From: an uncultured Puniceicoccaceae bacterium
GTDB taxonomy: Bacteria > Verrucomicrobiota > Verrucomicrobiia > Opitutales > Oceanipulchritudinaceae
NCBI GenBank assembly: GCA_963933835.1
Contig: CAWVVV010000003.1
Location: 32,001-96,000 of the forward strand
Direction: 5' to 3'
DNA length: 64,000 bases
Shown here: positions 1 through 64,000 of the stretch, piece by piece
Layout of the letters: every line of letters begins with the position of its first letter
Numbering within the stretch: position 1 is the first letter of the stretch
Program-made: the position numbers and the translations under genes
Notes under the pieces: generated by a model
What the model was told of the DNA's origin: nothing
Databases searched by the model: none
What the model saw: only the letters and a program-made list of their open reading frames with translations

Positions 1-2
1 CC

Positions 3-410
3 GTTGTCTATGTTGGAGGCGTTGTTGGTCGATTGAGCGAAGTGCATGCGTACACTGCCGTCGTTGAGCTTTTAACGAGCCCTCGCTTCCGCGTTGCAGC
101 TCATCTCGAGAACGATCTTCGACCACTTCAATTCCAAGGCGGCGACAACCCGCCTTTTCAATCGCCACGCGCAACGCTCTTGAATGTGCCACCGGACATC
201 CGTGAGCGAAACACAAACGAAAGCGCCCATCGAATTGTGAGCTCTCGACTTGGGGGCGTATTTCCTGACGGATTGACACTCGGCTACATCGATGAATTAG
301 AACGTTCCCAAGACGGCCTTTTTCAATCAGGAAAAGCCCTTGTAGACGATCGACTCCTCTCGCTACGCGAAGTCGCCGTCTTAATTCCCTTAAACAAGGA
401 GTCCCCCTGA
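3..410 (+). CDS. mreC: Rod shape-determining protein MreC, 3' part (5' end outside window)
   Basis: Frame open from base 3 (VVYVGGVVGRLSEV..VELLTSP..VSSRLGGVFPDGL.LG); upstream of a membrane protein and PBP2. Confidence 0.85.
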   Translation, partial: VVYVGGVVGRLSEVHAYTAVVELLTSPRFRVAAHLENDLRPLQFQGGDNPPFQSPRATLLNVPPDIRERNTNESAHRIVSSRLGGVFPDGLTLGYIDELERSQDGLFQSGKALVDDRLLSLREVAVLIPLNKESP

Positions 411-935
411 ATGAGGAACTGGCAAACCGTAGCCTTCCTTGGACTCTTCAATTACTTACTCCTAATTGGGGTTAACCTCGTTTCCGATGCCATCGCGCCA
501 TGGAGCATAGCCCTCCATGCGGAAGTCCTACTGCTTGTTTTTCCGGCACTGATGCTTCGGGTCTTACCTGGTCTTAGCTATTGCCTGCTTATCGCGCTCT
601 TACTCGCCAGCCTGCGGCCCTTGGACGCGACCCCGACCCTGATAAGCATTCTTCTAATCTATCACTTACTCATCCTCTTTCGCGGGCGACTTCTCCCCCG
701 AAACCTCAGCAGAATCGGAATCCATTGCGCAGCGCTGCAGCTCGCCAATGTCCTGTTTCTAAGCCTTTGGTTCTATCCTGATAGCGCTGACGTCACAGAA
801 TATTGGATACGATGCTTGTCAGAAGGCGCGCTCTCCGCTTTGTTTGTCGGGGCATTCTCAGGTCTATGGTTCCATTGGCAAGGAGTCATCATTACCGAAA
901 TGGGACAGATTCAAAATGCCCCCGCGAACTCCTAA
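411..935 (+). CDS. mreD: MreD-like integral membrane protein
   Basis: 174 aa, about 5 hydrophobic segments, lies between mreC and mrdA. Confidence 0.65.
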   Translation: MRNWQTVAFLGLFNYLLLIGVNLVSDAIAPWSIALHAEVLLLVFPALMLRVLPGLSYCLLIALLLASLRPLDATPTLISILLIYHLLILFRGRLLPRNLSRIGIHCAALQLANVLFLSLWFYPDSADVTEYWIRCLSEGALSALFVGAFSGLWFHWQGVIITEMGQIQNAPANS

Positions 936-965
936 AACCATCACCCTCCTTATCAAGTAATACCT

Positions 966-2942
966 GTGCGTTGGATCACTAGACGCCGCCTCCGCCGGCG
1001 GCCAACTCCACCGGCGAAAAAACGCCCAGAGGATAGGCTCTCGCCGGGACAAAATTACCAGCGTCATGTTCCGCGCACCCGCTTGCTTTTTCTCCTTGGC
1101 TTTATGGGGATCCTTTTCGCCATTTTACTTACAGGAATGGCGTATCAGCAGCTATTTAAATACGGCTCCCATCGCGAAAAAGAAGCGCGCCAAAACTACC
1201 GCCGAATTCTCCTGCCAGGCCCTCGCGGGAATGTCTACGACCGTGACGGTCGACTCCTCGTGGGGAATAGACCTGTCTTCAATGCGGTTGTAACACTGAA
1301 CGAGTTGCGACCAGAATTCCGTGCCGAATACCGCAAAAGGGCCGCTGCGAAAGACGCCATTCAGCAGCGGATTGATCGTAGCTCCCTCAATATTGAAAGC
1401 CGTAGCGCAGTGGTGCAGCGCTACCTCAACAATCTCAACCGTCTCCTCGACACGACGCATGTCGTGGATAGCAACGGACTCGAGCGCCACTTTCGCCGAT
1501 CACTCCTCCTGCCGTATACGCTCGTAAATGATCTGCCCCCTGAGGACTACGCACACCTCATTGAGCAGATTCCTGTCGAGTCGCCGATTCAGGTCATCAC
1601 TGATAGCGCGCGCTATTATCCACACGGCAAGGCAGCGTGCCATGTCCTCGGATTCGTCTCAAACACCGATCAGCTAAACGCCGCTGATGTTCCCGGCGAG
1701 GATCTCTTAACTTTTCACTTTGAAGGCAAGGTAGGGCGCAGTGGCATCGAACGGATTTATGATGAAGAGCTACAGGGGCGCTCAGGTGGAGAAGTCTGGA
1801 GTGTCGACCCCGGTGGATATCAGCATGAACTGATTGCTCAGCGTTCACCCATTCAAGGTAATGACCTAGTCACTACAATTGATCTCGATCTCCAGCTCAC
1901 GGCCGAACGCGCGCTGGTGGGAAAGTCGGGGGCGCTGGCGGCGATCGATATTACGACAGGCGAAGTGCTAGCAATGGCCAGTCTTCCCAACTACGACGTC
2001 AATGACCTGACGCCTTTCCTTAGTTATGCAGTGGATGAACGCATTCGAGAAGAAGGTGGCTGGCTCAACCGCGCCGCGCAGGGCCTCTACCCGCCCGGCT
2101 CTACCTTTAAAATCGTCACTGCAACCGCTGCCTTGCGCGAGTCCGTCATTGATCGTTCCACGGTCGTCGAATGCCCCGGCTACTACCTTGTCGGCCACAG
2201 AACCTTCCGTTGCCACCGCCATAGTGGACACGGCCCCGAAACCCTTGAGGAAGCGATTCGCGACAGCTGCAACGTCTTCTTCTATGATCGGAGTGCCGAG
2301 ATGGGCGCTGCCCCCATTATCGAAGAAGCTCGCCGCTTCGGCTTCGACGAGCCAACGGGCATCGAGCTTTACGGAGAAACTCGCGGGATGCATGTGCCCG
2401 ATGGAGAATGGAAGAAGGATCGCACTGGTGAAGGTTGGTATGGTGGTGATACGGCCAACCTTTCAATTGGCCAAGGGTATCTCCTCTCGACGCCACTGCA
2501 GGTGGCTTGCTTTGCTGCGTCGATTGCACGCGGCGAAACGAGAACTCGACCTACCCTTCTGAAAGACAACTTTCTGAGAAAAAATCGGCGGAAAATCTCT
2601 GAACCGATCGGCCTGCCCGCCGGTGATTTTCAACGCATTATACAAGGGATGAAAGATGCCGGTAGTATTGGCACCGCTCGCTTAGCGGCTGTAAACACGG
2701 GAGTAGCGGTGGCTGGGAAAACGGGCACCGCTCAAGTAAGAAAAGAGGGCAAGCCAACCACGATCGCTTGGTATATGGGCTTCGCCCCTGCCGATGATCC
2801 AAAGATCGCCATCGCCATCGCGATTGAGGGTATCCCAGGGGAATCAAGCTTGGGTGGTGGCGCTGATGCCGCTCCTATCGCAGCTCAAGTCTTCCGTGCC
2901 TACTTCGAAAAGATGAGCCCAGCGAACCCATCCAGATTTTGA
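966..2942 (+). CDS. mrdA: Penicillin-binding protein 2 (start uncertain)
   Basis: N-terminal TM, PRGNVYDRDG, YPPGSTFK (SxxK), SCN (SxN), KTGTAQ. Confidence 0.93.
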   Translation: MRWITRRRLRRRPTPPAKKRPEDRLSPGQNYQRHVPRTRLLFLLGFMGILFAILLTGMAYQQLFKYGSHREKEARQNYRRILLPGPRGNVYDRDGRLLVGNRPVFNAVVTLNELRPEFRAEYRKRAAAKDAIQQRIDRSSLNIESRSAVVQRYLNNLNRLLDTTHVVDSNGLERHFRRSLLLPYTLVNDLPPEDYAHLIEQIPVESPIQVITDSARYYPHGKAACHVLGFVSNTDQLNAADVPGEDLLTFHFEGKVGRSGIERIYDEELQGRSGGEVWSVDPGGYQHELIAQRSPIQGNDLVTTIDLDLQLTAERALVGKSGALAAIDITTGEVLAMASLPNYDVNDLTPFLSYAVDERIREEGGWLNRAAQGLYPPGSTFKIVTATAALRESVIDRSTVVECPGYYLVGHRTFRCHRHSGHGPETLEEAIRDSCNVFFYDRSAEMGAAPIIEEARRFGFDEPTGIELYGETRGMHVPDGEWKKDRTGEGWYGGDTANLSIGQGYLLSTPLQVACFAASIARGETRTRPTLLKDNFLRKNRRKISEPIGLPAGDFQRIIQGMKDAGSIGTARLAAVNTGVAVAGKTGTAQVRKEGKPTTIAWYMGFAPADDPKIAIAIAIEGIPGESSLGGGADAAPIAAQVFRAYFEKMSPANPSRF

Positions 2943-2947
2943 CGCAT

Positions 2948-2981
2948 AAAAAAGCCACTCCCTAAAAGCAGGGAGTGGCTT
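2948..2981 (-). terminator. Intrinsic terminator between convergent mrdA and TBDR
   Basis: 12-bp stem AAGCCACTCCCT/AGGGAGTGGCTT with an A-run on the left (U-tail on minus strand). Confidence 0.8.
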
Positions 2982-3006
2982 GATTATAAAAACCTTCGTT
3001 AGAAAC

Positions 3007-5412
3007 TTAGAACTTCCAAGTAAGCGTGCCTTCGACTCGAACCGGCAGCTCAGCGAAGATAGACTCACCACCATAAACAGCGTTCGGTGGTGACCAGTTT
3101 TCTTCGTTCGTCACATTCAGAAAGGTCAGAGCGGCCTTCCATGTTTCGGTCTCATAATAGATCGTTGTATCGATGTTGAACTGCATCGGAATAACGAGAG
3201 ACCCCGCTACATTGTTATTCATCTCTGACGTAATAAACCCGGCAACTTGGATGCCATATCCAGCGTCAGCCTTATAAGAAATAAGCGCATTGGCTGTATG
3301 CTTCGGCGAACCCTGACGTTGGTATTCTCCAGGAGGGAGGATAAAGAACGGCGTCTGACCCGGCAACCAAGGTGAGGTATTGTTCACATCGAATTGTGGA
3401 CCATTGACGGTTGAATCCGTAATCGACCAGCTGGCGGTGAAATACCAATTCTTATTAGGCTGATAATTAGCCTCGATTTCAAAGCCCTCAATCGTGAATT
3501 CGTCAATAGAACCATCAATACTCAGATTTGTCCGAACTTGCTCAAAGAGCGCAGCGCCGACGAAGAGCTTGCCCTCAAGATAGGTAGCCTTCGCACCGAC
3601 CTCAAAAAGCTCAGTCTCTTGCTCGAAACGGCTTTTCGAAAAGGTGTAAACGCTGTCGCCATCTTCATCTTCGAGCTGACCGTAGCCACCACCGTTTGCA
3701 GTCGTGCCCCCAGGGTTTTCACTGTAATTGTAAGTGAAGTAGACTGAGAACGTATCGTTCAACTTCCAGAGCGGGCTGATGTTATAGTTCAAAAGACTAA
3801 CACTAATGTCGTCGTCCGCCGTGGCCCATACAGGGACTAACGGATCGCGCCCAGATACGGAGAGGTAGTCGACGCGCACACCACCAAGAATTGTGAAGTT
3901 GTCTGAAATCGCGTAGTTGAGCTGTGCAAAAGGTCCAAAGCCGAAGGCCTCAGAGATACTCGTGTCGCCATTAAAGATTCCCTCCGTTGCATACCGTCCA
4001 GGGTGCCCAGGAACGGCTGGGGCATCGGGCCAATTAACCGAGTTGTATACATCGATAAAATCATTACCGACTGAGAGATCCCATACATTCGCAGGCTCAA
4101 AGAAGAAGTGGTTATAAGCAGTCACCTCTTGGTAGTTGACCGCTGCTCCCACGTTCAGGTCGTATTTTTCGCCCGATCGTTGATACTCAAGGCGAGATTC
4201 TAAGCGCCAGCTTGGATCGATGATTTCTGAGTAGTTATATGAGCTAAAGGTGTCGCGGTTAATGTAATTGAAATACGAGTTACTCACGATTTTCGACTCA
4301 TCATCGAGGGTGAAGGTCTGGATCGCTTGAAGGTTAATGCTGTAACCGTCAGAATCGTCACCTGGCTTGATCAGGCGCCATGCGCGGTCGACCTTAGTAG
4401 TGGGACCCCAAGCCATGCGGTTTGTAACCGGATAGCCCGCAGTGACCCAACGGGAATTCTGAGGATCAGATTGAGCAGCCGCTGGATACTGAGCACCAGG
4501 GACTTGGCCATCATTTCCAAAATCGATCACATTACCTGAGTCGTCCAAATAATCACCACCGGTGAGAGATGGATCAGGATTGTTGTTAACACCAGTAATG
4601 TAGTTACCGTTGTCGATCAAATCCTGGGCAGGACGATTGATTCCAAAGTTTTCAGTGTAGTGAGCGTAGAGAACTTCGCCATTCACAAAGAGCTCGTACT
4701 TGTCATTTGGACGGAAGGTCACACCCGCATAGAGGGCCTGAGTCCGCTTAAAAGAGTGATCGAAGTATCCTTCAGAATCCTCACCTGAATAACTGATACG
4801 ATAGGCCAATTTCTCACTGATCGGACCACCAAAATCGATTGTCCACATCCGTTTGTCATACTGTCCTAAAGTGACTGCGATTTCGCCGCCGAACTCATCG
4901 AAGTAAGGGCGCTTTGTTATAAAGTCTATGTAACCACCCACATACTGTGAAGCTCCATGCACCACTGAAGCAGGTCCCTTGACGATGTTAACCGACTCAA
5001 CCGCATTGAAATTAATTGGCAGGCCGTTACCATTACTGGTCAGGCCTCTGCGGATACCATTCCACATCGTGTCGGAAATCTGGGTGCGGATATCAGGCTG
5101 AGCTGGAGCACCAAAATTTGTCCGAGTGAACGAACTCGAGGTCAATTTCGTGAAATCACGGACATCAGTAATTGAGATAGCGTCCAATTGCTCACGAGAG
5201 ATGATCGTTACACTGCGAGGCGTATCGAGAATGCTTTGGGAGAGCCCAAAGACAGAATCGAACGGTCGAGAAGTTGGCAGGATATTTTCTTCGATCGGAA
5301 TTTCGTCCGAAATGAAGGCATCCAACTCCTGAGGTTCGTCTTGAGCTTGGACAATGCTGAAAGCGGCGCACGTTAATGCCGCTACGGTTAAGTATGATCG
5401 ATATCGTAGCAT
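3007..5412 (-). CDS. TonB-dependent receptor
   Basis: Signal peptide, plug motifs (DTPRSVTIISREQLD; VESVNIVKGPASVVHG), C-terminal NVTNE..TLTWKF. Confidence 0.92.
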   Translation of the reverse strand: MLRYRSYLTVAALTCAAFSIVQAQDEPQELDAFISDEIPIEENILPTSRPFDSVFGLSQSILDTPRSVTIISREQLDAISITDVRDFTKLTSSSFTRTNFGAPAQPDIRTQISDTMWNGIRRGLTSNGNGLPINFNAVESVNIVKGPASVVHGASQYVGGYIDFITKRPYFDEFGGEIAVTLGQYDKRMWTIDFGGPISEKLAYRISYSGEDSEGYFDHSFKRTQALYAGVTFRPNDKYELFVNGEVLYAHYTENFGINRPAQDLIDNGNYITGVNNNPDPSLTGGDYLDDSGNVIDFGNDGQVPGAQYPAAAQSDPQNSRWVTAGYPVTNRMAWGPTTKVDRAWRLIKPGDDSDGYSINLQAIQTFTLDDESKIVSNSYFNYINRDTFSSYNYSEIIDPSWRLESRLEYQRSGEKYDLNVGAAVNYQEVTAYNHFFFEPANVWDLSVGNDFIDVYNSVNWPDAPAVPGHPGRYATEGIFNGDTSISEAFGFGPFAQLNYAISDNFTILGGVRVDYLSVSGRDPLVPVWATADDDISVSLLNYNISPLWKLNDTFSVYFTYNYSENPGGTTANGGGYGQLEDEDGDSVYTFSKSRFEQETELFEVGAKATYLEGKLFVGAALFEQVRTNLSIDGSIDEFTIEGFEIEANYQPNKNWYFTASWSITDSTVNGPQFDVNNTSPWLPGQTPFFILPPGEYQRQGSPKHTANALISYKADAGYGIQVAGFITSEMNNNVAGSLVIPMQFNIDTTIYYETETWKAALTFLNVTNEENWSPPNAVYGGESIFAELPVRVEGTLTWKF

Positions 5413-5568
5413 GAGTTTTATAGTTGGTTAAGGACGTGAACAAAAAATAGCAGAATCATGAACACTAGACCCGAATCTAAGCCGATATTGGTTGAACAAT
5501 GCAACTATCCTTTGAAAATAAATTTACCTTACTTTCGCTTTAAATAGGGCCGAAGGTTCAACGGGCAC

Positions 5569-7368
5569 CTAGGAAAAGAGGGGTTGAATCGTCATCTCAG
5601 GGACCTTCACCAGCCCCTTGTCCGTCAGCCTGATTTCGGGAATAACCGATAGTGGTAAAAGGTTGAAGCCCATGTAGGGTAACGTGCATCCAGCAGCCAC
5701 CCAGGCTTCCTTCAGAATCGTCGTCGCAGCGGCGACTTCGGTCGCCCGTTGGTCCGAAATTAGGCCCGCAACCGGAAGCTCAACTTTGGCCACAATCTCA
5801 CCATTTTGCACCACGACGACTCCACCCTGCGAACCGCGAATTGATTCCACAGCGAGATCCATTGCTGACTCAGAGGTGCCCGCGACAACCACATTATGAG
5901 CGTCGTGACCCACACTGCTAGCGACGGCGCCGTTCTTGAGACCGAAATTTTGGAGGAAAGTGTGAGCGACCTCACCGGATTTACCATAGCGCTCGATCAC
6001 TGCGAGGTGACAGAGATCATTTGCGGCCATAAAATCACCCCAGTCAGTCACACCCGCCGGATTGAATTCAGCCTGCCGATGCAGAGTGACGATCCCCGGG
6101 AGCTCCGTTCGAATAAAATGCACGGTTGAAGCGCTTTCAGGAAGCGCCGGGAGGAGCTTTGGACTCTCGGGCAATTGCACCGTCGTATAGGCTGCCTTGG
6201 GATAAACGTAGCGCTTCTTAGAAAGCTGCGCATCCAGCGATGGCGTTACCTTCTGATCTTCGACGACAAGCTCGCCTCCAAACCAAGTGTTCTGAACCTC
6301 GAGCGCGTCATTCAATAAGACTACATCTGCCCGGCGGCTGTGCCCAAGGGCCCCGAATTCTCCATCCATACTATAGCGCGTCGCAGGGTGCAGTGAACCC
6401 ATACTCCACGCAGTCCAAGGATTGATGCCGGAATGGACCGCCTGACGCGTCACCCAATCGAGGCCAAAGAGGAAGAGGTCGTCGGCATCGCGATCATCAG
6501 TGCAGACGCATACTCGCTTCGTTGAGGTACCCAGATGCGTCACGGCCTTGATCGCCTCGGGTAAGCTATGCCAAGGCGTTGTCGGCGGGCCCCCTCGGAG
6601 AAAGACCCAAACCCCTGCTTCCAATAAGTCGTTTGCGATATCCCGATCAATGGCCTCGTGAGTGTCCGTCACACCGCTAGCGGCGTAGGCGGCTACGAAA
6701 TCGCGGCCGTAAATATGACCGGAGACAACCCGATTGCGCTCCAATGCTGCCGCAATCACTCCGTGACTCCGCTCATCGCCCATACACACTGGGACAAAAT
6801 CCATCTTCTCGCCGAGCCCTAGAATCTCCGGCCACTTATCAAAAAGCTGCCCAGCCTTCTCTGGCGTGAGATCACCGCCACAGGTCTCGAGCCCAGCATG
6901 GGTCGCCGGAATCGTCGACGGGAGGGTGAGGAAAATATTGAGCGGCGCTTGGCGGGCGTCTTCGAGCATCCATTCGATGCCATCGGTGTCACAGACATTT
7001 CCGATTTCATGACTGTCGCAGAAGATCGTCGTCGTGCCATTGAGGAGTGCGGCCTCGGCGTAGGCGCACGCGGTCATCATACTGCTTTCGATGTGGATAT
7101 GCGGATCGACCAAGCCGGGTGCTAGAATGCCGCCATTGGCATCGTAAAACTTTGTCGAACCCTTGGCTGCAAAACTACCGGCTGGCTTCACCGCCGCGAT
7201 TCTTCCCTCTGAAATCCAGATCTCTCTATCATCAATGAGTCGTTCGGTGTAAGTGCTGAGCACCCGACCACCCCTGATCACTAGATCGGGTGCCTCGCGG
7301 CCAGAGGCAACGGCGGCTAAACGGCGGGTTACAGTGTGCAGAGGCGGAACGGAAAAACGAGTAAGCAT
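5569..7368 (-). CDS. ade: Adenine deaminase
   Basis: [61 protein letters not shown]. Confidence 0.92.
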
Positions 7369-7414
7369 GATTGTTAATCAAGAGTTTGGGTTAAGGAAAG
7401 GAGCTGGAGAAAAA

Positions 7415-8989
7415 CTAAAATGAAATATCGAAGTAGCGCTTCGCGTAATCGTAGGTCTCCGCCTCTACTTGCGAGAGTCGGTTCTTCCAGTTCGATGCGC
7501 TGAAGCTTGAGGCGAAATCATTCAATGCATGATCATAAGAGTCTAGGCGATCCGCCTTCTCCACATCAGTCAAATAGGCGAATTCCAGACTATTGCGGCC
7601 CAGCTGCACCAGCTCATCCCACGAGAGGTTGAAGTGACTGACCGCAAGGTAGTATTCATCCGTCATATTCGAAGACCACATTCCTCGGTCATCGGTATTC
7701 AAACAGCATGGGATACCCTGACGCATATAGATCGCAAAGGGATGATCCTTCGGATCGGGAATATACTTAAGGAGGTGATTCGAGATAAGGTTGATCTCGA
7801 CCAAGAACTGCCCGCTTCGCATCAGCTGCATCGTCGATGTATCCATAATCAGATTACACCCATGGCCGATGCGGTTTGCTCCGAGGCGCAGCGTATCCGC
7901 GATGGATGAGTCTGGTTTTTCCGCCTCGCCTGCATGAATCGCGACCCCGATGCCGGGATAGAGCCGCAGCATCTCGTCAAACACCTCTGTAAAGCGCGCC
8001 GGGTGGCCTCGGTTGTCATCCTCGCGACCCGCCATATTGATCCCTCGCCAGAGACCGCGATGCGTATCGAGCCACTTGAAGTGGGTACGCACATCGGCCA
8101 CTGCGTTGTCGGTGAAGCGGATAACAACACTCTGAAAACGAACCAGCACACCCGTTTCGAGCGCATCCGGCTGCTGGAGGCGGTTTTTAAAATAAGCGTA
8201 GGTCTCATCCACCGAGAGCACTCTCCCATCTGGAGCGGTTTTGCCCCACGGATTCTCCATGATCTCGAGGTAACGAACACCTTCCGCTCCATAGCGGCGC
8301 ATGTTCTCAACCATCAACTCGCCGATCACAGTGACATCAAATAAGAGCGCTCCGAGGCGCGGCCAGTGGTACTCAAAAAACTCGTTCCTACCCTCATTCG
8401 CTGAGTCCAAGACGACGGACGACTTCCACGCCTTCTCCTCAGCCTTCGAAAGCGATTCAAGCGCCTTAAAATCCGCCTTAATCGCCGGCTCGAGCCGATC
8501 ATATAGATTACTTTTGATCGTCATCCATTTGATCACGTGTGGCCCCATCCAACCAGCTAACTCAGGAGGCACAGGCGCACTCGACAACTTGAAGCGGGTG
8601 TAGAAAGTCTGCCCACCATTGCGCGAAGGATCCGTTGCGATATCCCACCACATTTCGGGTAGCATCGCCCCACCCATATGGTGATGAATATCCCCGCCCT
8701 TTGGTAGCGCATAAAGGAACTTATAGAGCTCAGTTGGCGTTCCTTCCCGTTTGATCGTTTCGTATACGGCGGCCATCGAGCCCATCGCATCTGGGCCAGA
8801 AGAGAGGCCCGAAAAACTGCGGTGAGGAAATTGGTCGTGCAGCGACGGCATTTCAGGCTCTGTCCCCGCTGGATGCGCTCGACCCGTCACCGCCGCCAAG
8901 AAGCCGGATCCCAGACTTAGGCCGAGAAACGAGCGGCGACTAAATGGAGTTAAAGAAGGCGTATTTTCGGGGTCTGAGGGAGCTGCCAT
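7415..8989 (-). CDS. Tat-exported adenosine deaminase-like protein (ADA2/ADGF type)
   Basis: SRRSFL twin-arginine signal; LPKGGDIHHH, IHAGE, RIGHG, NTDD deaminase motifs. Confidence 0.85.
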   Translation of the reverse strand: MAAPSDPENTPSLTPFSRRSFLGLSLGSGFLAAVTGRAHPAGTEPEMPSLHDQFPHRSFSGLSSGPDAMGSMAAVYETIKREGTPTELYKFLYALPKGGDIHHHMGGAMLPEMWWDIATDPSRNGGQTFYTRFKLSSAPVPPELAGWMGPHVIKWMTIKSNLYDRLEPAIKADFKALESLSKAEEKAWKSSVVLDSANEGRNEFFEYHWPRLGALLFDVTVIGELMVENMRRYGAEGVRYLEIMENPWGKTAPDGRVLSVDETYAYFKNRLQQPDALETGVLVRFQSVVIRFTDNAVADVRTHFKWLDTHRGLWRGINMAGREDDNRGHPARFTEVFDEMLRLYPGIGVAIHAGEAEKPDSSIADTLRLGANRIGHGCNLIMDTSTMQLMRSGQFLVEINLISNHLLKYIPDPKDHPFAIYMRQGIPCCLNTDDRGMWSSNMTDEYYLAVSHFNLSWDELVQLGRNSLEFAYLTDVEKADRLDSYDHALNDFASSFSASNWKNRLSQVEAETYDYAKRYFDISF

Positions 8990-10323
8990 TATCGAACGAT
9001 ATAGAAGAGGATGAACAAGCCACCGATGACGTAGCTAAAGACCGGGACTTCTTTTCCACGGCCGGTGAGAATCATAATGAAAATCCATGAGGCGATGCCG
9101 AGACCAATCCCCTCGGTGACGCTAAAGGTTAAGGGGATGAGCAGCATCGTGATCACCGCCGAGGCCAATTCGGGCAAGTCATCGAAGTCGAGATCCGGCA
9201 ATCCCTGCGCCATAAATATCCCCACCGCAACGAGTGCAGGGGTCGTCGCGACCAACGGAATCATCGTGATCAAGGGTGCGAAGAAAAGCGCCAATAGAAA
9301 ACAAATACCTACTGTCACGGAGGTAAGCCCTGTGCGTCCACCCGCTTCGACACCCGCCGCCGACTCGATATAGGAGGTTGTCGTCGAAGTGCCAAAAAAT
9401 GCTCCGATCGAGGTTGCGACAGCATCTGCCGCCAGCGCTCGACTAATCTTGGGCATTTTGCCTTCGGCATTGAGCAACTTTGCCCGCCGAGCAAGGCCGA
9501 TGATCGTCCCGAGCGAATCAAACAGATCGAGCATCAGAAGCGTCACGAGGAGAGAGATCGTCTCCACGCTGAAATGGGTAAAGGGGTATAAAATATCTAG
9601 CTTGAAGAACGTTTCTCCCATCGACGGAGGGAGTCCAATCAAGCCTAAGAGCCCACCCTCAGAGGGGAATTTAGTCACTGTGCTACCCTGCCCGTCTGGT
9701 ATCAGTAAACCGATGACGGTTAAAGCGACAACGGTGGCAAGGATCGCGGCCGGAAACTTACGCACCGTCAAAGCCACGATCAAAATGATGCCGCCAAAAA
9801 CAAGCAGTGCAGGGGCCGAAGTCAGGTCGCCTATACCCACCAGCGTCGCCTCGTTGTTTATGATGATACCGGCATTCTTTAAGCCAATAAAAGCGATGAA
9901 AAAGCCAATCCCCGTCTGAATTCCAACTTTCACCCCATTCGGAAGTGACTCAGCAAGTTTTGTTCGAAAACCGGTGACCGAAAGGATGAGGAAAATGATC
10001 CCATTCCAGAAGGTCAGCGAAAGTGCGGCCTGCCACGGAAGCCCCATTCCAATACAGATCACAAAAGCGAAGTAGGCATTCGTCCCCATCCCTGGGGCAA
10101 GCGCGATGGGGTAATTCGTCGCATACGCCATCAAGAAGCAACCCAGCGCAGCCGCCAGCGCCGTAACCGTAATCAAGGCCTCAGGCGGCATCCCCGCCGC
10201 CGAGAGAATACTCGGGTTCACCGCGAGGATATAGGCCATCGCGGCGAAAGTCGTCAGGCCCGCTATCAGTTCGGTCCGAACCGTTGTGCCGTTGGCAGAG
10301 AGTTTAAAGAGGCGTTCGAGCAT
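8989..10323 (-). CDS. NCS2 (AzgA-type) purine permease
   Basis: TELIAGLTTF..MAYIL.VNP.ILS, LAPGMG.NAYF, TSYIESAAGVEAGGRTGLT; start placed at MLERLFKL (10323). Confidence 0.93.
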   Translation of the reverse strand: MLERLFKLSANGTTVRTELIAGLTTFAAMAYILAVNPSILSAAGMPPEALITVTALAAALGCFLMAYATNYPIALAPGMGTNAYFAFVICIGMGLPWQAALSLTFWNGIIFLILSVTGFRTKLAESLPNGVKVGIQTGIGFFIAFIGLKNAGIIINNEATLVGIGDLTSAPALLVFGGIILIVALTVRKFPAAILATVVALTVIGLLIPDGQGSTVTKFPSEGGLLGLIGLPPSMGETFFKLDILYPFTHFSVETISLLVTLLMLDLFDSLGTIIGLARRAKLLNAEGKMPKISRALAADAVATSIGAFFGTSTTTSYIESAAGVEAGGRTGLTSVTVGICFLLALFFAPLITMIPLVATTPALVAVGIFMAQGLPDLDFDDLPELASAVITMLLIPLTFSVTEGIGLGIASWIFIMILTGRGKEVPVFSYVIGGLFILFYIVR

Positions 10324-10342
10324 AGTGGGATATGATCTAGTG

Positions 10343-10358
10343 TGCATACAAAATGCCA
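10343..10358 (-). promoter_or_regulatory. Putative sigma54 (-24/-12) promoter of the permease-deaminase operon
   Basis: Minus strand TGGCATTTTGTATGCA with canonical GG-N10-GC spacing, about 20 nt upstream of ATG 10323. Confidence 0.5.
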
Positions 10359-10419
10359 AGAGTTGAAAAAGATACACCCTAGCAGTTGAGTGATGCCATA
10401 GAAGATGTTCTATCAAGAT

Positions 10420-12492
10420 ATGCCTAGAACTTTTCTTCTTATCAGCCTCCTCCTTTCTGGCACACCCCTCACCGACGCTGCTGAGCCAAAGCCGATCAAG
10501 GCCGTCGTTCTTGCCATGTATGAAATTGGTGAAAGCGCGGGCGACATCCCCGGCGAACTTCAATTTTGGGTCGAACGCTACCCCGGGGTCGAACCCATCG
10601 AATTCCCCCTCGGACGCCGTGAGCTCTATCTCAACGACGAAGGCGTCCTCGTCGCCTTGACCGGTGGTGGCCTCACCCACGCCGCCACAACGATTACCGC
10701 CCTTGGGCTCGACGCCCGTTTCGATTTCTCGAAGGCCTACTGGCTTATTGCCGGTATCGCCGGCGCTGATCCCGAAGACGCCTCACTGGGAACCGCCGCA
10801 TGGGCACGCTATGTCGTCGATGGCGATCTAATGAAAGAGATCGATGGTCGAGAAATCCCAGAATCTTGGCCGTATGGTCAGATCCCTCTGGGTGCAAAAG
10901 AGCCCAATACCTTCGATGGCGGCTGGTCCGTCGATAACATCGTCTTCGAGCTGAATGCGGGGCTGGCGCAATGGGCCTATGAACTGACGAAAGACGATGC
11001 GGTTGACGACACCCCAGCGCTGGCTGAGTTCCGCACCGCCTTCAAGGGTTATCCAGCGGCGCAGACGCCACCGCGCGTCATTCTTGGCGACGGCATCGCT
11101 TCCAGCACATACTGGCATGGTGCCCTCATGAACGACTGGGCGAATGACTGGGTAAAACTTCACACCGGCGGCAAAGGAAACTTTGTCATGACTGGAATGG
11201 AAGACACCGGGACGCTCACCGCCCTTCGTCGACTCAGTCTGATCGGCAACGTCGACATGGATCGGGTTATGATCCTTCGCACCGGTAGTAACTTTTCACG
11301 ACAGCCTCCAGGCAAGGACGTCGCTTGGAGCACAACAGCACCCTACCCCGACAATGGCCTTCCGGCCCTCGAGGCGGCCTACAAGCTTGGCAGTAAAGTC
11401 GTCAATGCGATCGTTGACGACTGGAGTGTCTATGCGACTGAGCTCCCCTTCGCTAAACCTGTCGATGTCACGCCTGGCTGCATAGATGACTTTCCGGCAA
11501 ATGGTCCGATTAAGATCAAGGCGGTTGTGGTCACGATGTTTGAAATTGGCGAAGACACCGGTGATCGCCCCGCTGAGTTCCAATACTGGGTTGAACGCTG
11601 GCCGCTCACCGAGTCGATTGCTTTTCCGCACGGCTACCGTAATTTACGCTATGACCCTGAAACAGGCGTCCTCGGTATCGTCACTGGCATCGGAACCTTC
11701 CGTTCTGCCTCGTCGATCATGGCCCTAGGGATGGACCCGCGTTTTGATCTCTCGCAGGCCTACTGGCTTGTCGCGGGGATCGCTGGCGTTGATCCGAACG
11801 ACATGTCTCTCGGCAGCGCCGCTTGGGCCGAATGGCTCATCGACGGAGATCTTGCTCACCATATCGACGCGCGCGAGGCCCCTGCTGAATGGACCACCGG
11901 ATACACTCCCCTTCGCCACACCGAGCCCTATAAACAACCTCTTCCAGAAAACGATGAAGGCGTGCGATATAAACTGGACTCCGCTCTCGTCGAGTGGGCG
12001 TATCAACTTTCCAAGGACACCGAACTTCTCGACAACGAGGGGTCAGCAAAACTCCGGGCGCGCTACGTCAATTACCCGACAGCGCAACGACCACCCTTTG
12101 TCTTGAAAGGAGACCAACTCGCCGCGATGACCTTCTGGCACGGCAAGCTCAACAACGACTGGGCAAACGATTGGGTCAACTACTGGACCGAAGGCTCGGG
12201 CAACTTTGTTACCTCCGCGATGGAAGAAACCGGAACGATGCAGTCACTCACATTTCTTGATAACGCTGGAAAGGTCGACATCGACCGCGTCCTCGTTCTC
12301 CGCACCGCGAGCAACTTCTCGATGCAATACGAAGGCGTCACTGCGGTCGAAAGTCTCAGTGGAGAAAAGAAAGGCGGCTACTCCGCATTTATTCCCGCGG
12401 TTGATAACGCCTACCGTGTTGGCAGCGTTGTCCTACGAAATATCATCGAAGGCTGGGAGACGCACAAAAACACCCTTCCCGGTCAGCGCTAA
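10420..12492 (+). CDS. Secreted protein with two tandem NUP ('purine nucleoside permease' family, nucleoside phosphorylase-like) domains
   Basis: Signal peptide; two copies of M(Y/F)EIG..GD.P.E.Q.WVER / D.RFD.S.AYWL.AGIAG.DP / (Y/F)WHG / ME.TG / LRT.SNF; alternative start 10405. Confidence 0.85.
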   Translation: MPRTFLLISLLLSGTPLTDAAEPKPIKAVVLAMYEIGESAGDIPGELQFWVERYPGVEPIEFPLGRRELYLNDEGVLVALTGGGLTHAATTITALGLDARFDFSKAYWLIAGIAGADPEDASLGTAAWARYVVDGDLMKEIDGREIPESWPYGQIPLGAKEPNTFDGGWSVDNIVFELNAGLAQWAYELTKDDAVDDTPALAEFRTAFKGYPAAQTPPRVILGDGIASSTYWHGALMNDWANDWVKLHTGGKGNFVMTGMEDTGTLTALRRLSLIGNVDMDRVMILRTGSNFSRQPPGKDVAWSTTAPYPDNGLPALEAAYKLGSKVVNAIVDDWSVYATELPFAKPVDVTPGCIDDFPANGPIKIKAVVVTMFEIGEDTGDRPAEFQYWVERWPLTESIAFPHGYRNLRYDPETGVLGIVTGIGTFRSASSIMALGMDPRFDLSQAYWLVAGIAGVDPNDMSLGSAAWAEWLIDGDLAHHIDAREAPAEWTTGYTPLRHTEPYKQPLPENDEGVRYKLDSALVEWAYQLSKDTELLDNEGSAKLRARYVNYPTAQRPPFVLKGDQLAAMTFWHGKLNNDWANDWVNYWTEGSGNFVTSAMEETGTMQSLTFLDNAGKVDIDRVLVLRTASNFSMQYEGVTAVESLSGEKKGGYSAFIPAVDNAYRVGSVVLRNIIEGWETHKNTLPGQR

Positions 12493-12504
12493 GCGAAGGA
12501 AGCT

Positions 12505-12981
12505 CTACTTCGCGCTCGGTTCAATCGTGTAGCTAAGCTCAAAGCGGTGGCCACCGGATGACTGATCAATCGTCATTGCTCCCGCAATGCCTTTGAGCTC
12601 TCCAGTGCCCGAGTCAGGAACGATGACAACCGTCAACGAACTCTCCCCACGGCTCATGAGACCCGTGTGCTGGAGCGCAAAACTGCCGGTTTTGCCATCC
12701 AGAGTGGCTTCGACAAGCTCCATCGCGACATAGCCTGCCGAACCAGGATTTGCAGTCCGAACGCTCAGCATCTGTCCTTTTCCGGTGCCTGCGAGACTCC
12801 CGTAGTAGATCTTATCGATCGTCAGCCTACCGGCCTGAAATTCACTGTCTTCACAAGGCTGAACCTTGATGTCAAAGGTTCCGGAAGCGATCAATGGAGT
12901 CGTCATAGGAGAAGTTATGGGGTTGGCGCAAAGCGTGGTGAATACACCGATAAAGAGTAAGATTATCGTCTTGGTCGACAT
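12505..12981 (-). CDS. DUF3224 family protein
   Basis: AGYVAME...TLDGKTGSFALQH.G..IVPDSGTGELKGIAG. Confidence 0.8.
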   Translation of the reverse strand: MSTKTIILLFIGVFTTLCANPITSPMTTPLIASGTFDIKVQPCEDSEFQAGRLTIDKIYYGSLAGTGKGQMLSVRTANPGSAGYVAMELVEATLDGKTGSFALQHTGLMSRGESSLTVVIVPDSGTGELKGIAGAMTIDQSSGGHRFELSYTIEPSAK

Positions 12982-12997
12982 TTGAAATCTCTCCTAG

Positions 12998-14374
12998 CTA
13001 GGCCTTCTTAGCAACCGCCTCGAGGATAGCCCTAGAGATTAATTGTCCTTTTTCAAAAAGACCTAGATGCAAACTTTCATTCGGCGCATGGTGGCGATCT
13101 TTATCTGTAAATACGCCGACCATCAGCGCATCCATTCCGAGCGCTGCCTTAAGTTGCCCAATGATAGGTATGCTTCCGCCCTCGCGAAGATAAACGGGGG
13201 TATCACCAAAGACCTCTTTGGCTGCTTCTTCAGCGGCAACAAAAGCGCGCGCTAAGGCGGCGTTCTGATCTGCTGGGGTATCACTTCGACCCGGAGGCAC
13301 AACGCGATAGGCTGGACCATGGTGCCCCACATGCACCTCCATGCGAACCTGTGGCGGACAGCGTTCGAGAAGTGTTTTCTTCACGAGGGCAGCAATCTCA
13401 GCGGGCTCCTGATTGGCAACCAGACGACAACTGATTTTCGCAAAGGCCTGACTCGGCACGATCGTCTTATCTCCTGCACCTTGATAACCGCCGCCGATGC
13501 CGTTGAACTCAAGTGTCGGCATCACGCGGGTCACCTCCATTGGAGACAGTCCACCCGTCGGAGCGAAGTCAGGAACATCGAGAAACGCTCTCAAGCTTTC
13601 AGTATCAGACCCGAGGCGGGCGATTTCATCACGCTCCCATTGCTGAACATCGACAACGGCGTCATAGAAATTTGGGACATTCACGCGTCCATCCGGCGAA
13701 TGAAGAGATGCACACACCTCCGCTAGCGCTTGCACTGGATTGTAGACGGCGCCACCAAACAGACCCGAGTGCAGATCGCTTGAAGGGCCAGTGATTTCTA
13801 CCTCCATTGTTACAATACCACGCAGAGCCACTGTAATACCGAGTTGTTCTGGCGTCGGGCTCATCGTGTCCGAGAGAAGTAGAAAGTCCCCGCGAAGCTC
13901 GTCGCCATACTTCTCCAAAATATCAGAGAGGCTCGGGCTACCGATTTCTTCTTCCCCTTCGACAAAGAATGTAATGTTGAGCGGCAGATCAGGCTGCTCG
14001 GCCAAAAGTTTTTTCACCGATGACAAGTGCGCCATGAGGCCGCCTTTGTTATCCGCTGCACCACGCCCGTAGAGACGATCGCCGCGCACCTCCGCCTCGA
14101 AAGGAGGCGAAGCCCATTTATCAAGCGGATCTGGCGGCTGCACATCGTAGTGTCCATAGATCACCACATGAGGCGCGGCCTCCGAAACCTTCCGATGGGC
14201 AATCACGACAGGGTGCCCAGTCGTCGGCGCGACGCGGGCTTCAAAGCCCATGTCTTTCAAAAAGTCGCAGAGCCAGTCGCGGGCCCCTTGCATACCTTCA
14301 GCGAACTCAGGGTCAGTCGATACGCTTGGGAAACGAACGAATGCCTTCAGGGAGGAGATAGGATCAAATGTCAT
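12998..14374 (-). CDS. M20 family dipeptidase
   Basis: YGHYDVQPPDP, GRGAADNKG, EGEEEIGS, DLHSG, GGSIPI, HAPNE. Confidence 0.92.
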   Translation of the reverse strand: MTFDPISSLKAFVRFPSVSTDPEFAEGMQGARDWLCDFLKDMGFEARVAPTTGHPVVIAHRKVSEAAPHVVIYGHYDVQPPDPLDKWASPPFEAEVRGDRLYGRGAADNKGGLMAHLSSVKKLLAEQPDLPLNITFFVEGEEEIGSPSLSDILEKYGDELRGDFLLLSDTMSPTPEQLGITVALRGIVTMEVEITGPSSDLHSGLFGGAVYNPVQALAEVCASLHSPDGRVNVPNFYDAVVDVQQWERDEIARLGSDTESLRAFLDVPDFAPTGGLSPMEVTRVMPTLEFNGIGGGYQGAGDKTIVPSQAFAKISCRLVANQEPAEIAALVKKTLLERCPPQVRMEVHVGHHGPAYRVVPPGRSDTPADQNAALARAFVAAEEAAKEVFGDTPVYLREGGSIPIIGQLKAALGMDALMVGVFTDKDRHHAPNESLHLGLFEKGQLISRAILEAVAKKA

Positions 14375-14396
14375 AAAAATCAACTACAGAAGAAAA

Positions 14397-15029
14397 CTAT
14401 CGGTTGGCTTCGTAAATCTCAAGTGCCTGCGGCATGAGTTCCTCAAGACGAGCGATCCGGTTCCCGTGGCTCGGGTGAGTTGAGAGAAACTCGGGAGGCT
14501 GTCCTCCGCTATTAGCTGCCATTTTTTCCCAGAAGGTGACTGCACCGCGAGGATCGAAGCCCGCTTGAGCTGCGACGAGGATGCCTTGACCATCGGCCTC
14601 TGTTTCGTGCGAGCGACCGGAAGGGCAACATCAGCCCGACCTGTGTCCCTACACCATAAACAGCTAGCGTTGCTGCTTTCTGCTCATCCGTCATGTCAGT
14701 TTGATTCGCTGCGACGACCGCTGCGACTCCACCGATACCTCGCAAAATCTTGGCGGAGTAACGCTGGTGGCTATGCTTATAGAGAACGTGGCAAATTTCG
14801 TGTCCAATGACCGCTGCGAGCTCATCATCGGAATCGACAAGCTCAAGCAAGCCTGTGTTGACCCCGATTTTTCCGCCAGGCATCGCAAAGGCATTCGCTG
14901 AATCATCGCATCGAACTGCTGGAACGCCGCTGCCCGCATCTCTGCATCGGAAACGAGTATCGGAACGGTCGAACATCCGAACAAAATCAGGAGAGTCAGA
15001 AGGGAGGCAGAGGGTGGTTTTTTAATCAT
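14397..15029 (-). pseudogene. M48 family metallopeptidase lipoprotein, with internal deletion and frameshifts
   Basis: Three segments joined by frameshifts: LFGCSTVP lipobox; NAFAMPGGKI..HEICH; RSHETEAD..AGFDP..PEFLSTHP. Confidence 0.85.
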
Positions 15030-15058
15030 GGCAATTTTTCTAATGCTGAAGTTTTGAA

Positions 15059-15997
15059 TCATCTTTGAGCGCTTGGCAAGGCACTGGGGAAGGCACTTTC
15101 GGGTGTCGCTGTGGCAGCCGGCAGAATCCGATCAATCGGGATTTGCTTTCGGAACCACGTCCGCTGCTTGCGCGCGAGTTGTCGGGTGTGAATAATGATC
15201 TCTTCACGAAGGGCATCAATGCTAGGAAGATCACCGGCAAGAAATGCAAGCGTCTCTCGGTAACCGATCGCAGCACCGGCGGTCGATTTTGAAACAAGTC
15301 CATCTTCGCGCAACTTGGAAACTTCATCAACTAAACCTTCTTCCAGCATTTGATCCACCCTCAGGGCAATTCGCTGATGTAGCTCTGTCGGTTCCCGCTC
15401 GAGAAGGCAGACCTCTTTTTCGATGTTTTCATAGGGCTCCGCTTGATTGGAAAAACGCTTCTGTAGTGCTGTGAGCGGTTGATCTGAAGCCCGACACCGC
15501 ATCAGCGCCATCCGCACACGGCGGGGATTGTTCCAGTCAATCGTTGCATCCGCTCGATTTGCAAAAGGCTCTAGAGCACGCTGAAGGGCCTCAAGGCCAT
15601 CTGACTCGTAGAGCCTATCAACCTCAGCGCGCAGCTCAGGCGGAATGGCGATTTGGTCGACAATGGGAGAGAAAAAGCTCTTGAGATAGAAACCACTCCC
15701 CCCAGCGACGAGGATCGGTGTGCCTGTCGCGCTACACTCCTGAACAATTGAAGTGGCGTATTCAAGATAACGATCAACCGCGTATGTCTCATCTGGTCCA
15801 ACCAGATCAACTCCACGGTGTGGCACTCTGCTTTGCTCCGCTGCGGTTGGTTTGGCGGTTCCGATATCCATTCCACGATAGATGCAGTAGGCATCACAGC
15901 TCAGTATCACAGCGCCCAAACGTTCTGCCACGTCCAACGCCAGAGAGGTCTTTCCGACTGCAGTCGGTCCAACAATAAAGTAGAGCTTCGTCGCCAT
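15059..15997 (-). CDS. miaA: tRNA dimethylallyltransferase
   Basis: GPTAVGKT, IYRGMDIGTAKP, GGSGFY, AIGYRE, TRQLARKQRTWF. Confidence 0.96.
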   Translation of the reverse strand: MATKLYFIVGPTAVGKTSLALDVAERLGAVILSCDAYCIYRGMDIGTAKPTAAEQSRVPHRGVDLVGPDETYAVDRYLEYATSIVQECSATGTPILVAGGSGFYLKSFFSPIVDQIAIPPELRAEVDRLYESDGLEALQRALEPFANRADATIDWNNPRRVRMALMRCRASDQPLTALQKRFSNQAEPYENIEKEVCLLEREPTELHQRIALRVDQMLEEGLVDEVSKLREDGLVSKSTAGAAIGYRETLAFLAGDLPSIDALREEIIIHTRQLARKQRTWFRKQIPIDRILPAATATPESAFPSALPSAQR

Positions 15998-16259
15998 CTA
16001 ATAAGGTCAAGAGAAGGTCTTTGCGATATCGCCTCCGACTGCAAGGCGTCTTCTCGATCCTCGACTAGGACGAGGGCGTTTTGTTCCATCCAGAGCACAG
16101 AAAGGTGAAGAATTGCAGGAGATAGCGGTGGCGGATTGTCACTGTCCAAAGGCTTTAAGACCAAGACAGTCTGTGTTTTTAAATCCGCGGGATGGATTCT
16201 CTGTTTTCTCTGGTCGACTTCATCACCGTGACCCTTCATGTAAGGATGCTTTGCAAGGC

Positions 16260-17411
16260 GTGAAAGTCTCACTTATCACTGAAACCTTTCCCCCGGAGAT
16301 CAACGGTGTGGCGATGACTCTTCTCCAACTAGTTGAGGGTCTGACTGACCGCGGACATAAACTCCAAGTGATCTGCCCTGAACGCTCCGATCGCGACGAA
16401 TTCTTAAAACAACGCCGCTTTGAGATGGAGATGGTCCCAGGACTTCCGCTTCCGCGCTATCCCGGCCTTCGCTTCGGGCTGCCCGCCCACCGCGAGATCA
16501 AGCGCATATGGACAGCTTCGCGACCGGACCTCGTTCATATCGCAACTGAAGGACCACTCGGATGGTCCGCCGAGCGCATTGCGAACCAGCTCAACATCCC
16601 GGTCATTACTACCTTTCACACCAACTTCCATAGCTACATGTCCAGCTATGGTTTTGGTGTAATGAAAAAAGCCATCTTCTGGTGGTTGCGAACGATGCGC
16701 CGCCGCGTTAAACGAACGTTCGTTCCATCTGAAGAGCTCAAAACGGAACTCGCCTCGAACGGATTCCGAGACCTCAGCATCCTGAGTCGAGGCGTTGACA
16801 CTAAGCTTTTCAATCCGACCCAGCGTGACACCGAGCTCCGGCGAAGCTGGGGGGTCGACGACGAGACACCTGTCGTCATCTATGTCGGTCGTCTTGCCGC
16901 CGAAAAGAACCTCCCCCTTACGCTCAAGGCATGGAAGCAGATGCAAAGCATCGCCCCTAACATTCGTCTCGTGATCGTAGGAGACGGCCCAGAAAAATCG
17001 GCCATCGCAGAGAAGCACCCAGACATCATCTTTGCTGGGACTCAACGCGGAGAATCGCTAGCGCGCCACTACGCCAGCGCAGACCTCTTCCTCTTTGCGA
17101 GCACGACCGAGACGTTTGGAAATGTCATTACGGAAGCGATGGCAAGCGGACTTGTTGTCTTGTGCTACGACTACGCCGCAGGCCACAGCTACATCGTCGA
17201 CACCCAAAATGGATACACTGTTCCACTGGGAAATGAGGCGGCGTTCCTTGAGTCTGCAGGAAACATCGCTCGGTCGAGAGACCTTTGGCCTGACATTCGT
17301 GAGCGCGCCCGCATAACCGCAGAAACAATTTCTTGGGATGCTGTGATTGATGGCTTTGCCAACGAAATCGAAGCCTATGCCCACTCCCCTCAACGGACAC
17401 CGATCACATGA
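16260..17411 (+). CDS. GT4 glycosyltransferase, Agt-like diacylglycerol glycosyltransferase
   Basis: TETFPPEINGVA.TL, HIATEGPLG, RGVD, YVGRLAAEKN, STTETFGNVITEAMASG; GTG start 16260. Confidence 0.85.
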   Translation: MKVSLITETFPPEINGVAMTLLQLVEGLTDRGHKLQVICPERSDRDEFLKQRRFEMEMVPGLPLPRYPGLRFGLPAHREIKRIWTASRPDLVHIATEGPLGWSAERIANQLNIPVITTFHTNFHSYMSSYGFGVMKKAIFWWLRTMRRRVKRTFVPSEELKTELASNGFRDLSILSRGVDTKLFNPTQRDTELRRSWGVDDETPVVIYVGRLAAEKNLPLTLKAWKQMQSIAPNIRLVIVGDGPEKSAIAEKHPDIIFAGTQRGESLARHYASADLFLFASTTETFGNVITEAMASGLVVLCYDYAAGHSYIVDTQNGYTVPLGNEAAFLESAGNIARSRDLWPDIRERARITAETISWDAVIDGFANEIEAYAHSPQRTPIT

Positions 17412-18283
17412 GCAAAGCCCCGAAGAAAGCTGTCCTTTTCTACCGCACAATCGTTCTCTCCGATGTCCACCTCGGAGCGCCCGACTGCCAGATCGACAAG
17501 GTCAACCACTTCCTCAAACGCACTCATAGCGAAAAATTAATCCTCAATGGTGACATCATCGACAGCTGGTCGCTCGGACGTAGTGGCGGCTGGACCAAAA
17601 AGCACACGCGCTTTATCCAGATCGTGCTCAAGAAGCTCGAGAAGTTCAACGTCGAGATGATCTACTTGAGAGGCAACCATGACGACATCCTCGATCGCTA
17701 TATGCCACTCGATTTCGGGCGTTTCAGCATTGTCGATAAACACATCCATGAAGGACCGAAAGGGCGCTACCTCGTAGCTCACGGAGATGTCTTCGATGCC
17801 GTAACTAAAAACACAAAGATCATCGCTGTCATCGGTGACATCTGCTATCAGGGATTGCTGAGAATAAATCGCTTCTACGACCTCTACCGTAGCTGGCGGG
17901 GCAAAGAATTATTTTCCCTGAGCAAGGCAATCAAAGCTAAAACAAAGAAGATCGTAAACGTCATCTCTCGCTTTGAAAAAAATGTTGAGTCCTTCACACT
18001 AAAAGCGGGGTGCACCGGTTTTATCTGTGGGCATATCCATACCCCAGACGACAAACGAATCGGCTGTATCCACTACCTCAACAGTGGAGATTGGGTAGAG
18101 TCGAACAGCGCTCTCGTTGAGCATCTCGACGGACGCTGGGAAGTCATCAACTATGAGGATTTCCTCGTCGAAATGGCTCGAGTCGAGGCCCACCGAGAAG
18201 CTGAGGCTGAACATAAGCGCACACCCGTCGAAGAAGAGACCGACGAGGATGACAGCCCAGTGACCTCTTTGCCTGTTACCTAA
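17408..18283 (+). CDS. Metallophosphoesterase, LpxH/PlcP-like
   Basis: SDVHLG, GDIID.W, RGNHD, HGD.FD, CGHIH, YLNSGDWVE; overlaps the GT stop (ATGA). Confidence 0.85.
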   Translation: MSKAPKKAVLFYRTIVLSDVHLGAPDCQIDKVNHFLKRTHSEKLILNGDIIDSWSLGRSGGWTKKHTRFIQIVLKKLEKFNVEMIYLRGNHDDILDRYMPLDFGRFSIVDKHIHEGPKGRYLVAHGDVFDAVTKNTKIIAVIGDICYQGLLRINRFYDLYRSWRGKELFSLSKAIKAKTKKIVNVISRFEKNVESFTLKAGCTGFICGHIHTPDDKRIGCIHYLNSGDWVESNSALVEHLDGRWEVINYEDFLVEMARVEAHREAEAEHKRTPVEEETDEDDSPVTSLPVT

Positions 18284-18441
18284 GCCAAATAGGCGGCTTT
18301 TAGACCTAAATCGACAGCCTATGCGCCAGTCACGGTGCATGTCTTTCGCATAAGGCTTAATCCGGCCTTGTGCGACTGCTACACTTCCTCTCTCATCGCA
18401 TTTTTCCTACCGCTATAGTTTGTAACCAAATACTAGCCCTA

Positions 18442-19860
18442 ATGCCGCGCACCTACCGCCACACCAAGGTCATTTTCACGATTGGCCCAGCAACCACTGA
18501 CGAGGAAATCCTCGAAAAGCTCCTCAACGTGGGCGTCGACATCTGTCGTCTGAACATGGCCCACGCCTCCCACGAGTGGACTAAACAGACGATCGATACA
18601 GTGAATAAGGTCTGCCAAAAGACAGGCCGGCAAATCGCGTTCATGATGGACGTCAAAGGACCCGAAATCCGGACCGGAGACGTAGGCGAGGAGCTCCAAC
18701 TCATTGCCGGCGAGACTTTTGATCTCTTGATGGATCCCAAAGCTGCCGAAGAAGGCATCCGCGGAACAACGGTTAACTATCCAGGACTGAACAAGGACAT
18801 CAACGTCGATGACGTCATCCTCGTCGACAGTGGGCTGATCCGGATGAAAGTCATTGAAATCAATGACGAACGCGTCCGTTGCACCGTGGTCATTCCCGGC
18901 CCGATGGGCAATCGCCGCCACATCAACTTGCCTGGCATTAAGGTCAACCTACCCTGCCTGACCAAAAAAGACCGTGATGATATCATGTGTGGTATTGAAT
19001 GCGGCGTCGACTTTTTCGCCCTCAGTTTTGTTCGCGAGCCCGATGACCTCGATATCTTGCGCCGCTTCATCGCTGACAATGGAAGCGTAGCTAAGATCAT
19101 CGCGAAAATCGAAGACCAGACCGCGGTCAAGAATCTCGACGAAATCATACTCGCTTCAGATGGCCTCATGGTCGCTCGGGGTGATCTCGGTATTGAAATT
19201 CCATACGAGACACTCCCACTCGTGCAGCACCGCGCGGTAAAGACCTGCCTCGCGATGGGTAAACCGGTTATCATCGCGACGCACATGCTCGAAACGATGA
19301 TCACGAATCCGATGCCAAGTCGGGCAGAGATCACAGACGTCGCGACGGCCGTGCTTGAGCAGGCGGACTGTATTATGCTTTCGGGCGAAACCACCGTGGG
19401 CAAGTATCCGGGCGAGTGCGTTGATGTCTTTAACCGCGTCAGTCTAGCGATGGAGGGCCAGCGCGGTGATCCTTACAATACGGCTGTTAGCCTGAAGACT
19501 CCAAAGGCGATGCTACTGCGATCCGCAGTTGTACTAGCCTCTGAGATTCCGGATGCGGTCATCGTCGCTTTCACTAAAAGCGGTTATATCCCACAAATGT
19601 TGAGTGCTTTGCGTCCTCGCGGCACACCTGTCTTTGCTTTCACTGAAAGTGATCAGATCTTTAGGCACATGCTCCTTCTATGGGGCATCGAGCCATTCAA
19701 GGTCGAGTTCAGTGAAGATCCAGATGAGACGATCAACCGCGCCGTTGGTAAGCTCAAGGAGAAGGGCTGGATCACACAAAAGAGCCACCTCGTCGTCGTC
19801 ACCAACGTCCTCGTTAAGGATCGTGTCATCGACACGATTCAACTCAGGACAGTTGACTAA
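18442..19860 (+). CDS. pyk: Pyruvate kinase
   Basis: TKVIFTIGPAT, RLNMAH, KGPEIRTG, MVARGDLGIE, MLSGET. Confidence 0.96.
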   Translation: MPRTYRHTKVIFTIGPATTDEEILEKLLNVGVDICRLNMAHASHEWTKQTIDTVNKVCQKTGRQIAFMMDVKGPEIRTGDVGEELQLIAGETFDLLMDPKAAEEGIRGTTVNYPGLNKDINVDDVILVDSGLIRMKVIEINDERVRCTVVIPGPMGNRRHINLPGIKVNLPCLTKKDRDDIMCGIECGVDFFALSFVREPDDLDILRRFIADNGSVAKIIAKIEDQTAVKNLDEIILASDGLMVARGDLGIEIPYETLPLVQHRAVKTCLAMGKPVIIATHMLETMITNPMPSRAEITDVATAVLEQADCIMLSGETTVGKYPGECVDVFNRVSLAMEGQRGDPYNTAVSLKTPKAMLLRSAVVLASEIPDAVIVAFTKSGYIPQMLSALRPRGTPVFAFTESDQIFRHMLLLWGIEPFKVEFSEDPDETINRAVGKLKEKGWITQKSHLVVVTNVLVKDRVIDTIQLRTVD

Positions 19861-19863
19861 AGG

Positions 19864-20490
19864 TTAGCGGGTTAAGAGGTCTACTCGTCCTTGCTCATTT
19901 TCGAATTCAACGAGATGAGCAGTGATGCTCTGCTGCGAAAGATTTCCAAAACGCTCCACATTTGACCGATGGGCTTTCAGCGCTTCAGCCATGGCTGAAG
20001 CCGCAGCTTGTTTTGTGGGCGCGCAGACTTGGATACCTGCCTCTGGGCTGAATTGATGGTATCCCTCAGACGACTTCCACTCGAGGCAGAATACACGTAA
20101 GACGCACTCTTCGAGAACCCGGACATAGGGCTCTTCCAGAAGCTTCCAAACCGTTTCTCTAAGCAACTGAGGATTAACCGGCTTTGCGATGGCCTCATTT
20201 GCCCCCGCCCGAATAACTTGGGTGGTTAGAGCCAAGTCCATTGAACTGCTCAACACGATGATGGGGAGGGTGTGAGCGTCGGTCGTTTTACGGATGCGTT
20301 CGATCAACCCAAAGGCGTCCTTGTCGCCCAGATAGTAATCAAAAATGAGCAAGCCAAAGCTCTCTTCTTTGAGTAGAGTGATGGCATCCGCCTCATTTGT
20401 CACCGTCTCAACAGGGCATACGGATTTTAGAAAACGCCGCATTATCACCTGCGAAGCTAGGCTGTCTTCGACATAGAGTACCTTCTTCAT
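19864..20490 (-). CDS. Response regulator: receiver domain plus small C-terminal domain
   Basis: VLYVEDS, LIFD (phosphoacceptor), IIVLSS, AKP. Confidence 0.85.
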   Translation of the reverse strand: MKKVLYVEDSLASQVIMRRFLKSVCPVETVTNEADAITLLKEESFGLLIFDYYLGDKDAFGLIERIRKTTDAHTLPIIVLSSSMDLALTTQVIRAGANEAIAKPVNPQLLRETVWKLLEEPYVRVLEECVLRVFCLEWKSSEGYHQFSPEAGIQVCAPTKQAAASAMAEALKAHRSNVERFGNLSQQSITAHLVEFENEQGRVDLLTR

Positions 20491-20575
20491 TTTCTGAGCT
20501 GTTGAATAGAGGGGATTGTAAACCTGAGGTCCGATAAAGACACCCCTCTATAAATCGGACAAAACAGCGGCTAAT

Positions 20576-23243
<2,668 letters not shown>

Positions 23244-23466
23244 GAAAACAGCCATCGGGTGATTTTGGATTAAGTCCTCATCTAGAGTGCTCAACTTTAC
23301 TACGCTCCAATGCCACCCGATACGCAGTCCTCGCTCTCTCCGGCAAAACCCAAGCTGGCGGGGGCACTCTGATGGGCGTCTTTGTCAACAATGTGCGCAG
23401 CGATATCACCCGCAATGGCCGCTCCATCGACAGCCCAAGTATGGACATGGAAATCCGCGACATTGC

Positions 23467-23625
23467 GCGCTTAACCTCGTCCTCGACTTTGACTTCATCG
23501 AAGAAGGCGCCGCTCGTGGCGCGCCAAAATACATGGAGTGGTATGCCGCCTTCGGTCTGCTCGTCACCCTCATTTGGCTTTACATCGAGATCCTAAGACT
23601 TCTCGCAAAGCTTCGGGGTAAATAG
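23467..23625 (+). pseudogene. 3' remnant of a Bax inhibitor-1/YccA family membrane protein
   Basis: LNLVLDFDFIEEG...GAPKYMEWYAAFGLLVTLIWLYIEILRLL is the family C-terminus; upstream sequence is unrelated. Confidence 0.8.
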
Positions 23626-23626
23626 C

Positions 23627-24166
23627 CTACTCGATACGATCGGGATCGCTTTCATCTTCATCCTCATCGACTTCATCCTCACCCGAAAAGAGATCGATGA
23701 AGCCTTCTGGCATGTCCAACGCAACTGGATCGAGCGCTTGGATGATCGTCTCCTGCAGGCCTGCTAGAAAGAGGAAACACAAATACGAGATGCGAAGCGA
23801 CTCCTCCATCTCGTCGTATGGAAGAAGACTCCCCTCTAGTTCTTCATCACTGATTGATCCTAAATTCAAACGTCGTATCCCAAGCCGCGACGCCGAGATT
23901 GCCCGAACGAGCTTTTCTGCCTCCTCCTCTTCAAAAGAAACTTCACCCTTACCGAAGTCAGGATGACTGAGGAGTCGATCTAATGCATGGAGATCTTCGA
24001 GCAGTTGCTCTTTCAGTTCTTCCGACCACAGCTCGATCATATCGGGGTCATCTGGAAGTTCGACGGCACGCGGCAAGTCGCCATCCAGCTTCGTTTCAAT
24101 CCCTTTGAGGACGACCGCGAACAGCTCACCAAACTCTTCGCCCATTTCGATCTGCAAAATGATCAT
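23627..24166 (-). CDS. DUF2017-like acidic protein
   Basis: Downstream of and overlapping clpS; acidic helical protein with EAE..VRAI...RL and YL..L..LQE. Confidence 0.6.
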   Translation of the reverse strand: MIILQIEMGEEFGELFAVVLKGIETKLDGDLPRAVELPDDPDMIELWSEELKEQLLEDLHALDRLLSHPDFGKGEVSFEEEEAEKLVRAISASRLGIRRLNLGSISDEELEGSLLPYDEMEESLRISYLCFLFLAGLQETIIQALDPVALDMPEGFIDLFSGEDEVDEDEDESDPDRIE

Positions 24167-24483
24167 GACAAAGCGGGTTCCAGTTTAGCCAAGAGCTGCC
24201 AGCCCTGCAAAGTGTGGGTATAGGCCTCGGCTTGCTCTTTTGGCCCCAGCCAGACGACTGAGCGGCCTTCTTGGTGGACCTCGAGCATATGCTTGCGCGC
24301 CTTTTCCGGTGAGAAACCAAAGACCTTGCGAAAAACCATCACGACGTAGCTCATCAAGTTGACCGGATCATTCAGCACCACTACTTGCCAGCCCGGATCC
24401 TTCTCCGTGCTCGTCTGTGTGCTTTTCGTCGGCTGTAAATCGGCCCCCATTGCCCCACTATCCAATCCGCTCTCCTCGCGCAT
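24163..24483 (-). CDS. clpS: Clp protease adaptor ClpS
   Basis: WQVVVLNDPVNLMSYV..VF..A..HMLEVHQEGRSVV. Confidence 0.92.
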   Translation of the reverse strand: MREESGLDSGAMGADLQPTKSTQTSTEKDPGWQVVVLNDPVNLMSYVVMVFRKVFGFSPEKARKHMLEVHQEGRSVVWLGPKEQAEAYTHTLQGWQLLAKLEPALS

Positions 24484-24516
24484 GCAACCATTTCGCAAAA
24501 CTCGGCCTATTCGACC

Positions 24517-26199
24517 TTATGCGGTCGGTGACAAAGCGCTGAGCTGATAAATGCTGTCCTTCAAGCCACCAAGGCGACTGCGAGCCAACCAGACGCGCTT
24601 GTAGTCGGCTAGTAAATCAGCGTAATCAAGACTGTCAGCTTGAGGATCAGATCCCGACTTCAATCCTAGGCATCGCATCGCGGTGGCTTCGAGGAGTCTG
24701 ATTGCTAGGCACATCTCATCGAGCAGGCGGTGTATTTCCGCATCACCCACATCAGCTGATTTCAATTTCTCGCGACAGGCAGTGCACCTTTCCAAGATCG
24801 CTTTCAGGCAATCTGAGCTGCATGACTGAAGGTGCTTCTGCAGCTCTTCCAATGGAAGACGCAGACTGGCACTGAGAAAGCTCTGATTCAGAATCTTGAC
24901 GGGTATGAGCTCCTCAATATCAGCCAAATCCAAAAGAACACTGGAAGCTTGCACTTCAGTCTCCCCAAAAAAGAACCTGTCTAATTTATCCACCAAGGCG
25001 GTGGGCTCGAAAGCGGCAGCGTTCCAGGCGCAGAGCCCCGCAGTTACCATGCCCGGCAAGCTAAATACCCAAGGCTGCATGTGGCCATTATCACCCCAAT
25101 GTGTCATGAGAAAACCAGACGCACCATTCTTAAGGCCCGCGGCAGCGGCGGCTTGGACATTGGTGATCATGTTACGATGCCGACCCGTAAAACTATTCCA
25201 CGTCGAATCCCCCGGAGCGACGTAGTAAGGACATCCCAGCTGTGAGAGAATGGCTGCTTGCTGATCAAAGGGATGGTCTCCTTCGTAGCCCCAGAGAATG
25301 GGTGTGACCGAATCAGGCAGCTCCTCGATAAACTCTGGATGTTCCAGCAAGACATCTGCCCAGACCATCGGGCGAACATCATGCTTTTCAGCAAGCTCAC
25401 AAATTCGCTTGAGGTAATCCGCGTAGACGGCGTGCTTTCCCCGTTCGTTGACCTGCTCTTCACTCCAGCCCTGACCTAGGTCCCACGGTTCATCTCCGCC
25501 GATGTTAAACCGATCACTCGAAAAACGAGGAAGGAGCTCAGTATAGAGCCCATCAAGAAAACTGAGACTCTCGTCATTAGGTTTCAATACACTGCCATAG
25601 GGCTTCCGACCGCTCAGTGGATGAATAAAGCCATCCGGGCACTCGGCTAAGTGATGATATTCCGCATGTTTGAGCCAACGCTCCATATGCCCAAAGGAAT
25701 TCTGATTCGGCACGAGTTCGATAAAGCGCTCACGACAATACGCGTCGAGCGCCTCGATTTCATCTCCCGTCAACGGCGAAGCCTCAGTCCACACCGTCTC
25801 ATGTTTTGAATACGCGAAGGCGTGCTCAGTGTAGAGCTGAAGCTCGTTATAGCGCAGGCGGGCCAAACAGTCCACAAGGTGAAACAAGTGCTCCATCGTC
25901 GGCACTCGATCCCGTGAAATATCAAGCATGTAGCCGCGATGCAAAAAGTCCGGCTGATCCCTAATCAAGCAAAACGGCAAGCCTTCCTCGCCTGACTGTT
26001 CTTTGATCTGCTCCAGCATTTGCTCAGCGTAGAAGAGACCTGCATCGTCGCCTCCATCGAGAACGATGCGACCATCCAAAATCTCGATCTGATAACTTTG
26101 CGGCGGGATATGATCATAGAGGGAGAAGTTTGGTTCCACCGTAGGGGCACAGTAACCTTCTCTCTTTCCAGCGTATTTGGGCTTTGGGATTAGCTTCAC
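24517..26199 (-). CDS. GH20 beta-N-acetylhexosaminidase
   Basis: RGYMLDISR, NSFGH, NIGGDE (catalytic DE), WAD, WGY, WGD.GH; no signal peptide. Confidence 0.88.
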   Translation of the reverse strand: MKLIPKPKYAGKREGYCAPTVEPNFSLYDHIPPQSYQIEILDGRIVLDGGDDAGLFYAEQMLEQIKEQSGEEGLPFCLIRDQPDFLHRGYMLDISRDRVPTMEHLFHLVDCLARLRYNELQLYTEHAFAYSKHETVWTEASPLTGDEIEALDAYCRERFIELVPNQNSFGHMERWLKHAEYHHLAECPDGFIHPLSGRKPYGSVLKPNDESLSFLDGLYTELLPRFSSDRFNIGGDEPWDLGQGWSEEQVNERGKHAVYADYLKRICELAEKHDVRPMVWADVLLEHPEFIEELPDSVTPILWGYEGDHPFDQQAAILSQLGCPYYVAPGDSTWNSFTGRHRNMITNVQAAAAAGLKNGASGFLMTHWGDNGHMQPWVFSLPGMVTAGLCAWNAAAFEPTALVDKLDRFFFGETEVQASSVLLDLADIEELIPVKILNQSFLSASLRLPLEELQKHLQSCSSDCLKAILERCTACREKLKSADVGDAEIHRLLDEMCLAIRLLEATAMRCLGLKSGSDPQADSLDYADLLADYKRVWLARSRLGGLKDSIYQLSALSPTA

Positions 26200-27707
26200 G
26201 CCTGTGGCTCCTTTTTAGTTACTAATGCCCCAACCCCGACAGTTGTCGCGACACCGACCATCATCGGCCACTGCCAAGCAAGTGAAATGACTTCCAATTT
26301 CACCAAGCCGAGCAGCCCTGCGGTCGTGAAGCTGCCTAGAAGCATTGCGACGAGGTTCCACTTATCTCGACCACGTTTCGTAAGCATACCGAGGAGGAAC
26401 ACGCCTAAAAGGCCGCTGTAGGTGACGGTTGAAACTTGAAAAGCGAGCCATAGGAATTCGCCGCCACTGACGCGCTGGACACGTTCAAGCTGCCAAGCGA
26501 TCAAGCCGAGAACGAGGGCCACTACGACCATCATAAAACGCGTGAGCCAGACCATCCCTCGCTCCGTCACCCGACCCTTAACGAATGGCTTGTAAAGATC
26601 TACAACAACGGATGACCCCAACGCCGCCATCGCACTATCGAGGCTACTCATCGCTGCGGCTAGCACGCCGCAGAGGAGCAGACCACGCAATCCAGCCGGC
26701 AAGACCGTCGAAATAAAGTGTGGGAACACCTTATCCGACATTACCACTGCTTCGCCATTAATGAGCTGTGTGGGTAGGTTCGGATCCAGAAAGGTCGTAT
26801 AGTAAACATACAGCCCTACACCGATGAGAAGAAAAAGGGCCGCCACAGGAATCGAAGCAATGCCACTTAGAATCACACTGCGCTTCGCTTCCTTCAATTT
26901 ACGGCAAGTCAGCATACGCTGGGTGAAATCGTGATCAGTGCCCTGCATCGCAACCGTATTCACAAACCCAAACATTACCGCCAAAGCAAAGACATTAGAG
27001 TCCAGGAACCAACCGGTTGCTAAGTTCCCCTTATCAGGCACGAAGTTAAAGACATCGAGGCGCCCCGCCGAAGAGCCAACCGCTAGGATCGTCCCCCATC
27101 CAACGGTCAACTGTAGGAAGACGAGCATCGTCAACCCTGCCGCAAGAAAGACAACAGCCTGCACACAGTCAGTCGCGATCACTGCCTTAATCCCACCCGC
27201 ACTGGTGTAGACGAGACATATCAAGGTAAAGCCTACCATAGCGACCCCGAATGGGAGTCCAAGAATCACATGCAGGCCCGTCGCCGCGATCATTAGGCGC
27301 ACGCCTGAAGCCGTGAACCTCGAAAGCAAAAAGAACACTGCCGCCGTCCGATGACTTGTTCCCCCGAAGCGGTGCGCGAGGTATTCATAAATGGATACGA
27401 CCTTAAGCTCGTAGAATACCTTTAAGAAAACGAGCGCGATGAAAACCCGCCCCAAAAACGATCCAATCCCAAATTGAAGGTAGTGAAGGTTACTTGAATA
27501 CCCAACCCCTGGAGTAGCGAGGAAGGTTGCTGCACTGATCTCCGTCGCAATAAGCGATCCGAGCACTGCGAGCCAAGGCGTCTGCCGTCCGCCAAGCATA
27601 AACCCTTCGGTTGTCTCTTCTCTTCGACCAAACCATAGGCCGACGCCGAGAACCGCCACAAAATAGAGCGAAACAATCAGGTAGTCGATGAAAGTGAGGG
27701 TAAGCAT
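26196..27707 (-). CDS. Sodium:solute symporter
   Basis: SLIATEISAATFL, GGIKAVIATD..Q, QRML, AAAMSSLDS; about 13 TM segments. Confidence 0.92.
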   Translation of the reverse strand: MLTLTFIDYLIVSLYFVAVLGVGLWFGRREETTEGFMLGGRQTPWLAVLGSLIATEISAATFLATPGVGYSSNLHYLQFGIGSFLGRVFIALVFLKVFYELKVVSIYEYLAHRFGGTSHRTAAVFFLLSRFTASGVRLMIAATGLHVILGLPFGVAMVGFTLICLVYTSAGGIKAVIATDCVQAVVFLAAGLTMLVFLQLTVGWGTILAVGSSAGRLDVFNFVPDKGNLATGWFLDSNVFALAVMFGFVNTVAMQGTDHDFTQRMLTCRKLKEAKRSVILSGIASIPVAALFLLIGVGLYVYYTTFLDPNLPTQLINGEAVVMSDKVFPHFISTVLPAGLRGLLLCGVLAAAMSSLDSAMAALGSSVVVDLYKPFVKGRVTERGMVWLTRFMMVVVALVLGLIAWQLERVQRVSGGEFLWLAFQVSTVTYSGLLGVFLLGMLTKRGRDKWNLVAMLLGSFTTAGLLGLVKLEVISLAWQWPMMVGVATTVGVGALVTKKEPQA

Positions 27708-27725
27708 CTGAAATCGAGTGAAATT

Positions 27726-29264
27726 TTAACTACGCAGCGCGGCGAGCGTTTTCAGCACAATGGGCTCATCAGGAGCGAGCTGCTCCCGCTGCCGAAAGAG
27801 CTCCTCACACACCGCAGTATAATCAAGCTCACCACCCACCGAGCAACGAAACAGGGTTTGCACATAGCGAATTGAGCGGTCGATCAGCTTATTATTACTC
27901 GGTTTCACGTAGGTCATGAGGTTGCCTTCGTAACGGCCAAGGCGCCCCATCACTAGAGTTGAATGCGCATTGAGAAGCATCTTAAGAAGAATCTGCCGCT
28001 CAAGCATCGGAATGCCGGCAGGTATTGCCGTCGCTTCCAACTCGCCGAATGACCATGTAATCGCGCCCGCCGTCTCCTCGATCCTAAAGCGGTGGAGACC
28101 GGCCTGACCACAAGATCGCTGGCGATTACCTTCAGCCTGAGCACTGATGTCATAACGCATCAAATGCTCACGACGCGTCACGGGAAGATCCGTCGGCCAT
28201 TCCAAACATCTCGGGTCACGCTTTAGAAGTCGATTCCAGGCACTCTCCACTGTCGCAGCGCTAGGCAACCGAAGATAACACAGGCTCAACGGCTCCGACG
28301 TTTCACCGTCTTCATAACTCTCGAAAATCGAAAGGGAAAAGGTCGGCGCGCGTTCGGTCGTATCGGTCAATACGCTCACGCCAAAAGTTTCAGTTTCGTA
28401 GAGCACTCGGTCACCCTGCGTGTAGAGCCGTGCCTCGCGCTCGATGAAGGGCGACATAAATTCCCACGAAACCTTTGCGAGGCTCCGCCTGAAGGCAGCG
28501 AGACGCTCCGAAAGATCCCCACCCTTCGCGGCGACTTCGAGCGCCAAACCGATTCCATACTCTAGCACGGTACTTGCCTGCATCCGCGTGCTGCCGGCAA
28601 TCGCCATTGGCCCGACGGCTAAATTCCATTTTTTAATCGTCGGGCTTTGGATCACACGCTGGGACCTCTCTACTCGTTCGCATAGCACTTCATCCGGATT
28701 GCAATAGACAAACCAAGGGGCCCGCTCACTGATCCGTGCCGCCTCCTCCGTCGCACCGATCACCCAAGGGGTTTCGCCGCCTTCCGTCGAAGCCATGAGT
28801 AAGTCCTTCGAACCAAAGCCCAACTCACGTAACTGCCGCGCCCCATACTCTGGAAAATCTTCAAAGCCTTCAATTGAGCGGATGAGTGCTGAGTCTCCAC
28901 CCGCCATAAAACCAATCACGCGTTCCTGCAGTTCCTCTGGGACAAGTCCCTCTCGACAAAACACTTCAAGCGAAAGTGAAAGACGCCCCGTTGCACCACA
29001 CCCGGCCAAGAATACGCGCCCTCCCTTGGCCCAAGTCTCAGTTACTTCAGTCACTAGCTGAATAGCAGGGTCGAGCTTATTAGCCATTTCTTTCAGAGCC
29101 TGCTCATCCACGGCCTTCAGCACACCAACGGCTCTCGACAACTCTTTCTGACACAACTCTGACAGCTGAACGGTTAAAGGATGCGCCTGCTCAGTATCTA
29201 GGCCTCCCAATTGAAAATCGGCGGCACACGCGAGGAACTCATCTGCTGTATCGGCCGTCTTCAT
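27726..29264 (-). CDS. Double-SIS protein related to MurQ/glucokinase regulatory protein
   Basis: GGRVFLAGCGATGRL, AGG..A...EGFED, GETPWV, GSTRMQA, KMLLNAHST..M...GNLM..V..SN.KL..R. Confidence 0.75.
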   Translation of the reverse strand: MKTADTADEFLACAADFQLGGLDTEQAHPLTVQLSELCQKELSRAVGVLKAVDEQALKEMANKLDPAIQLVTEVTETWAKGGRVFLAGCGATGRLSLSLEVFCREGLVPEELQERVIGFMAGGDSALIRSIEGFEDFPEYGARQLRELGFGSKDLLMASTEGGETPWVIGATEEAARISERAPWFVYCNPDEVLCERVERSQRVIQSPTIKKWNLAVGPMAIAGSTRMQASTVLEYGIGLALEVAAKGGDLSERLAAFRRSLAKVSWEFMSPFIEREARLYTQGDRVLYETETFGVSVLTDTTERAPTFSLSIFESYEDGETSEPLSLCYLRLPSAATVESAWNRLLKRDPRCLEWPTDLPVTRREHLMRYDISAQAEGNRQRSCGQAGLHRFRIEETAGAITWSFGELEATAIPAGIPMLERQILLKMLLNAHSTLVMGRLGRYEGNLMTYVKPSNNKLIDRSIRYVQTLFRCSVGGELDYTAVCEELFRQREQLAPDEPIVLKTLAALRS

Positions 29265-29457
29265 GCTTCATCATGAAGAAGGGCTTTCGGACGAAAGCGA
29301 TTTGATTTTTCATGCAATCAAACAAATGCCCCGCCGAATTTCTCCGACGGGGATTATGCTGTAAGACTTCCAAGCCAGTGAATCAGGTTCTAAACACTTT
29401 GCCCGAATACAGTTCACTTAGGACAAATTGGAAGTCATTTACTTCCTGTATAGGCAG

Positions 29458-29814
29458 CTATCGATAGACAGAGAGAAGAAGCGGGATTAACCCAATGGCG
29501 AGAGCAACAAGCAGAGCAATCCACCCGAGAGTGTGTTTAATCGATAGGATCGCACGTTTCACCCAACTCCAATGTAGTGCGAGATACAGAACCACTAAAA
29601 CCGACATTAGCAGTCCAATATAGAAATGAAAGTCACCCCATCCATGCCGACTCATACCTAGCATCATTAAGCCCTTGCCTCCGTCTTGACCGGGGGGAAG
29701 TCGATAAACAAGCGCCAAGCCTGTCCCGAGCATAAATGTGCTCCCGCAAACCAAGGTATAGTTTATCATCCGAGGCAGCCAAAGTCTGTTAAAGTTACCC
29801 ATGAGTGAAAGCAT
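29458..29814 (-). CDS. DUF4405 membrane protein (possibly decaying)
   Basis: LGMSRHGWGDFHFYIG....LALHW.W; 3 TM segments. Confidence 0.7.
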   Translation of the reverse strand: MLSLMGNFNRLWLPRMINYTLVCGSTFMLGTGLALVYRLPPGQDGGKGLMMLGMSRHGWGDFHFYIGLLMSVLVVLYLALHWSWVKRAILSIKHTLGWIALLVALAIGLIPLLLSVYR

Positions 29815-29853
29815 AGGCCGGTATCCAATATAGTCAGACTAAAACCAGCCTTC

Positions 29854-30807
29854 TCATAGATGTAGTCCCCTGCCTAAAAACCAGTTATTCTCGACGAGGC
29901 AGGCGCGGCCATGCCGGAGGGTGATTTGCCCATCGCACTGGTCGAAAACATTGTCGGTGTAGCGATTCCCTCGCGACTTATTGGAAATAATCTCTTTCTC
30001 TTTCGAGAGGCTGTTTGGGTTATAGATCGCCCTATAGAAATAGTTATGATCGATCGACGCTGCGATTTCATACACTTGCTTGCTGCTGTCTGAAATACGG
30101 AGCGCTTCCCAACCGTTCTTTCCCACGTAGTCACGCTCTCCAAAATAGTTGTGGTGGATCCGATGTTCCCTGCGGACCAAAGGACCGGGTTCCTTATCTG
30201 GATCCGGCTTAATAAAAATGACTGCATTCAAGGAGCGTTTGTGCTCAAAACTGCAGTGATCCACCTCATTACGGAATCCTCGCATCGTGATGTAGTTATA
30301 ATCCTGTGACGAATTACCGTAGGGATGATCAAAGTTGGAGAAAAAGCAGTTGGTAAGACGGTTATCCGCTGAATTCTCGTTGTAGATGATGATCCCGTTC
30401 TTTTCGGCCGGTCCGCCCACTGAACGTTCGTCAAAATGCGGCCCCACATCGTCTCCTAGGAATTGCTTTGAAAGCGCGTCAAAATCTTCGGGACGACCGT
30501 CAAAGGTCAGCCCTTCGAGCGTAATATAGTTTCCATCAATTTAAAATTGAATCGCTCCGTAAAAGCGGACCGTCCCAGGGATCTCTGCGCGCACGATCGC
30601 AGGTTTTGTCCTGTGCCCTCCACCCGTAAAGCGGGTTTCAACATCGGAATAATCCCCTGCCTTGATCAACACCGTGTCACCGGGCTCAAGCGCCATTTCC
30701 TTCGGGAAATCAGCCTCAATGCTCCATACATACGAGGCAGCATTTGTCTTCGAGGCAAAGACGGCACAGCAAAGTGCGAAAAGAGGATTCCTTATCAAAA
30801 GTGTCAT
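29854..30807 (-). pseudogene. PL6 (chondroitinase B/alginate lyase) beta-helix pseudogene
   Basis: Signal peptide, PGDTV.I..G.Y, RAE.PG.V.F; in-frame TAA 30541-30543; IHHNYF..R...NG.EALRI; EIISNKS; ITLRHG; truncated at 3' end. Confidence 0.85.
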
Positions 30808-31052
30808 TTTGTGGCGAAGAGGATTAAAATTAGGGGGGCTTATCCAGAGCCCTCGCGCCATCCGCTCGAGCTCTGCATGGAGAACTTGATCAATACACCA
30901 TCCAAGTCAGATTCGTAATTATCTCCCGCTTCAATTCTCCTACAAAGAAAAAACGCTGGTTAATCGCATCCAGAACTGAAAAAACGACTACTAGCCAGCA
31001 CCTGAGCCCTCAAACATAGAGGCTCCAAAATCGCCGTCATTCCCACACTGTA

Positions 31053-31997
31053 ATGTATCCTAAGGAAATCACCGATCTTCTAGACAGCAACGGTTTAGGC
31101 TGGAAGCCGAGTCACAACCTCAACGCGCACTGTGGTGACTACATAGAGCCATTGCAGCGTGAGCGCTGGTTACTCGCCAATCAAGACGCCCACAAGGCGA
31201 TCCGTGACTACTTCGAGTTCCTCGTGACGTGCCAAAAGCGGTTTACGGAAGTCGCAAAGTCGATGGGTTATTGGAACAAAGAGACGCGCCACAGCTTGGG
31301 CCACGACAAATGGTCTGTCGGCTGGGGCGGTGATGCGTTACTCCCGATTGCTCACTATGCCTACTGCCTAAAGAGCTACGGCCTGAGTGGTAACATCTTG
31401 GAGTGTGGCGCATTCAAAGGTTCCTCGACGGCCTGCCTGAGTATCGCATGCGAGCTTATCGGCTCGACCTTGTTTTGCGCAGATTCGTTCGAAGGTCTGC
31501 CAGAAGGCGAAGCGCACTACAACAAAGGGGACTTCGTCGGCACCTTGGATGAAGTCAAAAAGAACGTCGCCCGCAATGGAGTGATCGAGTCGACCCGATT
31601 CATCCAAGGCTGGTACAATGAATCGCTCAAAGGATTCTCCGAGCCGATCAGCGTTCTATGGATCGATGTTGATCTCTGCAGCTCTACGCTCGATGTCCTG
31701 AATAACGCCTACTCTGCGATAGAGCCAAATGGCATCATTTTCTCCGACGGCTTTCAGGCCGAAGTCGATTACGAAGGCACTCGCGTCAAACAGATCGGCC
31801 ACGAAAACGCTGGGCTATGCGAGCCCGCGGGCATCTACCAATTCTTCGAGGGCAAGAAACTAGACTACCAAGCCATCCCTGCAGGGCCTCCAGGGCTTGC
31901 GCTGATCGTCCAAGAACTAGACGAATCAACCCCTCTTAGACACCAGAGCGAGCAAATACCCACTCTCTTGAAAGCGCTGACAACGAAGATTAATTAG
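31053..31997 (+). CDS. TylF/MycF-like SAM-dependent O-methyltransferase
   Basis: GNILECGAFKGSS, DSFEGLP, FIQGWY..SL, LWIDVDL..ST. Confidence 0.8.
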   Translation: MYPKEITDLLDSNGLGWKPSHNLNAHCGDYIEPLQRERWLLANQDAHKAIRDYFEFLVTCQKRFTEVAKSMGYWNKETRHSLGHDKWSVGWGGDALLPIAHYAYCLKSYGLSGNILECGAFKGSSTACLSIACELIGSTLFCADSFEGLPEGEAHYNKGDFVGTLDEVKKNVARNGVIESTRFIQGWYNESLKGFSEPISVLWIDVDLCSSTLDVLNNAYSAIEPNGIIFSDGFQAEVDYEGTRVKQIGHENAGLCEPAGIYQFFEGKKLDYQAIPAGPPGLALIVQELDESTPLRHQSEQIPTLLKALTTKIN

Positions 31998-32005
31998 CCG
32001 GATAG

Positions 32006-32776
32006 GCGGCAGGGATAATCCAGTTTGTCTTTAACCTCACAGGCTACGGGATCGACCGCACCGAGCGTGACGATGTCCTCGCTACCCGAATCAACGCAGA
32101 GATCCCGGCCATCCTTGCCCAAGCACTGGCTAAGATCGATCCCGACGGCTGGCCACACCAACGCCTTGTCCACATCGGCTCAGCCCTCGAATATGGCGAG
32201 ATCAGTGGCGATCTATCCGAAGACTCCGAGACCGAAGCCACCACGCTTTACGGTCGGACCAAGCTCCAAGGCACGCTTGCTCTCCGCGAGGCAGCGCAGC
32301 GCAGTGACCTACAAGCTCTCACAGCCCGCCTCTTCGCCGTCTACGGCCCTGGGCCGTCTACGGCCCTGGTGAGGCATGCCTCCCGCCTGCTCCCTACCCT
32401 GATCAGTAAAGCTGGCTCTAGCGACGCCATCCCGCTCACCAATGGCCTTCAAAAGCGCGATTTCACTTTCGTAGGCGATGTTGCGGACAGTCTGATCCAA
32501 CTAGGATGCGTAAAGACTGAGCTCGGCCAGGTCGTGAACCTCGCGAGCGGCACCCTTCAGAGTGTCCGACACTTTATCGAAGTTACCGCTGAGGTCAGTG
32601 CCATCGAACGCCAACGGCTGAAATTCGGAGAGATCCCCACCCGACAGGAAGAAATGGTCCACGACCCTGTGAACAACGAGCGGCTTCGCGCCCTCACGGG
32701 AAGTGCCCCCAGTAGCTCGATCCAGGAAGGCATTCGCCAAACCCTCGCGACGCCTTGGCCACACGAGATCGTTTAG
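32006..32776 (+). pseudogene. NAD-dependent epimerase/dehydratase, 5'-truncated
   Basis: VFNLTGYG, HIGSALEYG, YGRTK (YxxxK), RLFAVYGPG, RDFTFVGDVA; no GxxGxxG and no start codon ahead of the conserved region. Confidence 0.8.
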
Positions 32777-32847
32777 AGCTCATTGCATTTAGCTCTAGAT
32801 TGCCATTGCATTGAAATTGCGCGGACTGCTTCACTTTGCGCCCTCCG

Positions 32848-34251
32848 ATGCAGCTTCATCTCCACAACACTTCAACTAAAGCGAACGAACCCGTCATCCC
32901 GATCGACGGCCAAACCTATCGCTTCTATTGCTGCGGCCCGACGGTCTACGGGCCAGCACACATCGGCAACTTCCGTACCTTCGTCCTTCAGGATCTTTTT
33001 CGTCGTGTTCTCGAAGGCCTCGGCACGTCCACCTACCACGTGCGCAACATCACCGACGTAGACGACAAGACGATCCGTGGCGCCACTGCTGAAGGCGCTA
33101 CCCTCAAAGCCTTCACGAAGAAATGGCAGGACGCCTTCGAAGCCGACAGCGAGGGACTGAATATTATCCCTCCGCACGTTTCACCCTCTGCTATCGAGCA
33201 TATCCCCGAGCAGATCGAGCTCATCAGCGCGCTCATCGCCAAGGACCTCGCCTACCAGGCTGAGAATGGCTCCGTCTATTTCCGCATTTCCGCCTTCGAC
33301 GACTATGGCAAACTCTCCGGTCTTCAAATGGACGGCATGCGCCAAAACGCCGACCAGCGCCTCAACGAGTCTGACGAATACGACAAGGAAAGCTGGAACG
33401 ACTTTGCCATCTGGAAGTCATGGAAAGAAGAAGACGGCGCCAACCGCTGGGAAAGCCCTTGGGGTCCAGGTCGGCCCGGCTGGCACACCGAGTGCAGTGC
33501 CATGATCAAGCGCTACCTCGGAGACAGTTTCGATCTCCACTCCGGCGGCGTCGACCTCGTCTTTCCCCACCACGAAAATGAAATCGCGCAAAGCTGCGGC
33601 GCCCACGGTGGACATTTTGCCAAGCACTGGTTCCACATCGCTCACCTCCGCGTTGAAGGGCAAAAGATGAGCAAGTCCCTCGGCAACCTCCACACCCTCG
33701 AGGAAATCAAAGGTTGGGGATACACCGGCTCAGAGCTCCGCTACGTGCTCATCTCGGGCCACTACCGCCAGCCGCTCAACTTTACGCGCGATTCTCTTGG
33801 CGGTGCCCAGAATGCGATGAAGCGCCTGCGCAAGACGCTCGCAGCACTCAATCCGTCGAACGCGTCGCTTCCTGACAGCTCCGACTGGGGACGCTTCAGC
33901 CCCGTGATCGAAGCCCTCTGCGACGACCTCAACACCTCTAAAGCCTTCGGCCAGCTCCACACTGGCCTCGCTGATCTCGATAAAGCGATCAAAGCCGGAC
34001 TCAGCCCCGAAGTCGCCCTCGCCGAAGCCGCTGCCCTTAGCGCCGTCCTCGACATCCTCGGCCTCGACCCGAGTGAAGAAGCTGAAGCGAACAGCGACAT
34101 CCCAGCAGAGGTCATCGCTCTCGCTGAACAACGCCAAGCCGCCCGATCCGCCAAAGACTGGCCTGCAGCCGACGCCGCTCGCGACGCCATCAAAGCCGCT
34201 GGCTACCAACTCCAAGAAGGCCCCGACGGCTATAAACTTTTACCACTGTAG
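32848..34251 (+). CDS. cysS: Cysteine--tRNA ligase
   Basis: [42 protein letters not shown]. Confidence 0.97.
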
Positions 34252-34267
34252 TTTAAAAAAAAGCATT

Positions 34268-34345
34268 CACCACGGAGACACAGAGACCACAGAGAAGAGA
34301 GAAACGATTCATTAAATACTCCGTGCTCTCCGTACCTCTAGCGAA
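34268..34345. repeat. Imperfect inverted repeat built from 8-9 nt tandem units (CACRGAGA)
   Basis: CACGGAGA CACAGAGA C CACAGAGA facing CTCCGTG CTCTCCGTA CCTCT. Confidence 0.7.
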
Positions 34346-34429
34346 GCGAGTGAGAAACACATTCAGAATAAGTTTTTGCGCCTTTTGTGGTTCCAATATA
34401 ATTTCAGTAATCTTCGTATCTACTTTACC

Positions 34430-34855
34430 ATGACAATTCTCGAAAAACGAGACGCCCTCAAAGAAGATCTCAGCTTCCTTCCCGATACTGAGGAACGCTT
34501 CCGCTACATCCTTGATCTAGGGCGCGGCTATGCGCCTCTCGCCGACGAGCTCAAAACGAAAGACCGCCTTCTCCCTGGCTGCCTCTCACAACTTTGGCTT
34601 GTCCCAGAATTCAAGGACGGCATCTGCTCCTTCGGAATGGACGCCGATGCCCATATCACCAAAGGCATCGCGTCGATGGTTTGTAACCTCTACAACGGCG
34701 AAACCCCCGAGAGCATCCTCTCGACCGATCTAGAATTCCTCAGCGAACTCGGCATCCCACAAGTCCTCTCCGCCAACCGCCGCAACGGCCTCTCCAATCT
34801 ACGGCACAAGATACGCAGCTTTGCAGTCGCAAGCGCGGCAGGTGCTAGCTCGTAA
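34430..34855 (+). CDS. sufE: Fe-S cluster sulfur acceptor SufE
   Basis: ERFRYILDLGR, PGCLSQLWL, DADAHITKG, LSANRRNGL. Confidence 0.92.
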   Translation: MTILEKRDALKEDLSFLPDTEERFRYILDLGRGYAPLADELKTKDRLLPGCLSQLWLVPEFKDGICSFGMDADAHITKGIASMVCNLYNGETPESILSTDLEFLSELGIPQVLSANRRNGLSNLRHKIRSFAVASAAGASS

Positions 34856-34915
34856 GAAACTGGATTTAACCGCAGATTACACAGATTTGCAGTTTAAGGC
34901 TTTCCCGTAAATGCG

Positions 34916-35791
34916 ATGCTCACGGTCCCTCTGCGTGGGAGCAAATCGACGATCGGTGCTATTCAAGTTCTGAACAAGGAGATCATTGCCGATGAGAGCA
35001 CCTTTACTAAAGATGACCTAGCGCTCATCGAGGAAGTTGCCGAATACTCCGCGCCGCTCATCCAGCGCATGCTGGATCCAAATTTTGTCGTTAGCCCAAA
35101 CGACACGGCCAAGTTTGTTGCCCGCTTCACTGACAACGAACTGATCACGAGTGATGAAAATCTTCAAATCGATGAGAAGCTCATCGAAGTCGTAGGTGAC
35201 GCGATTATACGTCGCTCCGGCATCCTGCCCTACAAGCGCCTCGGCCCGAAGAACGGCGCCGTCCTGATGTCGAACCCGCTGGACTATCCCAGCCGCGAAT
35301 CTTTTCAAACGTCTACCGAATTGATCGTCGAAGAGGTCGCCGTCGCTCCCGCTACGTTGATCGACGCGATGCTTCGCAAATACCTCGGCGTCGATAACGA
35401 TTCATTAGCACCGGAGATATCTAACTCCGACATGGCAGAACTCACGGATGTCATCGACATGGAGTATGGTGAGAGCTCTGACGGCAGTGGCCACGGAGGC
35501 CAACTCGATAGCGAAGAGAGTGCGCCAATCATTCAGCTGGCGAATCGGATTATCGAAGATGCCTATGTTTGTGGAGTATCCGACATCCACATCGAACCTC
35601 AGGAAAATGATCTCATCGTCCGTTACCGGATCGACGGGGTGTGTGAAGAGAAGCTGCGCCTACCTTCCAAAGTAGCGGGTGCCCTCGTTGCTCGCATCAA
35701 GGTCATGGCCGAGCTCGATATCGCCGAAAAACGCCTCCCACAGGACGGCCGAATCATATTTAAGCGCTATACAAAGAAGAACATCGGGTAG
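34916..35791 (+). pseudogene. Internal fragment of a GAF + PilB/GspE ATPase gene
   Basis: Starts mid-GAF (MLTVPL..IGAIQVLNK); SDIHIEP, RYRIDG, LDIAEKRLPQDGR; stops before Walker A. Confidence 0.85.
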
Positions 35792-35906
35792 TCTGGCTTC
35801 GGACGCCCCATCTCCGCTGCATGCGCAGTATAGTTAAGTCCGATACCGTAGACCGCTGGAACGATTAGCGACTTCAGATCTGTCATACCGATCTAGAAAA
35901 AGAAAC

Positions 35907-37283
35907 CTAGCCCGTCGAGGCAAGCGCTGCTTCAAGCGTGCGGATGTAATCGGCAACATAATCCCGTTCTTGTAGGATTTGAGCACGACGCAGGAGCTTG
36001 ATCGCTTCAGCATAGTCACGCTGTGAAACCTTCATCCGTGCCTGAGCAGTCAAAGCCTTTACTTCATAGTCTGCTACTTTTTCAGCCGCCTCGTAAGCAA
36101 ACGTAGCCCGAACTAAATCGCCCTTGGTTCGATAAAAGTCACCAAGTGTGAGTTGCGCTTCACCGTTTAACGGATCGCGCTTAACGACATCCTGCAATAC
36201 ATCGAAGGCTACCTCTGCCTTTCCGAGCGCAAGCGCTGTGCGCGCCTGAAGCGTCAATAGATCCAGTTCTTGATCAGGCGTAAGGTCTCCAATCGAATTA
36301 CTCGTGAGCTCTTCAATCAGCGTCTCTGCTTGTTCATTCATAGCACGCGATAGCAGACCGCGCACTAAGTTTATCTTACGATCCGACGATAAATCTTCTT
36401 TTGCAGAAACCTCGAGGTAAACCTCCACAGCCTCATTAGCCATGTTTTCGTTGAGAAAAAGGTCGCCAAGCAAAACTAGAGCAGGCGTCGAGGCTTTGCC
36501 TTCACCCCGCAGCAGATTCAGATTAGCAATGGCATCTTCATACCGCTGAAGCGCGAGGAAGCTATTCGCCTGCTTCATCCACAAATCCGAGTTCTCGGGC
36601 ATATCGAGAAGGAGCTCATCTATGTAACGAGCTGCATCCCCAGAATCACCCGTTGCTACGAGCGCGTTAAGCTTACCAAGACGCCAGTCGTTACTATCAG
36701 GCTCAAAAAGCAGCGCATTCCGATAAGCATCGAGCGCAGTCTCGGGTCTGTCTGTATTTAAATAGCTGTATCCAATCAGTCCATACAGGCCACCATTTCC
36801 GCCTCCGATTTCGAGTGCTTTTGTCAGATAGGTAACCGCATTGGAATAGTCGCCTTTCTGGACGTAGGCTAAGCCCAAATTCTGGTAGGCTCGATAGAAA
36901 TTCGGGAACGCTTTGATCGCTGCTAGATATTTTGGGATCGCTGGATCAATCAATCCATTTTGCAGGTAAAGACTCGCTATAAAGTAATCGAGCGCGGGGC
37001 TGACGTCTTTCCTTTCCACTGCTGCCTGCCCCTTAAACGCTTTAATTCTATTTATCGCTAGCTGATAGTTCGTCTGCATCAACGGAGCAATCGCCTGCAA
37101 GAGCGTCCCTTCATCCTGGGAGATTTGTGGGCTGATCGTCTGATCTGCGGCGTAAGTACCAACAAAGCGTTTCACGAAATCCGGATTATTGAAGGAGTTT
37201 TCCGTCAACGGATAGGTGCTCTCAATGGCAAACGCCGGAGAAAGAGCAATGAACAGTGATATGAGTGATATATAAGATTTCAT
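35907..37283 (-). CDS. Exported TPR protein (TtpD-like)
   Basis: Signal peptide and multiple TPR repeats; last gene of the tonB operon. Confidence 0.8.
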   Translation of the reverse strand: MKSYISLISLFIALSPAFAIESTYPLTENSFNNPDFVKRFVGTYAADQTISPQISQDEGTLLQAIAPLMQTNYQLAINRIKAFKGQAAVERKDVSPALDYFIASLYLQNGLIDPAIPKYLAAIKAFPNFYRAYQNLGLAYVQKGDYSNAVTYLTKALEIGGGNGGLYGLIGYSYLNTDRPETALDAYRNALLFEPDSNDWRLGKLNALVATGDSGDAARYIDELLLDMPENSDLWMKQANSFLALQRYEDAIANLNLLRGEGKASTPALVLLGDLFLNENMANEAVEVYLEVSAKEDLSSDRKINLVRGLLSRAMNEQAETLIEELTSNSIGDLTPDQELDLLTLQARTALALGKAEVAFDVLQDVVKRDPLNGEAQLTLGDFYRTKGDLVRATFAYEAAEKVADYEVKALTAQARMKVSQRDYAEAIKLLRRAQILQERDYVADYIRTLEAALASTG

Positions 37284-37293
37284 GTTCTAAATT

Positions 37294-37974
37294 CTACCTT
37301 CCTACATTCCAACCAACCGGCACGATATAGCGCGCTCTCACTGGTTCTCCATTTTTCTTCGGTGGGGTCCAACGGATCGTTTCAACAAAATCGACTGCAT
37401 CGGACGAAAAGCGTGTAGGGTCGGCATCGAGGACCTTAATTGCCGTCGTTATACCCTGTTCGTCGATCTGTACCTCAATGCGATACCGCCCATTCAAACG
37501 CGCTTGCTTCGCCTGAATTGGTGCATCCATGCGATAGTTACCAAGAGGCCTAGGGAGTTCATCCAGATCCTTGACGTCAAAGAGCATGATATCCTCGACA
37601 GCATTTGGCTGAACGGCGAAGCCGCCGAAGCCAAAACCATCGCCCATCGCATCCCCTACTCCGGCTTCCAGTGCAACGTCTAGTTGAGCTAGACTTATAG
37701 GTGGCGGAGGCTCACTCATTTCTGGCGGAGGCTCTTCCGGTGGGGGTTCCTCAGGCGGTTCCTCAAAGTCTGGCGGAGGCGGGGGCGGAGGCGGAACCAC
37801 ATCGATCGCCATCAATTCCGGCTTACCATCTACTAATCCCGAAATAAACTGAGTAAAGGGTATCAGGAGCAAAATCAGCGCCGTCAATATGCCCGCATAG
37901 GCAACCACTCGACCCAGCGCCGGCGTCATGCTCGGCGGCTCGTAACTCGGTGGTGGCTCAGTTGGCGATGTCAT
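37294..37974 (-). CDS. tonB: Energy transducer TonB
   Basis: TM segment, Pro-rich linker, IDEQG..WTPPKKNGEPV C-terminal domain. Confidence 0.88.
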   Translation of the reverse strand: MTSPTEPPPSYEPPSMTPALGRVVAYAGILTALILLLIPFTQFISGLVDGKPELMAIDVVPPPPPPPPDFEEPPEEPPPEEPPPEMSEPPPPISLAQLDVALEAGVGDAMGDGFGFGGFAVQPNAVEDIMLFDVKDLDELPRPLGNYRMDAPIQAKQARLNGRYRIEVQIDEQGITTAIKVLDADPTRFSSDAVDFVETIRWTPPKKNGEPVRARYIVPVGWNVGR

Positions 37975-37995
37975 TACAAATCAACTACAAAAGTG

Positions 37996-38394
37996 CTATT
38001 TGGTGGCTAAATTCACAAGATTGGCTCCGCCAAGTTTAGCCTCATCTAACACCCGAGCAAGGAGCTCCACGCTCACCGTTTTATCAGCTTGGATGATAAC
38101 AGGCATGTCGTCTTGTTGAACAAGCCGACGGACGGTTGACCGCACACCCGATGGGCCGATTTCTCGGCCTCCATACACCACTTTCCCTTCTGCCGTAATA
38201 GCGATGAGGATACTGTTCTTATCTAGGTCCGTTGCACTGGAGGCCTGAGGCTTATTCACCTCTACTCCAGTCTCTTCAACAAATACCGTCGTAACGATAA
38301 AGAAGATAAGGAGGATGAATACCATATCGATGAGTGGAGAGATATTAATCTCATCGGAACCACCGTCATCAGAAAATCTGCGTTTGATCGCCAT
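37996..38394 (-). CDS. exbD: ExbD
   Basis: [27 protein letters not shown]. Confidence 0.93.
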
Positions 38395-38409
38395 AATCGT
38401 ATCAAAGAT

Positions 38410-39009
38410 TTAAATACGCCCTTCCTGTTTCAGGTGACGGAGTGTGAGGATTTCGACCTGCATAAGAAAAGCATCGAAGGCTTGTTCGCGCTTACGCAGG
38501 CTACTAAGAAAAACGTATCCAGGTATCGCCAAGATGAGTCCAGTCTGAGTCGTAATGAGTGCTTCGGAAATACCCCCAGCAACAACATCCACCGCCTGAA
38601 CTCCGACTGAGTTTGCCAACCCGCTGAAGGTCGCCAACATACCAACCACTGTTCCAAGGAGCCCCATGAGCGGCGCGACACCGACCAAAACCGCTGCGTA
38701 TCGAATCCGAGCGGCTATGCGGGTGAAATGCGTTGAGCGTATTTCAGCGACTCGGCCGCGCACCTCGGACTCACTCATTACCCCTTGTTGAGCGTAGCGA
38801 ATGATATTTCCCGTCGGCCCCTTTGAATCCTCCGGACGTTCGATCCAGTGCTGCCAATGATTGGCATCAAGCCGTTGGTAATCATTTCGGTTAAAGTATA
38901 CCCACAGCTCAAAAATAGCGAAATACATCAGAAAGGCCAGAATAGCCAAAGGGATCATTAGCCAACCACCGGCGACCCAAATCTCTACTATCTGATTTAC
39001 AAATTCCAT
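38410..39009 (-). CDS. exbB: ExbB/MotA proton channel
   Basis: APLMGLLGTV.GM, GGISEALITTQTGL. Confidence 0.9.
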   Translation of the reverse strand: MEFVNQIVEIWVAGGWLMIPLAILAFLMYFAIFELWVYFNRNDYQRLDANHWQHWIERPEDSKGPTGNIIRYAQQGVMSESEVRGRVAEIRSTHFTRIAARIRYAAVLVGVAPLMGLLGTVVGMLATFSGLANSVGVQAVDVVAGGISEALITTQTGLILAIPGYVFLSSLRKREQAFDAFLMQVEILTLRHLKQEGRI

Positions 39010-39044
39010 TTTCGAAATGCGCTAGTGAACCTTCTTCGACACCT

Positions 39045-40400
39045 CTATTTGGAAGCGCTGATGCCGTTCACGAAACTCATCGCTAGCTTCTCTAAGTTCG
39101 AGAGCGTACTCTTCGCAAAGCGGTTTAAGATCGCGAAGGCGATGAGCGAAGGAATCGCAACGACGAGACCGAACTCTGTCGTAATGAGCGCTTCTGAGAT
39201 ACCCCCTGAGAGCTGCTTCGCATCCCCGGTTCCAAAAATCGTGATGAGCTTAAAGGTGTTGATCATACCGGTCACGGTTCCAAGAAGACCCAATAGCGGT
39301 GCCGTAGCAGCCGTGACTTGGACGATTGGAAGCAGGCGTTCAAGCTTAGGCTGAATCTCGACGATTTTCTCGACCAAGACTTCTTCGAGAAGCTCTTTCG
39401 ATTCACCCGAGGACTCCAAGCCGGCCAGGATCATTTCGCTGGCTGTCTTTGGTAGCGCCCTCGCCTTTTCCTCTGCTGCAGCCATGTTGCCAGCGCGCAC
39501 TTCAACAACCACGTCGCGCACGGAAACGCCTTTTTCAACCTTCATTCGCCAGATCTCGAAGAACTTGAAAACGGAGATAGAAAAGGAAACCAGTGCAAAA
39601 CCGAGGATCGGATAAATCCAGATACCACCCTTCTGGATGTGCTCAAGCAGAGTCTCGTGGGTTGCTTCAATCGCGATCGCGCGACCCATGGTCGGATCTG
39701 ACGGCAAAAAGCCTTCCGAGGTACTTGCTAGCGTCGCGAGCGAAGAGGCCGCGTCAGGAATCGCGTAAAGGCGAGGGATGTCTGTCTTACCTTCGAGAAG
39801 AAGGCCACCGGTGCTTCCATCCGTAAAGTAAGCCGTAGGACCGAACAGGATGACCTCTCCATCCAGCACCGCGTTTCCAGCAACAGCGCTGCCATCAATA
39901 ACGGCTCCACCAATATTGAGATCCACGTGGGCGAGACCACTTTCCACTCCATCGAATAAAATCCCCCACTTTTGACTGTCGTCCAGCTCAGGGTCATCAA
40001 CCGCAACAAAGGCTTTTGAAAGCGCATCGATCGCCGCAGGAAGCTCTGCTGGGTGCAGGCGAGACTCTAAGGAACGGAGATATTCGAGCGCCAGATTCGT
40101 GAGGTAGTCGATCTCGTCTTGGCGAGCTTTGACGTCGGCCACGAGCGAGTTCAAATCGAGCGCCGAGGCATCATTGATCCGTCTCGTCCGAGCCGCTTCG
40201 TCGCGGAGGCCATTCACCTCGTCCTGAAGTTGGCCGAGTTTTAGAGCGAGCGGAATTCTATCGTCCGCGATCACCTCGCGTTGGTCGCTGAGCTCAGCAA
40301 GCGCCGTGCTGACGTCACCCGTCGTAGACTGAGCGTGCAGGGAGAGACTGCTAATCGCTAGAGCGACGGCAGAAGAGAAAAGGAAACGAGACAAAGTCAT
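39045..40400 (-). CDS. Large ExbB/TtpC-like protein with periplasmic coiled coil
   Basis: Signal peptide, coiled coil, DPT.G.A, APLLGLLGTVTGMI.TF, GGISEAL.TTE.GL. Confidence 0.88.
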   Translation of the reverse strand: MTLSRFLFSSAVALAISSLSLHAQSTTGDVSTALAELSDQREVIADDRIPLALKLGQLQDEVNGLRDEAARTRRINDASALDLNSLVADVKARQDEIDYLTNLALEYLRSLESRLHPAELPAAIDALSKAFVAVDDPELDDSQKWGILFDGVESGLAHVDLNIGGAVIDGSAVAGNAVLDGEVILFGPTAYFTDGSTGGLLLEGKTDIPRLYAIPDAASSLATLASTSEGFLPSDPTMGRAIAIEATHETLLEHIQKGGIWIYPILGFALVSFSISVFKFFEIWRMKVEKGVSVRDVVVEVRAGNMAAAEEKARALPKTASEMILAGLESSGESKELLEEVLVEKIVEIQPKLERLLPIVQVTAATAPLLGLLGTVTGMINTFKLITIFGTGDAKQLSGGISEALITTEFGLVVAIPSLIAFAILNRFAKSTLSNLEKLAMSFVNGISASK

Positions 40401-41170
40401 TATTGGATAGAGACTGGAAGTTCAACAAACGCAGCTTCACTCAAACTTGCATAGACATCGAGAGCGGCAAGGATCGCATCCGTGTGCTCTGGAGTTTCGC
40501 GACACTCCCAACCGGCAGGCGTCGGAACTAAGATCCCTGCTGTTTCTCCGGCAGGGTCAGCGTAAATCGCACCACCGAGCCCGAAGTAGATCGTCTGAAC
40601 AATTACGCTGCCACTCGGAAGTTCGCGGTTTTCGGACTGATCCGTGATTACAGAGTTAAATTTATCGGCTTGAGAAAGAATACCCACGACCGTCTGGAGT
40701 CGCTCGGACAACGACTGCCGTGTCGATGCTCCAGGTTTTGGCAAACGATTGTAGAGTGGTGATACGGTCTCTCTGAGTGGCACTGGAAAGCGTTCGCAGA
40801 GTGACATCACAGAGGACTCAAGGGCTGGGAGCGAGGACTCAAGCGATGCCGTCGCTGCACGCAGTTCATCTCTCGAAGTCTCTAGCTCTGAGCGCTTCGT
40901 ATCTGCCGTGCTCACAGCCGATTTGCCAAGTTCGATACGATCCGAGAGGTCGCCCTTCTCCTGTTCGAGAACACGGATCATATCTTCAACGACCGCCTTC
41001 TCCACTTTCCATTCGGAGCGCTCTTCGCTCAGGATCTTTTGGATATGGATCCACTCTTTCATTTCATCGCGGCGCTCTGCAGGGGACTGCGCCGCAAGAT
41101 TGAGAGCGAAGATGAATGTAATAAGAGACAAAAAGAGTAAGCCAGATTTCTTGGGTATCCTTCGATTCAT
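40400..41170 (-). CDS. DUF3450 (TtpB-like) exported coiled-coil protein
   Basis: Signal peptide, coiled coil, first gene of the operon, C-terminal FVELP. Confidence 0.75.
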   Translation of the reverse strand: MNRRIPKKSGLLFLSLITFIFALNLAAQSPAERRDEMKEWIHIQKILSEERSEWKVEKAVVEDMIRVLEQEKGDLSDRIELGKSAVSTADTKRSELETSRDELRAATASLESSLPALESSVMSLCERFPVPLRETVSPLYNRLPKPGASTRQSLSERLQTVVGILSQADKFNSVITDQSENRELPSGSVIVQTIYFGLGGAIYADPAGETAGILVPTPAGWECRETPEHTDAILAALDVYASLSEAAFVELPVSIQ

Positions 41171-41455
41171 GCGTATATTTTCTCCAGCGGGAACCGCACC
41201 AATCAACTGTGATCAATTGAGCTCCGCGCGCTGCAAGAGAGTGTAAGCACACCCTCTTAGCCAAGATAATTTTTTGGACTCGGCTTAGGAGCGAGAGTTA
41301 AAGCTAAAGTGAATACTAATTCTATTTATGCAGCCAAACGACAATTGTCTCCTTTCTGATCGCTTAGCCAAATTTGGCAGATTCCCATTTTGCTCAGTGA
41401 ATTGCTTGGGACTTGTCAGATGCCCCCAATGAGGCCTATTCCAGCTAGCCAGAGT

Positions 41456-42163
41456 ATGGAAAATCCAAACGAGGAACTGGCCGAGGGCTTATACGTGGTG
41501 GGGACTCCGATCGGAAACCTCGGCGACATTAGCCCGAGGGCGCGCCAAATTCTGAATACCGTCGACACCGTCCTTTGCGAAGACACCCGCGTAAGCCGTA
41601 AACTCTTCGCCTCCGAGGAGACGTGCCCACCGCTTCGGCCGCTACATGATCACAACGAAGCCGCCCTCGCCACTCAAATCCTGAGCGAACTGAAAGCAGG
41701 CAAGCGCCTCGCTTTGATCAGCGATGCGGGCATGCCGACTGTCAGCGACCCCGGTTTCCGTGTTGTTCGTGCCTGTCGGCGAGAAGGGGTAACCGTCCAC
41801 GCCGTCCCAGGCCCAAGCGCGCTGACAACTGCGCTCGCGGTATCAGGTCTCCCAAGTGATCAGTTCGCTTTTTTCGGATTTTTGCCTCCCAAAAGCGCCG
41901 CACGGAGAAAAAACCTCGAAGTGCACCGTGAGAGCGAGGCCACCTTGATCTATTTTGAATCCACTCACCGAATCGAAAAGTTTGTTGGCGACATCATTCA
42001 AGTGCTGGGACCGGAACGCACAATCTGCGTCGCCCGCGAGCTCACAAAACGCTTCGAAAGTGTCCTCAGTGGTCCCGCAGGTGAAGTCCAGACCCGGCTC
42101 AGCAAAGGCAGCACAAAAGGAGAATTCGTCGTCCTCATCGCAAAAGCATCTTACGAACTATGA
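41456..42163 (+). CDS. rsmI: 16S rRNA (C1402) 2'-O-methyltransferase
   Basis: LYVVGTPIGNLGDIS.RA, CEDTR, SDAGMP..SDPG, RELTK.FE, KGEFV. Confidence 0.96.
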   Translation: MENPNEELAEGLYVVGTPIGNLGDISPRARQILNTVDTVLCEDTRVSRKLFASEETCPPLRPLHDHNEAALATQILSELKAGKRLALISDAGMPTVSDPGFRVVRACRREGVTVHAVPGPSALTTALAVSGLPSDQFAFFGFLPPKSAARRKNLEVHRESEATLIYFESTHRIEKFVGDIIQVLGPERTICVARELTKRFESVLSGPAGEVQTRLSKGSTKGEFVVLIAKASYEL

Positions 42164-43104
42164 ACCGAATTGCCGTCATCGACATCGGTAGCAACACGAT
42201 CAAGTGCCTTGTCGCTACTCGAGACCCTGAAGGTCGCCTTATCGCGATCTTCGAGAAATCACTGCCTGTGCGTATCTCCACTGGGATCAGTGCAGCAGAA
42301 CCCGTCCTGAGCCGAGATGCGATCGACGCTGGATCCAACGCGGTCGCCTTCCTCGTCCACGAATGCCAGAAACGGGGTCCGATCGACGCCGTAAAGATCG
42401 TCGCAACGAGTGCGGTTCGCGACGCATCCAATCGCGAGAGTTTCTGCAAACTCGTCCATCAACGCGCCGGGCAAGACGTGCGCGTGCTCACCGGTATCGA
42501 GGAAGCGCAGCTTATCGGGCTCGGCATCCAAGAGGATCCCTCTCTCTCATCGATCGGAGACGACTTCTGCATCGCCGACATTGGCGGGGGAAGCCTTGAA
42601 TTACTCAAAGTCGAAGCCTCAAAAATCACCCATTCAGCGAGCCTCCAACTCGGATCAAACCGCCTCACGGAAAAGTTTGTAAGCCATTCGCAAGATCCAC
42701 TCGACCCGAAAGAAGCAGAGGCCATTGAAAAGCACACGACCGACGCCTTCATCGCATCGAAATTCCCCATCACTGCCCCGCTTGTCGCAACCGGGGGCGT
42801 CATCACGGTGTGGCGGTCGATGTATGCGCAAGGACAGGGACTAGAACTGAACGAGATCCCACCCGAACTCCCAGCGAGCAACCTTGCAGCGTGGATCGAA
42901 CAGTTTAGAGCCATCGATTGGGAAGCGCGAAAAGCCATCCCTGGTCTACCGGTGCAACGCGCGGATGTCATTCCCACTGGATTTATCACCATCAGGGCTC
43001 TTTTGAGTTATACGGGGGTGAGTCAATTAACCCATTCGTTCTACAATCTGCGTTTCGGCGTCGCTGCTCGCGCCCTCGCTAGTTTAGAGGATTTAATGCC
43101 TTGA
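42160..43104 (+). CDS. ppx: Ppx/GppA phosphatase (short form)
   Basis: IDIGSNT, ATSAVRDA.N, EEA, DIGGGSLE, RADVI. Confidence 0.88.
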   Translation: MNRIAVIDIGSNTIKCLVATRDPEGRLIAIFEKSLPVRISTGISAAEPVLSRDAIDAGSNAVAFLVHECQKRGPIDAVKIVATSAVRDASNRESFCKLVHQRAGQDVRVLTGIEEAQLIGLGIQEDPSLSSIGDDFCIADIGGGSLELLKVEASKITHSASLQLGSNRLTEKFVSHSQDPLDPKEAEAIEKHTTDAFIASKFPITAPLVATGGVITVWRSMYAQGQGLELNEIPPELPASNLAAWIEQFRAIDWEARKAIPGLPVQRADVIPTGFITIRALLSYTGVSQLTHSFYNLRFGVAARALASLEDLMP

Positions 43105-43135
43105 GCCTCACGGAAAGCCCTCACACGTTGGCCGG

Positions 43136-43645
43136 ATGGAAATCGCAAAAGACCGCGTCGTCACCCTACATTACGAGCTCACAAACCCTAAGGGAGAGGT
43201 CCTCGACAGCTCCCGTGGGCGCGAACCGCTCAATTATATTCACGGTCACGGGAATCTAATTCCTGGACTCGAGACCCGCATTATTGGTTGGGCAGCACCG
43301 CGTTCAGAAGACGTGCAAGTGCCTGCCAGCGAGGGCTACGGCGAGCACGATCCCGAAAAAACCATCCCTGCCCAGCGCAGCCAATTCCCCGCTGACGCGG
43401 AGCTTGCTCCCGGCGTCCAATTCCAAGCAGACGGCCCCCAAGGCCCCATGGTTGTGCGGATTTCAGCCGTCGATGGCGACGAGATCACCCTCGACGCCAA
43501 TCACCCGCTCGCAGGCATCGACCTGGAATTTGCAGTCGAACTCATCGAAGTCCGTGCTGCCACGGAGGACGAAATTTCCCATGGTCACGTCCACGGCCCA
43601 GAGGGTTGCGGACACTCGCCCGAAGAAACTCAAATTGCAGACTAG
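43136..43645 (+). CDS. slyD: FKBP-type PPIase SlyD
   Basis: LDSS, YIHG.GNLIPGLE, LDANHPLAG..L.F, EISHGHVH. Confidence 0.93.
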   Translation: MEIAKDRVVTLHYELTNPKGEVLDSSRGREPLNYIHGHGNLIPGLETRIIGWAAPRSEDVQVPASEGYGEHDPEKTIPAQRSQFPADAELAPGVQFQADGPQGPMVVRISAVDGDEITLDANHPLAGIDLEFAVELIEVRAATEDEISHGHVHGPEGCGHSPEETQIAD

Positions 43646-43757
43646 CAAAAGCTTGGGTTGACGTGGGCTGAAAGATCTATCTTAAGAGTCGCAAGATTAC
43701 CCGCAGCGTATCCCTCGCAGTTGAGGAAAGTGGCTAATCGCACTAAATAAAAATAAT

Positions 43758-43961
43758 ATGAGTACAGGTATCGTTAAGTGGTTCAATTCTGAAAAGGGCT
43801 ACGGATTCATTACACCGGACGAAGGTGGTAAAGACCTTTTCGTTCATCATTCTGAAATTCAAGTCTCTGGCTATGCCACCTTGGATGAAGGCGACAAAGT
43901 AAGCTTTGAAGTCGGCGAAGGACAAAAAGGTCCTTGTGCACAGAAAGTCCAAACCGTCTAA
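43758..43961 (+). CDS. Cold-shock protein (Csp family)
   Basis: [24 protein letters not shown]. Confidence 0.96.
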
Positions 43962-44043
43962 GGACGTCTGCTTTGTTGCAGTGAGCGATTTTTAGACTCG
44001 TCTTCTAGTTGCGGTATAATTCCCAAAACCCTTTCACGAGGTG

Positions 44044-44075
44044 AATCCATTTCCTTTTAGGAGATGGATTTTTTT
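44044..44075 (+). terminator. Intrinsic terminator after the csp gene
   Basis: AATCCATTTCCT/AGGAGATGGATT stem plus T-run. Confidence 0.8.
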
Positions 44076-44162
44076 ATGCCCGGATATCAGGGAGTGATCG
44101 GATAGATTACCTCAAAATCTACGTCTTGCTCTGTCTCCTGAGAGGCTTTTAATGACCGATAG

Positions 44163-45518
44163 ATGTCAAAGCTTCCTGCTCTCGATATACCAAATGTGCG
44201 CAATTTTGTCCGCTTCCGGATATTCTTCAACGCGCGCTACTACTACCCGATCTTCACGATCCTCTTTCTCGACTTCGGACTCTCACTTGAGCAGTTCACG
44301 ATGCTCAACGTCCTTTGGGCCCTGACGATCGTTTTTGCCGAAGTTCCGTCGGGTGCGCTCGCCGATGTCGTTGGACGGCGAAACCTCCTCCTTGCTGGGG
44401 CCATCCTGATGATGATCGAGATGGCTGTGCTACTGGTGGCACCACTGAATGGAGGCACTCTTACCTTAACCCTCTTTGCCATCAATCGGATCGCAAGCGG
44501 TCTCGCCGAGGCGATGGTGAGCGGAGCCGATGAAGCCCTTGCCTACGATAGCTTGAAAAAGGATGGCGATGCTTCGGCGTGGACGAAAGTGCTCGAACAC
44601 CTCGGCAAGCGCATGTCACCCATCATGGGCATCGTCATGGTAGTCGGGGCACTGACCTACGACAGCGTCTTCGTTAACTCTATTATCAACCCCATCGGAT
44701 GGAGCATACCGAAAGAGTGGCTTATTCGGGCCCCTGTTACCCTCACCTTTCTACATAGCCTCGTCGCCATCTGGACGGCTTGGAAAATGCGAGAGCCCGA
44801 GCCGATCAACTCCGATGGCCACCTCTTCGCACGCATCGGCCAAGCTTTAAAACAAATCTGGAAGGCCGTTCGCTGGCTCGGCGGCAATCGCTTTGTCCTC
44901 TTCGTCATCCTCGGCGGACTGATTCTAGATAGCGTGGCACGGCAGTTTGTCATCCTCGCGAGTGAATATTACCGGCTCATCAGTATTCCGGAGTTTGCCT
45001 TTGGATTTCTCAGCGCAGGCCTTGCTGCGTTCGGCTTCGTTTTCGCAAAGGTCAATCGCTACCTAGCCGAGCAACGCTCGCCCCTTGCAAATCTCTTCAT
45101 TCTCTCCGCCCTCCTTCTCGTCGGTCTGGTGGGGCTCAGCCTCGCCGTCCCCTACTTCGGCATTCTCTTCATACCGGTTATCTTCTTCATGTTTTCGGGG
45201 GTCACATTCCTCCAAAGCACCTATATTAATCACGAAGTAGATTCTTCACTACGCGCCACAATGCTTAGTTTCCGAGGGCTCGCGACCAATTTGGGAATGG
45301 CCGCCGCCAGCCAGGCCTACGCCATTCTTGTCGTCCGCCTCAAAGAAGCCGAGCCCGCAACGCTAACCGGAAAAGAGCTCCAAGACACGGTCTTCATCAA
45401 AGCCATCCCGTATTTTCCCATCTATTATTTAATCCTCCTCGCGATGCTTCTTATTGGAGGAGCGATTTTCATTCGCCGTAAAAGCGCCGTTATGACGGTG
45501 CCAAACAAGCCTGATTGA
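44163..45518 (+). CDS. MFS transporter
   Basis: EVPSGALADVVGRR (motif A), SGADEALAYDSL, LRATMLS; about 12 TM segments. Confidence 0.9.
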   Translation: MSKLPALDIPNVRNFVRFRIFFNARYYYPIFTILFLDFGLSLEQFTMLNVLWALTIVFAEVPSGALADVVGRRNLLLAGAILMMIEMAVLLVAPLNGGTLTLTLFAINRIASGLAEAMVSGADEALAYDSLKKDGDASAWTKVLEHLGKRMSPIMGIVMVVGALTYDSVFVNSIINPIGWSIPKEWLIRAPVTLTFLHSLVAIWTAWKMREPEPINSDGHLFARIGQALKQIWKAVRWLGGNRFVLFVILGGLILDSVARQFVILASEYYRLISIPEFAFGFLSAGLAAFGFVFAKVNRYLAEQRSPLANLFILSALLLVGLVGLSLAVPYFGILFIPVIFFMFSGVTFLQSTYINHEVDSSLRATMLSFRGLATNLGMAAASQAYAILVVRLKEAEPATLTGKELQDTVFIKAIPYFPIYYLILLAMLLIGGAIFIRRKSAVMTVPNKPD

Positions 45519-45519
45519 C

Positions 45520-46335
45520 CTACCTAAGAACGAGCACCCCGAGCAGTTCGAGGCTTCTACGAAAACCGCTAAAGGGGATTTCGTCGTTCCAACCAGAAGA
45601 CTCCTTTTTGTCTATCGAGTTCAAGAGGTTTCCAGCGAACTTAACCAAAACAAAGCCTCCCGTATCCACTTCGCCACTACCTTCATATTAAACCAAAACA
45701 CCCGGTATTACTTTGTAGTAGTTTTTACCGACATTTTGATTATATTGAACAGCTGACACAAAACCATCGACATTCAACGCGGTATAGCCGGGAAGCAGGA
45801 CCAGCGGATCCACACTATGCTCCGGCACGAGATAGAGAATTTCGCCAGAGATATTCTGGATAACTGTTCTACACTCTTGATCAGCATGTTCACCAAATTC
45901 CATCTCGATGGGCGTAGCCGAAAAAGCATTATCTCTGAGATATGCCCTTAATAGATCGTTTCGAATGATCGTCACTCCGCTTACCAATGCCGGCCCCGGG
46001 GGCTGATGTGTAAGCGTATCTGGATTATCTGGATCTAAAGCCGCCTGGTAGACTTTAAACCCATTCGTCTTGAGCGAAAATTCCTCAAAAGTCTCGGGCC
46101 AGCCGGCGAGCGAATGAATCGTCAATCGCGGCGGAAGGCTATTCTCAGTCAAAGATTCCAGAGCGGGTTCCAGCACGATTTTGACCTCCGGCTGCACTGA
46201 ATTCAATCCACTCCTCGATAGCGGCTTCGGCTCCTCAGGAAGGGATGATGGCGGCACCTGCACACAGGCTCCAAAAGCAAGCGGAAGCATCGCTAGAGCG
46301 ACTTTAGAAGGTGAGCATGCCTTGATCGAAATCAT
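45520..46335 (-). pseudogene. Hypothetical lipoprotein with probable premature TAA at 45688-45690
   Basis: Lipobox AFGAC; the same frame stays open for 55 more codons to TAG 45520-45522. Confidence 0.5.
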
Positions 46336-46372
46336 TGAAAACAGAGAAATCCGAAGAGCGAGCAGCGATCTG

Positions 46373-47317
46373 TCAATGCGCTATCGAGTTCTCTTCGAGC
46401 GCCCGACCAGTGAACGCTTGAAAGAGGGTTCCAACACTCGGCGGCTGAAGGCTGGCAAACCCTCGTTCCAAGCCCTGTGCCCGCATCATTGCGTAGAAAT
46501 CTTCCACCCTGATGTCCTCAGGGAGTGCGCTCATGAAGGTTTTTCTAGGGCCATCTGCCCAGACAAAGCCTTCCATGATCGTCTCATCAACAAGCTCCTC
46601 GCTCGCCGGACTGCGAGGAATCGAGATCTGTGGCGGAAGGCTTTGAGACTCGGCAAGTTCTTGAGGAGCACCGTTCGCAACCAAGCATCCACCATCCAGA
46701 ATGCAGAGCTCATCAAAAAAGGCTGATGGCACATCCGAGGCGGTCGCAAGGACACAAGTCGTCCCAGAGGCAGCAACAGACGCAAGACAGCCCAAGGCGG
46801 CAGCGAGCTCATCTACGCCTATCGACGATGGTTCTTCGAGCAGTAGGCAACGGGGACCCGACAAAAGATTTAGTGCGATCGAAAGACGCCAGCGCTCAGC
46901 TGGAGAAAAATGACTGAATGATGCCTGCGCACGTTCCCAAAGCTCCAAATCCCTGAGCACCGCTTCAGCGCGCTCGGAAGGTGTAACCTTTGATCGGCTC
47001 AAATGCGGCGACTCCAATTTTCTTAGAAGCCTCTCCCAAACCGTCCCTGCGCTTGGATAGCTTAAATCTGCCGAAGCGAGCGCGACATCCTGACGCCAAC
47101 GAGGCGCCTTCGGCGTAAGCGCTTCGCCATCGAGGTAGAAGCGACCTTCCTTGGCCTTCTGACCGCCGGCAAGGACCTTCAGTAAGCCGCCTTTGCCCGC
47201 GCCGATGGGCCCAATGAGCCCAACCACTTTTCGCGCCGGGATCGAGAAATCGAGCTTACTGAGCCCACTCTTACCTTTGCTCGATGGACGTGCCGAGAGC
47301 GCTTCGATCCGAATCAT
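46373..47317 (-). CDS. Degenerate ABC transporter ATP-binding protein
   Basis: GLIGPIGAGKGG, FSPAER in place of LSGGQ, LLLEEP, no H-loop His. Confidence 0.75.
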   Translation of the reverse strand: MIRIEALSARPSSKGKSGLSKLDFSIPARKVVGLIGPIGAGKGGLLKVLAGGQKAKEGRFYLDGEALTPKAPRWRQDVALASADLSYPSAGTVWERLLRKLESPHLSRSKVTPSERAEAVLRDLELWERAQASFSHFSPAERWRLSIALNLLSGPRCLLLEEPSSIGVDELAAALGCLASVAASGTTCVLATASDVPSAFFDELCILDGGCLVANGAPQELAESQSLPPQISIPRSPASEELVDETIMEGFVWADGPRKTFMSALPEDIRVEDFYAMMRAQGLERGFASLQPPSVGTLFQAFTGRALEENSIAH

Positions 47318-47329
47318 AGGAATGCGACC

Positions 47330-47998
47330 TTAGCGCTCGTGATCAAGATCAGGCGTCGCCTGATCTATCGCATCAAAGAGAGCGCTGAGCAGCTTAGGAT
47401 CTTTGATTCCAGGCTCGGACTCGACGCCACTAGCCAGATCAACGATCTCTGGTTGGCAGATCGAGATCGCTTCACCGACGTTGGCCGGATTCAGACCACC
47501 CGCAAGAATCCAATGCTTATGCTGATATAGAGCGCTCCAATCGAGATACGCCTGCCAGTTTCCGGTATGTCCCGTTCCCCCGTACTGACCTTTGGCATAA
47601 GCATCGACCAACATTGTTTCGGCGAACTCCATGATGATTTGAGGGAAATGAAGTTCTTGAGGCGGGATCCGTGGTGCGAGCCAGAGACGTTCGGCTCCGA
47701 CAAGCCCCGACCAACCTGCAACCGTTGCGATTGCAATATCGAGGTCGAAGTGGATCTGAAAGAAGTCGAATGGCAGCTCGCGGTATTGCGCTAAAAGATC
47801 AGTCGGCGTCGCGACATCAACCAGAACCCGCTTGCCCTTTGGAATCGCCTCAAGCAACTCCGCCACACGCTCGATCGGAACAGAACGCGGCGAGCGTTCG
47901 TAGACGTTGATACCGATATAGTCCGCCCCGAGGGAAAGCGCCAACTCGATGTCTTCAAGACGGGTGATTCCACAAATTTTGATTTTGGGGCGGGTCAT
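47330..47998 (-). CDS. trpF: Phosphoribosylanthranilate isomerase
   Basis: KIKICGIT, SPRSV, YGGTG, LAGGLNP.NV, DLASGVES.PG.KD. Confidence 0.95.
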   Translation of the reverse strand: MTRPKIKICGITRLEDIELALSLGADYIGINVYERSPRSVPIERVAELLEAIPKGKRVLVDVATPTDLLAQYRELPFDFFQIHFDLDIAIATVAGWSGLVGAERLWLAPRIPPQELHFPQIIMEFAETMLVDAYAKGQYGGTGHTGNWQAYLDWSALYQHKHWILAGGLNPANVGEAISICQPEIVDLASGVESEPGIKDPKLLSALFDAIDQATPDLDHER

Positions 47999-48098
47999 GA
48001 TAGGCTCCATCCTGAGTAAAAAGAGACACAGGCCAAGAGGGAAAACTACCCGAAAGCCGAGATAGAACCTGCGCCCCAAGGCACAGAAAAGTAAAAAA

Positions 48099-48288
48099 GG
48101 TCTCCCCCGGAATCGCCGTGAATGTAATCAAGCTCTTGTCCTTTTGTATGGCAAAGGTGGGTGCTTCCGACCAAGCTTTTGTCTTCCGGTGTGCGGCATG
48201 ACAGCGGCCCAGCCGGGTCGAGCTCCCAAGGGAATGATTATCAGAGAAGAGCGCTTTGAAAACCTCTCGAACGCTCCAGAGGAGATTT
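48099..48288 (-). ncRNA. ssrS: 6S RNA
   Basis: About 190 nt; ends pair (ATCTCCTCTGGA / TTCCGGGGGAGAC); hallmark TGGGAGC..GCACCCACCT; T-run after the 3' end; upstream promoter. Confidence 0.75.
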
Positions 48289-48292
48289 ACTG

Positions 48293-48320
48293 AACCTAGC
48301 TAAATGCTCCCAGAGGTCAA
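48293..48320 (-). promoter_or_regulatory. sigma70-type promoter of the 6S RNA
   Basis: TTGACC-N16-TAGGTT, nearly identical to the tRNA-Asp promoter TTGACC-N16-TAGCTT. Confidence 0.6.
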
Positions 48321-48438
48321 GGGCGGCCTGAACTCTCCATATATTCAATATTCCTACATCCTTGAGATCTTTAGGGTCGCAAGATTTCGACGAGGGTTGA
48401 ATTGACCTCGTCTCGGAAGCTCTTCTCTTTCAGGAGCT

Positions 48439-48579
48439 ATGACCGAGCCCACTGAACCAGCCACTACGCCCGAACCGAAGAGTTCTGAACGCCCTTGGCC
48501 GATGTCGTGGATTCTCATCATTATCCTCGCCTACATCGCCGCACAGATAGCGTACTTTATTTTCTTCGCGAAGGCCTAG
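48439..48579 (+). CDS. 46-aa single-TM small protein
   Basis: AGGAG RBS; MTEPTEPATTPEPKSSERPWPMSWILIIILAYIAAQIAYFIFFAKA. Confidence 0.6.
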   Translation: MTEPTEPATTPEPKSSERPWPMSWILIIILAYIAAQIAYFIFFAKA

Positions 48580-48610
48580 TCCGCTCTAAAGAACTCATCC
48601 TACAGTCGTT

Positions 48611-49237
48611 TTGAAAACCCTTCTTACAGAAACCTCCTGGATACTCCTCGTCTCCCTGCCCATCATCAGCGCATTTATCGGCTGGGGAACTAATCGGCTC
48701 GCGAGGCGCATGCTCTTTCATCCGCGCAAAGCGATCAATTTCGGGCTCTTTAAAGTGCAAGGACTCATCCCCCGCCGTCATGCCGAAATTGCAGAACGCA
48801 CGGGCGAAATCGTCGCTAGGGAGCTCGTCCACGGCCATGCCCTCAAAAGTGAAATCGAGAAAATCGACCTCTCTCTCCTCCTCGATCAATCCGTCCACGG
48901 ACTCGTTCACGATCGACTGGGTCCACGCCTGAAAACAATCCACTTCCTCGGAGCTATGATCAATGCCCAGCTCCTTGACCGCCTCGAAGAAATGGCTCGT
49001 GAGGCGATGCAGGAAGAGTCGCCCAAGATTAAGGCACAGGTTGCAAAAATGGCTGAAGAACAAATCGATATTCAGCGCATCGTCCGCGAGCGCGTCGACG
49101 CCTTTGAACTGAACAAACTTGAAGACGTCGTCTGGAACCTCGCCGGCAGCGAATTTCGCCAGATCGAAATCTTCGGCGCTGTCTTAGGCTTTATGATCGG
49201 TGTCGTTCAGTTAGGGCTTGTCGCGTTTATTGGGTAG
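48611..49237 (+). CDS. DUF445 family protein
   Basis: ISAFIGWGTNRLA..MLFHP, QGLIPRR, E...IE.FGAVLGF.IG..Q. Confidence 0.85.
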   Translation: MKTLLTETSWILLVSLPIISAFIGWGTNRLARRMLFHPRKAINFGLFKVQGLIPRRHAEIAERTGEIVARELVHGHALKSEIEKIDLSLLLDQSVHGLVHDRLGPRLKTIHFLGAMINAQLLDRLEEMAREAMQEESPKIKAQVAKMAEEQIDIQRIVRERVDAFELNKLEDVVWNLAGSEFRQIEIFGAVLGFMIGVVQLGLVAFIG

Positions 49238-49242
49238 TTCAC

Positions 49243-49914
49243 CTACCCTAGCTCCAATTCATTGAGCATCGCCTGCGTATCCACTATAAGACTACGCAGA
49301 TCACCACCGTGGATTAGCCGGAATTCTGCTTCATGGCTAAGCAGACGGAGCTCTATACCGCGGGTATCGGAGGGTCTTAGGAGAACTGAACTGATATCAG
49401 AGGGATACTCCATGAGTGGCTCTATCTCAGGCTTTTCTTCCCATTCATCAATCACCGCAGCGAGATCGAGCGCCTCAGTGAAGTTGATCCGCACGGTATC
49501 GAGGTGACCATGAAAGCAGCGTGAAAAGGTATCGGTTGCCAGCGTTTCGAGGGAAGAAAACCCGCTCAACTCTACTTGTTGCTGATAAAGTCGTGGCTCT
49601 TTGGAATCTTGATCAAGCGAGAGACTGAGCTCAAAGTCAGGGGTACGGAGCAGTGAGCCTGCGTCCTCATGCGTGCAGGCGATTTCTTTCCTCTTCCAGC
49701 CGAAGTCATGACGAAAACTCTGAAAAAAGCCTTCGGCGAGTTCTTCGATCTCTCCACGACCAATTTTGCGGATGAAGGCCTCGGCAGCGGGGAAGCAGGT
49801 GTCGGGTTCATGATGAGACCCCTTTATGAAACCCTTCAAGCGTCGTATCCGCCCGCTGCTCGCACCGCAAAGCACGACTCTGAAATGTTTATCCGCTCGG
49901 TCTTCACCTCTCAC
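49243..49914 (-). CDS. Hypothetical protein
   Basis: 223-aa ORF filling the gap; no recognised motif. Confidence 0.6.
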   Translation of the reverse strand: MRGEDRADKHFRVVLCGASSGRIRRLKGFIKGSHHEPDTCFPAAEAFIRKIGRGEIEELAEGFFQSFRHDFGWKRKEIACTHEDAGSLLRTPDFELSLSLDQDSKEPRLYQQQVELSGFSSLETLATDTFSRCFHGHLDTVRINFTEALDLAAVIDEWEEKPEIEPLMEYPSDISSVLLRPSDTRGIELRLLSHEAEFRLIHGGDLRSLIVDTQAMLNELELG

Positions 49915-50039
49915 ATTGCAAAGCCAACGAGACCATCGGTCAGACGTCCAGCGAAGAGCTCACCGTGTTGAAGGAGAAGTGATTTTTTTCATCATCTAGG
50001 CTTGCTCCATCACTTCTCGGTCGCCTTATTGACATCGCA

Positions 50040-52073
50040 ATGCCATTAAGGAATCAAAAACGAACCGTCTTTCTCGCTGCTGCTGCGCTATCTACCGCTC
50101 TCGCTCCAAGCATGATGGCGCAAGAGGAAGTAGTGGAACTAGAGAGCTTCGATGTGACAGCGCTGCACTTTCCTGAATTGTCCGTCGAGGTCCCTAGTGC
50201 CATTTCGATTATCGAAGGAAGCGATCTAACAAACTACGGAGCTGCCACGATTCCAGAAATTTTGAGCTCAAGCGCTGGAATTGTCACTCGAAGTCTTTCG
50301 GGCACGCCCTCTCAGGCTACAATTGATATCCGCGGGATGGCTGCAACGGCCAACCAACGCGTCCTCACACTCGTCAACGGACGCCGTCTCAATCGCCCCG
50401 ACCTAGGCCAAATCAACTGGCTGCAAATCCTCCCTAGTGACGTCCAGCGGATCGAAGTCTACCGGGGCGGCCAAGGCGTCATCTACGGCGACAATGCGAT
50501 GGGCGGCCTGATCAAGATTGAAACGATCAGTCCTGCTGAACCCGGTTTATCGCTCGGCATTAATTTCGGAAGCGAGAATCTGCGCAGTGCCAACCTCTCT
50601 GCCGAAACAGATATACCCTCTGGAGGACTCCGCGTAAGCACGTTCTTCCTTCAGCAAGACGGCTATCGCGACCACTCAGAAGTCAGCGTGAGCAATATCA
50701 ACGGGACTCTAGCACTTGAACTCAACGATTGGACAACAGAGACGAGTCTACAGTATTCGCAACAGGACACAGAGATGCCAGGCGCCGTTGTCTCATTTGG
50801 ATTTCCGAACAATCCACGAGCAGCGCAGAACACGACTGACTTTGTCCGTGAAGAGAACCTCAACTTCGACGAAGTCGTACGTGGGGCCATCAGCGACACG
50901 CTCGACCTCGAAGTGATCTTCAATTTTTCCGCACGCGACCAAGAGACCTTCTTCTTTTCATACACGGAAAATGATCTGGAAAGCCTCAGCCTGAGCCCGC
51001 GATTCCACTACACAACCGGTCCCGTAGAATGGGTCTTTGGAACAGATTTAAGCAAAGACACCCTCGACGTTTCAATCTACCCTGACGAATCAAAGGGAAC
51101 ACTCTCCAATACAGCTGAAGTAGAGCGGGAAAGCTACGCGGGCTATCTTCATGCCACCTATGGAATCACCGACAGCACCTCACTGCGCGGCGGCATACGG
51201 CATCAGAGTGTAAAGACCTCAGCGTCCTCGACTGCGGGTGGCAGCGCAGCTCCAGACTTTGCTGACGCCGCTACTCACGACCTCCAAGCAGCAACCGTAG
51301 GTATTAACCACCGAATCGGCAAAAATGCCAGAGTCTGGGCACGATGGGATCGCCTCTTCCGCTTTCCAGTGACCGATGAAGTAGCGAGCTACCAAGGCTT
51401 TCTCCTCAACCCACCCTTCAATCTCGATCTGCGTCCTGAAAAAGGAAATGGATACGAAATCGGAGGTCAATTAACGGCGGGCGAATTCCTTCTTTCTGGA
51501 AACCTCTTCCTTATCGAACTGGAGGACGAAATCACTTTCTACACCGACCCTATAACCTTTGCTTCTGCGAATGTTAATCTCCCCGCCACCCAGCGCGAAG
51601 GTATCGAGATTTCACTACGCTATGAAGGCGAACGCTTCCGTGCCTCCGCAAGCTGGACTGGGCTGAGTGCTGAATTCACCGAAGGCCCGAATGATGGCAA
51701 CACGCCTGCCCTCATCCCGCGCCACCAAGTCAACCTTAGCGCAGAGGTCGACCTACTGGACAACCTCCGCTTCGGCGCCCGTGCTCTCTACCTAAGTAAA
51801 CAGTATGAAGATCAGTATTTAGATGCCGACTGGGACCAACCCTTCGGCGCACCCAATGCTGATCCCTACATTCCAGAAAGCTTCGTCGTTGATACCTACC
51901 TTAATTACGAAGTAAACGACCGCGTCTCCCTACAATTCACAATCACAAATCTCTTCGACCGCGACTATGCTCCCTACAAGCTGACCACTTACGACCTTGC
52001 TAACCCAGACGCAGACGCTTGGTATCCAGCGCCCGGCATCGGCTGGCGCTTCAGCGGTCAGTTTGAGTGGTAG
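50040..52073 (+). CDS. TonB-dependent receptor
   Basis: Signal peptide, IDIRG, RIEVYRGG..YG.NAMGG.I.I, LRPE, NLFDR.Y, C-terminal W. Confidence 0.92.
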   Translation: MPLRNQKRTVFLAAAALSTALAPSMMAQEEVVELESFDVTALHFPELSVEVPSAISIIEGSDLTNYGAATIPEILSSSAGIVTRSLSGTPSQATIDIRGMAATANQRVLTLVNGRRLNRPDLGQINWLQILPSDVQRIEVYRGGQGVIYGDNAMGGLIKIETISPAEPGLSLGINFGSENLRSANLSAETDIPSGGLRVSTFFLQQDGYRDHSEVSVSNINGTLALELNDWTTETSLQYSQQDTEMPGAVVSFGFPNNPRAAQNTTDFVREENLNFDEVVRGAISDTLDLEVIFNFSARDQETFFFSYTENDLESLSLSPRFHYTTGPVEWVFGTDLSKDTLDVSIYPDESKGTLSNTAEVERESYAGYLHATYGITDSTSLRGGIRHQSVKTSASSTAGGSAAPDFADAATHDLQAATVGINHRIGKNARVWARWDRLFRFPVTDEVASYQGFLLNPPFNLDLRPEKGNGYEIGGQLTAGEFLLSGNLFLIELEDEITFYTDPITFASANVNLPATQREGIEISLRYEGERFRASASWTGLSAEFTEGPNDGNTPALIPRHQVNLSAEVDLLDNLRFGARALYLSKQYEDQYLDADWDQPFGAPNADPYIPESFVVDTYLNYEVNDRVSLQFTITNLFDRDYAPYKLTTYDLANPDADAWYPAPGIGWRFSGQFEW

Positions 52074-52078
52074 ATATC

Positions 52079-52903
52079 CTACGACATCTGCCGCAGATTC
52101 ACATCGCGCTGCGGGAATGGGATGGTAAGACCTGCTTCTTGGACGGCGTTAAAGACAGCCAAATTCACTTCATAGAGTGTTTTATGATAGGATTCGGTTG
52201 GAGGCCATACGCGGTAGGCGATATCAATCGATGAATCGCCGAAGGCTTCGATACCAACCTCAGGTTGTTTGCCCGTATCGAGTGTAGGAATCGTTGATAC
52301 GGCTTTCGTCACAGCTGCGATTGCCGTTTCCGGACTATCGCTATAGGCGATACCGACGACACCTTCGATAACACGAAACTCGTGCGAATTAGTCAGGATC
52401 TCACCTAGCACCTTCCTGTTGGGTATCGAGATGCTTTCGCCATCTTCAGATCCAAGAAGAGTCTGACCCAAATTCACTTCGCTAACGACACCAGTAACTT
52501 CGTGGATTTTAAGCGTATCCCCGACGACATAAGGACGTGTGAGAATGATAACAATACCTGCCCCGAAATTTGAAACGGGTCCCTGCACAGCCAAACTAAA
52601 GCCGAAGGCACCGGCACCTAAGAGAGCAATAAAGGGGGTGATCTCTACGCCAATTTTACTCAGAGCAACAATCGCTGCCAGTACGATGATAACGACTTTG
52701 ACTGAGCTGGCAAAGAAGCGAGAGAGCGTTACATCGACATCCCGCTTTGCGCAGATCTTCAGCACGGTGCGACTGATCGCCTTAGCGAAATAAAGCCCCA
52801 AAAGCAGGATAATTCCACCGATCGCTAGTCGCACCGCATTCGTTGCTATATAAGCGACAACGAGGTCTGAGTATTTTTGTATAAAATCGAGTTCTTCCTG
52901 CAT
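52079..52903 (-). CDS. mscS: Small-conductance mechanosensitive channel
   Basis: LAVQG..SNF..G, RPY.VGD, IPN, FGDSSI, IPFPQRDV. Confidence 0.93.
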   Translation of the reverse strand: MQEELDFIQKYSDLVVAYIATNAVRLAIGGIILLLGLYFAKAISRTVLKICAKRDVDVTLSRFFASSVKVVIIVLAAIVALSKIGVEITPFIALLGAGAFGFSLAVQGPVSNFGAGIVIILTRPYVVGDTLKIHEVTGVVSEVNLGQTLLGSEDGESISIPNRKVLGEILTNSHEFRVIEGVVGIAYSDSPETAIAAVTKAVSTIPTLDTGKQPEVGIEAFGDSSIDIAYRVWPPTESYHKTLYEVNLAVFNAVQEAGLTIPFPQRDVNLRQMS

Positions 52904-52925
52904 GGTCGCTCTTTCTGGCCGGGGC

Positions 52926-54281
52926 CTATATGTGTTTCACGAGAAAATCTTTAACCGCCTCATCCGTCGCTGGGAGCGGATACTTTACCTGTTCCTTTTC
53001 CTTCAAAGCTTCGAGCGCAGGATGTGTCACAGGCTTGCCGAGTACTTTTTCGATCACATCAGCAAACTTTGCCGGATGCGCAGTGCTCATAATGACGGTT
53101 GGCCGCTCCTTAGAAATATCAACAAAACCACAGGCCGTATGGGGGTCTACGACGTAGTCGTATTTCTCATACAAATCTCTGATGGTCCATTCGATATCGC
53201 CATCGTCAGCACGACACGAGCGAAACGCACCTTTATCGAAGTTCTCGAAGTCATAGGAGCCACTCGCCTTGAACGCCTCCATAACCTCACGAACACGTGC
53301 TCCATCCTTACCTTCATGGAACCAGAGGAAGCGTTCGAAGTTACTCGCGATCTGAATATCCATCGATGGAGCGTGGCTCGGAGCAACGGCATCCATCGAG
53401 TAAGAACCGGTCTGAAATAAGCGGCAGAGGATGTCGTTTTGATTCGTCGCGACACAGAAGCCTCCCATCGGCACACCCATTTGCTGAACCATCCAGCCAG
53501 CGAGGACGTTACCAAAATTTCCAGTTGGGACGACAAACTCAGCAATCTCTCGCTCATCAGCCGGAAGCCGGAACCACGCATAGAGGTAGTAGACACACTG
53601 AGCTAAGACTCGAGCCAGATTGATCGAGTTCACCGCGCTCAAATTGTATTTGTGACGAAACTCTAAGTCTCCAAAAATTGCCTTAATCGAGTTCTGGGCA
53701 TCATCGAAGGCACCATCGATCGCGATGGCGTAGACATTATCGGCCCCCGTGGTTGTCATCTGACGCTCCTGCAAAGGCGACACTCCACCGTCCGGATAGA
53801 GGATAAAGATCTTTACGCCTTTCTTGCCAAGAAGCCCATGAATCGCCGCGGCGCCCGTATCGCCACTGGTCGCTCCAAGGACATTGATCGCCTTACCTGT
53901 GCGAGCAATCTGCTCTTCGTAAAAATTACCCAAGAGCTGAAGCGCAAAGTCCTTGAAGGCAAGGCTCGGGCCATGAAAGAGCTCAAAAACATGCAATCCC
54001 CTCTCGAGTGTCCGCAGTGGAGCGATATCTGGATGGTCAAATTTCAGGTAGCTGCGTTGAACGATGCTCTTAAGCGTCTCGGGCGCTATATCTGTAGCGA
54101 ACAAGCTGAAGAACGCTTCACAAAGATCCGGATACGACAATCCCTCCCACTCCTTCAAATAAGGAGCGAGGTCGGGCATGGTTTCCGGGATCAGAAGCCC
54201 GCCATCAGGGGCAAGACCCGTAGCGACTGCCTCGGAAAATGTGAGCGGGTCAGTCTGTCCTCGAGTAGAAACGTATTTCAT
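52926..54281 (-). CDS. thrC: Threonine synthase
   Basis: YVSTRG, GLAPDGGL, ELFHGPSLAFKD, ATSGDTG, NSIN, TAHPAKF. Confidence 0.96.
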   Translation of the reverse strand: MKYVSTRGQTDPLTFSEAVATGLAPDGGLLIPETMPDLAPYLKEWEGLSYPDLCEAFFSLFATDIAPETLKSIVQRSYLKFDHPDIAPLRTLERGLHVFELFHGPSLAFKDFALQLLGNFYEEQIARTGKAINVLGATSGDTGAAAIHGLLGKKGVKIFILYPDGGVSPLQERQMTTTGADNVYAIAIDGAFDDAQNSIKAIFGDLEFRHKYNLSAVNSINLARVLAQCVYYLYAWFRLPADEREIAEFVVPTGNFGNVLAGWMVQQMGVPMGGFCVATNQNDILCRLFQTGSYSMDAVAPSHAPSMDIQIASNFERFLWFHEGKDGARVREVMEAFKASGSYDFENFDKGAFRSCRADDGDIEWTIRDLYEKYDYVVDPHTACGFVDISKERPTVIMSTAHPAKFADVIEKVLGKPVTHPALEALKEKEQVKYPLPATDEAVKDFLVKHI

Positions 54282-54305
54282 CGCTTAGCGTTTGTCTGTA
54301 TTTCC

Positions 54306-55520
54306 TTACGACGCATCGAGACCAAAGGCTTCGTGCAAGACGCGCACAGCTTCGTCGCCCTGATCTAAAGCAATCGCGATCGAGATCTTAATCTCAGAAG
54401 TCGAGATGAGCTGAATATTCACTTCGTATTTAGCGAGCGTGGTAAACATCAGAGCCGCCACACCGGAATGCGAACGCATACCGATGCCGACAATCGAAAC
54501 CTTTGCAACGGGATCAGCGACAGCGCACTTGCCCTTGCCAATGACAGCCAAGGCACTGTTCACAGCCTGTTCCGCGCGGATTGAGTCGTCGGTATTGACA
54601 GTGAATGTCAGGTTAGCAACGCCGTCGCGCCCGACATTCTGAACGATCATATCCACGTTCACATTCGCCTCGTGTAGGGAGCTAAATACGCCGGATGCCG
54701 CACCGGGTTGATCCGGCAAGTCGGTGACGAGGACTTTGGTTTGATTCTTATCGCAAGCGACGCCGCGCACGACGACATCTTCCAAGGTAGTATCTGCTTT
54801 CACGAGCGTTCCTGGATTTAGGTTAAAACTACTGCGTACCTCAAAAGGCACATTGAATTTTTTTGCAAACTCGACCGCACGAGACTGCATTACTTTAGAG
54901 CCCATACTCGCGAGCTCAAGCATCTCTTCGTAAGCGATTTCAGAGATCTTCTGAGCATTGGGGACGATTCGAGGATCTGCGGTGTAGACGCCATCCACAT
55001 CGGTGTAGATCTGACAAAGGTCTGCTTTCAGCGCCGACGCCAAGGCGACCGCGGAAAGGTCTGAGCCACCACGGCCAAAGGTCGTGATTTGGCCACCGCT
55101 ATCCTGTCCTTGAAATCCAGCGACGATGATCACGTTTCCCGCATCAAGCTCTCGGCGCATGGCGGTGGCATCGATGTTCACGATGCGAGCCTTCGTATGC
55201 ACTTTGTCGGTAGTGATCCCTGCCTGGGCACCCGTCATCGAAACAGCAGGAATGCCTTTAGCCTGCAGCGCCATCGAAGCGAGGGCGATAGTCTCCTGCT
55301 CCCCGACAGAGAGAAGCATATCCATCTCACGGTCACTGGGCTGAGGATGCAGCTCCTTAGCATCTGCGATCAGGCGATTCGTCACCCCTCCACGCGCGGA
55401 TACAACGACCACAATTTCATGCCCTTCGGCACGACTTTGCGCGACGCGTTCAGCAACATTGCGAATACGATCGAGATCTTTGACGGACGTTCCGCCATAT
55501 TTTTGGACAATTAAAGCCAT
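54306..55520 (-). CDS. lysC: Aspartate kinase
   Basis: VQKYGGTSV, GRGGSD, TDVDGVYTADP, two ACT domains. Confidence 0.95.
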   Translation of the reverse strand: MALIVQKYGGTSVKDLDRIRNVAERVAQSRAEGHEIVVVVSARGGVTNRLIADAKELHPQPSDREMDMLLSVGEQETIALASMALQAKGIPAVSMTGAQAGITTDKVHTKARIVNIDATAMRRELDAGNVIIVAGFQGQDSGGQITTFGRGGSDLSAVALASALKADLCQIYTDVDGVYTADPRIVPNAQKISEIAYEEMLELASMGSKVMQSRAVEFAKKFNVPFEVRSSFNLNPGTLVKADTTLEDVVVRGVACDKNQTKVLVTDLPDQPGAASGVFSSLHEANVNVDMIVQNVGRDGVANLTFTVNTDDSIRAEQAVNSALAVIGKGKCAVADPVAKVSIVGIGMRSHSGVAALMFTTLAKYEVNIQLISTSEIKISIAIALDQGDEAVRVLHEAFGLDAS

Positions 55521-55528
55521 CTTCTTAC

Positions 55529-56845
55529 TCAGTCTCCGAAGCCTGCGATGCGAAGGACAAATGGTTTTTTCATTACGGTGCCACGCGCTTTCGCAAGGTC
55601 GGCGATCAAATAGCTCATCTGCTCTTCGGTCGAAACGTGCGTGGTCAAAACAAGACTAGAGGTGCCCTTTTTGGGCCCTGGAGTTTGCACGAGGCTTTCG
55701 ATACTGACAGTGTGTTTCGCAGTGAAGGCGGTTATGATCGAGAGAACCCCAGGGCGATCCTTCACCGTCAAACGAATGTAGAACGCTTGGCGCACCTCAT
55801 CGAGGGCGGCCAATTTAAGCGTCTCATCGGACGAGACGCTCTGGGTCGGAGGGCCTCCGAAGACCTTATAGAGCGCAGCATCAACAATGTCGCTGATGAC
55901 CGCACTCGCGGTCGCATCGCGCCCCGCTCCCCTGCCCACAAAGACAGTTTCTCCAACGATATCACCTGTCACGCTGACGCCATTGTAGACCTCATCAACA
56001 CGCGATAGCGCGAGTCCCTGAGGCACGAGCGTCGGGTGAACACTTACGGATAGGATACCCTTTTTAAGATCACGAATGATCGTTGCTAGAAGTTTGATCT
56101 TATAGCCCAGCTTACTCGCCCACTCGATATCCTCGAGGCTGACATCTCGGATACCTTCAACCGGCATCTCTTTCATTGAGATCCAGCGACCGTGTGCGAG
56201 CCATGCAAGGATCGCTGCCTTGTGAGCCGTGTCCCAACCGTCGAGATCAAGGGACTCATCGGCTTCGACATAGCCCAAGCGCCTAGCATCGCCCACGATC
56301 TCCTCGAAGCCTTTCCCCTCACGCTCCATGCGGGTGAGGATGTAGTTACAAGTGCCGTTGAGAATCCCGTAGATAACTGGAAATTGGTTCACCGCGAGGC
56401 CTTCTAGGAGCCCTTTTATAATCGGGATTCCACCGGCCACGGCGGATTCGAAAAACACGCGTCCTCCGCCCGCTTCAGCCGCGGCAAAGATCTCCTCACC
56501 ATGCTCAGCAAGCAAAGCCTTGTTCGCTGTCACGACGGTCTTGCCGTTGGCAAGGGCCGCGAGCGTCACTTTTTTAGCGAGCTTGATGCCGCCCATGAGC
56601 TCGCAGACGATATCGACCTCTCGGTCGGTCGCGACCGACAAGGCATCCTCGGTCAGCTTCGCTGCCGGCACCCGAATGTCGCGGGAACGACTGAGATCTT
56701 TGACTGCAGCCTTGTGAAGGATGAGCTCGGCTCCGGCATGGGCAGCCAACTGTTTCCGGCGACTTTGCACATGCTTCCAAACTCCTTGACCAACAACGCC
56801 AAGGCCAACGAGGCCGATACGGACTTTAGGTAGTGAAGATTTCAT
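55529..56845 (-). CDS. hom: Homoserine dehydrogenase with ACT domain
   Basis: GLGVVG, VTANKA, VAGGIP, GILNGTCNYIL, GRGAG..TASAV. Confidence 0.95.
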   Translation of the reverse strand: MKSSLPKVRIGLVGLGVVGQGVWKHVQSRRKQLAAHAGAELILHKAAVKDLSRSRDIRVPAAKLTEDALSVATDREVDIVCELMGGIKLAKKVTLAALANGKTVVTANKALLAEHGEEIFAAAEAGGGRVFFESAVAGGIPIIKGLLEGLAVNQFPVIYGILNGTCNYILTRMEREGKGFEEIVGDARRLGYVEADESLDLDGWDTAHKAAILAWLAHGRWISMKEMPVEGIRDVSLEDIEWASKLGYKIKLLATIIRDLKKGILSVSVHPTLVPQGLALSRVDEVYNGVSVTGDIVGETVFVGRGAGRDATASAVISDIVDAALYKVFGGPPTQSVSSDETLKLAALDEVRQAFYIRLTVKDRPGVLSIITAFTAKHTVSIESLVQTPGPKKGTSSLVLTTHVSTEEQMSYLIADLAKARGTVMKKPFVLRIAGFGD

Positions 56846-57468
56846 GACGATTTCGATTTCGATCCCGCGCGATTCTCAGTTCCTGCTAGAAGTCGTTGAA
56901 TATTTGCCCGATGACGCACGACAATCAGGACACAAAGCGCGAGGCATAGTCCAAGAGCTAGATCGCTCCCAAGAAAGAAGGCACTGAACGGAAGACTTAA
57001 CCCAAGCGCGATCGAAGCGAGCGATACGTAGCGCGTCGAGTAGAAGAGTAAAACCCAGAGTCCGATTCCAATCAGCATAACAACGGGTAGAATAACAAAG
57101 AGGCCGCCCACTGTGGTAGCGACGCCCTTCCCTCCTCTAAACTTTAGAAAGAGAGAGAAACTGTGTCCAAGGATTGCCCCGATCAGACCTAAAATCGCAA
57201 CGAGTTCTGGGTTAGCCTGGGTAGTAGATAGATTAGCAAAAAAGAAGCCCAACGCTGCCGCGCTAATACCTTTTCCGGCATCGAGCAAAAAGCAGGTGTA
57301 GCCAGCCTTTTTTCCAAGGTTACGCATCACATTCGTCGCACCGGGATTCCCGCTGCCCAGAGTGAAGATATCAACCCCGTGTCCACGAGCGATGAGCACA
57401 GCAAAAGGTATGGATCCGATAAGGTATCCAACCAACAAACTGCCCAAAGCTGCAAACAAAGCTCCCAT
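56842..57468 (-). CDS. plsY: Glycerol-3-phosphate acyltransferase
   Basis: YLIGSIP, GSGNPGATN, GH.FS.FL.FRGGKGVAT, HRANI.RL..GTE. Confidence 0.95.
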   Translation of the reverse strand: MGALFAALGSLLVGYLIGSIPFAVLIARGHGVDIFTLGSGNPGATNVMRNLGKKAGYTCFLLDAGKGISAAALGFFFANLSTTQANPELVAILGLIGAILGHSFSLFLKFRGGKGVATTVGGLFVILPVVMLIGIGLWVLLFYSTRYVSLASIALGLSLPFSAFFLGSDLALGLCLALCVLIVVRHRANIQRLLAGTENRAGSKSKSS

Positions 57469-57474
57469 TGTGGT

Positions 57475-59073
57475 CTAACCTGCCAGATCAACGAGGGCGA
57501 CGCGCTCAAAATCCGAATCCGAGCGAAGCTCATCAATGAGCTCTTTAGAAGGACGGCTATCGAGGCCACAAATGTTCAAAGCGATGCCACCAACAGTGTT
57601 ACGCCCTAGAGACATATGAGAGATGTTTATCTTCTCCTTCGCCATCGTCGTGCCGAGACGGCCGACAATACCAGGGACATCCTTGTTCTCAATCACAAGG
57701 AGGTATTTCTCAGTCAGTGAACATTCGAGGTCGCGTCCGTTTACATGCGTGAGGCGTGGCGTCTGGCTCTTGCCGATGAGGGTGCCCTCGATGACGTCAC
57801 AACGGCCGGTGCTGTCGCAGGCTTCGATCCGAATCAGTTCGGTGTAGTCGCGTTCGAGGTCGGTCTTAACGATCTCACCCTCGACACCGAGTCGAGCAAG
57901 CACGCGGGGAGCGTTGATATCGTTAACGTCGTTCGTGATTTGACGGAGGTAGCCACGCTGAATCGCACGGTTTATTGGTGTGACGTCTGTGTCTGCTAGT
58001 TTGCCACTGTAGATTAAGCGCAGCTTAGTCACGGCGTCTGGAGTCACCTGTTGGATCAGAGTGCCCATTTTATCAGCCAAAACGAGGTAAGGGCGCAGTG
58101 TCTTGAGCAGTGCTGGATCGATAGAAGGAGCATTGAGAGCATTGCGGGCGCGTCCACCACGAATAGCCTCAACCATGATTTCAGCGACTTCGAGACCCAC
58201 GTTTTCCTGCGCCTCGAGGGTCGATGCACCGAGGTGTGGAGTCAGGACCATCTGTCCGTATTCGCGCAGAGGACTCTCCTTTGAGAGCGGCTCAACTTCA
58301 AAAACATCAAGGCCGGAGGCTGCTGCCTTACCAGACTTGAGGGCATCAGCGAGATCAGCTTCGTCGATAAGGCCACCGCGAGCGCAGTTCACGATGCGAA
58401 CACCGTCCTTCATTTTCGACAACGAAGAGGCATTGATCATCTTGGTCGTCGCTTCGGTTTTCGGCATGTGGATGGTGATAAAGTCCACTTGGCTGAAGAG
58501 CTCATCCAGCTCGACCTTCTCGACCCCGAGTTGCTCTGCACGGGCAGACGTCAGATAAGGATCGTAGGCAAGCACACGCATTTTGAAAGCGAGTGCGCGC
58601 TTCGCGACTTCGCTACCAATGCGACCTAGACCAAGCACACCCAGGGTCTTTTGGTAGAGCTCTGTTCCCTTACTGAAAGCTTTCTTATTCCACTCTCCGT
58701 TCTTCATCGAGGCATTGGCCTGAGCCACCGGGCGGGCGGAGCAGAGGAGATGCGTAAAGGCTAATTCTGCCGTCGCTATCGTGTTACCGCTTGGCGTGTT
58801 CATGACGATAATGCCTCGATCTGAGGCAGCTTCAATGTCGATATTATCAACACCGACACCGGCGCGACCGACAGCCTTGAGCTCCGGTGCTACCGCCATG
58901 ATTTCGGCGGTCACGCTCGAGGCGCTTCGCACAATTATGCCGTTCACATCCACCGCAAGCTCAGCAAGCTTTTCGGGTGAAGAGTCGTAGGCTTCAAGCA
59001 CTTCGACATCGCTCTGGGCGCGTAGGTAATCGACTCCGGACTGGGAGATCTTATCTGCAACGAGTATTTTCAT
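57475..59073 (-). CDS. serA: D-3-phosphoglycerate dehydrogenase
   Basis: RAGVGVDNID, GLGRIG, NCARGG, TPHLGAST.EAQ, C-terminal ACT. Confidence 0.95.
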   Translation of the reverse strand: MKILVADKISQSGVDYLRAQSDVEVLEAYDSSPEKLAELAVDVNGIIVRSASSVTAEIMAVAPELKAVGRAGVGVDNIDIEAASDRGIIVMNTPSGNTIATAELAFTHLLCSARPVAQANASMKNGEWNKKAFSKGTELYQKTLGVLGLGRIGSEVAKRALAFKMRVLAYDPYLTSARAEQLGVEKVELDELFSQVDFITIHMPKTEATTKMINASSLSKMKDGVRIVNCARGGLIDEADLADALKSGKAAASGLDVFEVEPLSKESPLREYGQMVLTPHLGASTLEAQENVGLEVAEIMVEAIRGGRARNALNAPSIDPALLKTLRPYLVLADKMGTLIQQVTPDAVTKLRLIYSGKLADTDVTPINRAIQRGYLRQITNDVNDINAPRVLARLGVEGEIVKTDLERDYTELIRIEACDSTGRCDVIEGTLIGKSQTPRLTHVNGRDLECSLTEKYLLVIENKDVPGIVGRLGTTMAKEKINISHMSLGRNTVGGIALNICGLDSRPSKELIDELRSDSDFERVALVDLAG

Positions 59074-59197
59074 CTTTGGAAAAAACGCGTGAGCTTAGCC
59101 CGCGAGACACGGCTGGCAACAGCAGAACGCAAGAAACAACTTCTCCTCGCCACCGAGGCACACTGATCAGAGAGTCCCACTCCCATCCCTCGAAATA

Positions 59198-59404
59198 ATG
59201 AAACCCAATAACGACGTGCAAATCCGCTTTGAAGCACAGCTTACGTTTATCGAAAAAACGATCTCAGAGCTCAGCGAAGAGCTCTATCGCCAGCAAAAGC
59301 AGACTGAAAAACTTCAGCGCGAATTCGACAAACTGAAATCGAAGCTCGAAAGCCGAGAGGAAGGCGGCGGCGAAATGCCGCATGTACCGCCTCCTCATTA
59401 CTGA
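59198..59404 (+). CDS. slyX: SlyX family protein
   Basis: Coiled coil ending in PPPHY. Confidence 0.85.
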   Translation: MKPNNDVQIRFEAQLTFIEKTISELSEELYRQQKQTEKLQREFDKLKSKLESREEGGGEMPHVPPPHY

Positions 59405-59617
59405 CCGGAAAGAGCAACCTGGATGAGGCTAATTGGAGCATCGGTTCATGCGATCGACGCCTCGAAGTGAACGCAAATTCCAGAGCAGAAATGCAGTGCT
59501 CGGCTCTCGGCCAAAAACACGACAGATTGAGCATTGTAGTTTGATTCGAGAGTGCCATAACCCGCGATTGTTCAATATTAGAACGTTCGCAATTCGTTCG
59601 AAAATTAAGGTAACATT

Positions 59618-60114
59618 ATGGCACCAAAAGCAAAAAAATCTGCCGCCAAAAAGGTGGTCAAAAAGACGGCTCCAGCCAAAAAGGCTCCTGTCAAGAAAGT
59701 CGTAGTTAAGAAAGTCGCCGCCAAAAAGGTGGTATCCAAAAAACCGCAGTGAAGAAATCGCCTGCTAAAAAAACTGTAGTGAAAAAAACTCCAGTTAAGA
59801 AAGCAGCGGTTAAGAAACCTGCTCCCAAGAAGGCCCCAGCAAGAAGAAAAGCTGTCTCTAAGCTTACAACTATTGGTGTTAAGATTGATGTCGGCTTCGG
59901 CAACGCTCTCTACCTACGTGGTAGTGGTGGCGGCCTAAACTGGGACAAAGGCGTTGTCATGGGCAATGCTTCTTCAGATGAGTGGGTATGGAGCACTGAT
60001 ACCGCTACGGGCACCGTCGAGTTCAAGATTCTCATCAATGATGAGTTTTGGGCTGCTGGCGCAAATCACGTGGTCGAAGCAGGCTACCGCGTAGATATCG
60101 ATCCAAGCTTCTAG
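59618..60114 (+). CDS. Histone H1-like Lys/Ala/Pro-rich protein with CBM20-like C-terminal domain; frameshift at A6 run 59738-59743
   Basis: MAPKAKKSAAKK.. (stop 59750-59752) continues in another frame as KKSPAKK..DVGFGNALYLRG..LNW.KG..W.W..EFK.L.ND..W..G.N. Confidence 0.75.
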
Positions 60115-60145
60115 AGGCTCTCGAAATCTACCTCTATTTTTCTTC

Positions 60146-60181
60146 GTCCCTCGACGCGTTTCGCGTCGGGGGACTTTTTTT
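60146..60181 (+). terminator. Intrinsic terminator
   Basis: GTCCCTCGACGCG/CGCGTCGGGGGAC stem plus T-run. Confidence 0.85.
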
Positions 60182-60190
60182 CATGAGGGC

Positions 60191-60889
60191 CTAGATGCCG
60201 TATTCTGGATCGTTGCCCGCACCAAGATCTCGCAACCGCTGCGTCAAAATCGCCGTTGCCTCTTTACGATCCTTCGTCGGCGCAAGCTCATTCGTGTCTC
60301 GATACGTTTCGATCCGCATCGTCACTCGGCTGAATGGCCAAGGGATGAAAAAGCGATCCCAGCTCTTGAGACGGCCAGCGCGATGAAAACGAGCCGTAAA
60401 CAGGAGAAGTGGGACCTTACTCTGGCGGGCAAGCATCATAGCACCCTCCTTCGCCTCATAAATAGGCCCTCTGGATCCATCCACGGTCAATCCAGCATCG
60501 ACCCCCTGCTTTAACGCCCGCACGAGTTCGCGAGCACCCACACCGCCGCGGCTGCCAGAGCTGCCTCGGACTGATTTGAGGCCGAAAGAATTAAAAAGCG
60601 CAGCCAGCCAAGCCCCATCTTTGCTTGGGCTGATCATCCCGGCTAATCCAGCATACGGTGCCCGATAGCGGCGATGCATCTCTGGAACAATTGATAGACA
60701 GTTATGCCAACAGACGAGAAAGGTCCCTTTAGGAAGTTCGGCAATGGTCTTTAAGTCCTCAGGCGCGACCTCAAAACGCAACGTCCGAAACCAGAGCCGC
60801 AGGAAGATCGAGAGCGGCCAAATGACCACCTTTCGCCAGCCCTCGACTTCGAAAAACGTCGATGCTTTTTGCTCCGTTGCAGAACTCAT
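60191..60889 (-). CDS. DUF374 lysophospholipid acyltransferase family protein
   Basis: CWH, ISPSKDG, VRGSS.SRGG, TVDGSRGP, SWDRF.IPWPF. Confidence 0.88.
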   Translation of the reverse strand: MSSATEQKASTFFEVEGWRKVVIWPLSIFLRLWFRTLRFEVAPEDLKTIAELPKGTFLVCWHNCLSIVPEMHRRYRAPYAGLAGMISPSKDGAWLAALFNSFGLKSVRGSSGSRGGVGARELVRALKQGVDAGLTVDGSRGPIYEAKEGAMMLARQSKVPLLLFTARFHRAGRLKSWDRFFIPWPFSRVTMRIETYRDTNELAPTKDRKEATAILTQRLRDLGAGNDPEYGI

Positions 60890-60989
60890 GGTTTAAAGCA
60901 TCGGTCTGGACAGACATCCGGCAACGGCAAATCGACACCCCTCACAACTTGCCCCATCGTATATATTTCCTAGCTTAAGGAACTAAGCT

Positions 60990-61514
60990 ATGCCCATTGA
61001 GCCCTGTCCTTACTTACCAAAAGCCTCTCCGCACGACCATACAACCCTCGGTCGTCACGGGGCTCGACGTGATGCCGCGTTCTACCTCGATGCTTTGAGC
61101 TATGGACAAAGCCTCTGGCAACAAGGCCACCCCGGCAGGGCACTTCTCGCAGTGACGCGCGCACTCTACGCCAACCTAGAAGCTAGTGAGGAGATTTTGA
61201 AGACGTGGCCTCTGCCCTACTCCGCCTTACACTGGATAATGGCACAGCATACCTCCGACAATTTCCCTGGAAATCCACGGATCAGCTTCCAGCATCAAGC
61301 AACTCGCCTTCGAGGAGCTCGGAGCGAAGTCCGTTCGGCGCGAGCATGGGCCGTATGGGCCCTTGCTTGTGCGGCAAGGCCCAACCTCCTCGGCGACATA
61401 GAACAAGGCATTATTGAGCCATCGCTTGATGATATCTCGAAGCGATTGAAAACACATGGGCACCCCCATGAAGCTGCTCTCTGGCAAAGCACTCTTGAGG
61501 CCGACGAGTGCTAG
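60990..61514 (+). CDS. Hypothetical protein
   Basis: AAGGA RBS, 174-aa ORF, no recognised family. Confidence 0.7.
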   Translation: MPIEPCPYLPKASPHDHTTLGRHGARRDAAFYLDALSYGQSLWQQGHPGRALLAVTRALYANLEASEEILKTWPLPYSALHWIMAQHTSDNFPGNPRISFQHQATRLRGARSEVRSARAWAVWALACAARPNLLGDIEQGIIEPSLDDISKRLKTHGHPHEAALWQSTLEADEC

Positions 61515-62503
61515 AGCTCGCGTAAGCGGCCGCGGTAACGACGCACAATCTTGCTCATCCCGCTCTTATCGCCGCTTTTCATTTGGAAGCCAAAGAAGTG
61601 GATCTTCGCCGCTTCTCCGAGGCCCGACTGCAGTTCGATGATGTCTGCCTCGAGTTCATCCCATGGAACATTCTCGGTTCCACCCTCATCCGGCGTCCGC
61701 TGAAAGCTCCCATCTGAAACGATGACAATCGCATCCGGCACTGGATCGAGGCGAAAAGCAGCCCCGATCACTGACTGGATGCCATTCGGGGTCTCCCTCG
61801 TCCAACTAGGGGCACTCTTCCCATCCGTCCGGAACTCAGACTCAAGCCAAGCCAGAGCCGAGGCCTTGTTCTCTTGCGTCGCTGCGACGAGAAAGTCGCG
61901 AAAGGGATCATACTGGCGCGAAAACTGGATAAACCCGAAGAGTGTATTCGCATTGAGTTGCTCAACGAGAGCCTTGGTTTCCTGCTTGATCACATCCATC
62001 GTGAGACCCGCCTTCTCGATCTTGTTCTTCACTGAACCTGATATATCAAAACAGATCACGATTCTCTTTGCGCGTCCCTTTAGGCCAAAGAAAGAGAAAT
62101 CAGAGACCTCCGTTCCGACCTCTCCAAGCCCTCCCATCAATCCCGTTTGCCCCCTCAAGGCGCTCGTATCCATCACAGGACTGTTCATCGAGATCGGACT
62201 GAAATCGACCGATGGCAGGTCCGGCAAGGCGGGCAAGTTTTGCGGCCTCAAGGACTCGACCGCAAGCCGTTGGAGCAGGGCTGGCGGTTGTGCCACCTCC
62301 TGAAACTCCGAAACAGAGACGCGATGCTCTAATTCACGCTGCGGAAGATAGATTGTCTTTTTTGACGTGAAATCAGGCTCTTCGCGAAAAATCGGCCCGA
62401 TCACGACGACCGAGACGGCGATGAGCAAAACAAGCCCCTGTGCTATGAAAGCAAACAAGAGTGGCCCCATTCCAAAAATCTTTCGCTTCGGCCGAACTAA
62501 CAC
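61511..62503 (-). CDS. Membrane-anchored vWA domain protein
   Basis: TM, linker, CFDISGS (MIDAS), FGFIQF, IVIVSDG. Confidence 0.8.
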   Translation of the reverse strand: MLVRPKRKIFGMGPLLFAFIAQGLVLLIAVSVVVIGPIFREEPDFTSKKTIYLPQRELEHRVSVSEFQEVAQPPALLQRLAVESLRPQNLPALPDLPSVDFSPISMNSPVMDTSALRGQTGLMGGLGEVGTEVSDFSFFGLKGRAKRIVICFDISGSVKNKIEKAGLTMDVIKQETKALVEQLNANTLFGFIQFSRQYDPFRDFLVAATQENKASALAWLESEFRTDGKSAPSWTRETPNGIQSVIGAAFRLDPVPDAIVIVSDGSFQRTPDEGGTENVPWDELEADIIELQSGLGEAAKIHFFGFQMKSGDKSGMSKIVRRYRGRLREL

Positions 62504-62625
62504 TGAATGAAAGTTTCTGCCTTCAATTCGTGTCTACAAGCCTTGCTTCAAGTCTTTTGCGTGCCGATATCAGAATCTACAGTGACAACCTCGGTGCTGT
62601 AGCGGCTAAATTTCTGAGAAACCGC

Positions 62626-62653
62626 TTGACCGAACTCATGCAAAACCTAGCTT
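62626..62653 (+). promoter_or_regulatory. sigma70-type promoter of tRNA-Asp
   Basis: TTGACC-N16-TAGCTT. Confidence 0.55.
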
Positions 62654-62671
62654 CCCAAATCTTTCCCCCAT

Positions 62672-62748
<77 letters not shown>

Positions 62749-62755
62749 TTTTTTT

Positions 62756-62784
62756 CGTAAGCCGTTCTTCTTGGACGGCTTACG
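62756..62784. terminator. Hairpin downstream of tRNA-Asp
   Basis: CGTAAGCCGTTC/GGACGGCTTACG stem; lacks a clear U-tail. Confidence 0.5.
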
Positions 62785-62980
62785 TGTATCTAGAGACAGA
62801 AACTCAAGCTAGAACACGAAAAAAATCCATTTTGAGTCTGCGTAGTGATGATGTCACTTCCGTCCTCATTTCAGGCGCCGAACCTTAGCTGCAAACATGC
62901 TTGCGATAGATCGGATGAAGAACGGGACGCTAGAAAAGAATCAACCAACCTCAGCCCATAGATAACAGAAACGCTCTAAA

Positions 62981-64000
62981 CTACTGTCTCAAATTCTGCT
63001 CAATTGAGTATTTAAGTTGCCGGTAAGCAGCGTTGTTCGGCGCGAGTGTTATAGCTTGGTTGATTGCATCCATCGCGGCAGGCCAGTTTCTTAGCTTCGT
63101 ATAAGCCAAAGCTAGGTTGTATAACCAACGATCTTGGCTGGGGTCTTTTTCCAAGCCCACTAGCAGTCGGTTCGCTGACTGCTCAAAATCACCTCTCTCG
63201 GCCCACAGAAGGCCTTCGGCATAGTAGATAAGTCCTGTTGATCTAGCGACCTCTGGTGCTGACCTCAGGACATCAAAGGCATCTTCAATACGCCCCCCTT
63301 GATCCAGTATGATAGCGCCTTGAAAGTAGACTTCCGGATTAACCGAATCGAAGCCGATTGCTCGTTTAACGTAACGACGGGCTTTTTCTAAATCATTTTC
63401 GCTCACGGCTCTGGCCGCCATCTGTAAGGCAACTCTCGGACGATCTGCATTGGCCGTAAGATATTCCGCATGGTCTGCCTCCCCCTCAGCGGGGAAAACG
63501 CCTCGAGCAGCAAGGACTTCAATCGCTTCAAACCTCACCATGCGCGCTGTATCCTGTAGGAACACCATCAATTGACTGCTAGAGATTTCGCCTGCTGCCA
63601 GCAATTGCACGGCTGCTGCGCGCAAAACAGGTGCCTCATCGGTTAAGTAGGGTTGCACCCAATCGGTTAACTGTGAGGCCTCCGGGCTCTGAGCAAGCAT
63701 CCTTAGATAGGTCGCTTTCCAGTAAGCTTGGTCCGTAGATTCAAATTCTTCGATGATTGCTACGGTTGGGTAAGGCGCAAAAAGGTCGTAGGCCAGAGTG
63801 AGTGTCCGTGCTCGCTTACGACGTTCATCGCGTCGTGGACTATCATACCACTGGTCCGCATGCTCAACGAGCCATTGCAAAGGTTTGTCTTCATGACAAT
63901 TCACGCACACATCGGGACTATTGATTTCATTGCTAAGCTCCGGATCCGGACTGATGAATCCGTGGTCTCGCCGAGGATCACGGCCCATATAGGTTCGTAG
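62981..64000 (-). CDS. C-terminal part of a c-type cytochrome + HEAT + TPR protein (5' end outside window)
   Basis: TYM.RD.RRDHGF..P.P, CVNCH heme motif, HEAT-like repeats, then TPRs. Confidence 0.8.
   Translation of the reverse strand, partial: LRTYMGRDPRRDHGFISPDPELSNEINSPDVCVNCHEDKPLQWLVEHADQWYDSPRRDERRKRARTLTLAYDLFAPYPTVAIIEEFESTDQAYWKATYLRMLAQSPEASQLTDWVQPYLTDEAPVLRAAAVQLLAAGEISSSQLMVFLQDTARMVRFEAIEVLAARGVFPAEGEADHAEYLTANADRPRVALQMAARAVSENDLEKARRYVKRAIGFDSVNPEVYFQGAIILDQGGRIEDAFDVLRSAPEVARSTGLIYYAEGLLWAERGDFEQSANRLLVGLEKDPSQDRWLYNLALAYTKLRNWPAAMDAINQAITLAPNNAAYRQLKYSIEQNLRQ

What the first reader, a model, noticed from the sequence alone, without database searches (positions are those of the whole stretch)
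3007..12492. Candidate purine-nucleoside utilization locus with periplasmic processing
Seen: five contiguous genes, namely a TonB-dependent receptor, cytoplasmic adenine deaminase, Tat-signal adenosine deaminase-like protein, NCS2 purine permease and a divergent secreted tandem NUP protein. Known: TBDRs energise outer-membrane uptake, AzgA-type NCS2 proteins import purine bases, and both deaminase families release NH3. Inference: a PUL-like pathway in which the TBDR imports nucleosides (possibly modified ones), periplasmic ADA gives inosine + NH3, NUP domains release the base, NCS2 imports it and Ade handles adenine. I do not know of a characterised system with this architecture.
Basis: partly seen in the sequence, partly recalled or inferred. 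Interest (0 to 1): 0.8.

Follow-up and report, generated by a model that had tools for sequence, protein, structure and literature searches.

The report
Cell-envelope purine scavenging gene cluster
A small-genome marine bacterium keeps an energy-driven outer-membrane importer beside exported enzymes that appear to strip ammonia and sugar from adenine compounds before the bare base is taken in, a layout that recurs in many aquatic bacteria and suggests a route for harvesting dissolved purines that I could not find described.

Summary
All five genes are real and intact; the NCS2 start is 10323. The linkage is conserved. A core purine gene lies within 8 kb of the receptor in 65 of 79 related loci, against 1.4% of control windows. 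The exported deaminase has NUP beside it in 42 of 80 loci from two phyla. Gene order varies and the full five-gene set is rare, so this is a flexible module.

(1) NUP is not a permease. It models as an MTAN-fold nucleosidase with the catalytic Glu kept and Asn for Asp197, predicting inosine/guanosine-type substrates and hence deamination first.
(2) The tandem protein fuses two NUP subclades.
(3) The deaminase lacks the ribose-binding Asp and has Gly, as the ATP deaminase Cad1 does, so AMP or 5'-substituted adenosines are as likely as adenosine.
(4) A sigma-54 site heads the operon, resembles the one before this genome's amtB-glnK, and is enriched before related receptors.

No activity has been shown. 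Ten literature searches found no description. This scan reported the same kind of module earlier on other genomes (e1-4191517, e1-2567643, e1-2928037, e1-2629212).

The parts
3007..5412 (-). TonB-dependent receptor, purine-linked clade A, 801 aa; last gene of the operon
   Evidence: Pfam Plug and TBDR NCBIfam hits; tree; neighbours of 79 relatives
2952..2981 (-). 13-bp intrinsic-terminator-like hairpin between the TBDR and the convergent PBP2 gene
   Evidence: consensus match only
5569..7368 (-). Cytoplasmic adenine deaminase-type enzyme, 599 aa, of a tightly conserved subfamily (69-91% identity among the 120 best hits, about 33% to ordinary Ade)
   Evidence: motifs H90/H92, H120/E121, E187, H218, H237/E238, D291/D292, H488/D489
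7415..8989 (-). Tat-exported ADGF/ADA2-like adenyl deaminase, 524 aa; Zn and catalytic residues H102, H104, H352, E355, H376, D433, D434 intact; Gly106 where ADA1 has Asp19
8989..10323 (-). AzgA-type NCS2 nucleobase permease, 444 aa; first gene of the operon; stop overlaps the deaminase start
10343..10358 (-). Sigma-54 (-24/-12) promoter-like site, ending 19 nt before the NCS2 ATG
   Evidence: similar site 76 nt before amtB at G000:C1:441421; rpoN present. Not significant on its own in the window (18 of 100 shuffles match)
10405..12492 (+). Secreted tandem NUP (PF06516) protein, 695 aa; two MTAN-fold nucleosidase domains (about 10483-11460 and 11500-12489) from different subclades; E51/E391, M265-E266/M606-E607, R292/R633, N296/N637

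Best explanation
The locus is a cell-envelope system for scavenging dissolved adenine-containing compounds, probably switched on by nitrogen shortage.

1. The TBDR pulls adenine nucleosides or nucleotides into the periplasm (inferred from conserved linkage; ligand untested).
2. The exported deaminase removes the 6-amino group there (fold and catalytic residues shown; substrate inferred). My split: AMP-type nucleotide about 40%, adenosine 35%, MTA/SAH/5'-deoxyadenosine 15%, other 10%. The ammonia is retrieved by AmtB, and a periplasmic phosphatase such as the genome's PhoD-like protein would remove any phosphate (inferred).
3. The two NUP domains hydrolyse the resulting 6-oxopurine nucleosides (inosine, also guanosine or xanthosine) to base plus sugar (fold and residue equivalence shown; activity and specificity inferred).
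4. The AzgA permease imports hypoxanthine, guanine and adenine (family knowledge).
5. Ade deaminates adenine that arrives as free base.

In this genome the base is then salvaged rather than oxidised, and the ribose can be phosphorylated by ribokinase. Many relatives couple the same front end to full ring degradation.
For: Linkage. 65 of 79 receptor-anchored loci (30 of 36 clusters at 80% identity) carry a core purine gene, against 68 of 4925 random windows of this genome. Of 80 deaminase-anchored loci, 42 have NUP, 40 a TBDR, 29 AzgA, 22 PuuE and 9 XdhB. 37 of the neighbouring receptors fall into two defined clades. Among 61 genomes (G000 plus 60 relatives), all 8 with the deaminase have NUP and this Ade subfamily, and 7 of 8 have the clade-A receptor.

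NUP. Model pLDDT 96.9. Top Foldseek hits are MTANs. VIA Z 24.3, rmsd 2.9 over 236 residues to periplasmic MTAN 5b7g. hhalign probability 96 places E391 on Glu12 and N637 on Asp197. Asn occurs in 56 of 57 deaminase-linked domains. Asn at this place confers 6-oxopurine specificity in NP-I enzymes (PMC5074518, passages). NUP is fused elsewhere to IU nucleoside hydrolase, a CDA-fold deaminase and S1/P1 nuclease.

Alternative route. An exported Asp-type MTAN-like protein stands beside 15 of 79 receptors, and 14 of those 15 loci lack the deaminase, as expected if it releases adenine directly.

Regulation. A sigma-54 pattern occurs in 36 of 462 upstream regions against about 4 expected from shuffles, including 19 of 131 receptors; 13 of 699 in control ORFs.

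Host context. Ribokinase is over the cut-off; purC and a purF-like gene beside purM are present, so it is probably not a purine auxotroph.
Against: No enzyme or transport assay exists.

The five-gene set is rare and its order varies. G040 has a clade-A receptor with no recognised purine neighbours. G052 has deaminase and NUP but no clade-A receptor.

Asn is also the majority residue in NUPs not linked to the deaminase (19 of 19 domains from the window and its relatives, linked or not; 65 of 89 broad representatives), so it is no sign of co-adaptation by itself. The family-founding Candida NUP supports yeast growth on adenosine (PMC9431476, passages); I did not check its residue.

This genome shows no XdhB, urate oxidase, guanine deaminase or PuuE orthologue by tblastn, so only one N per adenine is freed. 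Its HPRT-like protein scores 97.7 bits against a cut-off of 150, and no UshA-type 5'-nucleotidase was found.

The sigma-54 site alone is matched by 18 of 100 shuffles, leaves a very short leader, is absent from most related upstream regions, and no NtrC-like palindrome was found near it. Related loci are kin, and many contigs are short.
Confidence: 0.68

Rival explanations
1. Same parts, but the target is 5'-substituted or base-modified adenosines (MTA, SAH, 5'-deoxyadenosine, N6-alkyl purines). The deaminase gives methylthioinosine-type products and the MTAN-fold NUP cleaves them, like the aminofutalosine deaminase plus futalosine hydrolase pair.
For: The deaminase has no Asp at either ribose-5'-OH position (0 of 77). 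NUP is closest to MTANs, which act on 5'-substituted nucleosides, and has a weak futalosine hydrolase hit. A P450 lies beside the module in G001, G029, G045, L089 and L254, and a Rieske/VanA oxygenase in G016 and 3 receptor loci. The Ade is a distinct subfamily.
Against: P450 and Rieske genes are rare in the scans and absent beside this locus. Common neighbours are ordinary purine genes. Ten deaminase-family Arg/Lys residues are at least 85% conserved, which fits a phosphate better than a hydrophobic tail, though their positions relative to the site were not measured.
Confidence: 0.15
2. The module mainly supplies purine bases (and ribose) for salvage to save biosynthetic cost; ammonia release is incidental and the locus is not nitrogen-controlled.
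For: No ring-degradation orthologues in this genome. Ribokinase and an HPRT-like gene are present. A PRTase is a neighbour in 8 of 80 loci.
Against: Two deaminases would be wasteful for adenine salvage alone. There is a sigma-54 site similar to that of amtB-glnK and enrichment in relatives. De novo purine genes are present.
Confidence: 0.25
3. NUP is a non-catalytic periplasmic purine-binding protein (an enzyme-derived shuttle between TBDR and permease), consistent with its 'permease' name.
For: E. coli MTAN Asp197Asn was crystallised with intact MTA (entry title 1z5o), implying loss of activity on that substrate. Candida NUP was characterised as mediating nucleoside uptake (PMC9431476, passages).
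Against: The Glu12 equivalent is kept in 54 of 57 linked domains, with Met-Glu and Arg also kept. Asn is the normal catalytic residue for 6-oxopurines in trimeric PNPs. Candida NUP allowed growth on adenosine but did not confer toyocamycin sensitivity, which fits external cleavage better than transport (my inference). AzgA carries bases, not nucleosides (family knowledge).
Confidence: 0.1
4. The receptor is an unrelated iron or vitamin receptor and the clustering is a local accident.
For: Best NCBIfam and PDB matches are siderophore receptors. One clade-A receptor has no recognised purine neighbours.
Against: Those matches cover only the plug region and are far below cut-off (96.5 against 223.5 bits). 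65 of 79 receptor loci have purine genes against 1.4% of controls.
Confidence: 0.03

Closest known systems
TonB-dependent nutrient-utilisation loci (Bacteroidetes PULs, Xanthomonas/Caulobacter CUT loci)
   Same: TBDT plus periplasmic enzymes plus inner-membrane importer in one locus (definition of PULs in PMC8027193, passage).
   Different: Purine enzymes instead of CAZymes; no SusD gene among the five; found in Verrucomicrobiota and Gammaproteobacteria.
Bacteroides ribose-utilisation system (rus PUL)
   Same: SusC-type transporter linked to nucleoside hydrolase and ribokinases (recalled; named in earlier finding e1-2567643; paper not held).
   Different: Aimed at the sugar, uses IU-type hydrolases and SusD; no exported deaminase, NUP or nucleobase permease as I recall it.
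MTA/SAH nucleosidase (MTAN), incl. periplasmic Aeromonas MtaN-1 (5b7g), and futalosine hydrolase MqnB
   Same: Fold (Z 24.3), Glu12, Met-Glu and Arg193 equivalents; a periplasmic member exists.
   Different: About 90 extra residues per domain, 10-16% identity, Asn in place of Asp197, tandem fusion of two subclades.
ADGF/ADA2 family: Elizabethkingia bADA2, human ADA2, Helix pomatia AMP deaminase
   Same: Secreted, about 500 aa, ADA fold; top structural matches are HPAMPD and chimeric ADGF. Secreted bacterial ADA2 is known (cited in PMC10358891 and PMC13516308, passages; the original paper was not held).
   Different: 16-19% identity; lacks the family-invariant Asp after HxH (HPAMPD D124); TDDRG instead of DDP; Tat signal in this subclade; linked to transport genes.
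Nucleotide deaminases Cad1/RdrB (ATP to ITP)
   Same: Gly in place of mouse ADA Asp19 (PMC12669630, passage; HCHLGG seen in CARF-ADA proteins L053/L054).
   Different: Those are cytoplasmic defence effectors with CARF domains or large insertions, and TaqCad1 also has Asn for Asp296; this protein keeps D434, is exported and has no defence context.
Candida albicans NUP (PF06516 founder)
   Same: Same Pfam family.
   Different: Described as a permease; the protein here has no transmembrane segment and an enzyme fold.

Membership tests
TonB-dependent receptor | N-terminal plug domain, C-terminal barrel ending in aromatic residue, signal peptide | tested here: met
   PF07715 above cut-off; C-terminal NCBIfam stretch 515-671; ends WKF. 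The barrel Pfam model did not hit this protein but hit relative L095.
TonB-dependent receptor | Ligand is a purine compound | not testable with these tools
   Inferred from neighbourhood only.
PUL/CUT-type utilisation locus | TBDT conserved next to periplasmic processing enzymes and an inner-membrane importer | tested here: met
PUL (Bacteroidetes, strict sense) | SusC/SusD pair and carbohydrate-active enzymes | tested here: not met
   None of the locus ORFs has a SusD or CAZyme family.
PUL/CUT-type utilisation locus | Co-transcription and induction by substrate or nutrient state | tested here: inconclusive
   Tight spacing, one terminator-like site and a sigma-54 site. RNA-library contigs cover parts of the receptor in 4 of 4 runs and of the deaminase and NUP in 1; contigs cannot show level, strand or co-transcription.
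MTAN / NP-I hydrolase | NP-I fold with Glu12-type base, Met-Glu ribose motif and Arg193 | tested here: met
   (C-terminal domain modelled; N-terminal domain by alignment)
MTAN (adenine-specific) | Asp197 for adenine N7 protonation | tested here: not met
   Asn in both domains and in 56 of 57 linked domains.
Membrane permease (the NUP name) | Transmembrane helices | tested here: not met
   No hydrophobic segment, against 10 in NCS2 by the same scan; soluble alpha/beta model.
Adenosine deaminase superfamily | HxH, HxxE, His and DD catalytic set on the ADA fold | tested here: met
ADA1 / ADGF adenosine deaminase (nucleoside-specific) | Asp after HxH contacting the ribose side (ADA1 Asp19; ADGF invariant Asp) | tested here: not met
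   0 of 77 have Asp at +1 or +2; S/G/T/A/P at +2.
AMP/nucleotide deaminase (HPAMPD-like) | Polar or basic phosphate pocket (T125, R223, Y227, R232, S256) | tested here: inconclusive
   G/S/T at the T125 position and invariant R211 two residues from the R223 position; Y227 and R232 not matched.
Adenine deaminase (Ade, TIGR01178) | Binuclear metal motifs and C-terminal domain | tested here: met
   Motifs align with 3nqb; PF13382.
Adenine deaminase (Ade, TIGR01178) | Score above equivalog cut-off; adenine as substrate | tested here: inconclusive
   377 against 472.5 bits; EKMD in place of EIMN; substrate untested.
AzgA-type NCS2 | PF00860 membrane protein closest to AZG1/2 | tested here: met
Futalosine (menaquinone) pathway | Cytoplasmic enzymes among mqn genes | tested here: not met
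   Both enzymes carry export signals; neighbours are purine genes; TIGR03664 32 against 124.7 bits.

The most novel reading that the evidence does not exclude
This is a TonB-dependent uptake system for dissolved purine nucleotides or nucleosides, under sigma-54 nitrogen control and spread over Verrucomicrobiota and marine Gammaproteobacteria. It would rest on two undescribed exported enzyme families: an ADGF-like deaminase that acts on AMP-type nucleotides, and PF06516 'permeases' that are really 6-oxopurine nucleosidases in two subtypes. An exported Asp-type MTAN would be an interchangeable adenine-releasing alternative.
Probability: 0.4. Interest if true: 0.8.

Novelty: new variant of a known kind. 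Interest (0 to 1): 0.64.

Why it matters
Nucleosides are among the nitrogen-rich phytoplankton exudates that several marine bacteria draw down (PMC8027193, passages), but my searches found no outer-membrane active uptake route for them. This locus names a receptor family, two exported enzymes and a promoter that can each be tested, and cultured strains carry the module.

It also gives a concrete, cheap test for re-annotating Pfam PF06516: 1668 representatives at 50% identity matched one NUP domain, the family has no solved structure by sequence, and it has long been called a permease. A 1.94-Mb streamlined genome with few TBDRs (five candidates) keeps 9.5 kb for this, which suggests that purines matter in its nitrogen budget.

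Tried and rejected
Purine auxotrophy as the reason for the locus: rejected; purC is present and a long purF-like gene lies beside purM.

Futalosine pathway: rejected (see membership tests). Anti-phage deaminase: only a partial CARF_ADA hit, with no CARF domain. RNA element or riboswitch in the locus: no Rfam match between 3007 and 12492. Sigma-70 scan: at chance level. NtrC-like palindrome near the site: none with my recalled pattern. Downstream DUF3224 and M20 genes and upstream PBP2 as members: no hits in 80 or 79 related loci.

Single-sequence hhalign of NUP to MTAN was weak (probability 1); it became clear only with a four-sequence profile in global mode. Fragment search for HxH motifs in the PDB was uninformative.

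RNA runs: 4 runs, at most 3 samples, 1 study, contigs only. Pieces cover the receptor in all 4, the deaminase and NUP in X1, and Ade in X2. Lack of cover elsewhere shows nothing, and genes cannot be ranked.

The receptor tree is the quick method only, with midpoint root, and the relation of clades A, B and the paralogue is unresolved. The NUP tree is FastTree. The Zymomonas lead (recalled gene numbers) gave nothing on this module. Papers PMC6555301, PMC10516422, PMC13280913, PMC9994260 (passages) did not describe such a system. No complex prediction was run, because no binding is claimed. Supplements were not consulted; fitness or transcriptome tables in supplements could already link such receptors to purines.

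Full report
Observation. One correction: the NCS2 gene starts at 10323, not 10680, and is 444 aa. NCS2, deaminase, Ade and receptor run on the minus strand with gaps of -1, 46 and 156 bases and end in a 13-bp terminator-like hairpin. The NUP gene diverges 81 bases from NCS2. The genome is 1.94 Mb and 97% complete. The closest named homologues are Opitutales, and marine RNA libraries hold pieces at 99% or more identity, so I infer a streamlined marine Opitutales.

Conservation among relatives. Among 61 genomes (G000 and 60 relatives), 13 have NUP, 8 have the exported deaminase at E below 1e-100, 8 have the receptor at E below 1e-90, and 10 have this Ade subfamily. All 8 deaminase genomes have NUP and this Ade, and 7 have the receptor; kin are not independent. 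G029 and G045 hold all five genes in different orders.

Conservation in wider scans. A species-genome scan with the deaminase alignment confirmed 491 relatives and returned the best 80. Of these, 42 have NUP within 10 kb, 40 a TBDR, 29 AzgA, 18 a xanthine-type NCS2, 22 PuuE, 13 guanine deaminase, 9 XdhB and 6 Ade. They span Verrucomicrobiota and Gammaproteobacteria. The reciprocal metagenome scan with a receptor alignment confirmed 193 and returned 80; I left out L176, an identical copy of this locus. 65 of 79 have a core purine gene within 8 kb (42 of 46 loci of at least 10 kb; 30 of 36 clusters at 80% identity), against 68 of 4925 random windows of G000 outside this locus. In a 52-row quick tree, 37 deaminase-neighbour receptors fall into clade A (6, with the window's receptor) or clade B (31). 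All five genes together occur in only 2 of 80 and 3 of 79 loci. The unit is thus a flexible module, not a fixed operon.

NUP fold. No solved structure matches by sequence. The C-terminal domain models confidently (pLDDT 96.9). Foldseek ranks MTANs first, and VIA gives Z 24.3, rmsd 2.9 over 236 residues to periplasmic MTAN 5b7g, ahead of phosphorylases at Z 19 or less. There is no transmembrane segment. Profile alignment to MTAN-like proteins taken from fetched loci (probability 96) puts E391 on Glu12, M606-E607 on Met173-Glu174, R633 on Arg193 and N637 on Asp197 (the E. coli numbers are partly recalled, and Glu12 and Asp197 appear in entry titles). A Glu at this place marks a hydrolase rather than a phosphorylase (family knowledge).

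NUP specificity. Asn instead of Asp marks 6-oxopurine specificity in NP-I enzymes: K. lactis PNP is inactive on adenosine until N256D (PMC5074518, passages). Asn is found in 56 of 57 deaminase-linked domains and 25 of 25 parsed receptor-linked ones. It is also found in NUPs without the deaminase and in 65 of 89 broad representatives, 16 of which have Asp. The two domains of the window's protein sit in different subclades (29 and 39 rows), and 15 of 42 deaminase loci carry two separate NUP genes, mostly one of each type. The tandem is therefore a fusion of two old paralogues, probably with different preferences. NUP is fused elsewhere to IU nucleoside hydrolase, CDA-fold deaminase, Cupin_5 and S1/P1 nuclease. 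Candida NUP let an adenine auxotroph grow on adenosine but did not confer toyocamycin sensitivity (PMC9431476, passages); I read this as compatible with external cleavage.

An alternative route. An exported MTAN-like protein with Asp at the same place neighbours 15 of 79 receptors; 14 of these 15 loci lack the deaminase, where about 5 shared loci would be expected by chance (kin and short contigs weaken this). That is the pattern expected if one route releases adenine directly for AzgA and Ade, while the other deaminates first. G000 has such a gene on another contig, broken by a frameshift in a run of nine T in this assembly.

Exported deaminase. The model (pLDDT 88.8) matches Helix AMP deaminase and ADGFs best. 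All catalytic residues are kept. The 77 parsed N-termini show twin-arginine signals in the nearest subclade and, by eye, Sec-like signals in nearly all others. None of 77 has Asp one or two places after HxH. The window has Gly106, the substitution that separates the ATP deaminase Cad1 from adenosine deaminases (PMC12669630, passages) and the position of the phosphate-contacting T125 in Helix AMP deaminase (PMC12273558, section 4). R201, R211, R291 and R435 are invariant or nearly so. Other Helix phosphate residues are not matched. The substrate is open, and adenosine is not the safest guess. G000 has a PhoD-like protein (44% to the PhoD in the G029 cluster) but no UshA-type nucleotidase was found.

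Ade and NCS2. Ade keeps the metal motifs of 3nqb but belongs to a separate, highly conserved subfamily below the equivalog cut-off. NCS2 is AZG-like.

Regulation. A sigma-54 -24/-12 pattern lies at 10343-10358(-), the only match in the window. Of 13 genome-wide matches to a strict pattern, one of the closest in sequence lies 76 nt before amtB-glnK (amtB and glnK recognised by eye). rpoN is present. A looser pattern occurs in 36 of 462 upstream regions of module genes (receptors 19 of 131, deaminases 9 of 115) against about 4 from shuffles, and in 13 of 699 control ORFs from the same loci, in both phyla. Against this, the single site is matched by 18 of 100 shuffles, the leader would be about 9 nt, and most upstream regions lack it.

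Fate of products in this genome. No orthologue of XdhB, urate oxidase, guanine deaminase or PuuE was found by tblastn. The only molybdopterin-binding match is a Tat-signal IorB-like protein. Ribokinase is above cut-off, an HPRT-like gene below, and de novo genes are present. The yield here would be one ammonia per adenine plus a ready-made base and ribose.

Prior knowledge. Ten full-text searches found no paper describing a TBDR linked to an exported deaminase, NUP and NCS2, nor NUP as a nucleosidase. The library lacks most subscription papers, and I read no supplements. Secreted bacterial ADA2 and periplasmic MTAN are individually known. This scan has reported the same kind of module on other genomes; those are unchecked AI notes, and I use them as leads only. 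My MTAN-fold reading was noted before seeing them.

Verdict. The locus is real and conserved, and I found no description of it. It works like a PUL/CUT locus but for purines. The mechanism is inferred from fold, residues, neighbourhood and promoter pattern; no activity has been shown.

Noticed in passing
G000:C4:30083-33976: Exported Asp-type MTAN-like gene broken by a frameshift in a 9-T run (assembly error, phase variation or pseudogene), next to an HPRT-like gene, a cupin and a Tat-signal protein that resembles PhoX (recalled, not scanned). The same MTAN-like family neighbours 15 of 79 clade-A receptors.
   Followed up: partly
G000:C1:436005-441345: A paralogue of the receptor lies directly downstream of amtB-glnK, whose upstream region has a sigma-54 site like the one in the window. 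In G052 a similarly distant homologue follows the AzgA gene.
   Followed up: partly
L027:2020-3393, L022:11702-13087, L080:3641-4942, L089, L254: A cytochrome P450 sits inside or beside the purine module in several Opitutales loci; a Rieske/VanA oxygenase and a CDA-fold deaminase lie between NUP and NCS2 in G016 (L082). Possible N-dealkylation of modified purines; no orthologue in G000.
   Followed up: partly
L216:11278-14135: A protein with two GTP cyclohydrolase II stretches (cluster spanning 18 of 79 receptor loci) and an adjacent unannotated 357-aa protein (7 loci); not found in G000. Also reported in earlier finding e1-2164127.
   Followed up: partly
L120:13418-15535, L123:7570-9705; P0122, P0129, P0224, P0248: NUP fusions with IU nucleoside hydrolase (Halieaceae), Cupin_5, CDA-fold deaminase and S1/P1 nuclease.
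   Followed up: partly
L032:8651-11649, L034:7851-11802, L029, L030, L033: NUPs without an evident signal peptide in genomes or loci lacking the exported deaminase; two lie beside genes that look like purE/purK (recognised by eye).
   Followed up: no
G000:C1:464791-470796: Allantoinase-like gene and a fragment of allantoate amidohydrolase, interrupted by an HTH/HipA-like pair (by eye), next to an NMT1-type ABC transporter: possible remnant of purine ring catabolism.
   Followed up: no
G000:C6:3554-7988: Tat-signal IorB-like molybdoenzyme with small Fe-S subunit, XdhC-like and MocA-like genes; substrate unknown.
   Followed up: no
L053:1432-3483, L054:85-2058: CARF-adenosine deaminase (Cad1-like) genes in relatives G006 and G014.
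   Followed up: partly
window 21140-23243, 48100-48285, 50040-52073, 62672-62745: TPP riboswitch before thiC, 6S RNA, a second unrelated TonB-dependent receptor and a tRNA; ordinary.
   Followed up: no
window 12505-14383: DUF3224 protein and M20 peptidase convergent on the NUP gene; not seen in related loci, so not part of the module.
   Followed up: yes
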